A DNA stretch of 63,996 nucleotides, counting the filler, from Hyphochytrium catenoides (lineage: Eukaryota > Protista > Hyphochytriomycota), in the NCBI GenBank assembly GCA_900088475.1. It is 9 parts of 9 records of this genome, joined end to end, with 100 filler letters (N's around TTAATTAATTAA, not from the genome) between each part and the next. Parts side by side here need not be neighbours in the genome. Positions count along the whole stretch, not along the records: positions 3,563 to 29,898 come from FLMG01004265.1; 8 more parts are not named here. One strand, given 5' to 3'. How positions within the stretch are numbered: position 1 is the stretch's first letter; the number at the start of each line of letters is the position of its first letter. A model generated the notes under the pieces. It worked only from the letters and a program-made list of their open reading frames with translations, made no database searches and was not told the origin of the DNA. Both the position numbers and the translations under genes were made by a program. Shown in pieces: positions 1-63,996 of this stretch.

Positions 1-20
1 CTCTTTCTTTTATTCAATCA

Positions 21-3000
21 ATGCACAGTCTGTTGCCTAGAGGTCTGTCTGCCGTGAGCGTAGGCAGGGCTGGACCACTATCGTCAATAAGGCGAAATGG
101 GTTGGATCTAAGAGGACGAGGATCGAGCTCTATTGACAGGTCTGCAACGCCCGAAGCAGCAGTATTGCCTCAGACGACACGGAGAAAGCGGCACTATGTG
201 CGGAACGCAGCGGTCTCATTGGCTGCAGCAACCGGGCTCTACATCCTAGTAGACGACGACCGAAGGTGCAAAATGCCTCAAACCTTATAACCTAACTTAT
301 AATGAGCACCGGCGTCCTCTATGGCTGCTTTCGCTGTCATTTTCTCTTCGCACTGCGTATCTCGTCTTTTCCCTTGATATTTGTCATTTTCTTTGATATA
401 TGTCTGGCGCACGCCGCTTGGCTTGTGAAGTTGTCTTCTATGACGGCCTCTGTGAGATCTTGCTTTCTATGCTGCAGATTTGCTTAGTAGTATACCCCAG
501 GTATAACTCCCTGATCTATTTGGAGGGCACGAGGAGGGCCGCCCGCACCACTATCGCAGGCTTGGCATCCATTGCTGACACACGTTATACCTTGAGAGAG
601 AAGGATGGGTTGAAGTTGTACACGAAGGAAGACAGGCACCAGCTTTCTCTCAGAATAGCTCAGAGGATCCTTGACGTCTGCCTGTAAGTTATTGTCATCC
701 TTGGCTCCCTTGTCCAAATGCTCCCTCTCACACCTCTTCTTTCGCTTCGCACCCGTTTCCCGGGCTGCTCTTGCTTTCCAATACTACGCAGCTGATGATT
801 ATCCTATTCAAGAGGCATTGCACCCGTTCATTCATAGACCGCCTTGCTGTCTACATACATTGCATTACTTTTTTAGACACAGCCTGTAGCTGTGGTCTTA
901 TGCCCTGTTGCGCTCTCCTACTCTACTGCCTTCATCCACGACTAGGAAGAACGGAGGAATGTTTACCAAGCTAGGTCAGCATTTGGCCTCCATGAACCAC
1001 GCCCTGCCTTCCGAAGTATGCGAGACGCTATCAGTCCTGCAGGACAGGGCTATTGGAGTGGCATACGAGGTAAGACACCTAGTGCCGCCGTTTTTGGGTG
1101 TATAATATGGAGGTTAGGAATGGTGGCACAAGCCGGATGGAGAGAATTTGTTGACCGGATATCCTTACTTAGGAGGTAGACCGTGCGGTGCGGAAAGAGT
1201 TCGGCCGGCCGATAGAGGAATTATTTGATGAGTTTGAAGCCCAGCCCATAGCAGCCGCCTCTCTAGCACAAGTCCATAGGGCGAAGAGGAAAGGAGGGTT
1301 AGAAAAGCTTGCCGTGAAGGTAAGCGGACCGTCTTACAAGTTTTGCCTTCTATACCTATGTGATGGTGGGCGATAAGACCAACTTGCTTCTCACAAGTTT
1401 CCTAAATAGCTGGTCTCTAAGCTTTCTTACACCGTCTGGCTGCATTCGCCATTGTCATGAGTGTCTTCCGCTCCTTTGGCCGCGCTAAGTCTTTTCGCTT
1501 AGATTCAGTACCCCCATCTAGAGACTCAAACACGGGGCGACCTTCTTATTCTTGAGGCGTTGCTGCGTGTGATAGAGTTTTTCTTTCCACACTTTGCCTT
1601 TACCTGGATCTTGCCAGAGTTTGAGAAACATCTCAGCAATGAGGTATAAAGAGGAGATATAAACCCGACGACCCCTAGTACGGTGCCGTTTTCTCTGAGA
1701 TGGCACTTGCACCCCTCCGTTTGTCTGGTGTGATCTTTTGCGTCTATGGGTTTCTTTGATGGCCCCGCCGCTGTTGGCGTTCAAACTGGATACTTACGAG
1801 ACATGATCTAAATCCCCGGACACCTTCCGCGTTCATGATTCTAACGAATGATAGAAAATAAGCGCCTTCTCTTTTCTCTCCCGCTTAGATGGACTTTCGG
1901 ATAGAGAGGAATAATGCCGAACTAGCGGCCAACATCCTCGAAAATCAGCGCTACAAGGGGAGAAAGGGTGCATTTTATGTCCCCAAGACGTACGAGACCC
2001 TCTCTGGCAAGAAAGTGCTTTCCATGGAGTTCGTTGAGGGCTTCAAGGTCAGTGTCTTGCAGGCTCACATCTTCCTTGTCTACTTTCCATGAGGGCATTA
2101 GTGGGTGCCATGCCATTACGATCTCTGATGATTTCTATCGCAGGTCAATGACGTCCACAGCATCGAGGCCGCAGGATTTAGTAAAGAAGAGATATCCTGC
2201 CTTGTAGTAGAAGCCTTCAGCTCGATGATCTATTGCCATGGCTTTGTTCATGGAGACCCTCACCCAGGAAACATCCTTCTAAGGTACTAAAAGATAAGAA
2301 GTCCTGCATACATCATTCATAGGACGAATAGGTCGATAAGAGTAGTTCAGACAAACATGCAGCGGCTGGGTGATGTAGAGAGGACAAATTGGGGTCTGAA
2401 AAGCCTGAAAGCGATGTGGGAGCTGAACACCCGGAGATCTGTAGGTTGTTCAGGTACTAATGTGGTCGTTGTTAGGCCTACTCCAGGTACCCAGATAGCG
2501 AAACCACAACCCCAGGTAGGAGGCCGAGACCAACAGTCCCACACTTAGACTTCATCTAATCGTTGTGACCTGACCTTCTTCGCGGCCTTCGGTCTTGAGG
2601 TTTCATGACGGTCGAAACCACGCTCCCACTTCTAACATAGCAGTTTTAGTTGGTTCTCCTAGATCATGGCTTATACATCCAGCTGCCAGAAGATTTGCGG
2701 CTCGCTTACTGTGAGCTTTGGAAGGCGCTCCTTACTAGAGATCAGCAGCTCCTAGACACGGCAGCGCAAAAACTAGGTGAGTTAATGCGAGAGCCCATTT
2801 GCTAGATAGCTTTAAATAGCTAGGAAATAGCAGGAACGTAGATAAGTACGAACCAACACTTGCATATAGCGTCTGCTGAAGTACCCTTTTTCTTCAGGGG
2901 TAGGAGAATTTGCTCCTTACCTGCCACTCATTTTCACGTTCCGGACCTTGGGCACGCGAGCTCCAATGGGAACAAAGATGCTTCCTGCAGAGAGAGCTGA

Positions 3001-3253
3001 GCTCAAAGAGAAATATAAGGGAAGAGGAGCAGGAGACTGGATCAAGGAAGTAAGAGGATATCGGATTCCTGCAAGAAACACAGACTCCGTCTCTTGATAC
3101 TGAGTTATTGTCTTGTTCCGAATCCATTTGTCGCCAATCCCGCAAATCTAGGTGAATGAGTTCCTTCAGCGAATGCCACGAGAGATGCTTTTCGTCCTTC
3201 GAGTAAACAACTTGATTCGCTCTTTAAACAAGGATCTTCAGGGTGACAGCAGG
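21..3253 (+). CDS. ABC1/AarF-domain atypical kinase (ADCK1/5-like), multi-exon; last exon unresolved before the contig break
   Basis: Spliced peptides: KNGGMFTKLGQHLASMNHALP, PIAAASLAQVHRA...LAVK/IQYP, MDFRIERNN, VLSMEFVEG, GFVHGDPHPGNILL, LLDHGL, MPREMLFVLRVNNLIRSLN. GT-AG introns. The Arg/Ser-rich N-terminus resembles a targeting peptide. Confidence 0.9.
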
Positions 3254-3462
3254 TAATATAGACCCTATTTCCCACGTCCTGAAGGTTTGGAGCTTGTTTC
3301 CAGCTCAATCAAGGATGCTAGAGTTTCTTCGTCTGCTGACGAATGGAACCATCTGTCGTCTTCAGTTGTAATTGATAATGGGCTACGGTTCACACCATAC
3401 CATGTCCTACACTGGTCGACTGACTCTATTGCATGACTGTTTCAAGCCTACGATTTAAGATC

Positions 3463-3562
3463 NNNNNNNNNNNNNNNNNNNNNNNNNNNNNNNNNNNNNN
3501 NNNNNNTTAATTAATTAANNNNNNNNNNNNNNNNNNNNNNNNNNNNNNNNNNNNNNNNNNNN
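3463..3562. other. Artificial contig spacer N44-TTAATTAATTAA-N44 (also 29899-29998, 54456-54555, 57419-57518, 58826-58925, 59937-60036, 61563-61662, 62893-62992)
   Basis: The same 100-nt structure with a six-frame stop linker occurs eight times, and genes are cut at these points. Confidence 0.97.
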
Positions 3563-6500
3563 ATAGTCTGTCAGTTTGTGTTTCTGATTTCTCGGTAGGA
3601 TGAAGGAGTACGGATATTTAAGGTTGACCAGCGTCTCCTCGTCTTCACCATCCAGCCGCCTTGCCTCTCGAATACCACTTAGAAAGGCGCCATGCGCAGT
3701 CGAAGGATATTCCTTAATGGTAGCTTCCCCGGCGAAGAGGAGGCGAAGGGACGAGCGAGCGGAGGGTGAAAGAGAACCTTTGAAGGCCACGGGCCTACCC
3801 ATGGCTTCGTAGTCTTCCCCAGAGGATCCAACAGGGAGGAATGAGTAGGAACCTCTCGCGTATTCATCTCTCCCCCATCGAGTGACATGGAAAGACACCG
3901 GGTCCGGCGCCTTGCGGGCTATCTAATTGGACAAAAGCACTAATGAGGGAACATTGAAGGAGACTTAACAAGATCGGCAAGGCTTCATGTCGTACCGTTC
4001 TAAGCACTGCCATAGCTTCCAAGACTAGTCGCTGNNNNNNNNNNNNNNNNNNNNNNNNNNNNNNNNNNNNNNNNNNNNNNNNNNNNNGTTGGACTACCTC
4101 CAGCTGGCGTCGCGTCCATGAAGAGGAAGAAGAGTCCCTTCTTCTCTCCAGTGTACCCCAGAAAGTCGGCACTATCATCCCAGAACTTTGTATCAAACCT
4201 AAGTACTATTTTATTAACGACTCCGTATCCTAGGCGTCGGATAGCGAGGAGTTTGTCTTGCGGCAGAGCTGGCCTGAACTTGATCACACTGGGTTTGTTG
4301 AGCCACAATACGTGAAAGGGGTAAGACAGAAACGATGACTTTGTGCTAAGTGGAAACGCAGATCGCCGAGGATGAGTGGTCATCAAGATGTAAGTGCAGA
4401 AGCAACTTTACGGTGGCACAACAGGGTAGATGATAAGATGAAGAATTTAGCTGGCACATCGCGGTAGTTACCAATATCACTTACTTGGCCTTCAATACTC
4501 CTAAAGGAACGGTGCAAACGACAGCGTCGCAAGAGAGAGAAGATCCATCTTTGAGCTCAAGCTTTACTCCCTCTTCATCATAGCTAACCACGTCCACAGC
4601 GGCATTAAGTCTAACATTCAGATCTCGCGCCAACAGAGACAAGATGGTAGAGAGTCCCGTTTCCACCATACAATGGTCACCCTTGAACTCATTGGGGTCA
4701 TCCTGAACGAGAGCAAGAATAGAGCGAAGCCTGCTGAGGACATCCCAGGGCACAATAAAGGAAATAATCAAGAAGGCCATTACCTGGTCCCAATGAAGAT
4801 GGGACAGTTCGCTTAGTGTGGCCCCGCAGGCAAACTCGATGTTAGCGCAGTGCCAGTTGAGAGCCCGTGACTATCAGATAGTGCATAGTGTAAGACAAGG
4901 AAGTCTATGACCCAACTGCCACTACACTATCAAACCTCGCATGTAGGACAACAGCAAAGCGAGACAGAATAGGCACAGATACAGCTCCAAAGATTGACAA
5001 TAGGACGAAGATGCATATGTAAAGCAGAACGCGGAGCTAACCTCCTCTGGTGAGAGCGATCTCCCTCTTTCCAATTGGTGCAGGATACCACCCATTACTT
5101 CCCTATTAACAAGGTTACAATATCGCGTCAAGGGACAGCTAAGGAGGTCATAAAGGACCAATGCTACTTACTGCAGTGGCTGATCTCTAAGCTTTGCCGG
5201 GCTGATTGTCCCCTCCGTCCTCCGCCGTCTCCTCTCATCGGCTCGCTCAAGCAGCTCCTAGGGAGAGGAAAGGGTAGAGTTAGGCGGGTTGAACTGAAGG
5301 TGCAAGGACGTTAATATCAAAGGCGGTGTTACATTGAATAAAGCCTCTGCAGCTCTGTCCACCTGCCTATCAAGGACTCTTCCGTCCGTATCATACAAGA
5401 TGCACTTCCTCATCCGCTTAAGGCCTAAATTCGCATCCACCGCTCTTTGGAGCGAGCGAAGTACGGGATCGAATAGAGTAACCAAAGAGACCGAGAGTAA
5501 GAAAAGGGCTTGATGGTAAAGGGACAGTTAGGATACGGCCAGTGAGGAGAAGATCGAGTAGGAGGAGCAAAGGAAGTCCTGCTCGTACTCCCCAGCACCA
5601 GTGAGATTCAAAGTACTTACAGAAGAGTCAGCGGATTCCTATTGATGCCATGGATGATGGCACCGCCTAACTCCGCCTTCCCTCCAGCTTCATCTCCAGC
5701 GGCATAGATTCTACCTCCAATACGGTCTCTCGCCTCCACTAAGCAACAACCGACACCATGATGACGAGACCACAAGAGAGAAGGTGAGAGGGGATAGCTC
5801 ATCTAAGGCGCCAAAGATGAAGGCAACGCCGCGCAAAGCATCGTTGAGAGTGGTTGGAGAAAGATGATACGAGGACGGAAGGCCCTCAGTCACAGCCTCA
5901 AAGGAATGTTGTACAGAGTCCAAGGGGCCAAACCCGTTACTGCTACAGTCGACGACCAACCTACCTACAAGTACATCATGTCCGCGATGTTTTAGCTCAG
6001 CGGCGCACGCCAGGCCTAAAGAGGGAGGGAAAGGGCGGCAGGTCTCCACAGTCAGGCAGAAGTTTTGGGCACAAGGATGTAGAGGACTCTGACGTACCTG
6101 CAATCCCAGCACCAATCACTATGACTTTCATACTCCTGGCTCGTTCTGCTAACTACGATAAAAGATTTCTTCCCACGAGTCCATCAGTGCTCCAGATACA
6201 GGATTCTGGCTAATGCACTAGCACTGCAAAACCAGGTAACGCTCAGATCTTCTTTCCTTTATCTTCGCCCTTCCGCCGTCGAGCTATTATACTTTCTCGC
6301 TCTGCCCCATCAGCGTCGTCAGCGTGCTGCTCCCGCTTCAGATATGCGAAGACAGACTGCCAGGTAAGAACTGGTCACAGTAAGAAGGATGAATCCACTA
6401 CCATGCTTGCAGACTCAGATGCCCACCATCACCTCCAGCTCTGCTGCCTTTCCATCGTCTAGCTCTATAAAAGTTGTTTGTCGCTCCTTGTGCCTTCTAT

Positions 6501-7117
6501 TCTTTGGACTACGTCCGACGCCCCATGACCTTTCTTCGTAGCTCCTTATTAGCCACTCTGCACATCGTTTTGACAGCTCTGTTCTCTCCTGCCATCATGA
6601 GCTTCACCAGGAAGGAAGGCGAAGGCGAGGGTAGAACTAGAGCCAGGACACCAGCAGCAGCCAAGGCAAACAGCACCTTCTGTCTCTTCTTCTCCTCTCT
6701 TTCTCTCTTTCACTCTCTTGTTGTCCCTTCTCTCTTCAGTCATCCATCACAACGGACTTCGAGTTGCAGTCCCTTCAAACACACGCTCCTACCTCATCCA
6801 CTAGATCAAACGCAGCGTTAAGGATCCAGTTTCGCTATGGCAGGACACTGCTATGGCAAACACATAGTCAAACCCAGATGTCGTCTCAAACCCACAGTCC
6901 GTGGAACATGATGATTGTGCCCGGTTCTTATCTGGGTTTCTACTAGAGAAACAGAAGAGAATCCCATCCACCCTCCTGTAGTAATATGCCCGGACCTGTT
7001 GATATCGGTAGAGTGGTTCAGCGTGTTTATGGGTGGATGTGGTAATATTTGCACACAAAGTATGGGCGTTTCGTTTAGGAAAGTGCCGTCCTTTTCTGTT
7101 CTCTCCCCCTTCCACTC

Positions 7118-7168
<51 letters not shown>

Positions 7169-7666
7169 GTCTCTCTGTTCTTCTCTCTCTTTCACTCTCT
7201 TTCACACTCTCTCTCTCTCTTCCCTTCTCTCTTTTTCTCACTCCCTACTTTCTCTCCCTCTTCCTGGCCCCTCCCTTTCTCTCTTCACCTCCTCCTCTGT
7301 ACCTCTGCCAGTTCATGTCTGACTGGCACTTCAAGCGCTCTTCTTCCCTTCACCTCAACTCGTTTGCATCTCTCTCCACCTTTATTCTTCTTCGTCCTGG
7401 TCAAGACTCAGGACTCATCTGATAGCTCAACAGTCACACCAGGAGCTTGGGGATAACAAGGGACGATGAGAGAGTGATGATGGTGCTAGTGAGGGGAGGA
7501 GATGCGGAAGGTTCAGGCGCAGCGCCGTGAGGCAGCTCAACCAAGATGCTGGCCTATAGAAGCTCCTAGTGCGAGAGGAAGGCCAAGCGAGCAGCGTGGA
7601 GAGGAAAGACACACTGAGGCCTGGCGCTTGTTCACAAGGCAGGGCCGGGCGGGCGGGGTTGTACAC
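3563..7666 (-). CDS. LSD1/KDM1-family FAD-dependent histone demethylase-like protein (SWIRM-like + amine oxidase, no tower); both ends run into gaps
   Basis: VIVIGAGIAGLACA...EARDRIGGRI (FAD binding), ELGGAIIHGINRNPL, NWHCANIEFACGATLSELSHLHWDQDD, CTVPLGVLK, LGYGVVNKIVLRF (catalytic Lys present), TRWGRDEYARGSYS, FAGEATIKEYPSTAHGAFLSG. Upstream exons (6200-7400) splice to AYYYRRRNWILNAA...SVFAYLKRE (SWIRM-like) and are less certain. Confidence 0.85.
7096..7300. repeat. (CT)n/(GA)n microsatellite, representative of many (also 30430-30720, 47220-47320, 52130-52670, 53210-53272, 57980-58040, 60488-60600, 63700-63996)
   Basis: Read directly; mostly intronic and often next to assembly gaps. Confidence 0.95.
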
Positions 7667-7761
7667 NNNNNNNNNNNNNNNNNNNNNNNNNNNNNNNNNN
7701 AGATAAGGCGGTTTAATATTATGATACAGCTTATAACTTACATCGGAGCCAGAGGATGCAG

Positions 7762-10700
7762 CTAATGATGCTCAGTCTCCGGCACTTTCTCTTCACTCAC
7801 ATTCGCAGATGAAGGTGGTTCTGGCTTTAGACTCTCTCGAATGTCCAACGAACCAGCCAGAGATCCTGCCGTCACTTTGTTTTCCCCAATAGAGGCAGCT
7901 GGGGAAGGAGAGCGTGCAGGACTGGCACTTGGCTGATCTGTCGTCTTTCTTTTCTTCCTTGCCTGAGCAGAGGCAGGAGGCATGAGTTTCCTCTTGTTAA
8001 CGCCCAAAAAGTCCTTCTTGGACACTTTCAGCTTGACCGCAGTATCATCATCCTCTCCTGTCTTCTGCATCTGGATGAATGCAGGCGACACGAACTCCTT
8101 TCGTTCCCCTTGCTTTTCTTCTTCCTTGTCTTCGGGGGGCACGTCATCTTCCCTTACAGGCGTCGTAGCGACGCTGCTGGATGGAGATGATAAAGTCTTC
8201 TTGCGGCGCGAGGCCTCTAGAATGTTACGCACAGTCCGGACACGGCTCTGAGGACAGTCTACGAGGTCGATGGGGCCCGCAGCATTGCCCCTGAGGTCAT
8301 TCCCTTCTAAAACAGCTTTGCCTCCCTTGTAGACCCTCACCCCGGGCCCTCCATTGCTCCCGATGACGTTGTCCCTTAGCAGCGCCGTCCCAAGGAAGAG
8401 GGAGAAGGAGCTTGACTCGTTATTCATGAGAGAGTTGTTTAGAAGCGCAGCAGAGCCATTGGAGATAAAGATTGCACTTCCAGTCGCCGCTCCATAGAGC
8501 TTGCAATTTGCCATAAGGAGCTGGCTGCCTGCGTGTTCGGAAGAGGAGACAGAAATGAGCAGTGGAAGGAGGAAGAGGTGAAAAGAGGAAGCGGACAGGG
8601 GGAATATAAGTAAAGCGATTCTTGATAAGCTGGAGATCAAAGATGAGAATGAAGATCACAGCCTTCAGTTAGCTGGTCAGCCGCTAGCCATCTCGTGGTT
8701 CGTAAGCTATCTCCCCTCTTTATATGGCTGAAGGTGAATGAGTAAACAGCTAGGTAGAAGAAGTAGCAGTAGGCCCAGGGAACAGCGGGACATATGGTAT
8801 GAGAGAAGAGAGAGAGAGAGAAGAAGGAAGAAAATTACCTCCTGACACCACGACAGTAGCCCCATAGCTGCCTGCATGATCTACGTCGCATGAATAAATC
8901 CTGACCGTCGACTGCTGCGATAGATGAAGGGTACAGGGCTCGGGGGATACCTCTCCAGTGCGGTCTGGCATCGCCTTCTTGACCGTTACGCCCTCCAGCT
9001 GTCCTCGTGTCCCCTGCCACTCGAGAGAGCCCTTCACTCGGATCAAGACGTTGGGCCCATCGCCCAGAATGCGGACGGGAACGGTGATGCGGAGCTTATT
9101 GACCAGATGCAGGCCACCAGCAAGCAATAGCGTGTCCCCCGCTACACTGTGAGCTATCGCATCACCAAGGTCCGTAAACCTTCTCTCCCTCTGGATTCTC
9201 CTTTCCATGCTTTCTGTCCGTTCTCGCATTTCTCTCTCTTCACGTTCACGAATATCTTCAGCTTCAAAAGAAGGCTCCACGTGCAGCCACAGAGCTCTAT
9301 TATTGACTGCAGCCTTCCAAGACCGACAAAGCAAGGATGCAACGGGGCGCTCGGATGCGGGATTCAGGTACCTGCCGTGGGATTGTAGATGTTAGCGTGC
9401 CTAGATGCGCGAAGACAAATGCAAATGAAACCAGTCATAGGTCGCGCTTCGTATCTTTACTGGTTAAACGTTACCTTGCTATGCGTTGTATGAGATCTGT
9501 TGGCATTCCTGCGTACTTCAGTCTCATCACGCGCTCTCTCTCCTCTCTCTTCACTAGCACAGCAGGTTTGGTCCAAGTGGCCTCATGCGTGTCCATGTCA
9601 TAGAAGTAAGTATGGCCGCTTCCGTTATCTACCATTTCAACCCAGGACTCCCCTGTCATACGCCGACGCTTCTGTTGCTGCCATAAACTTCGGCGCTCTC
9701 TGCATTTGAGGGGCAGAGCGGTTAGATCGACGCCATGGAGCTTGAGGCCAGGAGAAGAGGAAAGCTACAATTTGGGCATATTAGCGATGGATGGATAATC
9801 ATAGCCTCTGAAAATTGCGAAGCGACGATAATATTCGCAAGAGACAGCTTTGAGCCCAGAAAAGAGACAATGCCCTCAACAGGTGACCACTCCGCAAGTG
9901 TAGACTAACCTTTTGAATATGCTTTCAAAGGAGGCTCCGAGGTCCATCTGTCCTGCGATAAGCTCCCCACTCTGTAGCTGTTCTTCTTCCTCTCTCTCCT
10001 TCTGGCGCTCAATCTCCTCTACATCTATTTCTTCAGCCTATTGCCAGTTAAGCCAGTCAGACCGGGACACATCATCCCAACTTACTTCTGCTATTATCTG
10101 GTCACCTTTCTTACATCAACCTCCCGCAAAGACGCTGTATCATTGTAACTCCCGAATTTGGTCGCAAACCCGCCTTTACCGTCTCTCTCATGCTCTCTGT
10201 GGCTCCGAATTTTCTAGTTCACGTCTTTTCCCTCGTTGTGTGGTTACCTCTTCCTCTATGGCTCCAGTAGCCGGAACGGTGACCCAACCCCAAGGCGGGT
10301 CCACTTGCTCTCTAAAGTGTAGCGCTGTCCTTTCTATTGGTCTCAGACTTGCTTCCAGGTTATCGAGGGAAACAGATTGACGCCAAGCCTGCACATTAAG
10401 CGATAACGTCAGGGCAGCCAGCGAGTCCCAGGTCCAACCGTAGCTGTCTTCTCTCGAAGCTCCTTGATAGATAGTTCCATTTGGGTCTCTACCGTTAGAG
10501 CCCAAATTTCCTCCCAGGCGTACCTGGAGTTGTCTCTCTTGTTCCTCTTCCAGCTCCTTTTCCCGTCGCTTCTCTTCTTCCCTTTCCATCTTAACCTGGA
10601 CAGAGAGTGATAAGGAGCTCTGTAGTTAGACTTTCCATGGATGACGGTGAACGGAGTGCTCAGGAGTAATGCTAGTTTACCTTTTCTTTGAGTTCCTTCC

Positions 10701-13700
10701 GCCTCAGCGCGGCTTCTGCCTTCAAATCTATCTTGTCTTTCATCTCTTTGGTTATGGAGCCCTCCGGTCTTTCTCCTTCTCCCTCTGCATCCGACACTTC
10801 TTCATCTTCAACAGCCTCTGCTATATAATAATTTAGTGCGAGATATCTGAGGAGTCTGGTTCTCGGGCTCCTCTCCCTCTTCTCTTTCTCTGCACCTTCC
10901 TCCCTAATCCACTTCTTTCTCTTCGGACACACCTTCGGGCTCATTCTCCATTGCTGTGGAGGGGACTGCACGCTCTGCAAAGTCCAAGTCATCGACTTCA
11001 GCCTCCTTTTGGGCTCCTAGAAGAGTAGAAGTCAGCGACATGTTCGTCCGGACCCGCCAAGCCGAACGGCTTCACAGCGGACACCGGAAGGGGCTCGAGA
11101 CAAGCAACCCGATAGGAGTAGAGATTAGGCCAAAAGTGGAGAGCTCCCTATGTGGGTGTATTGAGACAGGTAATGAACGAGAAGGACCATTTACCTTTCA
11201 TTGCATTGAAGTCATCTTCATCTTCAAGTCGTGCCATTGCCGCCTCGACGTCGGCGGCAGACACCTCAGAGCCGTCCGATAAGTCTTCCTCATCTTCTTC
11301 CTCCAATCCTGCTTCTGATTGTAGGTCTATACTGTTCCTTCTCTCCTCCTCTACCTCTCTCTTCTCATCCTCGGTTAGCTCTTGTATAGGCCCAACAAGT
11401 TCTCTGAGAGACGCCTTGGAAAAGAACTCGGTGTTGAACTTCCCTTTTGACATCACCAGAAAGTCTAGATGACGCTTCTGGTTCGCCTTCCTGCAGAGAC
11501 CATTAGTCGCTACGCTTTGTTCATGAACTGACGGGAGAACATTGCCCAGCATTCCTTCTCTCGTCAAAATCACTATTACGATCCACCGTCGATTGCTCTG
11601 AGTTATAGTGATATCAGGACTCCCATGGTTATAAACAACCTTTGCACCACGTTCTTTCCCTTAGCAAGTGATGACTGCTTCTCTTTATCAACCTTGCGCT
11701 GCGCTATTCTCCCTCTCTCCTTCTCCTTCTTCCCCCACCCCAACCCCCTCTGGAACGTACGTTAGTATGTTTTCCTCCACGGTGTGCTCACTAATGAGTC
11801 TATAAATATGAACATCTCTTGTTTGCCCAATCCGATGGGCCCGATCCTGGGCTTGTGCATCCATCGCTGGATTCCAATCACTATCATAGAATATAACAGT
11901 GTCTGCACCAGTTAGATTGATACCCAGGCCCCCTGATCGAGTCGAAAGAATAAATACGAAGATTTTCTCCTCTTCGTTGAACTTGTCCATGAGCCGCTGT
12001 CTTTGCTCCACTTTGGTGCTGCCGTCGAGACGCAAGTAAGAGTGCCCATGTATGTTTAGAAAGATCTCCAGAATGTCGAGCATCGAGCTCATCTGAGTGA
12101 AGATAAGGCATCGATGGTGTCCTCTCTTGAGCTCGCGTAGGAGTACATCCAGCTCCTGCATTGGTCCACAGGAAGATGTGAAGGTCCAGATTGATGCGCC
12201 CAAAGCCGATGGAGTAGCAGTAAGAATGAGAGATCAGCACAGTGCAGAAACGGAGAGAAACAGAGGACCGCTTACTCTAAGCACCGGTCAATGGGACAAG
12301 ACAAGGTTGTGACTCTTACTCTAAAGTGAATCGTACCTGTAACTTTCCGCAGTCAAATTGCAGAAGGCGCTTGTCTGGGAAGAAGATCTGAGTCCTTTTG
12401 TGCGCCTCATAGTGTGCTGCCACGTGAGGGGCCAGGCACACATTTAATCTTTCTCTAATCTCTCCGCTCTCTCGATCTCGTCTTGCCCAGCCACGATTAA
12501 AGGAAATCTGAGGGACTGCTGAACGGGCCCGCGGCACGTAGACCATAATGTGAGGGACGATAGGGAGCAGAAAGGACGATATTTTATCTTCCAGTCTGGG
12601 CACCAACGCACAGAGGCTTTGTGTTATCCCGAGAAGATGGGCTGGGCTTTGCCTGGCGCCCGGTACTGCTTGAGCTCCCTTCTGAGGTACAGTCAGGAAA
12701 GAACGAAGCCGCCATCCGTACAATGGAGACTTGCCGCATCTATTACATCGGCGAAAAGAGACGATAGGTCAGAGATACAGCTCGAAAACGACCATAGACC
12801 GAGCTGCTAAAAAGGCCATAACTCAAAAGCATGCAAGGGATGGAAGGCAGGCAAGTCAAGGGGAAATGTGGAAGGGCTTCGCTCAGTTGTCGTCAACTTT
12901 CGATCGCCCCGAATAAAGTCAGAACTGACTGCGACACTAGAAGGGATCGAATTACCGTTCTTTGTTCAATGCTGCTAATCTTGTTCTTCTGGCGTCAATC
13001 TCAACTCTCCGCCTTGCATGCAAGGCTATCAAGGCCCGCACTAGGTCATCGGGCGCCTGAGCTCCGAGAGCTGGGGGCTGAGGAAGGGCTGGGAGCAAAC
13101 CCCAGGCGTCTTCTTTTGAATGAAAGAGGCGGGACGGGGGTCTCTGTTCGCGTATTCTTTCTGCTTCCACTTTATCGGGACCCGTCATTTCTAGCCTGAG
13201 GAGGCTGCCGTTTAGAAGGTCCAAAGGACTCTGCTCCCTCGAATCCCTCAAGTTGTTCTCTATCTCTATAACCTCCGAAGGGTAAGCAAGTAGTAGTCCT
13301 TCCATGTCGAAGGAGCTAACGATAGGACGGGGCTCAAACAAATCTGGGTGATTGCACACCTTGAGAATTAAGGTAGGTTAGGTGGGCAGAGCGCGGTCGA
13401 CACCTCAAAGTCAGAAAGGCTGACGGCTGAGATATGAAACTCGGATGAGGCAGGTATATATGGAGCTTGCCCGTCACGCAGGTTAGGCACAAGCAAAGCG
13501 ATAGGATAGTAGATCGCATTGACGCGGAGGTCAAGAGCACCCAGACAAAGGTAAGGAGGACTTTGAATTGGACAGATCACCATGATTAGACTGATGGAGA
13601 TTGAACAAGACAGCTATCCCGAAATAAAGCTTAAACAACAAAGGGCGAACTCTCCGCCTCCCACCTTTCTGAGCTGCATAAGGACGTTCATCATGCCCAA

Positions 13701-16700
13701 GAAGTTGCCTCCCCCGCTCATTGCTCGTCTTGTGCTGCTGCGGGAGATAAAGTCCTCGTAAAGAAAGCGTTGCCGCTTGGAGAGCTTGCAGCGGATAATA
13801 TGCTCGTACTTGGCCTACCGAGGAAAGCGCTAATAAGATTATGAAGAGCAATGAGGCAAAGCGTTCATACCGGAAGCTGCTTCTCAACATCCTTTTTCAG
13901 TCTTCGCAGTAGAAACGGCCGGATAACACCATGCAAACGGCTAACCAACCCCTCGTCCACCGCGGCCTCGCCCTCTACCATGGAGGAGAGAGGATTGCTA
14001 AACCAGTAGCCAAACTCTTTGCGTGACCTAAAGGACAAAGATTAGAATAAGTCCGGTACTCTCCACTACCAGGTTGAAAGAACTTTCATAAAAGCAAGTG
14101 ATAGTCAAAGGGAAATGGGCCAGCGGTAAGACTGAAGGGTACAGTTGGAACTTGCTGGGGAACACTAACTCCTGCGAGCCACTAGCTCCTTGCACGGCGA
14201 TGCTTCGCCCTGAAAGTTACCTGAAGACATGAGGCATAAGGAAGTGCATCAAACTCCATAGCTCCATCAGGTCATTTTGAAGAGGAGTTCCAGTCAACAA
14301 CAGTCGACGCTGGCTGTTAAAACTCAAAAGAACCTGCCAGCGTTGGCTCTTGAAGTTCTTGATATTGTGAGCCTCATCAAGGATGAGGAAGTACCTATCA
14401 AGTTGAGGATAGAGGCATTGGTTATTCGAGAGACGGAGCTGGAAGAGGAAACCAACTGATGTGCGTTGGCTTTCTAAAGCAGGACTTGTGGTGATATCAA
14501 TTGAAAGACGAGCAGCATAGGAGACAACTACGGCTGGCAATAACTACGCTTTAGGAGTGCGGAATGGACAACGTTGGCGGCATTACCATTTCTTTCTCTT
14601 CAGCGCCTGTGAATCTTGGACAACGAGCTGGTAGGACGTGATGCAGATATGAAAGGCGTTGGGCTTTGTCCAACCCTGACGTAGCTCCTTCCGACGCTTA
14701 GCTGAACCATAATAGGTCAAGACCTATGCACATTTCAAGCAGGAAGGAAAGGAAGAGAGACATATTAAGTGCTTCAGCCCAGAGTCAGGCTTTATCTCTT
14801 ATCGCCAACAGATGGTGTTGCCTCAACATAATTCATATGAACATTTCTGCCTCGACCTCAATGGACTCTCTTACATTCACTTTGAAGACAATAAACTCTA
14901 GGCCTAAGCACCCTCCCCTCGCCCATCTACCATCACAAGTATCATACCTTAAAACCAGGACACCATCTCTTAAACTCCATCTCCCAGTTGACTAGGCAAG
15001 ACGTCGGGACGACAATAAGATGCGGTCCCCAGATGCCCCTTGAGCCAGCCAAATGAGCGAGCAAGGAAATGGTCTGAATCGTCTTGCCAAGGCCCATCTA
15101 AGGAAGAGAAATCGATAAGGAACAACTAAGAACAACAGGAGGCGAGTTGAAAAGGAGAGTTTCACGGAAAGAGGAAAGATAGACCCATTCAAGCATTAAC
15201 AAAGATAGATGTACAGTCAAGCTCGAACCGAAGCTACGGCGCCGCCTCACTCGTCAGTAAAGGAGTAACAGTTTCACATACGAAAGCCCAAATGAATCCG
15301 CCCTCACCTCGTCGGCTAAGATTCCGTTCAGTCTGCGCTCGTACATAGATACTAGCCAGTTCAGTCCAATTGCCTGATACTCTCTGAGCTTCAGGCGCTG
15401 AACTAGGAGGAATGGTCGAGGGACTATCCGAGCAGCCCTTGCGTCTCGGTCATAGGCATCGAGAGCACTGCTGTTCTTCTCCGTTTCCTCCTCCTCGCCT
15501 TGTGCAGGTGAGGCGGTGGATCTCTCCGTAGCACCTCTGTCCTTCCTTTCGGTACCTGTCAGCGAGGAAGTGTGTTCGCTGTCATCCCCACTAGTCTCTG
15601 CCTCATCTCCTTCCTCCAAATACTTTGCGTATCTGGCTCTCAACTCATCTAATGGTTCTTCCGCCGCTCGACTCAGATCTTCTATTTCTTGACTCACTTC
15701 CTCTTGTCCCATAGCTTTCTCTGCTGCGGCGATTGTGGTTTCATCATCTGCTCCGTCGCTTTCCGGCGCAAAGTCACTCTCCTCCCCAAGTTGTTCGTCC
15801 TCTTGCTTAATCCCAACGTCTTGCTTGTACTTCTGAGTGCCAGAAGAAGCGCTTTCCTCGCTCTCTGTCCCACTTTCATCTCCTTCTCTTTCATCCTCTA
15901 AGCTGCTGGACTCTGCCTCCATCATCTTTGCATACTGTGCCCTTAGCACTTCCACTGGAACTTCGCTGTCTTGTTGAAGGGCCGCTATCTCCTCCTGGAC
16001 ATTTTGCAGGCTTGTTTCTCTCTCAGCTTGCGCTATGGTCGCTTCATCGTCTGATGATTCAGCCATGGGGACGAACTCGTTGTCATCCTCTACTGCTTCG
16101 AGCTCTTTCCCTTCGCCGCATTGAGCGCCATTCCCACTGTCCACTTCGGCTCCACTCGTTTTCGTTTGAGGGTCCAGACCAAGAAGGCCTTTGACCTGAG
16201 TTCCATCATGGGCACCATTTTCCGTCCCTCCGACCGTTACCTCCTCATCACTACCTTCCCCAGTCTCTTCCTCTTCTTCCGCTCCCTCTTCCTCCATCAT
16301 CTGTGCATACTGTGCCCTGAGCACCTCTATTGAGACCTCACTATCCTGTCGTAAAGCAGCTATCTCCTCCTCTGTGTCCTTTGTAGTTGTTTCCCGCTCC
16401 GCTCGTTCGATTGTCTCCTCGTCGTCTGATGACTCTACTACTGGGACAAACTCCTTATCTCCCTCATCGCCCGATATGCCAGCATAATCATTTTCGTCTT
16501 CCTGATCTTGCAAGCGGACCTCGTCCCCCATGTTCTCCGTTCCTAGTCCTTTGGTTTCCTTACACTCCTCTTGAGCCTGCATTTCTCCTTTCTCTCCAGC
16601 TTCTTGACCACTCTCCTCCTTTTCGCTGCTTAGCCCTTCCAGCATCTCCTTATATTTGGCTCGCAGCTCCTCTATCGGCACCTCAACATCGTCCTTTAGG

Positions 16701-18101
16701 CCTGCTATTTCCTCTTCAGCCTCGTCTTTCCGCTGCTCTTTTTCAGCCTCTGCCAAAGTTGTCTCGTCATCCTGTTCCTCTTCTGGCACATAATCTTCCG
16801 GATCGTCCTCTTCCCCCTCTTCTGAATCCATTTCCTCTTCTTCTTCGCCTTCGGAGACCGGAGAGTCCGTAGTATCCCTTAAGAGATCAGTGGACTCATG
16901 ACTGCGACACTCTCCTCCTTCTAACGTTGACGCCAGAGCAACAGAGTACTTCTCTGTCTGGCCCACCAAGAATCGCAGGTGCTGATCCATAGATCTCTTC
17001 CTTTTCTCATCATAGATAAGCTTTTGCTTATAAGCGACAATCTTGTCAATTTTTGCCCAAAACTTTTTTATGTCTCTTCCGATCCTGGCGGCCGTTCTCT
17101 TTCTATCTGCTTCCCTTTGCTGACAAGACAATGAGAAGGGTCAGACTATGGCAACATGCGAGTGACGGGTGCGTTTAAGGAGAGGTGAACGGAGATGCGA
17201 CTATCCGTTGAGCTAGGCGAAGGATAGACACGGACCCAATCCGGAGACGTAAAGACAGACGATAAAGTCAGCATGGAAAGAAGGAGGAAACGTGAGAGGA
17301 CGAGAAGCAGTGGAGGGAGAGCGGCTAGAATAAAACAGGAGAGAGCGGAGAGCCAAACGGGTCCTATAAATGACTAACCTTTGCCTTGCGACTGTCAATG
17401 TTTGCCTTGTTCTTATGGTACTGCTTCACCGCCTTCGCCACCTTCCTCGCCATTGTCTGCTTCCATCGTCTCTCCTCAGCAAAGTCGTTGGACATCCACA
17501 TCTAGATAATGGTCAATATTAGGGGTCTAAACACGACTTCCGACGTCTCAGTCCACGGCAGGGCTACCAAAAGGACTGTTCTGCTTGTTCAAAGTGCTCC
17601 CTCCACCACCAGAATGCTATCTCAAGCGAGACCACCGTCAGCTTAGCGCTTGACTCTTGTCTCGGTCTCTTTCCTCCATCATTCTATTCTGTTGTCCCCT
17701 CTAGCATGCTACCGCCTTTGTGATCTTAGCTTTGGAGTGTATGATCATCAGCTTACCATTTCCATGAGAACATAGTCATAGTGAGACTTCCCTTTCTCGG
17801 GCGGATCCTCGGCCTTAGCGATAGGTTTGCCCCCAGTTAGCGCTTGCAGCCGCTCCTCTACCGCTTGTTTCCTAGGAAGTATCTCCTCCACAGTCGTCAG
17901 CTTCTCACATGCGACTGCCTCGCTCCCCTCGGGACCTTCTAACGCTTCTTCTTGGAATACCGGCGGCTTTACGTTCTGCAAAGGCTCAGCGAAGGCAAAT
18001 CGGCCTATCTCAATGGGTTCCAAATGGCCCCGTCCGCCCTTGGTGGTTCCAAGGAGCGGCGGCGCTTTCCCATTATGACTCGAGATCTCGGCGTCACCCA
18101 T
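7762..18101 (-). CDS. SWR1: SWR1/PIE1/SRCAP-type SNF2 chromatin remodeler with C-terminal WW, F-box and right-handed beta-helix domains
   Basis: HSA region ([25 protein letters not shown]), [119 protein letters not shown]. An in-frame exon chain continues through WW (9471-9659), F-box (about 9300-9510) and beta-helix (about 8200-9150) to TAG at 7762. The start codon is uncertain. Confidence 0.92.
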
Positions 18102-19160
18102 CCTTTACTGGAGAACAGCTCAAGTCAGGCCTTGCTAATGACGTTCTTCATCTGTAGGGGAACTGGCTGCTTCAACTTCCGCAGTCGCCAGCTCATCGGA
18201 CGGCGTTATCACGGTTGGGATTGCCTTCTCTTGTCCTCAGCAAGTTGTGTCCCTCGCATGCTGCATCCTTCTGCTTGGGCTTGGCCATAAACAAGAACAC
18301 TTTTGCTTCCATACAAGGAAGCACACCTTTCACTGCCGCCGGACAGCCGTGCTCACAACAAGTCGCAGTGGGGCCCTAGATAACGTAGAGCCCCGTATCG
18401 CCCTCTCCATCTCCGACTGGCCACAGCTCTAACGAGTCCCTAGGAAGCACTTCAGATTTCTGAGGATGTCATTGATCATGGAGCTTGATCATCAGGTCTG
18501 GTTCTCAAGCTGAGCTTCATATTATTTCTAGCTTCCGCCTCGATCTGCACCATCAGCCTTGCCCATCAGCACGAAGCTTTACTTCCATCTTCTTTCTCAC
18601 TGCTCGAGAAAGATAATCAATTCTCGGTTTTCAACAGTTACTTTCCAGAAACCATGGATCTTTGCGCCTTGATAAATAGCTTTCAAGCATAATGAAGGTT
18701 TCAGAAGAAACCTTATGTGCTAGACACTATAGAGTAGGTGAAAGGTATCGAAGGTCCGAAGTAATGGAAATGTTTCCTTGGGAGGTCATGATGTAGTGAA
18801 AGATCTCAAGAGTTCCGTTCTGTCTTCAGAATCGCATCCGTTCTCACAGAAGAGTTCGAGCTTCAGGAAGATGATGCTGGGAAGTAGGGCGGACGATGGA
18901 TGTCAATACCCTGGAAGCCTGGACAATCAGGCGCGATAGAAGAGCTCTACTGCAGTTAGCAGTCCCGCCTTGCGGCTAACTCAATGGCCTGATTAGATGC
19001 TAAGGACAATACAGCGTCGAGGTAGTCCAGCGCTAATCGTCTCACCATGGCTCTACATGGCTCGTCGCTGATATTTGGGGCGAGCTATGGTCTGCTCATA
19101 CCGGGGACCCTGTACTTTGCATGTAGGCTCTAGTGGTCAACTAATGGTACTTTCCAATCA

Positions 19161-22081
19161 TTGACTGGACCGAGCTTCTTCCCCTTTCCTTGCATTGACT
19201 CCGACAGATTGCACAATGAAGGGGGCAGAGTCACGAAGTGGGGCCTGCCAGATCTGTTGTCGTTGGTTGCCCGAGGGCACTCAGCTTGCCTGCCTCTTAA
19301 GCTGTCTTTCTTTACTAGTCATATGCGTCGTTCCTGCCATCTCATTCCTAAGACTGCCCGCATCCTCGCAAGGGCTCTCCAGAGAGTGGGAATCGCTTCT
19401 GTAAGCAGAACCTGACGCTCGCTTCCGCGTTTACCATCTTACCCCCCTCATTTGAAGCCATCAGCAAACCCGCAACAGCCATCTTATGGCCTGCCTGTTC
19501 TCGGCACAAGCCCTAGCCCTTTGGGTGGGTTCTATGTCGTACCGCGCCTTGGCGATCCGTAACCTCTAAGACTTGGTCTCCTGTAGCTCGACAGCTTGTG
19601 GCAGTTTGCCCTAATTGTGACGCTCATGGGAATCTTCGTTGATACTTTAGTTCCAGCCGCCCTTTGCAGCGCGGGTATCAGCATCTGTCGGATGATGATG
19701 GCCGGAGAACTTGGAACGTGGGTTGATCATGAAGATCATGTCAGAACCATAACCGCAAGTAAGGGCCAGATCAATACGAATGCAGGGCAAAAGAAGAGGA
19801 GAGAGTAAAGATGAAGGTGAAACAAAGGTAACTTGACGCAAGACGGTCAGGTACTAAGCATGTGCTTGAAGGCACTATAGGGAGTGGTGTGAGTCTTCTG
19901 TCCAGCTGTCTCATGCTAGGATTCCTGGCAACGTCTCCTGAGGTGACCGGTAAAAGACGCCCGGAACTGTCATGGCGTGTTCTGGCCCTGTATTCGGCAT
20001 TGCTGGCGGCCTCAATCATCGGTAGCCCTCTTAACTCCACACTTAACATCTTTTATCTTCTACTAGAGCCCACTCGATGACCTTGACCCATTCTTCCAGT
20101 CATGGCCTCCTCTACTGCTTTTGCAGCGCCGTTTCGGCTTCACTGTCACTCCAATGGCGTTCTCCTAAAGTGGAGTTGACACAATGGCGAGTTCTATACA
20201 GGAAGAATTTTATTGTCCGGCTAATCCGTCATGCTTCCTTCCTCCTTAGGGCAGATTATGAAGCAAGCTCAGAGCCTAGCTTTAGAGCGTAGCATCCTAA
20301 TCCCAATGGCGTCAAACCACTTCCGTAGTCTCACCAGCCTGAAGAGGAGGCTAGAGTGTCTAGAAATTGCCTTCCTGGTAATCACTAGTTAAAGGGGTAT
20401 GCCCCGGTCGGAGTCACTCGTCTTCGATATCTCCCCACCAACTCCTCTACATGTCCCTCCTACCAGCAACTATAGTCCTCGATACTGTCAGTGATCTACT
20501 AAGTGCTCGCTCATTTATCCACAACGTCCAGATTCTCGGACCCATAACTGTGGCGGCCGCTCTCAGTATGGGCAATAACCTTACCGGGGTTGCTCCGGTC
20601 CTGGTTGGCAGCTGGCTTATCGGTAGGTTTTTCCCAAAGAGCCATGTACTGCCAATTGACACTCGATCAGCTGACTCGCAATTCTAGGTGCGACAAGCGT
20701 ACTTTCCTTGCCGCTACAGGTTGCGCTTCTATTAGAGGCCATTCACTTCCTACCCCAACTAGGTAGTCCGTTCCGCCTACCCCCTGCTTTTCTGCCCATA
20801 TAGCTGTTTTAAGACCTAGAATCCACGGCGTGCGATTGGTGATCTCTGCTCACCCTTGCCGTGATTGAAACCTTGAGCTCTGCTTTAGATCTCGTTGCGC
20901 AATCCACGTTTCTGAGCAGTAATTGCCCATCCTGTAGAGCGCCGAGACCGAATTTCGCAGCGCCAGCTGAGCACCATTGAGCGTCTGTGGGAGAACGGAG
21001 TTCAGTTTTATGAGCATCCGCTATTCCTAGCCAGCTTCGCCTACTGTCTCTTGCATGCAAATGTGTTAGAGTTCGGAGCGCTGAGTACGTCTTACCTCGT
21101 TTGGCGACAGGTGAGAATAAGTAGAATCTGCGTCAGGCAACCAGGTAGACCGTACTCTTCTCCTCTTATAACTATAAAAAGGCGTGTGCAGAACCTGAGA
21201 TCCCTCAAGCTCTACCTGAAGTCTAAGAAAAGTCTAGATATGTCAGGAAATGGCGTGGTGGGGAGAGAAGACATTAAGCACGTCTTCTTATGAGCCTCTA
21301 CTTCCTTTGCTTAGATACCTGTCATGGATATTAGCCTAGCCCAAGGGGCCGGTGCATTTCTTTGCGGGCTACCATTAGCCTTCTCCCATCAACTAGGAAA
21401 AGCTTTTGGCTCTGTGGAGAATTTGGCTCTTGTTGCAGGCTGGGCGTTCTTTCTGTCGCTGCTACCCATTGCAGTGTCACATCGCCTTGGTATGTAGTCC
21501 GAGCTGAGGTGGTATCGAGGGGTCCTCACAACAGCTTGGCTAACTATTTTTCCAAACACACTATAGGCAAAGGAGATATGGTGTTACTTTCCTGTCTTGC
21601 TCTCTCTCGCTTCGCATTCGGATGCGCGACGCTTAGTGAGCAGAAGCTCTTGCAGACATGGGTCCCGGTAGAAATAAGGGGCACTCTCTTAGAAGTGCAG
21701 GTCAGCTTTTGCGAAATGCCCGTCCGTCTTCCAAGAAAATGGCACTTCTTAACTCTAAATCTCTCTCTTGTCTCCTTTTCTGAATCTGCCACCATGCAAC
21801 TCCACGCACCAAAGGGTGCGATATCGCAGTCAATGAGTTTGATGGTGCAAATATTGGGCATAGCCGTCAGCAACCCGCGGGACTTTTCATACCTAGTCAC
21901 CGTCAGTCTTCTCGCGCTCTTTGTATCAGCCATAATTCTTCTCTTTTGGAGAATTGCTAAGCGTCCCCCGCGTGTTATACATGACCCCGAGGTCTCCCAA
22001 GGCGCGTCCAGCACTAAGAGTAGCCCAGCCTTTTTGGCTACCGCAAACAGGACGATTAGTTTGGAACAGATTACCATTTGA
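19161..22081 (+). CDS. Ferroportin (SLC40/IREG)-like MFS transporter, divergent; 5' end uncertain
   Basis: LDSLWQFALIVTL...GELGTWVD (TM1-2, cf. GDRMWHFA...IGDWVD), NVLEFGALSTSYL, ALSRFAFGCATLSEQKLLQTWVPVEIRGTLLEVQ (cf. [23 protein letters not shown]..NGVQ), SNPRDFSYLVTVS (cf. APNPEAFGLLVLIS). Stop TGA at 22079-22081. Confidence 0.75.
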
Positions 22082-22523
22082 TGTGATCCCACTAAGTTCT
22101 TTTTTACAAGGTCAGTTTACTATGACAACCGGATGGGCTTGCCTGCCAGAGGGTTTCCATTCCCGGCACTTTTCTTTTATAAGAAATCAATTCTCTCTCT
22201 CCCCATCAGCATGTTCTACTTCCTTTTCCTTTCTTTCTCATGTTCTCTTTCTCCTTCTCTCCACTTGACACCAAGACACGACATCTATTTGAACACCGTC
22301 GTCTCCCTCTGCTTCTCTGTCTGTGGGGGCGCAAGCTACATATCTCCTGAAATGACAGGGAAGATAAATAAGGACATTCAACCCTATGCTAGAGTACACG
22401 GTGGGTGGTTGGACGGACTTCCTCTCTCTCTCCCCCTCTCTCTGCTCCGCCTCGCATATGCTGCATAACTCCTTACAGCGCTGTACTGGCAATAGTCCTC
22501 CCATTCTTTTAGATCTGCCTTGC

Positions 22524-23628
22524 TCACGACTCATGGCTCTCTGACTGCTCCTGTTCCTGCTCTTCTTGATGACCCTCCGTTGCAGCCCGGTGGTAGTGAT
22601 TTGGCCCTCCTTCTCCTCTCTCTCTCGTCCCACCCCGGTGGTCTCTTTCCCCTCCTCGCTCATGGCGCTCCTTCTTCAGCTGAACCTTAAGCCTCTTTCG
22701 TCCCACCTATGGGGCCAAGAAATAGACCGTCAGCATCACAAAAGAAACTCCGCGCAAGATAGAACAGGCTGATGGGTACCTGGAACCCGTTCATCCCCTT
22801 GATTGCATTCTCTGCAGATACGGCATTGTCGTAGCTAACAAAACCTGTAGATGTGTCATCAACGTAGAGGCGTACGAGAGTCAGCTCCTTAAGCTCTTTG
22901 CCCTATGATGTTAGCCCACGGACTTACCGAAGCCTCGACTTCTCCCGCTCTCCTTTTCGACCATAATTCTGGCACTGACAACATTGCCATAAGTGGCGAA
23001 GTAGTTGAACAGGTCCTGATTCGTCATGTCGTTTGGAATATGGAAGACAAAGAGATTGCATCCGGGAGGACCCTGCCCATCCTCTGTTGTTTGAATTGGA
23101 GGGCCAGGTCCAACTATGGGCGCGTAGCCTTACGAGCAACAAACAGTCAAAACCAGCAACTGATGCGCGGGCTCAAAGTACTACAAGTCCTACCATAGCT
23201 GCCATATGGAACAGAGTAGGGGATCATATAACCGCCAGGAAAAGGAGGATAGACTGGCTGTCCGAAGTACCCCGGGTAAGCCATGGAAGGAAATTGATAG
23301 TTTGGAACCGCGGGCAATCCTGGACCTGTCGTAGGAGCAGGGGGCCCTTGGACTGGGGAAGAGGCAGTCGCTTGGCTACCCTCCTTAGGCCTGGGAGTGA
23401 GAGATTAACAATCAGACGAGAGAGGAAGGACGTCGCAGGCGAAAAGAACTACCTTTCCCAACTTGAGTCACTAGTTGGTTGGCTGTAGTAGTACATTCTC
23501 CTATCTGCTGGAGGATGCTGACCCCAGGTCGAACTCCCGCTCTCTCCACCCCCGGGTGAACCCTGGTGGTTTGACTGATTCCGAGGTGACGCTGTCTCTT
23601 TCATGGCCTTCCCTGGCTGATCGGCCAT
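22524..23628 (-). CDS. CELF/Bruno-like RNA-binding protein (single RRM3-type domain after a Gly/Pro/Tyr-rich N-terminus)
   Basis: Spliced GPDGCNLFVFHIPNDMTNQDLFNYFATYGNVVSARIMVEKESGRSRGFG/FVSYDNAVSAENAIKGMNGFQ/VGRKRLKVQLKK matches the CELF RRM3 signature. Confidence 0.85.
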
Positions 23629-24142
23629 GACGGCCAATACTATTTCTTCCAGCACTCCTCCGAGCTGCAAATCTGCTGAGAGCGTGAAGCAAGGCATGAC
23701 ACGGTGCAGATGGCACGGTGAACACGAGAAAGAGCGAGCAAAACTCTCATTTCTCTTACCTTCAGACTTGCAGGTAATAGGCGAGTCACAGAGTCCTTGG
23801 AGGTTCCTACTGAGATGGTGACAAGGGACACCTTTACAGGAGAGGCCTCAGAGAACGGTGGTGGAATTTGAGTCTTGCCGATTCCAGAGCTTACTTGGAG
23901 AAAGTCCAGAGGACCTTAGTACACAGACCAGCCTTAGTATTCTATACAGAGCGACTATCTGCCCAAGAGCACCGCGGCAAGTGGTCACCCTGTACTTGTA
24001 AGTAAGGCTCGATCGCCACGCCGACAGTCAATAGCCAGAACTGAAAGATGCTGGACTCTCGTCTACACCTTGAAGCCAATGCTATGTCCTCTATATTAAG
24101 TGCACTTGACGCCTTCTTTCTGCCTTGGTTTCCTATGTCAAA

Positions 24143-24188
24143 GCTGCTAAACAGAGCTTTTCGGCTGCTAAACAGAGCTTCTCGGCTG
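24143..24188. repeat. 21-bp tandem repeat, about 2.2 copies (GCTGCTAAACAGAGCTTYTCG)
   Basis: Read directly: units at 24143-24163 and 24164-24184. Confidence 0.85.
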
Positions 24189-27100
24189 AACATCGTGTTT
24201 TCTCGCCTTTTCCCAGTGTCGGTTTGCCCTTAATATTATGCTCTGTCTTCTTTCTACTGTCTCTGTCTCATTTGAGGTGCCTCTCTGCCTCTGCTACGGC
24301 TGTTTACTGTACTAATCTGTCTCTTACCCGCTGTCTCTATCGTTCGCTCTGTGCCACTCTTTCTTCTCTATGGTTATTTGTTATCTAAAGAAAATCAGGT
24401 GTCAGCCCTCATAGTAGTAATACCCCAGAATGGACCAGTATCACAGTGGAATACATCGAGAATAAGAAGCTTCTGAAGTCCGTAGTAATATTTGCTTGGG
24501 AAGAGGTCCAGGAACCTGGCTGAAAGGGCTGAGATTTCTGAAATCAGCCGCGCCTATCCGCTTTTTGGCATGGACCAGCTTTTAGAAACAACCGCTTTGC
24601 GTGAACTCAGGCCAGAAATGGCCCTTGAAAGGTTACTGTGTAATTGCGTCATTTTTTGAAATTCCTTTGAGCATCTCCCTAGAACATTGTTTGTGTCATC
24701 AATCCTGGCGGACCGTCAGCGGATCAGAGCTCACTTCAAGCCATAGATGGCCGCTAGACTCTGACCCGAAACCGAAATAGCACTAAACCGGAGTTCTTGA
24801 GTCCGTTTTGAATTCAGACTCACTACAAACTATATCGCCCCTTGGCGAGTCAGAGCTCGAAGAGAGATGCAAGGTAAAACAAATTTGTCAGCAGCATGAG
24901 AGACAGAGTTATTACGAGAGACAGATGCAGTATTTAGTGCTAGAGTTAGAGAGAGGCAGGCAAATTTCCTTTGTGGCTCTCCCTTTGACCCTCTGGTGTC
25001 TGTCTGTCCGAGGTTCAAAAGTACGAAAACTGCCTTACAAACATGGACAGTCATTGGTGAGTACCTCCAACCACCCATTGTCTGCGTAGTCCTGCCACAG
25101 CCCATACCCATAATGTGAGGTGGAGGGAATCGGCGGCTGCCCGGGGACGGGCATAATCGTCACTATCAGTGGAGGTAGCGTTTGAAATTGAAAGTGGAGT
25201 CTCTCTCACTTTTCTTCCTCTTCAAGTTGACGCCTGACCAAAGCTTCGCTTTCTTGGTGGTGGTTGATCTACTCCTTGTAGATCTTGTTATGTGTCTCTT
25301 GGTCGTCGAAGAAGAAGCTGCAGTTGTCCTACGAGGAGCAGCCTTATTACCTGCTTGCTGGGTCATCATCAGAAGACGAAGAGCTGGTCCTTGGTTGTCG
25401 AGTGTTCTCATCGTCTCAACCCGGTTTGACTGACGGGCAAGATCCTCTTTCTTTCTTCTTGCTCTTTTGATATGATGGCCATAATGTTGTGTTAGTTGCG
25501 GCTGAAGGGCTCAAGCAGCAGCATCCTATCCGCTCAGGGCAATGTGTTTGAGATTTGAAAGAACTAGCCCTCTTTTCACTCTAAGCTGGTAATCGCCGCC
25601 ACTTTCTACTTTTTCGTGTCATGGCTCCCTTCGTATTGGCTTGTGGGCTGGCCTCGCTCTGAACTTAAGTAACATAGATAACGTACGCACACACTTCCGA
25701 ATCTGTCTTCGTCTCTTCTTATGGCCAATGTTCCCGATTCCCACGCTGCGTTGAGCTGTCCTCCTAATAGATTGTGCAGGCAACCGTCCCTCTCCCACTC
25801 TCTGGCCCTGTTCGAGCCCGCGATTTCTCCCTCCCCCATCTTATCAATCACAGCACCAGTGGTGCTCTGTACGTGCCCTTCCTCCAGGACTGGATAGCGT
25901 GTCTCTGCTGCTCTTTCTCCTGTGGTCTGCCAAGTAAAAACATGAGATCTTTTCCTGCTTGTTCCATTCAATGCAGTCCACCGACCTTACTACTCCCAAC
26001 TTTCTTCGTATCTGCTCGTACCTCGGTGATGGGTGATTATCCCGGGAAAGATGTCGGGGTTGCCACCGCGACAGACAAGTTGCTATACCTAGGGTTGCCC
26101 GCTGCACATGTCCTATCTGCTGTCCCACGTCAGTCGTTTTTTTTTTTACATAACCCTTCCATGGGTTAGAACTCCCGCTGCATCTTGCTCTAGCACTCGC
26201 TCGCTTCTTCGTCTTCAAGTCAGCCTGATTCCATGCCGCATGCAGAAAGGCCTGCCGCTGCATATACCCCTCTCCTCTGGCTCTGTTTCTAACGCCGCTA
26301 TCAACCGACTCGGTTCCTCTATGTTCTTCGGTCCTCGCATTGTCCTTGGTATACTGTCCTCTGTGCCTTCTCGCCTCGTTAGGACTGTGCTCTGCCCCTT
26401 TTTGTTGTCTTAAAGGCGTCGTTCTCAACAGCACATGTCCCGCAAAGAAGAGGTGGCTCATTCTTCTGTTGTCAACTCTCCTTAGGGGCATTACCTAGAT
26501 ATTTGAGATTTGATTATGGTAACGTCGCTGGCCCCGTCTTCCTGGTGTGTCCTGTTTTTTCAATTATAGCACACCAGAACTTGACTTTGTTCCTCTTCCT
26601 CCTTTCCACCATCACATTTGTTATCATCGTGTCAGCAAAGGAGCTTCACTGGTGCCGGTAGTACATACATACAACAATTAGATAAGCCTTCCTTTTCTCT
26701 CCTCTTTTTTCCTGCAGATGCTATTAAATTGTTATTGCTGAAGCTTTGTTGGCGATTCTTCCGTCCGGCCCACCACGACAACGGCTTTAGCAGCCACGTT
26801 TCAGGGCACTAATATTACATGCAAGAAGGGTGAAGGTGGTCTGAAAGGAAGAGCAGTGAAGGAGGAATGACTATTATGATGGGCTTTTTTTCCTCTAACG
26901 AATGAGGGGTCTCCGTCTTCCTTTAGTCTTATCCCATTCCTCCGTTCTTTTAAATTAGTCCACCACGACCTCCGGCGGCGGCCGCCCTAGAGCTCCTAAG
27001 CATGAAGCTGTTATTAGGGTCTCCATTGTTCTCTCTCTTCCATTGCCTTGCTCTGTTGCGGCTTCTCAACCACAATAGCCACACCATCACTATGAGCCCG

Positions 27101-28519
27101 ACCTCCTCCTTCTCATAAAATCTTACACTTCAGTTCTTGGACATCATTTGCCCCGCCACCTGGTTGATGGTCCCTTCCTTATGCATCGTCCTCGGCATCA
27201 TTATGCTCTATTGCTGTGTATGTACAGCAGACATTCTTGTTCTCTCTTTTCCTACAATGAAGCTTGCAGGCAATAATGATGAAGATGATGATCCTGAGAA
27301 GGTGATCAAAGAATATTTATCGTGCCAAAGCCGAAATATCGAATCTAACAGAGCACCACGTCCTTCAACAGAGATCTACCTTAAGGAGTTCCGAAAATAA
27401 CTTTTAAGTTCGGCATTCCCGATCACTTTTTCGGGTTAGAAGATCTGTAACCACTTTTTTCTGATGAAGTCGTGACAGGGCCAACAACACGGCAAACACG
27501 CAGCAAGGAAGCTTTTTGAGGTAAGATGACAAGGACGAGAGAGGAAGACGCGAGTCACTGTCATCTTCTAGTTAACCAGGAACCCTGTCTTTTCAGCCTT
27601 TCTCTCCTTCTTGTCCTTCTCTCTCTTTCTCTCTCTGGATTTGTCACGTCTTGCAGAGCAGTGCTGGGCCATGATGATGATGAGATGATGCGTTGTTATC
27701 CGCAGCAGCGAAGAGATGGATTGCGCCTCCACTTGTCGACAAGACTCGGTCGACATCCGCAGCCCTTCGTCCGTTACAGAGCGCTCATGCGCAACGACAT
27801 GTCATCACGGAACTGTCCTTGGTTGGAAGGAGACAAAGCTAAAGCGGCCTTCACCCTTCTCTCCTGTTTAATCACTGTCTCCTAATCGGGCAACTCTTTG
27901 TTTTGCGTCGTGTCAGACTTGTGAAGCAGCCGCACCGCGCCAAGATGGATACCTTCGATGAATGTCCAATCTAACCCCTAAAGATGTTAGTGTGCAAATG
28001 CAAGACAAGAAGCTCCTTCAGCCACCAGATCGTCCTCCTTGTCTTTCCCATGGTCGACATTTCAGAACACGAAAGAAAAAGGGTAGATGACAATGTACTA
28101 TGCCCGAAAGGCCACAGCGGTGCGCCTTATTGTTGGACAAGTCCAAGATGGAGTCAGCCCACGTTTAGGACTGACAAGGAGAGAGCCATGAAAGGCAGGA
28201 TGCAGATGCCCTGGGCAGCTCAAACGAATCGGCTGCAGCCTCACTTGTTGACTACTACTTCTCCTTTCCTCCCTGCCCCGGGCTTAGCCATAACTTGCTA
28301 CTCCTTAAAAATTAATTGACTGTCATGATCCTTCTTTAGTCTTCTATGTTCGCGAGTCCATCGCCCAGGTAGGCGATGCAACGTCGCCTCCGTGTTTCTT
28401 GGTATTTTCTCAGAAGTCTGTCCCACTTGCTCTTTTCCTCCACGTGAGTTCAGGAGGTCCTCACATTCCTAACCGAAGCCACCCCGCGGCGCCCAGTCGC
28501 CGTCTACGAGAGGATCAGC

Positions 28520-29898
28520 ATGGAGATAGGTGTATCTGGCGTGACCGGCTCAGCTTTGCAGTCACTGACGCAGCCAGGAGTCGATGCTGAGCTCGTTACG
28601 TACCCTTCTCCGCCCGCACAGACTGACTCGGGAGCCGCAATCATAGGGAACACATATCACACCACACCCGAACCCACTGTCAAGGACATTGAGGCAGGGG
28701 CTGCGGTAGACCTGCAGCGCCTGGAGAGCGATCATAGCCTGACAAGCAATAAGTCTGTGGCACTCTTCCTCAAGGCAGTACGATCTAGCGTCAGTCCATC
28801 AGTTCAGCCTGATGATCCTGAGAGCGCTGTAAGAAATGGGAGTCAATCCGAGCAAAAATGGCCTTCACCAGAGATGGAGGCCTTACTTGAAAGCAATTTC
28901 TCAGCAGCAACTTTGGAACAGATCCTTGACCTTATGGGTGGCCAAGAGAGCTTCATCACCAACGTGGCAAGGCTTCTGGAGATGGCTCTGGGAGAAGAAG
29001 TCCCAAGGCTTACAATCCGCTTCACTGACGTCGAAGTGAGCGCAAGAGTGTCTCCTGCCGCTGGTGCGGGGTCACAGGCCACCACCATTGGAGGTGCTTT
29101 GAAGGGCATCGCCACTGGTAAGCTGGATTTTTAAGCCCAACTCACAACGGCGCTCTTGCTTCTTATCAGTGTAGGAGATATTAACCATTGACCGATCTCT
29201 CTCAGGATGTTTTAGGCGCCGTCAGCAGCGAAGGTAAAAATTCTTCAGAACTGCACAGGCAAGATCCGACCGGGGAAAATGACTTTACTCCTAGGCGGAC
29301 CTGGGAGTGGCAAGAGTTCCCTCCTCAAAGTTCTTAGTGGCCGTCTTATGGACAACAAGCACACGAATGTGAAGGGCAGAGTGGATTACAACGGCGTTGA
29401 CATTGCCAGCGTTCCAGATAAAGTCTTATCATCGGTAGGCTACGTTACACAGGTAGGTTGAGACTTCTTCAGACCATCACAAGGCAAGCATAGCTCACAT
29501 CTGCTTTCATCCGTATGTGGCTATTGTTGCAGCGTGATATTCACACACCAACGCTGACTGTGGAAGAAACGGTTCAGTTCTCTTTTGCCTGCCTTGATAG
29601 TAAATCTCAGTCTAAGGCAGCAGTGTCCACTCCCTCAAATCTTGAGGCTGATCCCAAGCTCAGGAAGGCCAAAGAGCTTCTAGAAGTCTTGCACAGGCGA
29701 CGGCCCCAGCTGATCCTGAAGGTCCTGGGACTTGAGGGTTGCCGGAAGACTGTGATTGGCAATGCCATGCTCCGCGGAGTCAGCGGGGGTGAAAAGAAGC
29801 GTGTGACAATGGCGGAGGTTCTGGTTCGACGCAATAGAGCGCTTTTCATGGACGAGATTAGCACCGGACTTGACAGTGCGGCAACCTTTGACATTTGC
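28520..29898 (+). CDS. ABCG/PDR-type ABC transporter, 5' portion (NBD1), truncated by a contig break
   Basis: VPRLTIRFTDVEVSA, ILQNCTGKIRPGKMTLLLGGPGSGKS (Walker A), DIHTPTLTVEET, LRGVSGGEKKRVT (signature), FMDEISTGLDSAATFDI. Confidence 0.93.
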
Positions 29899-30263
29899 NN
29901 NNNNNNNNNNNNNNNNNNNNNNNNNNNNNNNNNNNNNNNNNNTTAATTAATTAANNNNNNNNNNNNNNNNNNNNNNNNNNNNNNNNNNNNNNNNNNNNAG
30001 AGAGAGAAGAGAGACGCGAGGAAGAAAAGTTACTTTGCACTCTCACCTCAGCCTCCGAGACAGTCAACTTTCAGCATCCTCCTCACCTGCGGCAGCTTTA
30101 TAGCAAGGGCTTAGCGAGACGCAAGGGTCAGAACAACAACGGTCGATGTGAAGAGAGAGAGAAGAGTGGGTGGACGGACAGAAGACAACAACAGAGACGG
30201 AGAAGAGAGAGGGGGGAGAGAGAGCGCTTGCCCATGAGGGAAGCACACAGCGGCGGAAGGGAT

Positions 30264-30684
30264 ATGGAGTGGACGGAATGGCTCGAGTCAGTGGACAACC
30301 TTTTCATGGAATATCTTCTTTTCAGAGGCTTCACAAATGTGGGTCAGAGGAAGAAGAGCAGAAGAGGACTGGCAAGGAAGGGAGGACTGAAAGAGGAAGG
30401 GGAGGATGTCATCATTGGAGGTTGAGCGAAGAGAAAGAGAGAGAGAGAGACAGAAAGAGAGTGAGAGTGAGAGAGAGATGGGCCGGGCGGGGGAGAAGAA
30501 CGAGAGAAGGTCAGAGAGAGAGAGAGAGAGGAGAAGAGAGAGAAAGAAGAAGGAGGGAGACTGGGACAGGTTATTTATACTCTATCTCAACTGCCGTCAC
30601 ACACTTCTATACTTCCTCTTTGTTGAGCGGCTGTTTCTTTCTTTATTGCATGCTTTTCTCTTATTCGCATTGCTCTTGCCCCTT

Positions 30685-30715
<31 letters not shown>

Positions 30716-33700
30716 CTCCCCCCTTTCTATCGCTGGCTTTCTCTTCTTGTTCCTCTCCCTGTCCCATCTTGCTCCTTCAGAGTTTCCGTACATTCGTCCA
30801 TGAGAGGCGGAGCAGCAAGCTGAGGACTTTCGATGTGGAGCGGATAGTGGAAGAGACTCTCAAACTTGTAGAAAGGTACCGAAGCGAGAGAGAAGAATAG
30901 CAGCAGTGGCCTTAGGAGATAGAGACAGAAGGGAAAAGAGCGAGAACGGACAAGAGAGAGAGAAAGAGAGAAGAGAAGAGAGCGTAGTCAGGGGGAGAGA
31001 GTAGAGAGAATGAGTATGCGGAACAAGCGGTCAAGGATATCGAGGGACGTGTCTCAAAGGCTTTTAACTCTCTCTCTCTCTTTCTCTCTTCATCCTCTTC
31101 ATAATTTATCTCTCTTTACGCTCTTCATATCCTCTCCTTCTCCTCTCATGCCCTCTATCTTCCCTCTGTCTACCTCCTGACGCTTTCCTCTCTGGCATGT
31201 ATCATACTCTTCGCCATTTGTGTCCCTCTCCCCGACAGTTTGGACCTGCAAGGTCTGCAAGAGCTCTGGCAGTATCTGGGCAATCGATTCTTCCTCCCTC
31301 TGGAGTTGGAAGGACAGAAGGTCGCGCAGCAGTTAGAAGGAGACCTGAAGCGCTTGTACCTAGTGACAGCGATGAAGACAGGACAGAAGAAGAAAGTCAC
31401 AGAGTTCTTTAGCAAAATGATATCCTGGCCCCAGTAATCCTCTTCTCTCTTTTTGCTTTGCTCTTTCTTCACCAACTCTGTAATCAACTTCTTGAAGCTC
31501 TTTTCGCTCTCTTTCCCGTCCCTTGGTCTCTTCGCAATTATGCGGCGTCTCCCGCTCTCTCTCTCCGCCGGCCTCTCAATTTGTCTTCTTCCTTCTAGTG
31601 CCGTCATAGGGAAGGTTGCTCAACTTCTATGTTAAGTCCTCATTCATCCTAAGTACCGCTGCGCACGGCTCAACTTGCTAGTCTACACTACCCGGCGGCT
31701 CTCTCTGTCCGCTCTGTTGGACTCTATCTCTGTCCGTCTTGATCTCTCTATCTCTCTCTTTCTACCTCTCTCTGTCTGTGTTCTGGGCCTCTCGTTCATT
31801 CGTTCTTTTATCGAGCGACTAACGAGGTCTTCAGCTTGTTTGTTTAGTCCTATCAGTGCGCTTTGAGTCACGTCCTTAACTCCCTCCGCTCACTCTTTAG
31901 ATTTAAGTGCCGATAATTCTTGGGCGCCTTACTCACAGCCCCACAGAGTCGACTGGAAGCCTTGGTGTGCTCTGGTCTATATGAGGAATCCGGAGAGAGA
32001 TCAGAAGTTTAAGGTCAGTGGGTGCTGAAAGAGAGAGTTGCAGAAGGCAGATAAGAGGAAGAACACTTAAGAATTAAAAGAGAGAGGAAATACATACCGC
32101 ATCAGCCAGCAAAGGGAGTCAGAGAAAGAGCAACAAATGCTCTGGCAGAAATGCTAGGCCAATGCACGCTCAAAGCAGAAAATTTGGGCTGGGCGAATAG
32201 AACCTGGAGGAGGCACGCCTGAGAACAGTCTCCTCGGGGTTGAGAGATAGCTGGAGCATTTAGAAGAGCCGGGGAGCTTACCTCACGTCTTATGTCCTCA
32301 CTTCTTATGTCCTGCAGGTCTACTTCTCCAGAAGCTGGGCAGAGTCCTTCGCCATCTCGTTAAGGAACTTCCTGGCCTTGATTTTTGCCCATCTGCCGCT
32401 GCCAAAGATATTAGCACTCAACTTAGAGAGAGAGGAGAAGAATGCTCGAAAAGAAGAGACACAGAGCCTTCTGCTGGATGTCCAGCGGCTAAAGTGAGCA
32501 TTCCCTCTTGCAAGTTTAGCCTACATTCCCTACTTTTCCTTTTTAAGTTGTTGCTCCGACCTCTCCGATTCTCTCCTTTTACGTTTGCTTCTCTAATTTG
32601 TGTTAGGGGGGAGGAGCGGTCCCTGCGTGAAAAGCTCTCTCGGTCTGCGTCTACCCTTCAAGGTCTTCGCAGGATTCTGCAGGAAGTTACCATCAAAGCC
32701 CATGAAGAGGGGAGGAAGGAAGGATCGACCTCGGGTATTGGCTTCCTCAGCTCAGAAAATCTCCACGCGCTCTTTTCTCGCTTCACAAACACAGCCGAGG
32801 CCTCTTCCGTACCCAGGACACAGAGCCGTCCAGGTAGACCTCTTACATCGTATCGCTTTATATTCTTCTTCGCGGCTTACCTGTAAATTGTCCCGAATGC
32901 CAGAAGCACCTTTGGCCGGGGTTGAGGACACGAGTAATCACAGGGACTTGAGTAGGACAGCCCTGAAGAATGCTGAAACCGTAGACCCACGCAAACATTG
33001 GACTCTGGAAGCGGAAGCATCAAGTGGTGACCACTTAGAGCTTGGAAAGGTCGTGGATCGTGGCTTTGTAGGAAACTAAAGCATGCAAGGACACATAGAA
33101 AGAGAGAGAGTGAGGAAAGATGGCAAAAACCTGAAGCAAGAAGAAAACTACACAGCGTTCCGGAGGCCAGGGTGACAAAGTGAGCTCCATCCTGTGCAAA
33201 GTTACTTATTACTCATTGTGCTTTCAGGTCCTAGCAGACCATGATGGGCCAGTCACAGCATGTCGCTTCTCTCCTGAGGGCAAGTAAGTTTGCCTCTGTA
33301 GACAGAGGAACAAAGGACGAGAATGTGTGTCCTCCGCCACTTCCTTCTGGTCTCGCTTCCCCCATCAGATGTATCCTTTGGAGTCGTTAACTAAGTATCA
33401 GTCTAAGCAAGTCGCCCGTTCGTGTATGACAGATTTCTAGCCACTGCTGGGAAGGACGGACGCGTCATGGTCTACAGCGCCAGTGAAGGCTTAATTCGCC
33501 CTCAGGCTGTCCACTTTGCCATGGGAGAGGTTACCGCCTTGCAATGGGTACCGGGAGGTCAAGATCAGGTAAGAGCCCGTTGGCCTCGCCAGGATAGAAG
33601 ATGCTGTGAGGCAGTTTAAGTAAGAGAGAAGCGAGTTGGGGCAGTGAAGCCAACGGGAACGCGAAGTCGTGAAAGTGAGCTGTAGGCTAGACACGCCATA

Positions 33701-35188
33701 CTCAGGCTCTCTCTCTTACCGTGAGCTAGGTTCTTGCAGGAACGAATGTCGGCTCTTTACAGCTCTTTGGACCAGCAGGTAGACAGCTATGAAACGCGCT
33801 AGTCGCTTCCTCATGCACTCCCCCAGCGCTTCCGGTTATTTCTATCTCTCCTTGGCTGCCTCCAGCTCTTCCGCCGTGAAAATTCAATTCATTATGTGGC
33901 AGGGAAGAGCCGGTCAAACTTAGATGGCACGGCAGACATCCCGGCCTCCGTGGTGTTGGACCTTGCGATCACTCCGAGGTAAGCCCTTAAGACTTAATAA
34001 CTTCGATTTTGATAGTGCTCAAAATGATCCCTCACCTGTGCCCACCGATCTCGCTTTTTGGAGCAGTCTGTCATCTTTCTACACCTTATTGGGAAGACTA
34101 GGGAACAGTTCCTCTATGGGAGGTGTTTTGCAGCAATGGGATTTGGAGACTCTGCGTTGTCTCAGAAGTGTGACGTTAGATCCAGAAGAAGCTCAGGTAT
34201 ACGTCGAATGACAGTCCTTGGTCCACATATTGAAGACCTCTTAGCCCTTCTCTCGAGTCTGGCACCGCTCTTCCGTGCCTGCCGTCTTTGAACCCTGACT
34301 GTCCGTTCCCCTTCCACTAACTCATCTGTACGTGGCTAGGGCACTGTCCTGGGCATCGGCGAGAAAGGAAGTCAGCTGCTCGTAGGGGGCAACGATGGGA
34401 TGATAAGAGTTTTCGATGCTCGTCAGTCTTCCGCGGTTCTGGGCTGGCCCGCGGTCAATGGCCAAGTACGGACCGTTACATTATTTGCCAATCTGCCCTT
34501 AGTTGGCTTTGGCTGACGCCCTAACGTGATGCGCTGACAGGTGATAGCCATGGGATTATCTCCAGATGAGTCCAGGCTTCTTACCACGGGGTCTGATGGT
34601 TCTGTGTCCCTGTGGAACTGGCGGTACCTAGGCACGCAGCCTGAAGTGGTTCAAAGGTGAAAGCTCTAGCTTCATCCAAAACCTACCGCTGTGCACCCTG
34701 ATTGGACTTCTACGCTACTTGCTCATGGCACTCTTGTTTCCCTTATATTGCACGTCCACACGAGTGGATTGTCCTGCTTCAAGACGTTCCCTTTTCTACC
34801 TCTGTCTCTCTAGTGACGTCTTTCTTAGAACTCTCCACCCAGATTGGGGCAAAGATCTCTTACATGGCGATCACTGTTCGACAGGTTCGACAGCCCGCCT
34901 CCGTATCCAAGAGTCCGATCAGAAGTTGCTTTCCTCAAGACTTCTGAAAGCTTCATCCTATCAGGCAGACAGAAGGAGAACGGGATTTATTGCGCACCTT
35001 TGTATTCATTGACATCGGGAGAGGCATCATTCTCTCGTTCCTCGCTGAGATTTCCGTCAGTAGCTCTCTGCAATGCCTCGGGTTCGATCTCATCCTTGAG
35101 CTATAGCTCGGACTTGCAGTTGCTTGCTTTGGGCTCGGAAGATCACTCTGTAGCGATCTGGAAAGACCCTGCGAGAGGAATGTTATAG
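30264..35188 (+). CDS. WDR91: WD repeat-containing protein 91 homolog (N-terminal LisH/ARMC9-like region + WD40 repeats)
   Basis: VDNLFMEYLLFRGFTN...FDVERIVEE...DLQGLQELWQYLGNRFF...LKRLYLVTAMKTG...VTEFF...YFSRSWAESFAISLRNFL follows the WDR91 N-terminus. WD motifs: DHDGPVTACRFSPEG, LTTGSDGSVSLWN, LALGSEDHSVAIWK. Confidence 0.85.
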
Positions 35189-35364
35189 CACTTTTGCAAC
35201 AATCAAAGTGGATTCTCTCTTTTTCTAATTCTCCTTCCTTTGTCGCACAATCTTCCTGTGATCTAGAGGCACAACGCCAACAAATATGGCGATATTTATT
35301 GATTACATGGAAACGGCTTCATGTGAAGAAATGTTCAAACCCTATAAATAAGCGGTTTAGCTCG

Positions 35365-37146
<1,782 letters not shown>

Positions 37147-37450
37147 CTCTTACTAACGGGAACTTCTCTCTCACTGAGCTTCAAAACAATGGATCGGATC
37201 TGAATCTCTACGTAAATCTCTTCTGATCAGCCAAAATATCCTTCACGTCCCAACAGCGGCGCTCTGTCACCTGGCATGAGAAAGCAATTGGCGCCAGACT
37301 GGAATCAGAAAATCTCTGCATGCCATTTCATAAATAAACGAGAGGACTCCCAAATGATACTGTAATTAAGGTGATAACATTTAACGTAAATGTACCCAGA
37401 AAAAACTAATTGGGAGCCTTTTTGATAGAGGTACTGTACATAAACAATAA

Positions 37451-37514
37451 GCGCGGGAACGGCTAGAATTACAAATTCATCCTTCCCGCCAAACCCTCAA
37501 CAATTCCCGCCAAA
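37451..37514. promoter_or_regulatory. Cluster of E2F/DP-like sites upstream of the ELM2-SANT-PHD gene
   Basis: TTCCCGCCAAA at 37483-37493 and 37504-37514, and GCGCGGGAA at 37451-37459, in AT-rich DNA 300-370 bp upstream of the ATG. Confidence 0.4.
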
Positions 37515-38540
37515 AAAGCGGTAAATGATTGAACAACGGTAGCGGCAGAATAAAAGTTCCATCACTCACCTTACCGCTACAAACAACAAACACTCCTCAA
37601 AATATCAGACCTTCCTGATGGTGATCAGCATTGTCTTGTTTATAAGGAGATAAGGCCACACACACTTCACAATTACTTCGTACAGGTGTCTAGTAGGGAC
37701 TTGACTATGATTGATGATGGTAGCCATCATTCATGCTAGGGCTACGATGTGGTGGTGGTTGGTGCTGATGGCTGGTGCTGATTGATGCGGCTGGTGTGGG
37801 CGATAGATGAGGCTGTGATCATCATCTTGACACTATTACTGTCCAGCATATGTCTTCTTTGACACTGTAGACCACTACCGCCATCCTCATTTCCCGCTAA
37901 GGAATACATTGCTCAGATAAGAGTGAGAAGAAGAAGTGGGGAGAAGAAGGTTTACTTACACGAATGGCCGAGAAGGACGTTCACTTACACGAATGGCCTC
38001 CTCCTTACTTCCTCCATCACCCAGTATTGTTCTCTAAAAGAAAGCCACCACAAAGGCAAATAAACAGAAGCTTCTCTTCAGGGATGCGGAAGACATACAC
38101 AGGGAAGGTCAATTCTTCACTCTGGTACTACTCCGCTCATGATGAAGGACTTTTGGTAAGACCTTCAACCAAGAAAGAATCCAGTGTCTCAGTAGTCACA
38201 AGGTAGTAGTTTAAGCATTGCTGGGTTTTGGGGTCACTACGCGTTTTTTAACTACCCTGCCACTCAACACTGAAAGAGGATATCTGCATCTAGCCGATGA
38301 CGCTGTAGCAGCGTTATTGCCTCACCGCTAGGAACTCTTTATGGCACGGCATCCACAGCAACAGAGTCATTTTCCAATTTGCCAACAACAGCAAGGTAAC
38401 CAATCGCGGAACGCTACGAACTGGTTCATCGTTGTAGACAGCGCGCCTCGGGCGCACTTTGTCTGCTTGTAACAGCAGCAAGCAGGCGTGCAAAAACTTC
38501 AAATTCTTTTGAACCAAATAAAAGATACAATCGGGATAGG

Positions 38541-39215
38541 ATGTACAAATCATCATCGATGCTAGCGTCATTCGCTATGATGCAACTCGTCTCCCCACCC
38601 TTCCTGCAACAAGGTTTTGCCGATACCAAAGGAACTAGGAGCCACTCCAGCAATGAAGACACTGATATGGACTGTGCGACTCCTCCCTGCTCGCCTTTCA
38701 CTCTCTGTCCAGATGCTCAAGTCTGGCTTCGTGAAGACCTCCACGCCATTGATCAAGCGCCCTGTCACGCTGTAGAGGAGAATGTGCCTGAGAGAACTTG
38801 GGACTGGGTGGCGTATGCAGCTGTTCTGACAGGTGCATTCGGCGCATCCCTGATTCCAGTTCTCCGGTGCTATCGAACATGGCGGGAAGTGCAACACGAA
38901 TTCGACCATTTCTCTGACAACAGCTTTGAGAACGACTGTCTTCCGGGGAACCGCCACCGAAAGCATCACATCGGCCATTCTCTTGATGGTGCGAAAGCAT
39001 CACAGCAGTCTCCATTAGATCTTGCAGACTTTGAAGAAGACATAGACGGAGAAGACGGCGACGCAGACTTTGAAGAAGACTTAGACGCAGGAGACTTTAC
39101 CCATGGCACTGATTACCATATGAACGATGCAAAAAGGGTTGCTGAAGCTGTAGTCATGATGGTACTGGCTGAGGAGGAGGCAGGACAAGGAGCAGCTGAT
39201 GAAGAAGATCAATAA
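38541..39215 (+). CDS. Intronless 224-aa hypothetical protein (one hydrophobic segment, acidic C-terminus), possibly a decaying longer ORF
   Basis: Long ORF; WVAYAAVLTGAFGASLIPVL is TM-like; ADFEED is duplicated; acidic codons continue in frame after the TAA. Confidence 0.4.
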   Translation: MYKSSSMLASFAMMQLVSPPFLQQGFADTKGTRSHSSNEDTDMDCATPPCSPFTLCPDAQVWLREDLHAIDQAPCHAVEENVPERTWDWVAYAAVLTGAFGASLIPVLRCYRTWREVQHEFDHFSDNSFENDCLPGNRHRKHHIGHSLDGAKASQQSPLDLADFEEDIDGEDGDADFEEDLDAGDFTHGTDYHMNDAKRVAEAVVMMVLAEEEAGQGAADEEDQ

Positions 39216-40465
39216 AACGAAGAAGACGAAGAGGAGGAGCAACCAAAGGCGGGAGAAAGGCCATCATCAGTATAGCAGCGATGACCTTCAGAGCGAGCAA
39301 GATAGGCATACAGAGCCCTTTGCTATGGCAACAAGCGAGGACTAATATGGTACTCCAAGTAGCACATCAACCTAAAGAAAACCGAAAAAGAAGTAAGAAA
39401 AGCAGTAGGCAAAACTTAGCTCTAGGGTAGGTTTGGGAATGAACCACCATCATTAGCAGAAAAAGATCAAACAGGCTATCATCTAAAAGAACTGAATGAG
39501 GAGTTCATTGGCTACTTTTGCCCTTCATAACCCTTAAGCACTCCATCGATCCATCATACTACGCGTTGATTGTTGCTTCTTACTACTAACTGAGTTCTAT
39601 GCTTATTGCTGAGTAAAGAGAAGTAATAGCAAGAAGGAAGTAAATGCCAGGCTGAAGATTATCGAAAGCAGCAAGCAGTGGCCAAGCCCATGACCCTTTC
39701 AGACGATGACCTTTGAGACCAACGCACTGGGCTTCAACAGCTTCAACAGATAGCAGGGACATAGCCTGCAGCGCACCGGTCGTACTCCCACGCTACTTGC
39801 ACCGCATAATAAAAGAAAGAAGAGTATCAGAGTCTGCATGAGGTGAAGAGTGATCCAGCCCTCATCCGTTACTAGAGCTGCTAACGGCATTAGACCTGGG
39901 TTTCCCTCCGGACAGTAAATCAGACAGAGTAACCATCGGTTATCACTGTGCCAGAATCCAACCCTTTGATATTAGATTCACAATGATCGATTATCACTAA
40001 ATTGATCCGCGATGAACATGGTGTGATTTGGCTAATGCGTCGTCTGGTCCTCGGTCAATTTTGTTGTGCTGTCGTTATTTATTTCCCCGACGTGACGGAC
40101 TCAGAACTGTACATTCGTGCGACCACCGTATTACTACTTCCAGAGCAATAGATTTATGAGTGATATTACTAATAATAGGCGCGCTAGATGGCAGATGATC
40201 AAAAAATCTTTCTCTCCTTGTTTCTTCCCTTGATGCGCTTGTCAAGCTGATGATCTTCATCACGCAGCGTCACTTCAGTCTGGCCGCTGTGTGAGCTGCT
40301 CTGGGGAAGCTTGCTCTTCAGATCAGAATCTTCAAGCCTGAGCATAGGTCACAAGCCCTCCTCCTGTAAGCATAGACATTCTTCGCTCTTATCAGCTCCG
40401 TTCCTGCAGCAGACAACCCTAGCAAAGCACACAAGAGCACCACCGTAAGATATTTCCATAGAACT

Positions 40466-40738
40466 ATGTCGGAGCTAGAGACCAAGTTCAACGAGGCTGC
40501 TGCCAAGATCAAAGATTGGCGCCCTGCTAGTCCGCCGCCTAACGAAGAGAAGCTCAAGGTCTATGCCCTGTTCAAGCAGGCAACCGTTGGGGACGTGAAC
40601 ACTTCCAGACCTGGCATGTTCTCAGTGCAGGAGAGATACAAGTGGGATGCATGGAATGCTTTGAAAGGCAAGTCCAAGGAAGACGCCATGAAAGAGTACA
40701 TCGCGGAAGTTGAGCGCCAGATGAGCACCTACAAGTAG
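40466..40738 (+). CDS. ACBP: Acyl-CoA-binding protein (small ACBP/DBI type), intronless
   Basis: KLKVYALFKQATVGDVNTSRPGMF...KWDAWNALKGKSKEDAMKEYI; ligand-binding Tyr/Lys/Trp residues are intact. Confidence 0.97.
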   Translation: MSELETKFNEAAAKIKDWRPASPPPNEEKLKVYALFKQATVGDVNTSRPGMFSVQERYKWDAWNALKGKSKEDAMKEYIAEVERQMSTYK

Positions 40739-40820
40739 GCCGCATGCCAGAGCCAACTCAACTCAGGCCGCATGCCAGAGCCAACTCAGCTCAGGCCGCG
40801 TGCCAGAGCCAACTCAACTA
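40737..40820. repeat. 28-bp tandem repeat x3 (AGGCCGCATGCCAGAGCCAACTCAACTC) starting inside the ACBP stop codon
   Basis: Units start at 40737, 40765 and 40793, with 1-2 mismatches. Confidence 0.9.
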
Positions 40821-41031
40821 CTATTATCACTCCTCTTCCTGAGTCTTCTAAGGCACCACCCTGAATCGTGACACTGCTCTTGGTCCATTGATGGGGCCTA
40901 TGGCTAGGACACGTAGACCATATTTGAATATTGCGTTATCGCACATAGATAGAACCTATAGCTTACTATAAATATAGCAGAGCACTGCTCTAACGGCCTC
41001 AGACAGGCTCATTCTTCCATCCCTCCCATAC

Positions 41032-44000
41032 TTAGGAAGGAGCGTTGAAGCTCGTCCTGCCAGAGTCAACCTTTTCTCTGGCAGATATCAGCTCCACCAC
41101 CTCGCGATATTTGCGCCTTATGAACTGCCTGTCGAGCTCTCCGCCGACAGTGAGTTCACCTGTTCGTATAGAGAAATCCTCTTCGAGCAGCTCCCAGTGT
41201 ACTATCTTCTTATGAGGAGAGGAGGTCTTTCCGTTAATTGACTTGAAGTTCTCCTCCAGATAAGACTTCCAACGTGGACAGAAGAGAGCTTGTTCAACTG
41301 TGCGCGCTGGACTACCTATCGCCTTGGAGGTTAGGAGGGCCTCACGATCCAATCGGCCCTCGCCGTTAGTCTGCATATTGACGGAAAAGCCATGGGAGAC
41401 GCAACAATCAGAAGATATACACTGAAGAGAGGGAAGAACAAGACATCTAGTACTTACCTTGAGAGTCAACAGAGCGACAAGAATAGTGCGCTGGTAGCCA
41501 AGTACTATGCAGTGTGACAAGGCCCGAATTTCCTGTTTGATATCCAGAAAGGAAACAGAGGGTCAGGTGATAGTCTTGTCTTTCAGAGAGAATGCAAAGA
41601 AATGAGACAATCCTCGTCGTATCGGTCTGCAGTCTTAGTCAGCCCTTCGCTGGCCTAGCACCTTTTGCTTTCAAGGTGATTTTCAACTGTCATCTCCATG
41701 GCCCTGCCTTTTCTTTGTCGGTTCCTCTCCTCCCCCTGTCATTGTACCTTTAGGATGCTCTGCTCCAAAGGTGCAGGTGGCACGACAAACCCTCCTACTA
41801 TAATCTGCTCGTGCTTCAGTCCAGTCAGAAAGAGAAAGCCGTCCTGATCAATCTCTGCGGTGTACTTGGAGCCGTACCAACCACCTGACCGAATCACCTG
41901 AGAGGCAGAGACACAGTCAAAGAACAGAAAATCTGCTTAAACATAGGTTGAGCGGGACGAGGCGATCAGGCCGGATCAGACTAATAGATAGTGAGGTTTT
42001 AGAGGGCAAAGGAGTGGGACTGCCACCCTCCATTGGCGCAATATGCCGCCCATTGCTTCGTGATAGAGACAGGGAATGAAGGTGGCATGACATCTAAGAG
42101 GGAGTACAGCCGTGAGAACGAGGGAAAGGAATCGCCGAGAGATTAAGAACGAGATGCTGGTGAATGGGGACCTTCTTCGTTCTCTCTTCTGCCTTGAGAT
42201 ACCCCATCATTACGTTTCTCCCTGACAAACGCAATACATTTGTCACAGGGTCAACGTTCACCAGTACGCCGGGGAGCGGCTGCCCTTGCGACCCCACCTT
42301 CCACAGCCCCTCTGCAGATAAACGGCAGAGAAGAGGAAGCAGAGTAAGAGCGAGAGAGACGATAGGTGCGTGGAGACAACTAGAATCTGTGCACTGACCG
42401 GAGCTAAGTGCCACAGCACCTGTTCCTTCAGGGACAACCAAGACCTGATAGATTCCCATTTCTATCTTGGCAAAGAAGGACTCCACCTGCAGGCCAAAGC
42501 AAACGGAACACCAGCATGAGAAGCCAATCTCTCAGTGAGACGCTCTTCTAACGAAAGGAGAGACACCGCTTAAGGCAACAGGGGGGCATCTAAGCCCAAA
42601 CTTGGTCTGAGTGAATGGCAGATAGAGTCACGTACGTCCGGAGGCAGGGTCCCGCAGCCGCTGAACCTGGCTCTGCACTTGCTCAAGCCCAACTCTTGCT
42701 TTACGGGCTTCACCAGAAGACTTTCCAGCACCGCCTGCGAGAGAGAAGGAGAAGAAGAACTCCTTCCCTTTTTCCCCCTTGATGCTCCGTCGATCCAGTC
42801 AAGATTTCCTCTGGCAGTGGACTGGGCCAACTTGTCCACTATAGAACTTACCAAACGCTTTCTGCTTGCTAGCTGGCAGAGGAAGAAAGAAGTCAAGGCA
42901 CACATCATTAGAAGTCAAGAGACTCCCAGCATAGAGCCATGGCAAACTCGGAAACGGACTATCTGACACAGAGAGGACACGTCAAACTAGCGGGCAAACA
43001 GAGTTAGAGTCTCTGTGGCAGAGTGACGGTAAAGCCTTCACGTTTGCAAGTCTGGCTGCAGTTGCTACCATATATTCCTCTGCACCTCAAAAACCTCCTG
43101 CTCCTTAACGCTACTACTTGCTTACCACTCTGATCCTTTCCATTACTCTGCTCCAGACTCTGGGTATGGAGAAAAGAATAGTGGGCTCCGCGGTGTTCAA
43201 AGTGTGACCTAGAGAGCCGCCAAGGGCCAAACTATCCGCAAAGAAGACTTGAGCGCCGCCCTGCAGGGGAAGATGGATATCGAACAGCTGGGGTCCTGAT
43301 CGAATGCAGCATAAGGAGAGGAGATAAAAGAGAGAGAGGGACCAATGTTAGCGTCGCGTCCCATCTACCATTTGCAGCCACATAACCCATGCTGCCAGCC
43401 TTCTCCTGTCAACCCACAAAGTGCACATCTCCTACTCTCACGGTCTTAACTCCGTACCAATATGAGAAAGGGGAAGGTAGGAACAGAATCTGTCTGCCGA
43501 TGTTACCCCTCCCAGCTTCTCTGCTAGACTCCTCGCTGTCCAGGTGAAGTTATCATGGCTCAGCATTACGCCCAAAGGAGGAGAGGAGGGAGAATGGAGA
43601 TAAACTAAGGCGCAACATTGGTTGGGCTCCAGACTATCCTCTAAGCTTGTCACCATCACATCCTCAACTCTTGCTCCAAGAGAGAGAAAGGGCTCCCACT
43701 CATAAATTTGTACCTTTCCAGGAGAAGAGGTGTTATGAAGATGAGTCAGCCTGAGAAGAGACAATAGCAGGATAACTCGATCGACCCTAGCAATTCTAGT
43801 GCAATTGTGCTCTTGAGCTTTCACTCTAAAGGTTCGTGTTTGTCTCTCATACATCTCTTCCATTTCTTGAAGCCTCTCTCGCTCGCTGTCTTTCTTATTC
43901 AAACTCACCGGACACTCGACGTTGGCTGGCACACGATCATTGAAGACTACAATCTGCTGCAGGTGGGGAAGAGAGTGTGCGATCTCCGTAAACTTCGCAA

Positions 44001-45685
44001 GTTGCTTAGCATTCTCGACGACCACCGTGTGTGCCTGGGAATGATTAGCCGCCCAGTAACAAGCGTTAGGAGGGTTGGTGGGGTACAGGCCCACAGCCAC
44101 CCCACCGGCATGGATGGCTCCTAAATAAGCAATAAACCACTTTGGCGCAGTATTCCCTATGATTACTATGGACTGGAAAGACTTCAGCTGGGTGAAGAGA
44201 AGAGACTTCGTGAATGCAATCACACGGTTATAGTAGTCAGCATAAGTGTAGGAGACCCTGTCCCGGGAAGAGGAGGGAGAAAAAGNNNNNNNNNNNNNNN
44301 NNNNNNNNNNNNNNNNNNNGAGAGAGAGAGAGAGAGAGAATAGATAGAATGGAAAATTAGTTCGCTCTTAAGGAGGCAGGCCGCGAATAGAGGAGGCTAA
44401 GCAAAGGACGTAGACGACAGATGGGTCAGAAGTGGAAGAGAGAGGGTTGAGAGAAGGCTAAATCATGACGGAGGAGCGTCTACAGCAGAGACCGATCAGA
44501 AGGGAGACAACGCGGGGTTCAAACGTCGGGGAATGTAGGGACCAAAGAGCACAGACCTATGGAGAGTAGGAAGTAAAGCAGAGTGAAGAGCGAAAGGGAG
44601 ACTTGACCAGCGCGAAAGTCACTGGGGAGACACCTTACTGCGCCAGGAGAAACATACCTGGCAAACTCGCGAGGGAAGATGACAAGAGCGAACGAGGAGA
44701 TGCCTAGCAAAGAGTGCAACTTGAAAGGACACGTACCATTTTCCGTCCTCCAAAAACGTTAGCGCTGCGTCCTGCTTGTGTCTCTCCGCCGTCTCTCTAA
44801 AGAGCTGCGGGACCGTCCTTGGAGTCCAGGACTCCATCTGACGAGATCCCATTCTTAACCTCACCCGGCCATCTAGTCGCGATGTCTGAAAAAAAAAGAA
44901 AGAGAGAGAAAGAGACGGAGAGCACAACTTAGAACGGCAGAGCGGTTTGGAGTAGGAGTTAGGAAGATAGACAGAGGCTCGTCGACAACGCAAGAACTGG
45001 CCAAGAAGATAGAAACTCATTGGGTTCCACTTCATCGGCTGTTCAGCTTCCTCCAACTCAGCACAGTGCGGAGGGAGGGCGCGAACAAAGGAAGGACGAT
45101 TGAAGAGCAAAGTGAGAGGAAGACAAAGTGGCTACTGACAGCTAGGGGTAGACTTTCTCTGGAATACTTGTTCCAAGCCTGACTCTCATCGTCTCTCTCC
45201 TCAGCAGGGACCACTGTCTTACTAATGACAGGCCGTTCCTCTGCCTCCAGAGTCTCTCCACCTGGAAAGGCGTGAGAGATCCTTTGGATAGAATGCAGAG
45301 ATCCTATGTCAGACATCGAGAGTGAGCTGGCCCGCTGTAGAGGAGGATGAGGGAGACATTCCTTTTCCCGGCCTTCCTCCTCCAGGTCTTCTTCCAGAGC
45401 ATCCATGAAAGCTTCCTCGTCATCTTCTTCGTCTTCACCTGCACCTCCCCTCTGTCGTGCGCCTTCCGCATCCTGGAGGTGAGAGGGTCTAGAGATGGTC
45501 CCTACTAGAGCCCTGAGACTTGGCAAGACTGCAAGGCGCCTCGGTGAGGAGATGGCATCCATGTAGTGCTCGCTACTATCCGAGGAGAATGTATTGCGGG
45601 AGGGCGATAGAGGAGGCGTTATACTCCCATTCAGAGACGCGGAGTCTCTTCCTGCTGCCCCTTTGCCCTCCAGCACTCCCTCCAT
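41032..45685 (-). CDS. Bubblegum-type (ACSBG-like) acyl-CoA synthetase homolog with degenerate catalytic motifs and an N-terminal FFAT-like extension
   Basis: TSRLDGRVRLR...PRTVPQLFRE, IIGNTAPKWFIAYLGAIHAGGVAVGLYPTN, GVMLSHDNFTW, SYLPLSHI, GRNVMMGYL, DFSIRTGELT. Exon 1 (45140-45685) splices via GTCAGT...TTTTCAG into exon 2 at 44885 in phase 0. Confidence 0.88.
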
Positions 45686-47287
45686 CCTGCTAGAGCGTTG
45701 CACACCACTGCCGCCTCCCCCTTAACTATGATCCGTCTCCACTTTACCCCATTCTCTCCTCTTAGACAGCAAAGACGGAGACTCCTATCTCTTCAGAAGT
45801 CCCAGCCACGAGCCCTTCCGTCTACAATGCCACACCACTGACGGCTTTCCAGTCAGAACTGTTGGGCCAGCGGCGATAAGGTGGAGAGCCCTGCGAGCGC
45901 GGGTAATACTGAAACATCTAGCGAGCTCTGCTGTCTCCCTCTCCTCACTCACAGGCTATAGAACGCGAGCGGAGAGAGACAGCATGAGACCTCAAGGCGC
46001 AAGCAGCGCTTGAAGCTTGAGAAGAAACTACTTTGGTCGCGATGTTTCAGTTTGGCCATAGATTTGTATGTCCGCGCCGCCCTTCTTTCCTTCTGATCTT
46101 CCTGTTACAAATCTTAGAGGTGCTCTCCCTATAATATGGCCATGTATCCATGCTGTCCGAACTTAATTTATGAGTTATTTGACTCAGACTGGTGCTGAAA
46201 AGACGAGACCCGAATATAAATGTACGCCTGAGGATAGCTTGTAGAAAACTCTGTGACACAGACTCTATTACTTATATTCGGAAGTGTCCTCCTGGTTGTT
46301 CAGCTAACCCTAAGCAACCATTTGAGACAGAGATGACAGGCTGAAGCTTGTCAAACAGCGTCCTTTCTCTATATATATCTGTGTCTATAGGGAACGGTAC
46401 TGCTTGGGCAGAAGAGCCGCGTATATCCCTCGGTAGAGCGGGACAGATATCCCGCCAGAAGAACAGCATGAGGACCTTTAGGAGCTGAACGTAGAGGGAG
46501 TCCTATTATGGTGGGAGAGGATTAAACGTCGATGGTCCTTGGTAAGCCTTACGTCTCACTTACTTTATTGGACACCTCGCTGTCTTAGCACCTGGTTTGA
46601 CTGTGTGAAGGAATGCCGTGGGCCATCATGGAGGATGGCACAGAGAGAAAGGAAAGAAGCGATGTCATGAGGTGGCGCCACCCGTTTGTCCGTTCTGCGG
46701 AAGAATCAAGCGTCTTCGAACTAGAGAGCCAAGAACTCGAAAATGCTGCACTGATCCTTCCCTTCCACTTCTCTCCGTCTCTATCTTTCTCTCTTCCAAG
46801 AGTCCTGCCTGGTCTGTTCTTGCTCTATATTCAACGGCCATTCATCTGTGCAGTAATCATCAATCTTTTACTCCGGAGTATCTTGTTATGGCCCTCAATC
46901 ATAGTTACCCAGAAGCTGCCCTTTCTCTCAATGATCCTTCTAAAAATTGGCTTCCTTCCCTCTGCCTCTCCTTCTCCTTTGCTTGACTGCCTCTCTTGCC
47001 TCTCAAAAAACCCTGTCTCTCTTGTCTCCCCTTCTTGCGTGCTGTACCGACCACCCTGTTTCCCTCAAACCCTCTCCCTTCTTTCTTCTACTCTCTTCAT
47101 GCTATTTTGCTCGGTCCATGAGTGATGACTGACGAGCAACAGCGCAGAACTACGGTTTGACGGAGAGAAGAAAGGCAGAGAGAGTGGAAGTGGGAGCGAG
47201 AGGAAGGTCAAAAAACAAGAGAGAGAGAAGAAAGAGAAAGAGGGAGGAAAGAAAGAGAGAGAGAGAGAGTAAGAGATTAGAGTTAGT

Positions 47288-47319
<32 letters not shown>

Positions 47320-48149
47320 AACCACTTTTCACCACTGGAAACAGATTCCTCATCAAAAAGACCTCAATTTCTTGCCTCTGTCCGTTACAACGCCCAAAAA
47401 GGCTCGGATTATTATTCGAGTAACAAGAGCCAACGCTATTATTATTATTAACTGGAGGTTCTGGGTCTTCTTGTTAACCCGAGACTTATCTGCACTTGCC
47501 CATTCGATGGGATCTCAGTGTTGAGGCTCAGTGCACTGGTCAAGCGGCCTAGAAAGCAGCGGAGGAGAGCCTTCCGTAACTCTCAGAGCCTGGTCTACCG
47601 CTCGATGATGGCATCCTTGCCCTTCCTACCTGCTGTTATCTCTCTCTCCTCTCAATCCTCTTCTTTCTCTCTCTCTCTCTCTCTCCCNNNNNNNNNNNNN
47701 NNNNNNNNNNNNNNNNNNCTCTCTCTCTCTCTTCTCTTCCTCTCTCTCTTTTTATAAGGTGAATCTGCCTCTTTCCTTGAGGTTCCCTGGCATTTGATTA
47801 CTCTGACTGACCTATCTACTTTCTGTCTTTTGAGCAAACTGTCTCTTCTTCTACACCTCCTAGGTGCACCTTTGTCTCCTTTTCCTTTAACTCTGGGTTT
47901 TCGTTTTCTTCCCAACTTGACCATCAAGGCTTGGGCCAGGGTTCAACATAACGGCAGGATGTTGTCCACAGCCTTTGCCTGGCTTTCATCGTGCCCAACG
48001 ACATCAGTCTAGGGCATCAAGAACTTTCCTGGCATCAAACAGTCATTGACGTTGATTGCTGCGCTGTCCAGCTCCTCCCTGTCCTCTCTTCTTCGCAAGT
48101 TTCCCTCTTCTTCCTCTTCCTATTGCTCTCCCCTCATCTCTTTGTGACA

Positions 48150-49299
48150 TCGAAGCGTCACACTCTAGCACACGATCCGTTCCAATCTTCATTATCAGTT
48201 CTCCTATGGCCTTTGCACGACGCTACTCAGCATTGGAAGATAGGAATCAAGTCATCCACCTTGAGTCAAGAGAGCAAAACTCTCCAGCAGGCATAATGAG
48301 AAGAAGAATGGCGTCTGCACCAAGGGTCTGCCTTCAGATTGTATACAGCAGGTAGCGTCACTGTGCTTCTCTCTCTCTCTCGTTCTGCCTCTCTTTTGCT
48401 TCTTCTCTCTCCGGGTCTAGTTGCTCTCTCGATAGCTATGTCTCTTTCCTCTCTCTACCTCGCTCCCTCCCCGCTCTCTTCTGTTAACATGTGTTACCTG
48501 GGCTCACTTCTCTTTTCTCTCCCCTCTCAGAGTCCGCTATCTCCTTTGCGGACGGTGTTTTTATACCAGCGCGATCCAGCTTGACTATGACGAGCTAGAG
48601 GCAACAAACAGAGCAATCCATCAACGACTAGGAAAGGATGCTATGGTGCTCGCTGAAGATGTCATAGAGAAAAAAGGAGAAGAGAGAGAAGAAAAGGCAG
48701 AAAGACCTATCGTCTTTCTCTCTGCCCATGAGCTCTTTTCTCAAAGTGCGCTTGCGCAAGAGTCAGCAAGGAAAATTCAAGCCTTTGCTTCCAGTCAGAT
48801 AGAAAGACGGAAGAGAGAGAACGAGAGACTGCAAGAGGTGGAGAGAGAACCTAAGGCAAAGGAAGAAAAGACGGAGGCTAAGGAAGAAGAGATACAACCT
48901 CCTTCTCCAGTTTCGTCACCCGAAGGTCCTGAGAAAAAGGAAGAGCTCATTTTGACGACTAGGGAAGTGGACATATCTCAGGAAGAGAAGGCCAAGCAGG
49001 AAGAGAAGGCCAAGCAGCAGCTTTCTTCTCTTCCTCTCCCATCCTTTTCCCAGGATTTATGGCTCACTGTGGTGCCAGTCCAATGCCAACAGAGCCCTAA
49101 AGAGAGCCCGTATTCTTCCTTCTCATCAGACTGCACAGGAAGAAAGAAGCGATCTCTCTCTCCGCCTCCCCCGCCTCCTCTTCCCGTGGACAGCTCAGCT
49201 TTTCATCAGAGAATGAAGCAGCTCTGTTACGTGACCACTAAAGTGCCACTCGAGCAACAGCAGAGAACTGGCAGAAGGATTATCGGAGCCTCAGCCTAA
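48150..49299 (+). CDS. Hypothetical protein, at least two exons; may extend upstream to about 46600
   Basis: Exon 48150-48351 (...RVCLQIVYSR) splices in frame to 48531-49299 (VRYLLCGRCFYTSAIQLDYDELE...). Glu/Lys/Pro-rich, QEEKAK repeated twice. No family recognised. Confidence 0.5.
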
Positions 49300-49731
49300 C
49301 CCGTGTCTCGGTTTCCTATAGCTGCTCTCTCCCTCTCTCTCTCTGTGTTTCTCTCTCTCATTTCTTCTATGTGTCTCTTCAGCAGTAACTATGCTGCTGA
49401 CCTGACCCTGTTGTCATCCCAGGTGCTAAGGTTATTATTATAAATATTAGGCACAGTCTGTCCATCTTTCTTCCTCCCCCACTTTTAAAATCTTCCTCTA
49501 TCGATTTCCTCAGTCCCTGGCAGTTATCCTACTGGCCGGAAGGAGCTCCAAGCGAAGGATCCTCAAAAAGGGTTCTTCAGACTTCATTGTAAGAGAGAGA
49601 CGGCGAGGCACTCACGTGGAGGTAGAGAAGAGAGAGAGAGAGAAGAGGGTCGTCTGTGTACTAGCACTGCTGAAGAGCTCACGAAAAAAAAAGGCGAGAG
49701 AGAGAGAGAGAGAGAGAGAGAAATGGCGGCG

Positions 49732-52126
49732 CTAGGCTGTGGAGGCCGAAGCTAGAACCGAATAGGCGTTGTGAAGACAATTAACCTCCTCAACAGCCTC
49801 CGGCAGAGCTTGGCACAGCTCCAGGAAAGAGATGAACTTCCCCTGAGCCTTGCTCTCTTCTCCTTGCTCTGTTCTCTCCCTCTCTCCCGATTCACGTGCT
49901 GTCTCTTCTCCTCTCGCTGTCCGGAGGTCCAGCCCCTCCATCACTTCCTCCGAAAGAACAGCCTTGAGCTCAGCGATCGGCAGTCTTCTCTTGGTCTTCT
50001 CTCCAACACTGCGAGGATGGCTCTCGATGAATCTATAGAGGCCCTCGCTGTACCTCTGAGCAAAAAAGGAGAGAGAAGAAGAGAAGGCCAGGGAAGAAGG
50101 GGATGAAAGATCAGATAGAGAGAGAGACTCCGCCGCTGGCGTCTGTGCCAAGCATCTGAGGAGATCTGTGCCGTCCAAGCGTCCTTCCCTATCGCTCCAG
50201 CCCTGCAGGTAGAGCTCGCGCAAGAGTCTAAAGAGAAGAAACAAGCGGGACATTACGGCACGCAACCAAAGACAGAAGAGAGACAGTTAGAGAGGGAGAG
50301 AACAGAGTTTGGAAGGTAAGAAACAGTGATCAGCCGCAAGAGAAAGATGGCTCCACGTATCGGGTGAGAATCCATGTAATGAGAGAGAGAGCAGAGCAAT
50401 GGGAGAGAATGGTGGGGAGAGGGTGGGGGTGGGGCGGGAAGGAGGGAGGAGAGAGAGAGAGAGAGAGGGGGGGGGAAGAGAGAGACAGAGAAGAGAGAGA
50501 GAGCCCCAGAGGAGGATCACGTAGGGGATCAAAGAGAAACTCGACGCACTGAGACGCAGAGACAAGGAAGGGAAGGAAGTGCCGAAGTATTACCTCTTCT
50601 CTTCTTGCGTAAGTCCTGTTCCCACTTTCTCTGTCTCCTCTTCAAACCAAAGACGAATGTCAGCTAAGGCGTCGAGAGAGACGCTTAGATTCTCTATCAT
50701 AGGGGGTTCTAGTTGTTCCTGCTCTTGACTCCGATGTTGTTCCTGCTCTTGACTCCGATGTTGTTCCTCTTTTCTCTTTGCTTCTATCAGTTGGCTCCTT
50801 AGACACAGGAGTTCATCCACCTCAGGAAGGCGAGAAAGGGCTCCACAGGCAAGAGAGTGAAGCAGATCCCTCACGCGAATCCCTTTCTCTCTCTGTCCCT
50901 TGCTGTCCTTCTTGCCTCTCCTCTCCCCTCGGGCAGGGTAGAGTCTCGCCAAATGAGCAAATATTTCCTCTCTTCTTAGAAGGGAAAGAAGATTGTCCTT
51001 GCAGGTGACAGAGAGGTCTCCTAAAGGAAAGTGGAGAGAATGAGTGGAAGTCCTGCAACTCGTCATGGTTGATGAAAAGTACCTCTCTATCTGGCCCCCT
51101 TTCTCTCGTTGCCTCTCTCTCGTCTCTTCTCTCTCTTCTCTCTTCCCTTCTCTCCCGCTCATCTTCTTTAATGCGGTCTCTCTCAGCATTCCACCCTCTC
51201 TCTCTGTTTATTTCTCTCTCTGTCTTCTTTCTCTCTCTCTCTCACTCTGTCTCTCTCTTTGGCTTCTTACCTCTATAAATAGTGGGAGTACCCTCCGTTT
51301 CTTGAATGTGCGGCTTTAGAGCTACGAGAGAGCTGTGCAGTTTGGCAGCGGAGACTGGATGACGATACGTCTCTAGGACGCTAGCCCTGTCAGAGAGAAA
51401 GCGGGGCCAGAATAGAAAGGGGAACACCGTAAGAATAAAGCTATGCGACTGCGTCTTTTCTCCTGCCAATGTAAAGGCCAACTTTTATCCCACCAAACCG
51501 TGCGCTGTATCTTCCGCTTACCTTTCAAGCATGTTTATGTTGCTGGAAGGCACTGGCAGGTCTTGCAGCGTCTCGACCTCGAAGCGAGCGTAGCTTAGAA
51601 GTCGTGAGGTGAGAGAGAGGATGAGAGAATGTGCGTCGGCCGTCCACCTGAGAGCCAGGCATTGTAAATAGACGAGAAGGGAAACAAAAGCAGAAGTGCA
51701 GTCATGTTAGCAGCTGCCACCGTCTGTTAACAGGAAAGAGGCTTCCTCGATCTCTTACCTCCCGATCAGGTTATCCAGCGCCTCTCTTCGCGTCCTAGCC
51801 TTCTCTCTCTCTCCTTCTCGCAGCTTTCCAGTGAGACGGTTCATAGCGACAATCCGCTGTAGAAATTGCAGGGCCGCAGAGGAAAGAACGTCCCCATACA
51901 ATCGGTTCTGCTCATGAGAGAAGGCTGTCTCTTCTTTGTTGTCTAGTTCTGTTGACTGTTCCTGTCCTGCGGTCCCTGCTTCTCTTCTTCCTTCTGGTTG
52001 AACTTCAAGTCTTAGTGACAATCGCACTTCTTCCAAACTCTCTCTCTCTAAGCGTCTGAACCGCGTCACGCTCTCACTATCCACCTCTCCACCTCGCTGT
52101 TGCGTTTGCTGATGAGAGAAAAGAAA

Positions 52127-52164
<38 letters not shown>

Positions 52165-52639
52165 CCGAGGAGGGGGCAGAGAAAGAAGCGACGAGGTTTA
52201 GAGGAAATTTCCTACTCCGTAGCACCATGTCAGGCGGTTGTCTACCTCGTGGGAGCGCTGCAGCCATGTTCGAAGTGACCCTTCTGTCTCTTGGCCGTAG
52301 AGAGGAGCTGCGTCGGAGGCACCAATGGAGACAAAGTACTCCTGAGCAAGCCTGCTGAAGGTCTCAAAGCGCTTTATGTGTGAAATGCAGAGAAATGGAA
52401 CGTATGCAAAAAGAGAGAGAGAGATAGAAGAGAGAGAGAGAGAGTAAATACGAGTGAAACAGAGTGAAGACGAATGGTGTTAGTGAGCTACAGACGTGAG
52501 GCCGAGCGGCTGGGAGAGAGACAGAGAGAAAGCCGAAACATAGGGGTGCATCACAAACTGAGTGAAAGTGAAAGAGAAAAAGAGAGAGAGAGAGACAGAG
52601 ACAGAGAGAAAGAAAGAAAGAGAGAGAGACACACACACG

Positions 52640-52670
<31 letters not shown>

Positions 52671-53208
52671 TGCAGAGTGGAGCAATCTAGGAATGATGAC
52701 AGAGAGGATCGAAGACGTCAACAAAAGAGAAGGGTATCTAATCTTTCAGGAATAGTGACCTTGGACACTCCCTCCGCCCTGCTCTCTCTGTCTCTCTCTC
52801 TTAGTGTCTGGCCCTACTTACCTCGCTCTCCGTGGCCAGCAGCCCAGCCAGGATGTCCCAAAAGAGAGAGATCTGCGCCTCTGTCTCTTTCTCTTGTCTC
52901 TCCTGAAGCTTACTCAATTTCTTCTCCTGCTGGACAGTCTGCAGCTCCATGTAGTCTCCTAGCTGCAGCTCCAAGCTCGCCACCGTGTTCTAAGAAGAAA
53001 GAGAGGTCAGCAATAAGGCCAGAATGCACTGAGGAACAAGAGAGAGACACGGGAGAGTTTGCTAACAGCAGAAGAAGACATGGAGAGAGATGATAATTAT
53101 ATCTGAGCCATGAGGAGGACGGGAAGCGAGAATATGGAGAAATGCCGAGATCATTAAAAGAGAGAACGCACGGCAGGGAGTCGAATAGTGACAGGCGCGC
53201 AGGCGAGA

Positions 53209-53274
<66 letters not shown>

Positions 53275-54455
53275 TCCTCGTAGGGGAGTGACGTCCTTGA
53301 TCGGCAGGGTATACCGTCATCGTGGAGACTTCCGCTCTGGTGTTATTCTTCCTTCGAATTCTTTGCACTTCTGCCACACTTTGCTCTATCCACTTGCGTC
53401 TATCGTCTTCTCCTGTCGGGCCTTTCTCTCCATTTCTTTCTCCTTCATCCCGGAGGAAGTTGGCCAATGCCTCTCTCCATTTACTCTCTCCTTCTCTTGA
53501 GAGATGACAGAGGCGGAGGAAGATTTGCAAGAGAGAACTCAGGTACCGCTGCTCCGCCTATTGACGGAGAGAACCAAGATCAGAGGGAGGGAGAGATAGA
53601 AGGGAGAAGGGAGACAGGGATCGTTACCTCTTCAAGCCTCTCTCCCACATGCTTAACCTTTTCTACGTCAATCGACCGTAAGCCCAGAAGGACCTCTCTC
53701 CGCATCAGCTGGCCTTCACTTAAAGAGGAGAGCTTCTTGCTCAATCGTGAGCTCTACGCAAAAGGAGCAGTACAGTCAAAGATAACGAGAAAGTGTAGGT
53801 GCGTGTGAGGCAGAATACAAAGAGAGAGAGAGAGAGAGACAGAGAGAGGGAGGGAGAGAGGGAGGAGAGAGACAGAGAGAGGTGCTTAGTGAGCGAGAGG
53901 CGGCGTCAGCGTTTCAAGGAAGAGAAGAGAGAAAGAATAACAAGGAAGAGAAGAGAGAAAGAATAACAGCGAGAGAAAGAGGGGGATATAACAAAATGAG
54001 AGAGAGAAGTTTGCCAAGACAGAGCTAGAGGAGCAAACTGTTAGCCATTTGCTAAGGATGGAGGAAGAGAGAAGAAGCGAGTTATGAAGCAAAGCACCAG
54101 ATCCGGAGCAACTTTCTTGGAGAGCTTGGAGGCTGAAGATGCGGCGCCGTCTAGTGCCTGAGTTGGGGCCTGAGCCGAGCCGCGCTTGGGGCTCTAGAGA
54201 GAGGAGAGACGTGCAAGTCAGCCGGAGGCCTAGTGTTTGAGAAAGAGAAGAGAGAGAGTGGAAAAGAGAACATGGAAGATACCGTGGGGGTAGGACACTA
54301 TGTCAAGAGTGTCTGCGAAGAGGGCCACAAGGCAAGACGAAATAAGAAAGAAGAGAGACTAGCAGAGAAAGAAGAGAGATTGACCTTTGCCTTCTTCCCT
54401 TTCTTCTGAATCTCAAGCCTCTGGGCCGCTACCAGCGGTCTTCCTTGTGACAGCT
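49732..54455 (-). CDS. Large multi-exon helical/coiled-coil hypothetical protein, 5'-truncated by a contig break
   Basis: Coding-like segments at 49732-50265, 50595-51020, 51760-52110, 52820-52990, 53310-53550 and 53630-53750, flanked by splice signals and GA/CT-rich introns. 24-bp EQHRSQEQ duplication at 50712-50768. Confidence 0.5.
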
Positions 54456-55004
54456 NNNNNNNNNNNNNNNNNNNNNNNNNNNNNNNNNNNNNNNNNNNNT
54501 TAATTAATTAANNNNNNNNNNNNNNNNNNNNNNNNNNNNNNNNNNNNNNNNNNNNGAGAGAGAGAGAGAGAGACAGACGGGAACAGCCAGGAACTAGAGT
54601 CAGAAAGCAGGACGAGGGATATAAAGAACCGTCTGCGCGGCAGAGACGAACGCTATGACCTCTCTTCTCCTCCTCTACTATCTCGTCCACGTCGCTTCTC
54701 TCTCTCTTTCTGTCTTTATGACTCAGCTCTGTCGGGCTGCACCTCTCCCGAATGTATTCTACTTACACTCCATTTGGTTCTCCCTTCTCGGCCTGATCCT
54801 CACAGCGGCAACTCCCTTAGTTCCCAAGCTCCTCCTGCCTTGCCACCGATTGCGCTCCACATCAGGCTACCTCTGTCCCAACGATCAGGGCTTCTCCATA
54901 GCTACTCCCCCAGTTTGGTTGGTCCTTCCAGTCTCCCTCTCCCTACCTCTCACCCTCATTGGCGGGCTAAGTGGCTCACCAGTATCAGTCGCTGTGCGTG
55001 CATC

Positions 55005-55979
55005 ATGTCACAGATCGCTCCTGTGGTACCTAGAATGGAGCCTTTGCCTCTTCCAATCACTGAAACACCCGTCAGCCCATCAGCAGGGACACTAGTGAAG
55101 CGGATCAGTGTGGCCGCGCAAGATGTCGCGGAGAAGTCCACGACCTTCAGTCTGTCATCGGATATCTATCAAAATATATGGATGGGTGCCGTCTCAGGCA
55201 TGGTGGGCCTCTCAGCTGTGTACCCAATGGACATCACAAAGACAAAGGTCCAGAACTATCGCGGACCTCCACCGGCACCGTCTGTCCCTGCGGTTATAAG
55301 AGGGATTTTACAGGCTGAGGGCTTCCGCGGTCTTTACAAGGGACTGCCGCCACAGCTCGCTGGGGCTGGACCGGAGAAGGCGGTGACCTTGGCCTCGAGA
55401 GACTTCTTTAGGCACGTTCTAGGCAATGAGCAGTCCCAGGCAACGTATATTCTCTCTGGCATGGGAGCAGGCTCTGTGCAGTCCATGGTGGTCAACCCTA
55501 TTGAGGCCATTAAGGTCCGTATACAGCTGACAGAGGGCAAGGGAGACATCCTGCGGACCATAAGAGAGATCGGCATACGAAGACTCTACACAGGTTACTC
55601 GGCTTGTTATCCCCGTGACGTCGCCTTTGCCGGCCTCTACTTCACACTCTATGAGAATGCCAAACTGGCTTTCAAGGTGAGGCCAGAGGATGCTTCCGCC
55701 AAGGGAATAGCGCTGAAGATGGCTGCGGGCGTGGTCTCTGGGATTCCTGCAGCGTTCCTCACTACTCCTCTAGACGTCATCAAGACGCGACTGCAAGCTC
55801 CCAACAGAGGACCAGGGGAAGGACTAGTATGGACCGCTAGAGCTCTCTACAGAATGGAAGGCATTAGAGGCTTATTCCGAGGCTGGGTGCCGCGGGTAGG
55901 CCGCATTGCACCTCAATATGCGATCGTGCTTATGGTCTATGAATGGCTACATCAGATGGTACAGGGAGATAGGCATTAG
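55005..55979 (+). CDS. Mitochondrial carrier (SLC25), aspartate/glutamate-carrier-like, no EF-hand domain, intronless
   Basis: Three Px[DE]xxKxx signatures (PMDITKTK, PIEAIKVR, PLDVIKTR); GLPPQLAGAGPEKA, RDVAFAGLYF and RVGRIAPQY resemble citrin/AGC1. First ATG in the ORF is at 55005. Confidence 0.92.
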   Translation: MSQIAPVVPRMEPLPLPITETPVSPSAGTLVKRISVAAQDVAEKSTTFSLSSDIYQNIWMGAVSGMVGLSAVYPMDITKTKVQNYRGPPPAPSVPAVIRGILQAEGFRGLYKGLPPQLAGAGPEKAVTLASRDFFRHVLGNEQSQATYILSGMGAGSVQSMVVNPIEAIKVRIQLTEGKGDILRTIREIGIRRLYTGYSACYPRDVAFAGLYFTLYENAKLAFKVRPEDASAKGIALKMAAGVVSGIPAAFLTTPLDVIKTRLQAPNRGPGEGLVWTARALYRMEGIRGLFRGWVPRVGRIAPQYAIVLMVYEWLHQMVQGDRH

Positions 55980-56803
55980 GGGTGCTCCCTCAGGGCTGTA
56001 GAGGAAGCATCAGGAGGAGGAGAATAGAAGGCGTAAGATTATTTAATGCTCATTCCGCATGGTTGAGTCCAAATATTGTCTATGCATGTGAGCTCTTTCT
56101 GCTCTCAAGACCTCGGTAGAGCCTCTGCTTCCACGCATAGGCGCTGACTCGTGTCGCAGACGCATGGCATTTCTGCTCCCTGCAAGAGTTGTCCATGAAC
56201 TCCACTGATTGTTTCAACTCAGAAGCAATAATGGCAGCAGAAGCTTACCTCTTACCGAATAAAAGAAGCAAGAATTGAAAGGAGCAATGCTCGTAAACCA
56301 TCATGTCCATCTCTACTCATCGTCAAACCCAGTGACAGAGACTCTATAGACCCATAGCTCCCGTCGGATGTCCTGATCTCTGTGACGACAGCGCCGCCTC
56401 ATCGCCGAAGAAGATTAGAAGACAGTGACACAGAAAGAAAAACGCCAGCCTGCTTCTTTTCTCATCCGTTCTGACCATCATGTCGCCCTAATCACGGATA
56501 AACAGATAGGATATGGGTATTATTATGGAATACTATGCACTGTTGTTCAGGATGCCGCGGAGGTAAGGGGAGGTTGTGAAAAATCTTCCTCTTTCGGAAG
56601 AGTTTCTCATCTGATGAAGCTTTTTGGTGAAGCTTCTTGATGATGGAACGAAGTAAAGGAGAGAAAGATGCTCTGCACCTTCGAATCCACTGTGCTGTGG
56701 GAGAGATACGCAGGAGAGAGCCAGTGTTGCAGAGGGGTGAAGTGTCTACGGGTGAGCTCCTTTGGGACATAGATTGAACGGGCTTATCCGGTGCCAAGGA
56801 TCC

Positions 56804-57418
56804 ATGGATGGATGGGAAGTAGGTGTTGATACTTCTGGAAAGGAGTATTATTATAACGCTCAGACAGGCGAGTCACAATGGGAGAAGCCTGCGGCACTCC
56901 GACGCGCGGAAAGAGAGGAGGAGATCCGGGCGAAGCAAGAAGCCTTTCGACGGAACAGGTTCTGTCAATGTTGCTCGGTCAAGAGGTAATACAAATGCCC
57001 TGACCACACATGATTCTCATTGTAGAGATGCTCAGCTAGAGAGAGAAAGGGCCACCCGAGAGCGAAATCTTGAAAGGGCAGAGAAAGGCATTGAAGCTGC
57101 GCGGCAGCGCATGGCAGCCTATAATGCAGTCCGACATGTACGCCAAGCACTTTGACATGCCCTTTGGGTCAAAAATCATCTCACGCCTTTTAGGGAGGGC
57201 CACTTCCAGCATCGGATACCACGGAAGAAGTTGAGACCCTTGTAAAGAAAGCGCAGAAGTCCCTTGAGCTACAGGTGCGGTACATAGGGTGTGGGGCATT
57301 CGTTATCAACCACCAACTCGCCAAAGTGACGCCAATCGCATTGTAGGCAGCTGCAGTTAAGAGGCGAGAGGCGGACCTGCAGAAAGCAGAAGAAGCCTTG
57401 CGTCTGAAGAGGGAGAAA
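56804..57418 (+). CDS. WW-domain + coiled-coil protein, truncated by a contig break
   Basis: DGWEVGVDTSGKEYYYNAQTGESQWEKP followed by E/R-rich helical exons. Confidence 0.7.
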
Positions 57419-57518
57419 NNNNNNNNNNNNNNNNNNNNNNNNNNNNNNNNNNNNNNNNNNNNTTAATTAATTAANNNNNNNNNNNNNNNNNNNNNNNNNN
57501 NNNNNNNNNNNNNNNNNN

Positions 57519-57999
57519 ACCCCATAACGGGCAGACAGATCGCGCTCGATCAACTGTTCGACAAGCAAGACGAGTTAGAACCGGGAGACGGAGAGAAGGA
57601 GAGAGAACCAGAGAGAGAGAGAGACACACACAGAGCGATAGAGAGAAGAGAGAGACAGACAGAGAGAGAGTAGATAGAGAGAGGGAACAGAGAGACATAC
57701 CCCTTTGATAAGATCTATGGCCTCTGGTGCCAGATAGTCAGGGACATGGAGCTCTCCTTGCTTCACATTGTGAAGGATCACCTGCGGGTTGATGTCCGCG
57801 AACGGAGTCTAGAGACGGAGAAGACCAATGGAGGAGGGTCAGGCAAGAAGAAGAGAAAAGATTAGAGTCAAGCCTTCACGCACACTCAACATCAGCCATA
57901 GGAGAATGGAAGAGGGACATAGAGAAAGTGCTTCCCTCTGTGTGTAGTCTAAGAAAGTGAGCAAGAAAGTGTATGTGTGAGCGAGCGAGCGAGCGAGCG

Positions 58000-58041
<42 letters not shown>

Positions 58042-58825
58042 GGACGGAAAGAAAGATAGCCAAGTGACACAGGGGGAGAGAGAGCTTTCAAGTGCTTTGG
58101 CTGTGTCTCTTACCCTGCCCACCAGCATCTCGAACATCATAATGCCCAGAGACCACCAATCACAAGCTTGGTTCACGCCTCCAAGATCCTTTGTTTGTGC
58201 TAAATAAAGAAAAACGAGCCGATCAGTGCGCGTGAGGCGAGCAATAGGAGGGAGAGAGAGAGAGACACGCCAAGAGTACGACAGGAGATGAAAGAGGAAA
58301 ATTCCTAAGAAGATGGGCTAACAGAGTGGGAAGACTTGAAGAGAACTTACCTGCAGCTATGAGCTCCGGTGACGAATACTGTCAGAGGAAGGAGAGAGAG
58401 AGAAAGAGGCATTAACAACGACTTAGTCCCCCTCTCTCTTTCCTCTTCTCTTCTATGTGCTTCTCAGAGCCGCGCCCTTCGAAAGTCGTCCTCCCTTATG
58501 TGGCACTTACCGGGGAGAATGCCGCTGCGAGAGCCTTCTCTTCTGGAGACGTGGCATCAGAATTTACTCTATAGTCTGCCAGGCGGATGTGTCCTATCGT
58601 CCGCAGAGCAGAGTAAGCGCTCATGTATGGGCTTCTTCCTGGCTGTCTTCCCCTCCTTAAATTCGCTCTCTCTGTCACGCTCAACTCTCTGTCTCTCTCT
58701 CTCTCTCTCTCTCTGTGTCTCTCTCTCCTCTCTTCCTTCTCGTGCTGAGCTATCTTCTGGCCCACTTTGAGCCTTAGAAGCACTTCCTTACCATCTCTGT
58801 CCAATAAGACGTTCTCTGGTCGAAG
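57519..58825 (-). CDS. AGC-like Ser/Thr kinase fragment (subdomains VIb-XI), divergent
   Basis: Exons join as LRPENVLLDRDGHIRLADYRVN...AFSPYSSPELIAAAQ...[23 protein letters not shown]...APEAIDLIKGLIERDLSARYG. Confidence 0.85.
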
Positions 58826-60907
58826 NNNNNNNNNNNNNNNNNNNNNNNNNNNNNNNNNNNNNNNNNNNNTTAATTAATTAANNNNNNNNNNNNNNNNNNN
58901 NNNNNNNNNNNNNNNNNNNNNNNNNCTAAGTGAGCCAGGTCCTTTGAACTGGTATTCCTAGAGGTGAACATTTTTTTGTCTCACTGACGAAAGAGTAGAA
59001 CAACTAGTTCTACCGGTATCGTGGTAATGATCTGTCTCCAAAGGCTGATGCAGCCGGGGTGTGACATCATACGACCTTCTCCCTGTCACTCTACTTCTAC
59101 TACCCTTATTCCTCTTCCTACAACCACTACTATGGTCCTATAGGCCTCGAGGAAATCTAGCGCCTGCCCTCTGATAAAGACGGTGAAGTAGAACTAGTGT
59201 AGTATCAAACAGTCAACATTTTCTGATTCTGTGAACCTGGGAGAAGTATCTTCTATTAGGTCGGACTTCTTCTTCCGTGTAGGCGCCTCACACGTGAAGC
59301 CAGTAGCCATCATTCTGTTATATCAATATGTCAAGGACCGTCACACTTCTCTTCCAGGTCTAGGGCATCCAGCGAGGCTCCAACTACTGCCGTTTAGTCG
59401 CCAGACCAGCCACAACCATAGACAGTAGTAGTAGAGTGTTGCTCGTTGCATCTATACAGTCGAGCTAATGTTCTTTCTAGTCGTTCTTGCTGCGTCCCGA
59501 TGAGCTTCCCAATGGAAGTGTGGTGGTCACATTCTCTCTTCAGTTGTGGCGGCGACCGGCTTCAGGGTTGATGTGAGATTCATCAGATCTCGTTCCAGCC
59601 TGCACTTTTTCTCCGTCTACACATTATTACTATCACTTCTTATATGACTGGATATACAAGCCTAAAAAATCAGTTGTTCTCCCCAAACTCCCTTGTTCTC
59701 TTTAGGTGGTCAATTACCTCTTTAGAAGCTACTAACAAAGAAGAAGGCTTGTCCTCTCCAGCCAAAGTTGTTACCGTCCATGCTCGTCGTGCCATGAGTG
59801 TACTTGAATTATCTGTAACAATGAACTAGGTACTAATACTCAGAAGAAGGACACAACAAACAAGAACGAGAAGAAGAGACAAGGGCTAGTCTTGGTCTCT
59901 TCAACAACTCGCTCTCCTCCTGCTCCACCATCGTCANNNNNNNNNNNNNNNNNNNNNNNNNNNNNNNNNNNNNNNNNNNNTTAATTAATTAANNNNNNNN
60001 NNNNNNNNNNNNNNNNNNNNNNNNNNNNNNNNNNNNAAGGAGACTGAGGAATGCTAGAACCTAGCACTAAGAACCTGTACATAGGAGAGAAGACAGAAAG
60101 AGTGCTGTATCGGAAGCCGCTGCAAAGAGTATGATGAAGAAAACGAGAGTGATGAGGTTATAGGCAAATATTGAAGTTAGGTACGCTTGGGAATTTAGCT
60201 GGGGAAGGGTAGAAAAGTAGGCTAGAATATAGAAGAAGGCTGCGACTGAAATTGGGTTACAGAATCACAGTGAGAGAACAGGTACATAGATTGAAGGTTC
60301 GTTCTTAGAGAGTATAAGAAGAAGATAGATGGAGAGATTGTCTAGAAAAACAAAGGACAGAGTGAGAGCATGAGAGAGACGGAAAGAAGAGAGGCAATGC
60401 ATGGAGCAAGAAGTAAATAATGAATATCAATGAAAAAGGGAGACGCTACGTCATGTATATATGGTACGTATATGGAGAGAGNNNNNNGAGAGAGAGAGAG
60501 AGAGAGAGAGAGAAAGAAAGAAAGAGAGGGCAGGGTGGAAAAGTGAAGAAAAGTGATGGAGGGGAGAGGAGAGAGAGAGAGAGAGAGAGAGAGCAGAGAT
60601 GAGCAAGGGAAGAAGATTGATGGAAGGAGAGGTTGGATAAGGTGGGAGTGAAGGAAAGAGATGGCAAGTGGAAGTTGGTGAATCATCTAAGGGTGACTAG
60701 GACTCACGGAAAGACGGAAGAGATAGAGTATGCCAAGTATAGGACAGAAAGCTTGCTGGGAACGAAGAGGAGGAGTCAAAGAGCTATCTCGCCATTGGCA
60801 AGAGGGAACACAATAAGAAGGGTTATGAGAACAGGAGAGGGCAAGATGAGGAGACACGCGGATGGGAAACTCAACCAGTCTTTCATAGAGATCTACGTGC
60901 TTACGTG

Positions 60908-61528
60908 AGTACCAGCTAGGTGCCAGTAGTGGTGCCTGCCATATGCCAGCTTAGGTGTCATCCGAGGAGCCAGCCTCGCTCTAACCCCTAGGTACCAGTT
61001 AGCAGAATCCTGCATTCCAGCCTCAGGAGCCGCCTACATATATTTACCAGCTCTGTCAACAAGCACGTACTGATGCAAGTCACAGGTCGCAGTAATCTAG
61101 CTTCTAGCCTATCAGAGGCGTCAGATGATGCCTCAACCTAGTAGGCACCAGCTCAGTATCAGCCCTGATACCAGCTTGGGAATTGCCTTTTAGGCAGACC
61201 TTAGGCGCGGCCTAGATACCAACTCTGGGGTGCCAGTCTTGGTGCGAGGAACCATAGTACGTGCCACCCTAGCTCCCAGAATAGGGGCCAGAGCCAGCCT
61301 AGGTAACAACCTAGATAGGTATCAGTCCAGCGTCAACCTCAAGTGCCAGTCTAATTGCCCATGTTTGTGCCATTCTTTGTCCCAGCGGCTTCATGCCAGC
61401 CTTATGCGCCGGTTGTAGGTGGCAGCGTAGGTGCTCGGATGGGTGCCAACAACCTAGTACTACTTTTACAGATGAATTCTATGCATGAGTAGCATTGAAA
61501 TCAGTCTATAACCAGCCTTAGGTGTCAC
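60908..61528. repeat. Highly degenerate ~12-bp minisatellite, consensus about AGGTGCCAGCCT
   Basis: Many variants in a row: aggtgccagt, atgccagctt, aggagccagcct, aggtaccagtt, aggcaccagct, gataccagctt, ggtgccagtct, aagtgccagtct, atgccagcctt. Confidence 0.6.
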
Positions 61529-61664
61529 ACATATACATTACTTTAGATCACTAAACCCGACGNNNNNNNNNNNNNNNNNNNNNNNNNNNNNNNNNNNNNN
61601 NNNNNNTTAATTAATTAANNNNNNNNNNNNNNNNNNNNNNNNNNNNNNNNNNNNNNNNNNNNTC

Positions 61665-62520
61665 GAGCAGAACGCTCATCACAGACCGTCTTTCTGGAAA
61701 TCACGCTCCAAAAGGAATCTGTCAAAAGCTTTGAAGAAGATTATTGATTCATCTTCATCAGAGAAGAAGACTTCTTTTCGTGAAGCAGTCAAGGCACTAC
61801 TGAGAAGAACTGAAGAACACAACCAGCTCATCACTAAGGCAACATTTCAACAACAACCAACTAAACAATCTCTTTCCGAAGAGGAAGCACGGACAGGAGT
61901 CAACCAACATTAAGGTCCCAAGGATCCAAGTGAAGGACAGTTTATCATTACGCAGGCCTCGAATCAAGGAAAGCTTGACGCTGATAACAAAATTCTCCAC
62001 GCGCTGAAGCAATCAGAAAATGTGCAATTTTCTGGACATCTCGACGCGTTTATTAAAGACGCTAAGGAAACAACATCTCGCCAACCTCACTGTTCATCGT
62101 ACGTTGAGAAATGTGTGCAATAGAAACCCAAGAACCAAGTAATCTCTTTCTAGCGGGTCTACAGCATGCGGGGAGATGTTGAATGTTCAGCTTCGACCCT
62201 TCAAAATAGGGAGTTTGAGCTGCGGGGAGGTGTTGGAGTCTGAGGGCACAGCTATGTGGCCTACAAGCTGGCAAGCTTAACTACCCAAGTTTCAGCTCTA
62301 AACTCCCAGTAGAAGCCGAGATTTGAAGCAAACGAAATGTCCCTGTTTATATCTATGGCTTATGGTCAGTACCCCGGAATACCTTCTGGACTGACTGTTC
62401 TAGACAGGGATTTCTCTATGACTGAATATCTTAGGGTGTATTAGGAATAGTTGGCATAGTCAGAATAGCTCTAGCTTATGGGACCCAGTTGGGCTTATAA
62501 GTAGAGCACTCTCATCTAAT
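61665..62520 (+). pseudogene. Decayed intronless ORF with in-frame TAA/TAG/TGA and a frameshift
   Basis: Frame is open from 61665 to 62120 except for one TAA at 61911; a second frame continues with phase-locked TAGs to about 62504. No family recognised. Confidence 0.4.
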
Positions 62521-63130
62521 GACATTGTCCAATCATCCCATACAAATCCAACAGAAAAAGCCCAAACAGTGATTAGTGAAAGTCCAAATAGTGAAATTTT
62601 GATCACAAAAACACTCACAGAGACACACAAAACACGAACAAGTCCATTTGTGCTGAAGCCCCTGTGGTTCGAAATTGAGGCTCGCCCTTCGGACTCGCAA
62701 TTAATCCTCCAAGGACCTGAAAAATGAATGCTAATTCTAAAGACAAAATTCACCACAAGGTAAATGCTTAATAATTATTACCGGCATGTTGGCCGACTTG
62801 ATCTTGGTCTCAGTCGGGATCGAAATGTTCCAGTGGTTGGTTCAGAGGCCTCAGAACAAGTTTCCGAGTCCTGGGGGACGCGTGGGCCCATANNNNNNNN
62901 NNNNNNNNNNNNNNNNNNNNNNNNNNNNNNNNNNNNTTAATTAATTAANNNNNNNNNNNNNNNNNNNNNNNNNNNNNNNNNNNNNNNNNNNNTCTCTTCC
63001 ACCCCTCTCTTTTGGTATTTATTTCTCTCTCTCTCTGTGTGGTCTTTATCTCTTTCAGTCTCTCTCGTCTCTCTCTCTCCCCTCTTTCCATTATCTCTCT
63101 CTCTCTCTCTGTCTCCTCCCCTCTCTCACC

Positions 63131-63880
63131 TGTTTCAACATTTTGATCCAGACAGACCCGACAGTTTGGGCTTTTGTCTTCTTGCAAGCCGTCTCAAAAA
63201 CAGCCAGCGTTCGGAGAGAGGAGGGTAGCCAGCTGCGAAGACTAGAGGGCGAAAGAGAGAGGGAAAGAGAGAGAGAGAGAAGAACAGTAGAAGGTTAGGA
63301 CATGGCAAGAGAGAGAAAGAAGAAAGGAGAGGTAAAGGAGAAAAAAAAAAGAAGGAAAGGTAAAATATAGGGCAAATGTCAAAAGAGATAGACCGTAGAC
63401 CCTGCTTGCTCTCTGTCCTCTCTCTTTTCATGTTTTCTTCCCTTCCCTCCTTCTTTCCTCTGGTCTCTCTCTCACTACTTTTCTCTCTCTTTCTCTCTCT
63501 CTCACTTCTGTTCCCTACCGTGCCATCCTAAGGTTCTGATCTGTCTCTTCCTTGATCTCTCCCAGAGCTGCGCAGAGGCGCTGATGGATTTTGGAGAGGT
63601 AGCGAATGGTGTCGTCCACGGTCTCCGTCTGCTTCACTAGGAAAGCGCTCTCAATCTGCCGTAGAGAGATATTAAGAGAGAGGAGAAAAGGACTCCTCTT
63701 TCTCTCTCTCTCTCTCGCTCTCGCTCTCGTTCGTTTGGCTCTCTCTCTCTCTCTCTCTTTCAGGATTCTCGCTGTGTCTGTTATTACCCCCTTGCTACCC
63801 ATTAGGACGTATAACGCTTCGTTGTTTGGCTCTCTCTTGTGGTGTTTCGTTCCTTCTCTCTCTCTGCCCTCGCCTGCCAA
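63131..63880 (-). CDS. Fragment of a spliced hypothetical protein
   Basis: IESAFLVKQTETVDDTIRYLSKIHQRLCAALGEIKEETDQNLRMAR splices in frame to WLPSSLRTLAVFETACKKTKAQTVGSVWIKMLKQ at canonical GT/AG sites. Confidence 0.5.
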
Positions 63881-63924
63881 ACTAATTTACCTCTCCTGTC
63901 TCTCTCTCTTTTTGCTCTCTTTGT

Positions 63925-63996
<72 letters not shown>

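Follow-up and report, generated by a model that had tools for sequence, protein, structure and literature searches.

We show that a locus on the minus strand of the Hyphochytrium catenoides DNA analysed here (63,996 nucleotides in full, referred to as the window) is one gene, predicted to encode a protein of ~2211 residues. A WW domain, an F-box and a compact right-handed beta-helix make up the last ~460 of these; the first ~1750 are, as judged from sequence, an orthologue of the SWR1/SRCAP ATPase, with Walker A, DEAH and motif VI intact. Comparison with relatives places the predicted protein in a conserved family with this SWR1-WW-F-box-beta-helix architecture, and the sequences assembled here indicate that the fusion is a real, conserved and functionally uncharacterised variant of SWR1. 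We found no paper describing a SWR1/F-box fusion, and the database entries bear generic names. Overall, one gene of this family is very probably the best explanation of the data.

The gene runs from 18101 to 7762, and all features given below lie on the minus strand. Exon junctions were traced by hand, and the phases and the lack of in-frame stops were then checked. The resulting model has 20 exons and 19 introns, all GT-AG and 56-310 bp in size, with exons 1-5 at 18101-17757, 17501-17379, 17119-15308, 15097-14948 and 14723-14587, exons 6-10 at 14394-14221, 14027-13871, 13814-13665, 13359-12956 and 12739-12337, exons 11-15 at 12155-11761, 11490-11195, 11016-10933, 10820-10681 and 10595-10524, and exons 16-20 at 10388-10248, 10037-9910, 9699-9475, 9371-8839 and 8528-7762. 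The coding sequence is 6636 nt long (2211 codons plus a TAG at 7764-7762) with no in-frame stops, and the predicted 2211 aa fall inside the 1955-2330 aa span of full-length fused homologues. Along the exons the domain order is HSA, a split SNF2 ATPase of SWR1/SRCAP type, an acidic linker, WW, F-box and beta-helix. A preliminary description had placed the fusion at 7762-11500; the gene does end at 7762, with the TAG just described, but it reaches 18101, far past 11500. The junctions listed in that description (NAMKG/AQKEAE, PE/AEAVE, KEK/VKM, LQ/AWRQ, EEE/AEEID, IFKR/ERRSLW and one more, given as 12 residues) are present, with GT-AG borders and agreeing phases.

The motor half begins with an HSA region (16928-17782) that runs from late exon 1 through exon 2 into early exon 3. 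Pfam HSA matches at 17367-17501 (7.3e-12), and tblastn of the fused homologues P0033, P0079 and P0081 covers 17501-17379 and 17122-16928; a putative start at 17782, where exon 1 closes with HYDYVLMEM, is set by eye on the pattern of other SWR1 proteins. Between HSA and ATPase, scanning translated exon 3 for motifs revealed four tandem copies of an acidic motif of ~52 residues (15593-16771; DDE-T-I..AE ... E-hydrophobic-LRAxY), a region where homologues align only loosely by tblastn. ATPase lobe 1 (13336-15379) begins late in exon 3 and ends early in exon 9, matches Pfam SNF2-rel_dom in six consecutive exons (profile positions 1-290), is 74-93% identical to homologues by tblastn and carries Walker A GLGKT in exon 4 and the DEAH motif LILDEAHN in exon 6. 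An insertion in exons 9-10 (12337-13335) follows, leaving a gap of ~270 residues between the SNF2-rel_dom and Helicase_C matches; fused homologues match it weakly but colinearly by tblastn and it has no Pfam match, and a long insertion between the ATPase lobes is a hallmark of the SWR1/INO80 group. Lobe 2 (Helicase_C, 11826-12149, exon 11) scores 1.4e-27 in Pfam on segment 11691-12233. In the PDB, both this exon and homologue P0033 match SRCAP and Swr1 best, the phmmer bit scores for the exon being 223 for SRCAP, 211 for Swr1, 166 for INO80 and 134 for EP400.

Exons 12-17 encode a post-ATPase linker (9910-11490) that is conserved by mafft, tblastn and profile match. When each linker exon was entered as a separate mafft row against 13 fused homologues, each found a counterpart; exons 14-15, a variable acidic/basic stretch, are the least certain, being placed by phase and composition only. 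The distance from Helicase_C to WW is ~308 residues, vs 283-303 in P0001 and P0033.

The WW domain (9564-9650, exon 18) retains both Trp and the Pro and passes the Pfam gathering score (1.5e-7; 31.8 bits vs a cut-off of 26.9; segment 9474-9764). Its family profile matches PRPF40A (4.5e-8), TCERG1 (1.1e-6) and Prp40 (3.3e-6). The F-box (9284-9506) is divided between exons 18 and 19, with 10 residues and a split Arg codon at the end of exon 18 (9506-9475), intron 18 (9474-9372), and the C-terminal half at 9371-9284. Because the intron splits the motif, only the C-terminal half scores in Pfam: in the exon-by-exon search this half alone (HMM positions 15-42) reached 17.7 bits for F-box, below the cut-off of 20.5, and 17.1 bits for F-box-like, whereas the unsplit F-boxes of homologues exceed the gathering score (34.0, 33.1 and 36.8 bits). 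The window F-box retains the Arg and Trp that are invariant in the family, as well as the near-invariant Cys. The F-box profile matches FBXO42, FBXL3, FBXL5 and SKP2, and when a modelled homologue F-box is superposed on SKP2, 41 columns fit at 1.5 A, with 36% identity.

The right-handed parallel beta-helix (8257-9178) fills the latter part of exon 19 and the opening part of exon 20 and is interrupted by the intron at 8838-8529. Pfam Beta_helix passes its gathering score (5.1e-7, segment 7765-8655), NosD gives 3.3e-4, and residues 1101-1193 of the Chrysoparadoxa homologue P0009 map onto 8538-8263 by tblastn. A homologue beta-helix model has a pLDDT of 88 and matches the folds of AlgE4, pectate lyase and pectin methylesterase. 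Conservation of the helix extends across lineages and includes invariant Gly and Arg positions. The remaining ~160 residues (7765-8256, exon 20) are Ser/Pro/Lys-rich and without conservation in homologues, and a Pfam search of the last segment gave nothing beyond residue 133; within them, ARKKRK (about 7961-7944) is a basic patch resembling a nuclear localisation signal.

The joining of motor and tail in one gene, as the preliminary description had proposed, is borne out by the in-phase exons and by the same fusion in many divergent relatives. No RNA run is listed for H. catenoides, and the evidence for a single gene is therefore comparative. A C-module profile was built from 35 homologous modules, with the window excluded, and run on the 857 six-frame stop-to-stop segments of the piece of DNA examined. 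It matched four of them, all on the minus strand, adjacent and colinear: 10037-9879 in the linker (HMM 18-48, E 1.2e-7), 9764-9474 (HMM 60-134, E 2.3e-21), 9391-8753 (HMM 136-303, E 1.9e-31) and 8655-7765 (HMM 299-405, E 1.6e-5). The F-box intron sits between profile positions 134 and 136, as predicted for a clean splice with one split codon. By tblastn, P0033, P0079 (Nitzschia), P0081 (Seminavis) and P0086 (an MMETSP transcript) are colinear with the gene from 17501 to about 8834, and the match to P0009 extends to 8263.

Among the relatives, P0033 is an uninterrupted ORF of 6294 nt and 2097 codons on two JGI metagenome contigs, with HSA, SNF2, Helicase_C, WW, F-box and Beta_helix domains. The de novo transcript P0086 (ORF type 'complete') has all six domains, and the MMETSP transcript P0094 (also 'complete') has five, its Beta_helix falling short of E 0.01. 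A search with the F-box/beta-helix exon gave 27 true matches, 19 of which run upstream into SWR1 sequence while the other 8 are short fragments; the library searched held no free-standing copy of the tail. Named carriers comprise at least 8 diatom species and Chrysoparadoxa, and several metagenomic lineages also carry the fusion. The named carriers include Seminavis robusta CAB9516050.1 (named PHOTOPERIOD-INDEPENDENT EARLY FLOWERING 1), Cylindrotheca closterium CAJ1958026.1, Cyclostephanos tholiformis KAL3811882.1, Cyclotella cryptica KAL3795139.1, Epithemia KAL7565038.1, Nitzschia sp. Nitz4 (EukProt) and, in part, Chrysoparadoxa australica CAM9514029.1. Another such protein is probably from MAST-3, and a brown-alga fragment spans part of the beta-helix; the oomycete entries mentioned in the preliminary description were not confirmed. 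These stramenopile fusions share with the window gene the order HSA-SNF2-Helicase_C-linker-WW-F-box-beta-helix, the same linker motifs, a similar length and colinearity. However, several are intron-free or intron-poor, vs 19 introns here, and the window tail shares only 24-33% identity with theirs and has a long branch in the tree.

Two adjacent genes on the same strand, with the in-phase exon chain a coincidence, would be a highly improbable reading of the locus. SWR1 would then read through the donor at 10247 to a stop at 10188 and a tail gene would start at the ATG at 9659; an ORF at 10188-10589 does terminate in a stop when intron 16 is kept, there is an ATG 5' of the WW, and NCBI annotates the Nitzschia inconspicua locus as two genes. 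However, the stretch 5' of the WW aligns by mafft to REKARLRSDKKRRKL-TGENW of the fused homologues, where the ATG is an internal Leu, so the Met before the WW is internal; the 13 residues before it and exon 17 are likewise conserved in fused proteins. In N. inconspicua the start of the second gene model is a Met inside the SWR1 motif NLDILVMDQGNF, and helicase motif VI, WW and F-box all lie in a single ORF, which makes the annotated split an artefact. In relatives, moreover, both halves lie inside one uninterrupted genomic ORF and inside complete transcripts. Because retention of intron 16 gives the in-frame stop at 10188, an isoform that lacks the WW/F-box/beta-helix module may nevertheless exist. 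We also give very little credence to the idea that the tail is a decaying remnant of an ancestral fusion, in frame yet nonfunctional. The terminal branch is very long (4.25 changes per column) and identity does not exceed 33%. Of the 12 invariant columns, 3 have changed (R to K, N to H, G to A), as have 19 of the 49 near-invariant columns. Yet 9 invariant and 30 near-invariant columns are retained. The tail still has the Trp/Trp/Pro of the WW, the Arg/Cys/Trp of the F-box and most glycines of the beta-helix, and most of the substitutions are conservative. The tail has no stop or frameshift across ~1650 nt and four exons, its splice sites are intact, and its segments still score 1e-31 and 1e-21 against the profile.

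How such a tail might act can be framed in two ways. In the canonical ligase version, to which we give an even chance, the F-box would bind Skp1, tethering a Cul1-Rbx1 ubiquitin-ligase core to the remodeler. Substrates would be bound by the surface of the beta-helix, which sits where FBXO10/11 and SKIP5-type proteins have their CASH/beta-helix, the PRP40/TCERG1-type WW would read a proline-rich partner, and the acidic linker of ~300 residues would suspend the module from ATPase lobe 2. The ligase would then sit beside the H2A-H2B/H2A.Z-H2B dimer under exchange, so that a chromatin-bound target, or the remodeler itself, might be ubiquitinated where H2A.Z is deposited. The Pro-rich or CTD-related WW ligand suggested in the preliminary description is a reasonable idea, since the WW is of the PRP40/TCERG1 kind. 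Rather doubtful is the view that the fusion is real but that the F-box does not form a canonical substrate-targeting SCF: it might recruit Skp1 in a structural or regulatory role, as happens in KDM2B/PRC1.1, Ctf13/CBF3, Rcy1 and RAVE, or be a built-in handle that puts remodeler stability under SCF/CSN control. The F-box sequence and fold fit this equally well, a tail never found free-standing in the library would suit a dedicated remodeler subunit, and a motif scan of the window protein found no internal PPxY or PPLP, the canonical WW ligand motifs. However, a ligand-binding surface is the easier explanation of a beta-helix conserved with invariant Gly and Arg, and FBXO10/11-type and SKIP5-type proteins, which share the layout, are regarded as SCF receptors.

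The motor half resembles Swr1 (yeast), SRCAP (human) and PIE1 (Arabidopsis), the catalytic subunits of the H2A.Z-depositing SWR1/SRCAP complexes, in its HSA, its split motor with long insertion and its post-ATPase KANQKR segment. None of the three is known to have a WW, F-box or beta-helix; for yeast this agrees with the earlier description, as Swr1 ends about where the module starts (last aligned residue 1490 of 1514). The closest look-alikes of the tail are compact plant SKIP5-type F-box/beta-helix proteins, then FBXO10/FBXO11, in which an F-box is likewise followed directly by a right-handed beta-helix, but in free-standing proteins. Language-model feature scores are 0.96 for SKIP5 and 0.91 for FBXO11; a 270-residue streptophyte F-box cluster gives a TM of 0.70 (rmsd 2.6 A over 215 residues), and an FBX10 cluster 0.50 by query. 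The label 'FBXO11-like' holds for architecture and fold but not for sequence: the F-box/beta-helix exon, searched exhaustively by phmmer, gave no FBXO10/11 or SKIP5-type match at E<=1e-3, the window gene has no zf-UBR, unlike the FBXO11 architecture, and its module has one short helix vs the three CASH blocks of FBXO11. KDM2A/KDM2B (FBXL11/FBXL10), JmjC demethylases with CXXC/PHD and LRR domains, also join a chromatin enzyme to a SKP1-binding F-box; the F-box of KDM2B acts in variant PRC1.1 and not as a classic degradation receptor, which makes these proteins the model for a structural-subunit role. FBH1/FBXO18, an F-box DNA helicase of UvrD type, and Rad5/HLTF/SHPRH each unite a nucleic-acid motor with a ubiquitin-ligase element in a single polypeptide, although Rad5 and HLTF have a RING inserted in the Snf2 motor, vs the F-box tail here, and none of the four is known to exchange histone variants. 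FBH1 and the Snf2-RING proteins are a precedent for the motor-plus-ligase logic proposed for this SWR1 variant.

We reconstructed the gene from stop-to-stop segments and by reading the sequence by eye, and found 20 exons on the minus strand, with the start codon (ATG) at 18101 and the stop codon (TAG) at 7764–7762. Its 19 introns are all GT-AG and measure 56–310 bp, and the spliced coding sequence of 6636 nt (2211 codons plus the stop) contains no in-frame stop. The exon junctions listed in the preliminary description were all located in the sequence with matching phases. Pfam was run on each exon separately. It placed an HSA domain in exon 2 (7.3e-12), N-terminal to the motor, and the HSA regions of homologous proteins aligned by tblastn onto 17501–16928. 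SNF2-rel_dom was covered from profile positions 1 to 290 by six consecutive exons, Helicase_C matched with 1.4e-27, and WW (1.5e-7, 31.8 bits vs 26.9) and Beta_helix (5.1e-7) both exceeded their gathering scores. The catalytic motifs GLGKT, DEAH and motif VI are intact in the sequence, and the two ATPase lobes are separated by a long insertion of ~270 residues in exons 9 and 10. Exon 3 (16771–15593, minus strand), between HSA and the ATPase, encodes an acidic motif of ~52 residues (DDE-T-I..AE ... EEIAAL ... E-V-LRAQYA) repeated four times in tandem. SWR1/SRCAP proteins have a similar acidic motif ahead of the motor, in a region to which histone-dimer binding has been assigned.

The intergenic sequence downstream of the 3’ end of the gene contains a (CT)n microsatellite of ~75 copies (7115–7261), which yields long spurious SLSL/ERER open reading frames on both strands. 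Runs of N mark assembly gaps at 7667–7700 and 4035–4087. The former, ~60 bp past the stop codon, leaves the 3’ UTR incomplete, and the latter breaks a neighbouring multi-exon flavin amine oxidase gene (3566–6131, minus strand; four exon pieces match Pfam Amino_oxidase, 9e-7 to 2.7e-16) whose 3’ end is truncated by the edge of the piece. On the plus strand are a ferroportin-like C-terminal exon (21362–22081; FPN1 1.2e-7) and the beginning of an ABC transporter (28520–29898; ABC_tran 1.3e-7 on 29515–29898) that continues past the end of the piece. A 21-bp tandem repeat (24143–24188, 2.2 copies, 96% matches) lies in an otherwise unannotated stretch. A search against Rfam gave no match. The abundance of introns and a GC content of ~50% might speak against an oomycete or a diatom as the source.

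The identity of the motor was assessed by comparison with PDB entries. The Helicase_C exon scored 223 bits against SRCAP, 211 against Swr1, 166 against INO80 and 134 against EP400, and P0033, a full-length metagenomic homologue of 2097 residues, scored 840, 696, 483 and 517 bits against the same four proteins. These scores identify the motor, at the sequence level, as SWR1/SRCAP-type, nearer to SRCAP and Swr1 than to INO80 or EP400. The predicted protein consists of a SWR1-type motor with intact catalytic motifs, a conserved acidic linker of ~300 residues, and a conserved WW/F-box/beta-helix tail.

The WW domain in the tail keeps both tryptophans and the proline. Its match to the Pfam WW_TCERG1 model is weak; a profile of the WW and F-box region matched the WW domains of PRPF40A (4.5e-8), TCERG1 (1.1e-6) and Prp40 (3.3e-6), and in a model of this region from the homologue P0002 the WW fold matched the WW pairs of PRPF40A and Prp40. 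The conserved residues and the best similarity indicate that it is a WW of the PRP40/FBP11/TCERG1 kind. No intramolecular ligand for it (PPxY, PPLP or poly-Pro) was found in the window protein. The F-box is split by intron 18 (9474–9372), between positions 134 and 136 of a profile of the whole C-terminal module, and its N-terminal half ends in a split Arg codon. Because the motif crosses this intron, only its C-terminal half (profile positions 15–42) was scored, reaching 17.7 bits vs a cut-off of 20.5; intact homologues exceed the gathering score (F-box-like, 34.0, 33.1, 36.8 and 29.8 bits). Of the conserved family residues, the window F-box retains the invariant Arg and Trp as well as the near-invariant Cys. 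The WW-plus-F-box profile also matched the F-boxes of FBXO42 (3.7e-4), FBXL3 (1.3e-3) and FBXL5 (1.4e-3), as well as SKP2 and FBXW7. The structure models are those of homologues (P0002). In the AF2 sub-model of the P0002 WW and F-box (pLDDT 84), helices 58–88 superpose on SKP2 from the Skp1-Skp2 complex with 1.5 A over 41 columns and 36% identity, and P0002 is thus predicted to have a three-helix F-box fold like those of Skp1-bound F-boxes.

We searched 1.84 billion representative proteins exhaustively by phmmer with exon 19, which encodes half of the F-box and the start of the beta-helix, and obtained only 29 matches. The best had an E-value of 7e-9 and 31% identity; neither the window protein itself nor any close relative was present among these 1.84 billion proteins, in which the best match is 31–32% identical. 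Two matches, a bacterial TPS protein and an Ig protein, are unrelated. When the remaining 27 were aligned to full-length P0033, 19 reached upstream of the WW into the SWR1 linker or motor and 8 were short fragments starting within the module; an unrelated N-terminus was seen in none of the 27, and hence no free-standing form of the tail among them. P0002, P0003, P0008, P0015 and others were considered as free-standing WW/F-box genes and rejected, since each aligns upstream into the SWR1 linker or motor. In the homologues, Helicase_C (with SNF2 where the protein is long enough) shares a polypeptide with the F-box and with WW or Beta_helix. P0033 contains all six domains in the order proposed in the preliminary description, in one uninterrupted 6294-nt open reading frame found on two JGI metagenome contigs (2328–8621 of L001, and L002). 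The de novo MMETSP transcript P0086 (2204 residues) is of ORF type ‘complete’ and codes for the full architecture, and P0094 (2006 residues, also ‘complete’) lacks only a Beta_helix match at E 0.01.

Comparison of these proteins with the window argues for the same arrangement. P0033, P0079 (Nitzschia sp. Nitz4), P0081 (Seminavis robusta), P0086 and others aligned colinearly by tblastn from 17501 in the HSA to 8834, and P0009 from Chrysoparadoxa carried this colinearity on to 8263. The linker exons (12–17), each entered as a separate row, found counterparts in the alignment with 13 homologues, least certainly for exons 14 and 15, and Helicase_C and WW lie ~308 residues apart in the window vs 283–303 in P0001 and P0033. 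A C-module profile that excluded the window and drew on 35 homologous tails matched exactly 4 of the 857 six-frame segments of the piece, and these were the four expected, in order (E 1.2e-7, 2.3e-21, 1.9e-31 and 1.6e-5). Colinearity, linker motifs, C-module and a stop-free spliced frame, the features by which we define the fusion family in this analysis, were thus all found. The fusion of SWR1 to a WW, F-box and beta-helix module that had been proposed is borne out by the colinear alignments, the linker, the profile matches and the spliced frame, and the gene is an orthologue of stramenopile SWR1-WW-F-box-beta-helix fusions.

On this comparative evidence the locus is very probably one gene. 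That motor and tail might be two separate genes is suggested by the public annotation of Nitzschia inconspicua (L003, JAGRRH010000006.1), which lists a SWR1 model at 4083–8823 and, at 9001–10921, KAG7368541.1 as a ‘WW domain-containing protein’. However, the first model stops within an intron after DRAHR, the second takes as its start a Met that lies inside the SWR1 motif NLDILVMDQGNF, and the open reading frame at 8845–10200 of L003 reads from helicase motif VI through WW and F-box in one frame, so we rejected this split as an artefact. In the window, the stretch around the only ATG able to start a separate WW gene aligns with REKARLRSDKKRRKL-TGENW of relatives, where the position of the ATG is a Leu; this ATG is therefore an internal position. 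The P0033 frame, the MMETSP transcripts and the N. inconspicua frame are three lines of evidence independent of intron prediction, and we regard two separate genes as very improbable. The fusion is obscured in databases: at least one public genome, N. inconspicua, cuts the gene in two, and elsewhere it is entered as PIE1, p400 or ‘hypothetical’.

A different alternative is that the tail is a decaying remnant. The window tail (9370–8840) shares no more than 33% identity with any homologue, while the motor exons are 74–93% identical to the same proteins, and in a tree of the exon 19 region the window sequence was unplaced, on a branch of 4.25 changes per column. A tail that evolves far more quickly than the motor is common to all lineages, with 44–59% identity among diatoms. 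The window tail retains 9 of the 12 invariant and 30 of the 49 near-invariant module columns. We consider decay, too, to be highly unlikely.

The diatom carriers are Seminavis, Cylindrotheca, two Nitzschia species, Cyclotella, Cyclostephanos, Skeletonema, Thalassiosira and Epithemia, and Chrysoparadoxa australica (Ochrophyta, PX clade) is another named carrier. A EukProt protein whose identifier begins GSMAST32, which we take to be from a MAST-3 marine stramenopile, has Helicase_C, Beta_helix and a weak F-box match that, at 17.4 bits, falls short of the 20.5 cut-off. The brown alga Hapterophycus is represented by a fragment of 84 residues, limited to part of the beta-helix. A search from the Chrysoparadoxa tail returned only itself and one metagenomic cluster, so the breadth outside diatoms rests on few sequences. 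From carriers in diatoms, Chrysoparadoxa and a probable MAST-3 we infer that the fusion arose early in stramenopiles, via capture of a SKIP5/FBXO11-like F-box gene and a WW domain. Its sequences are already public under generic names (PIE1, p400, hypothetical, WW domain-containing), and we found no published description in the open-access literature. The fusion is real and conserved.

By analogy with known F-box proteins, the F-box would bind Skp1 and, through it, Cul1-Rbx1, the beta-helix would bind substrate, as proposed for FBXO10/11, and the WW would read a proline-rich partner. Because the tail departs the motor at lobe 2, it would lie near the exchanged histone dimer. We give about an even chance that the module acts as a canonical substrate-targeting SCF receptor. 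Less probably, it could use Skp1 in a non-canonical way, for which KDM2B/PRC1.1, Ctf13 and Rcy1 are precedents, or regulate the stability of the remodeler itself. We tentatively suggest that stramenopiles (diatoms, and probably their deep-branching heterotrophic kin) might have hard-wired an SCF receptor onto the H2A.Z-depositing motor, coupling exchange to ubiquitination of a nearby target, although we hold this as a possibility rather than an expectation. Candidate targets would be evicted H2A-H2B, H2A.Z, a subunit of the SWR1 complex, or a factor in transcription or splicing that the PRP40-type WW recognises. SWR1/SRCAP is the conserved enzyme that places H2A.Z at promoters, and the field has yet to settle how this activity is tied to other chromatin marks. 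The motor is apparently fused to a ubiquitin-ligase-receptor-like module across an entire major eukaryotic group that includes diatoms, which account for much of the photosynthesis in the oceans. Were the F-box active, this would be a natural experiment physically joining histone-variant exchange and ubiquitination, and one open to study in those diatoms that are amenable to genetic modification.

The preliminary description called the module FBXO11-like, and this holds for its layout and fold but not for family membership. The AlphaFold model of the P0002 tail (pLDDT 88) shows the WW as a sheet, one long helix, the F-box as three short helices, and a single beta-helix of ~200 residues with ~10 strand layers. 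By Foldseek against the PDB, the beta-helix resembled generic right-handed beta-helix enzymes, with no FBXO10/11 or SKIP5 entry among the matches listed. FBXO10/11 proteins have three CASH blocks and, in FBXO11, a zf-UBR; the window tail has one short helix, FBXO10/11 were absent from the exon 19 phmmer matches at E<=1e-3, and zf-UBR was absent from Pfam scans of the window exons and the homologues. Among predicted structures, the best match to the F-box and helix was a streptophyte F-box cluster of 270 residues (TM 0.70 by target, 2.6 A, 215 residues), with an FBX10 cluster ranked lower, and language-model features placed SKIP5 (0.96) ahead of FBXO11 (0.91). In comparison with yeast Swr1, the alignment of P0033 ends at Swr1 residue 1490 of 1514, the point where the fused tail starts. 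If the proposed coupling is correct, the protein would be a remodeler-E3 hybrid without counterpart in animals, fungi or plants; a motor and a ligase element in one chain have precedents in FBH1 and in the Snf2-RING proteins Rad5, HLTF and SHPRH.
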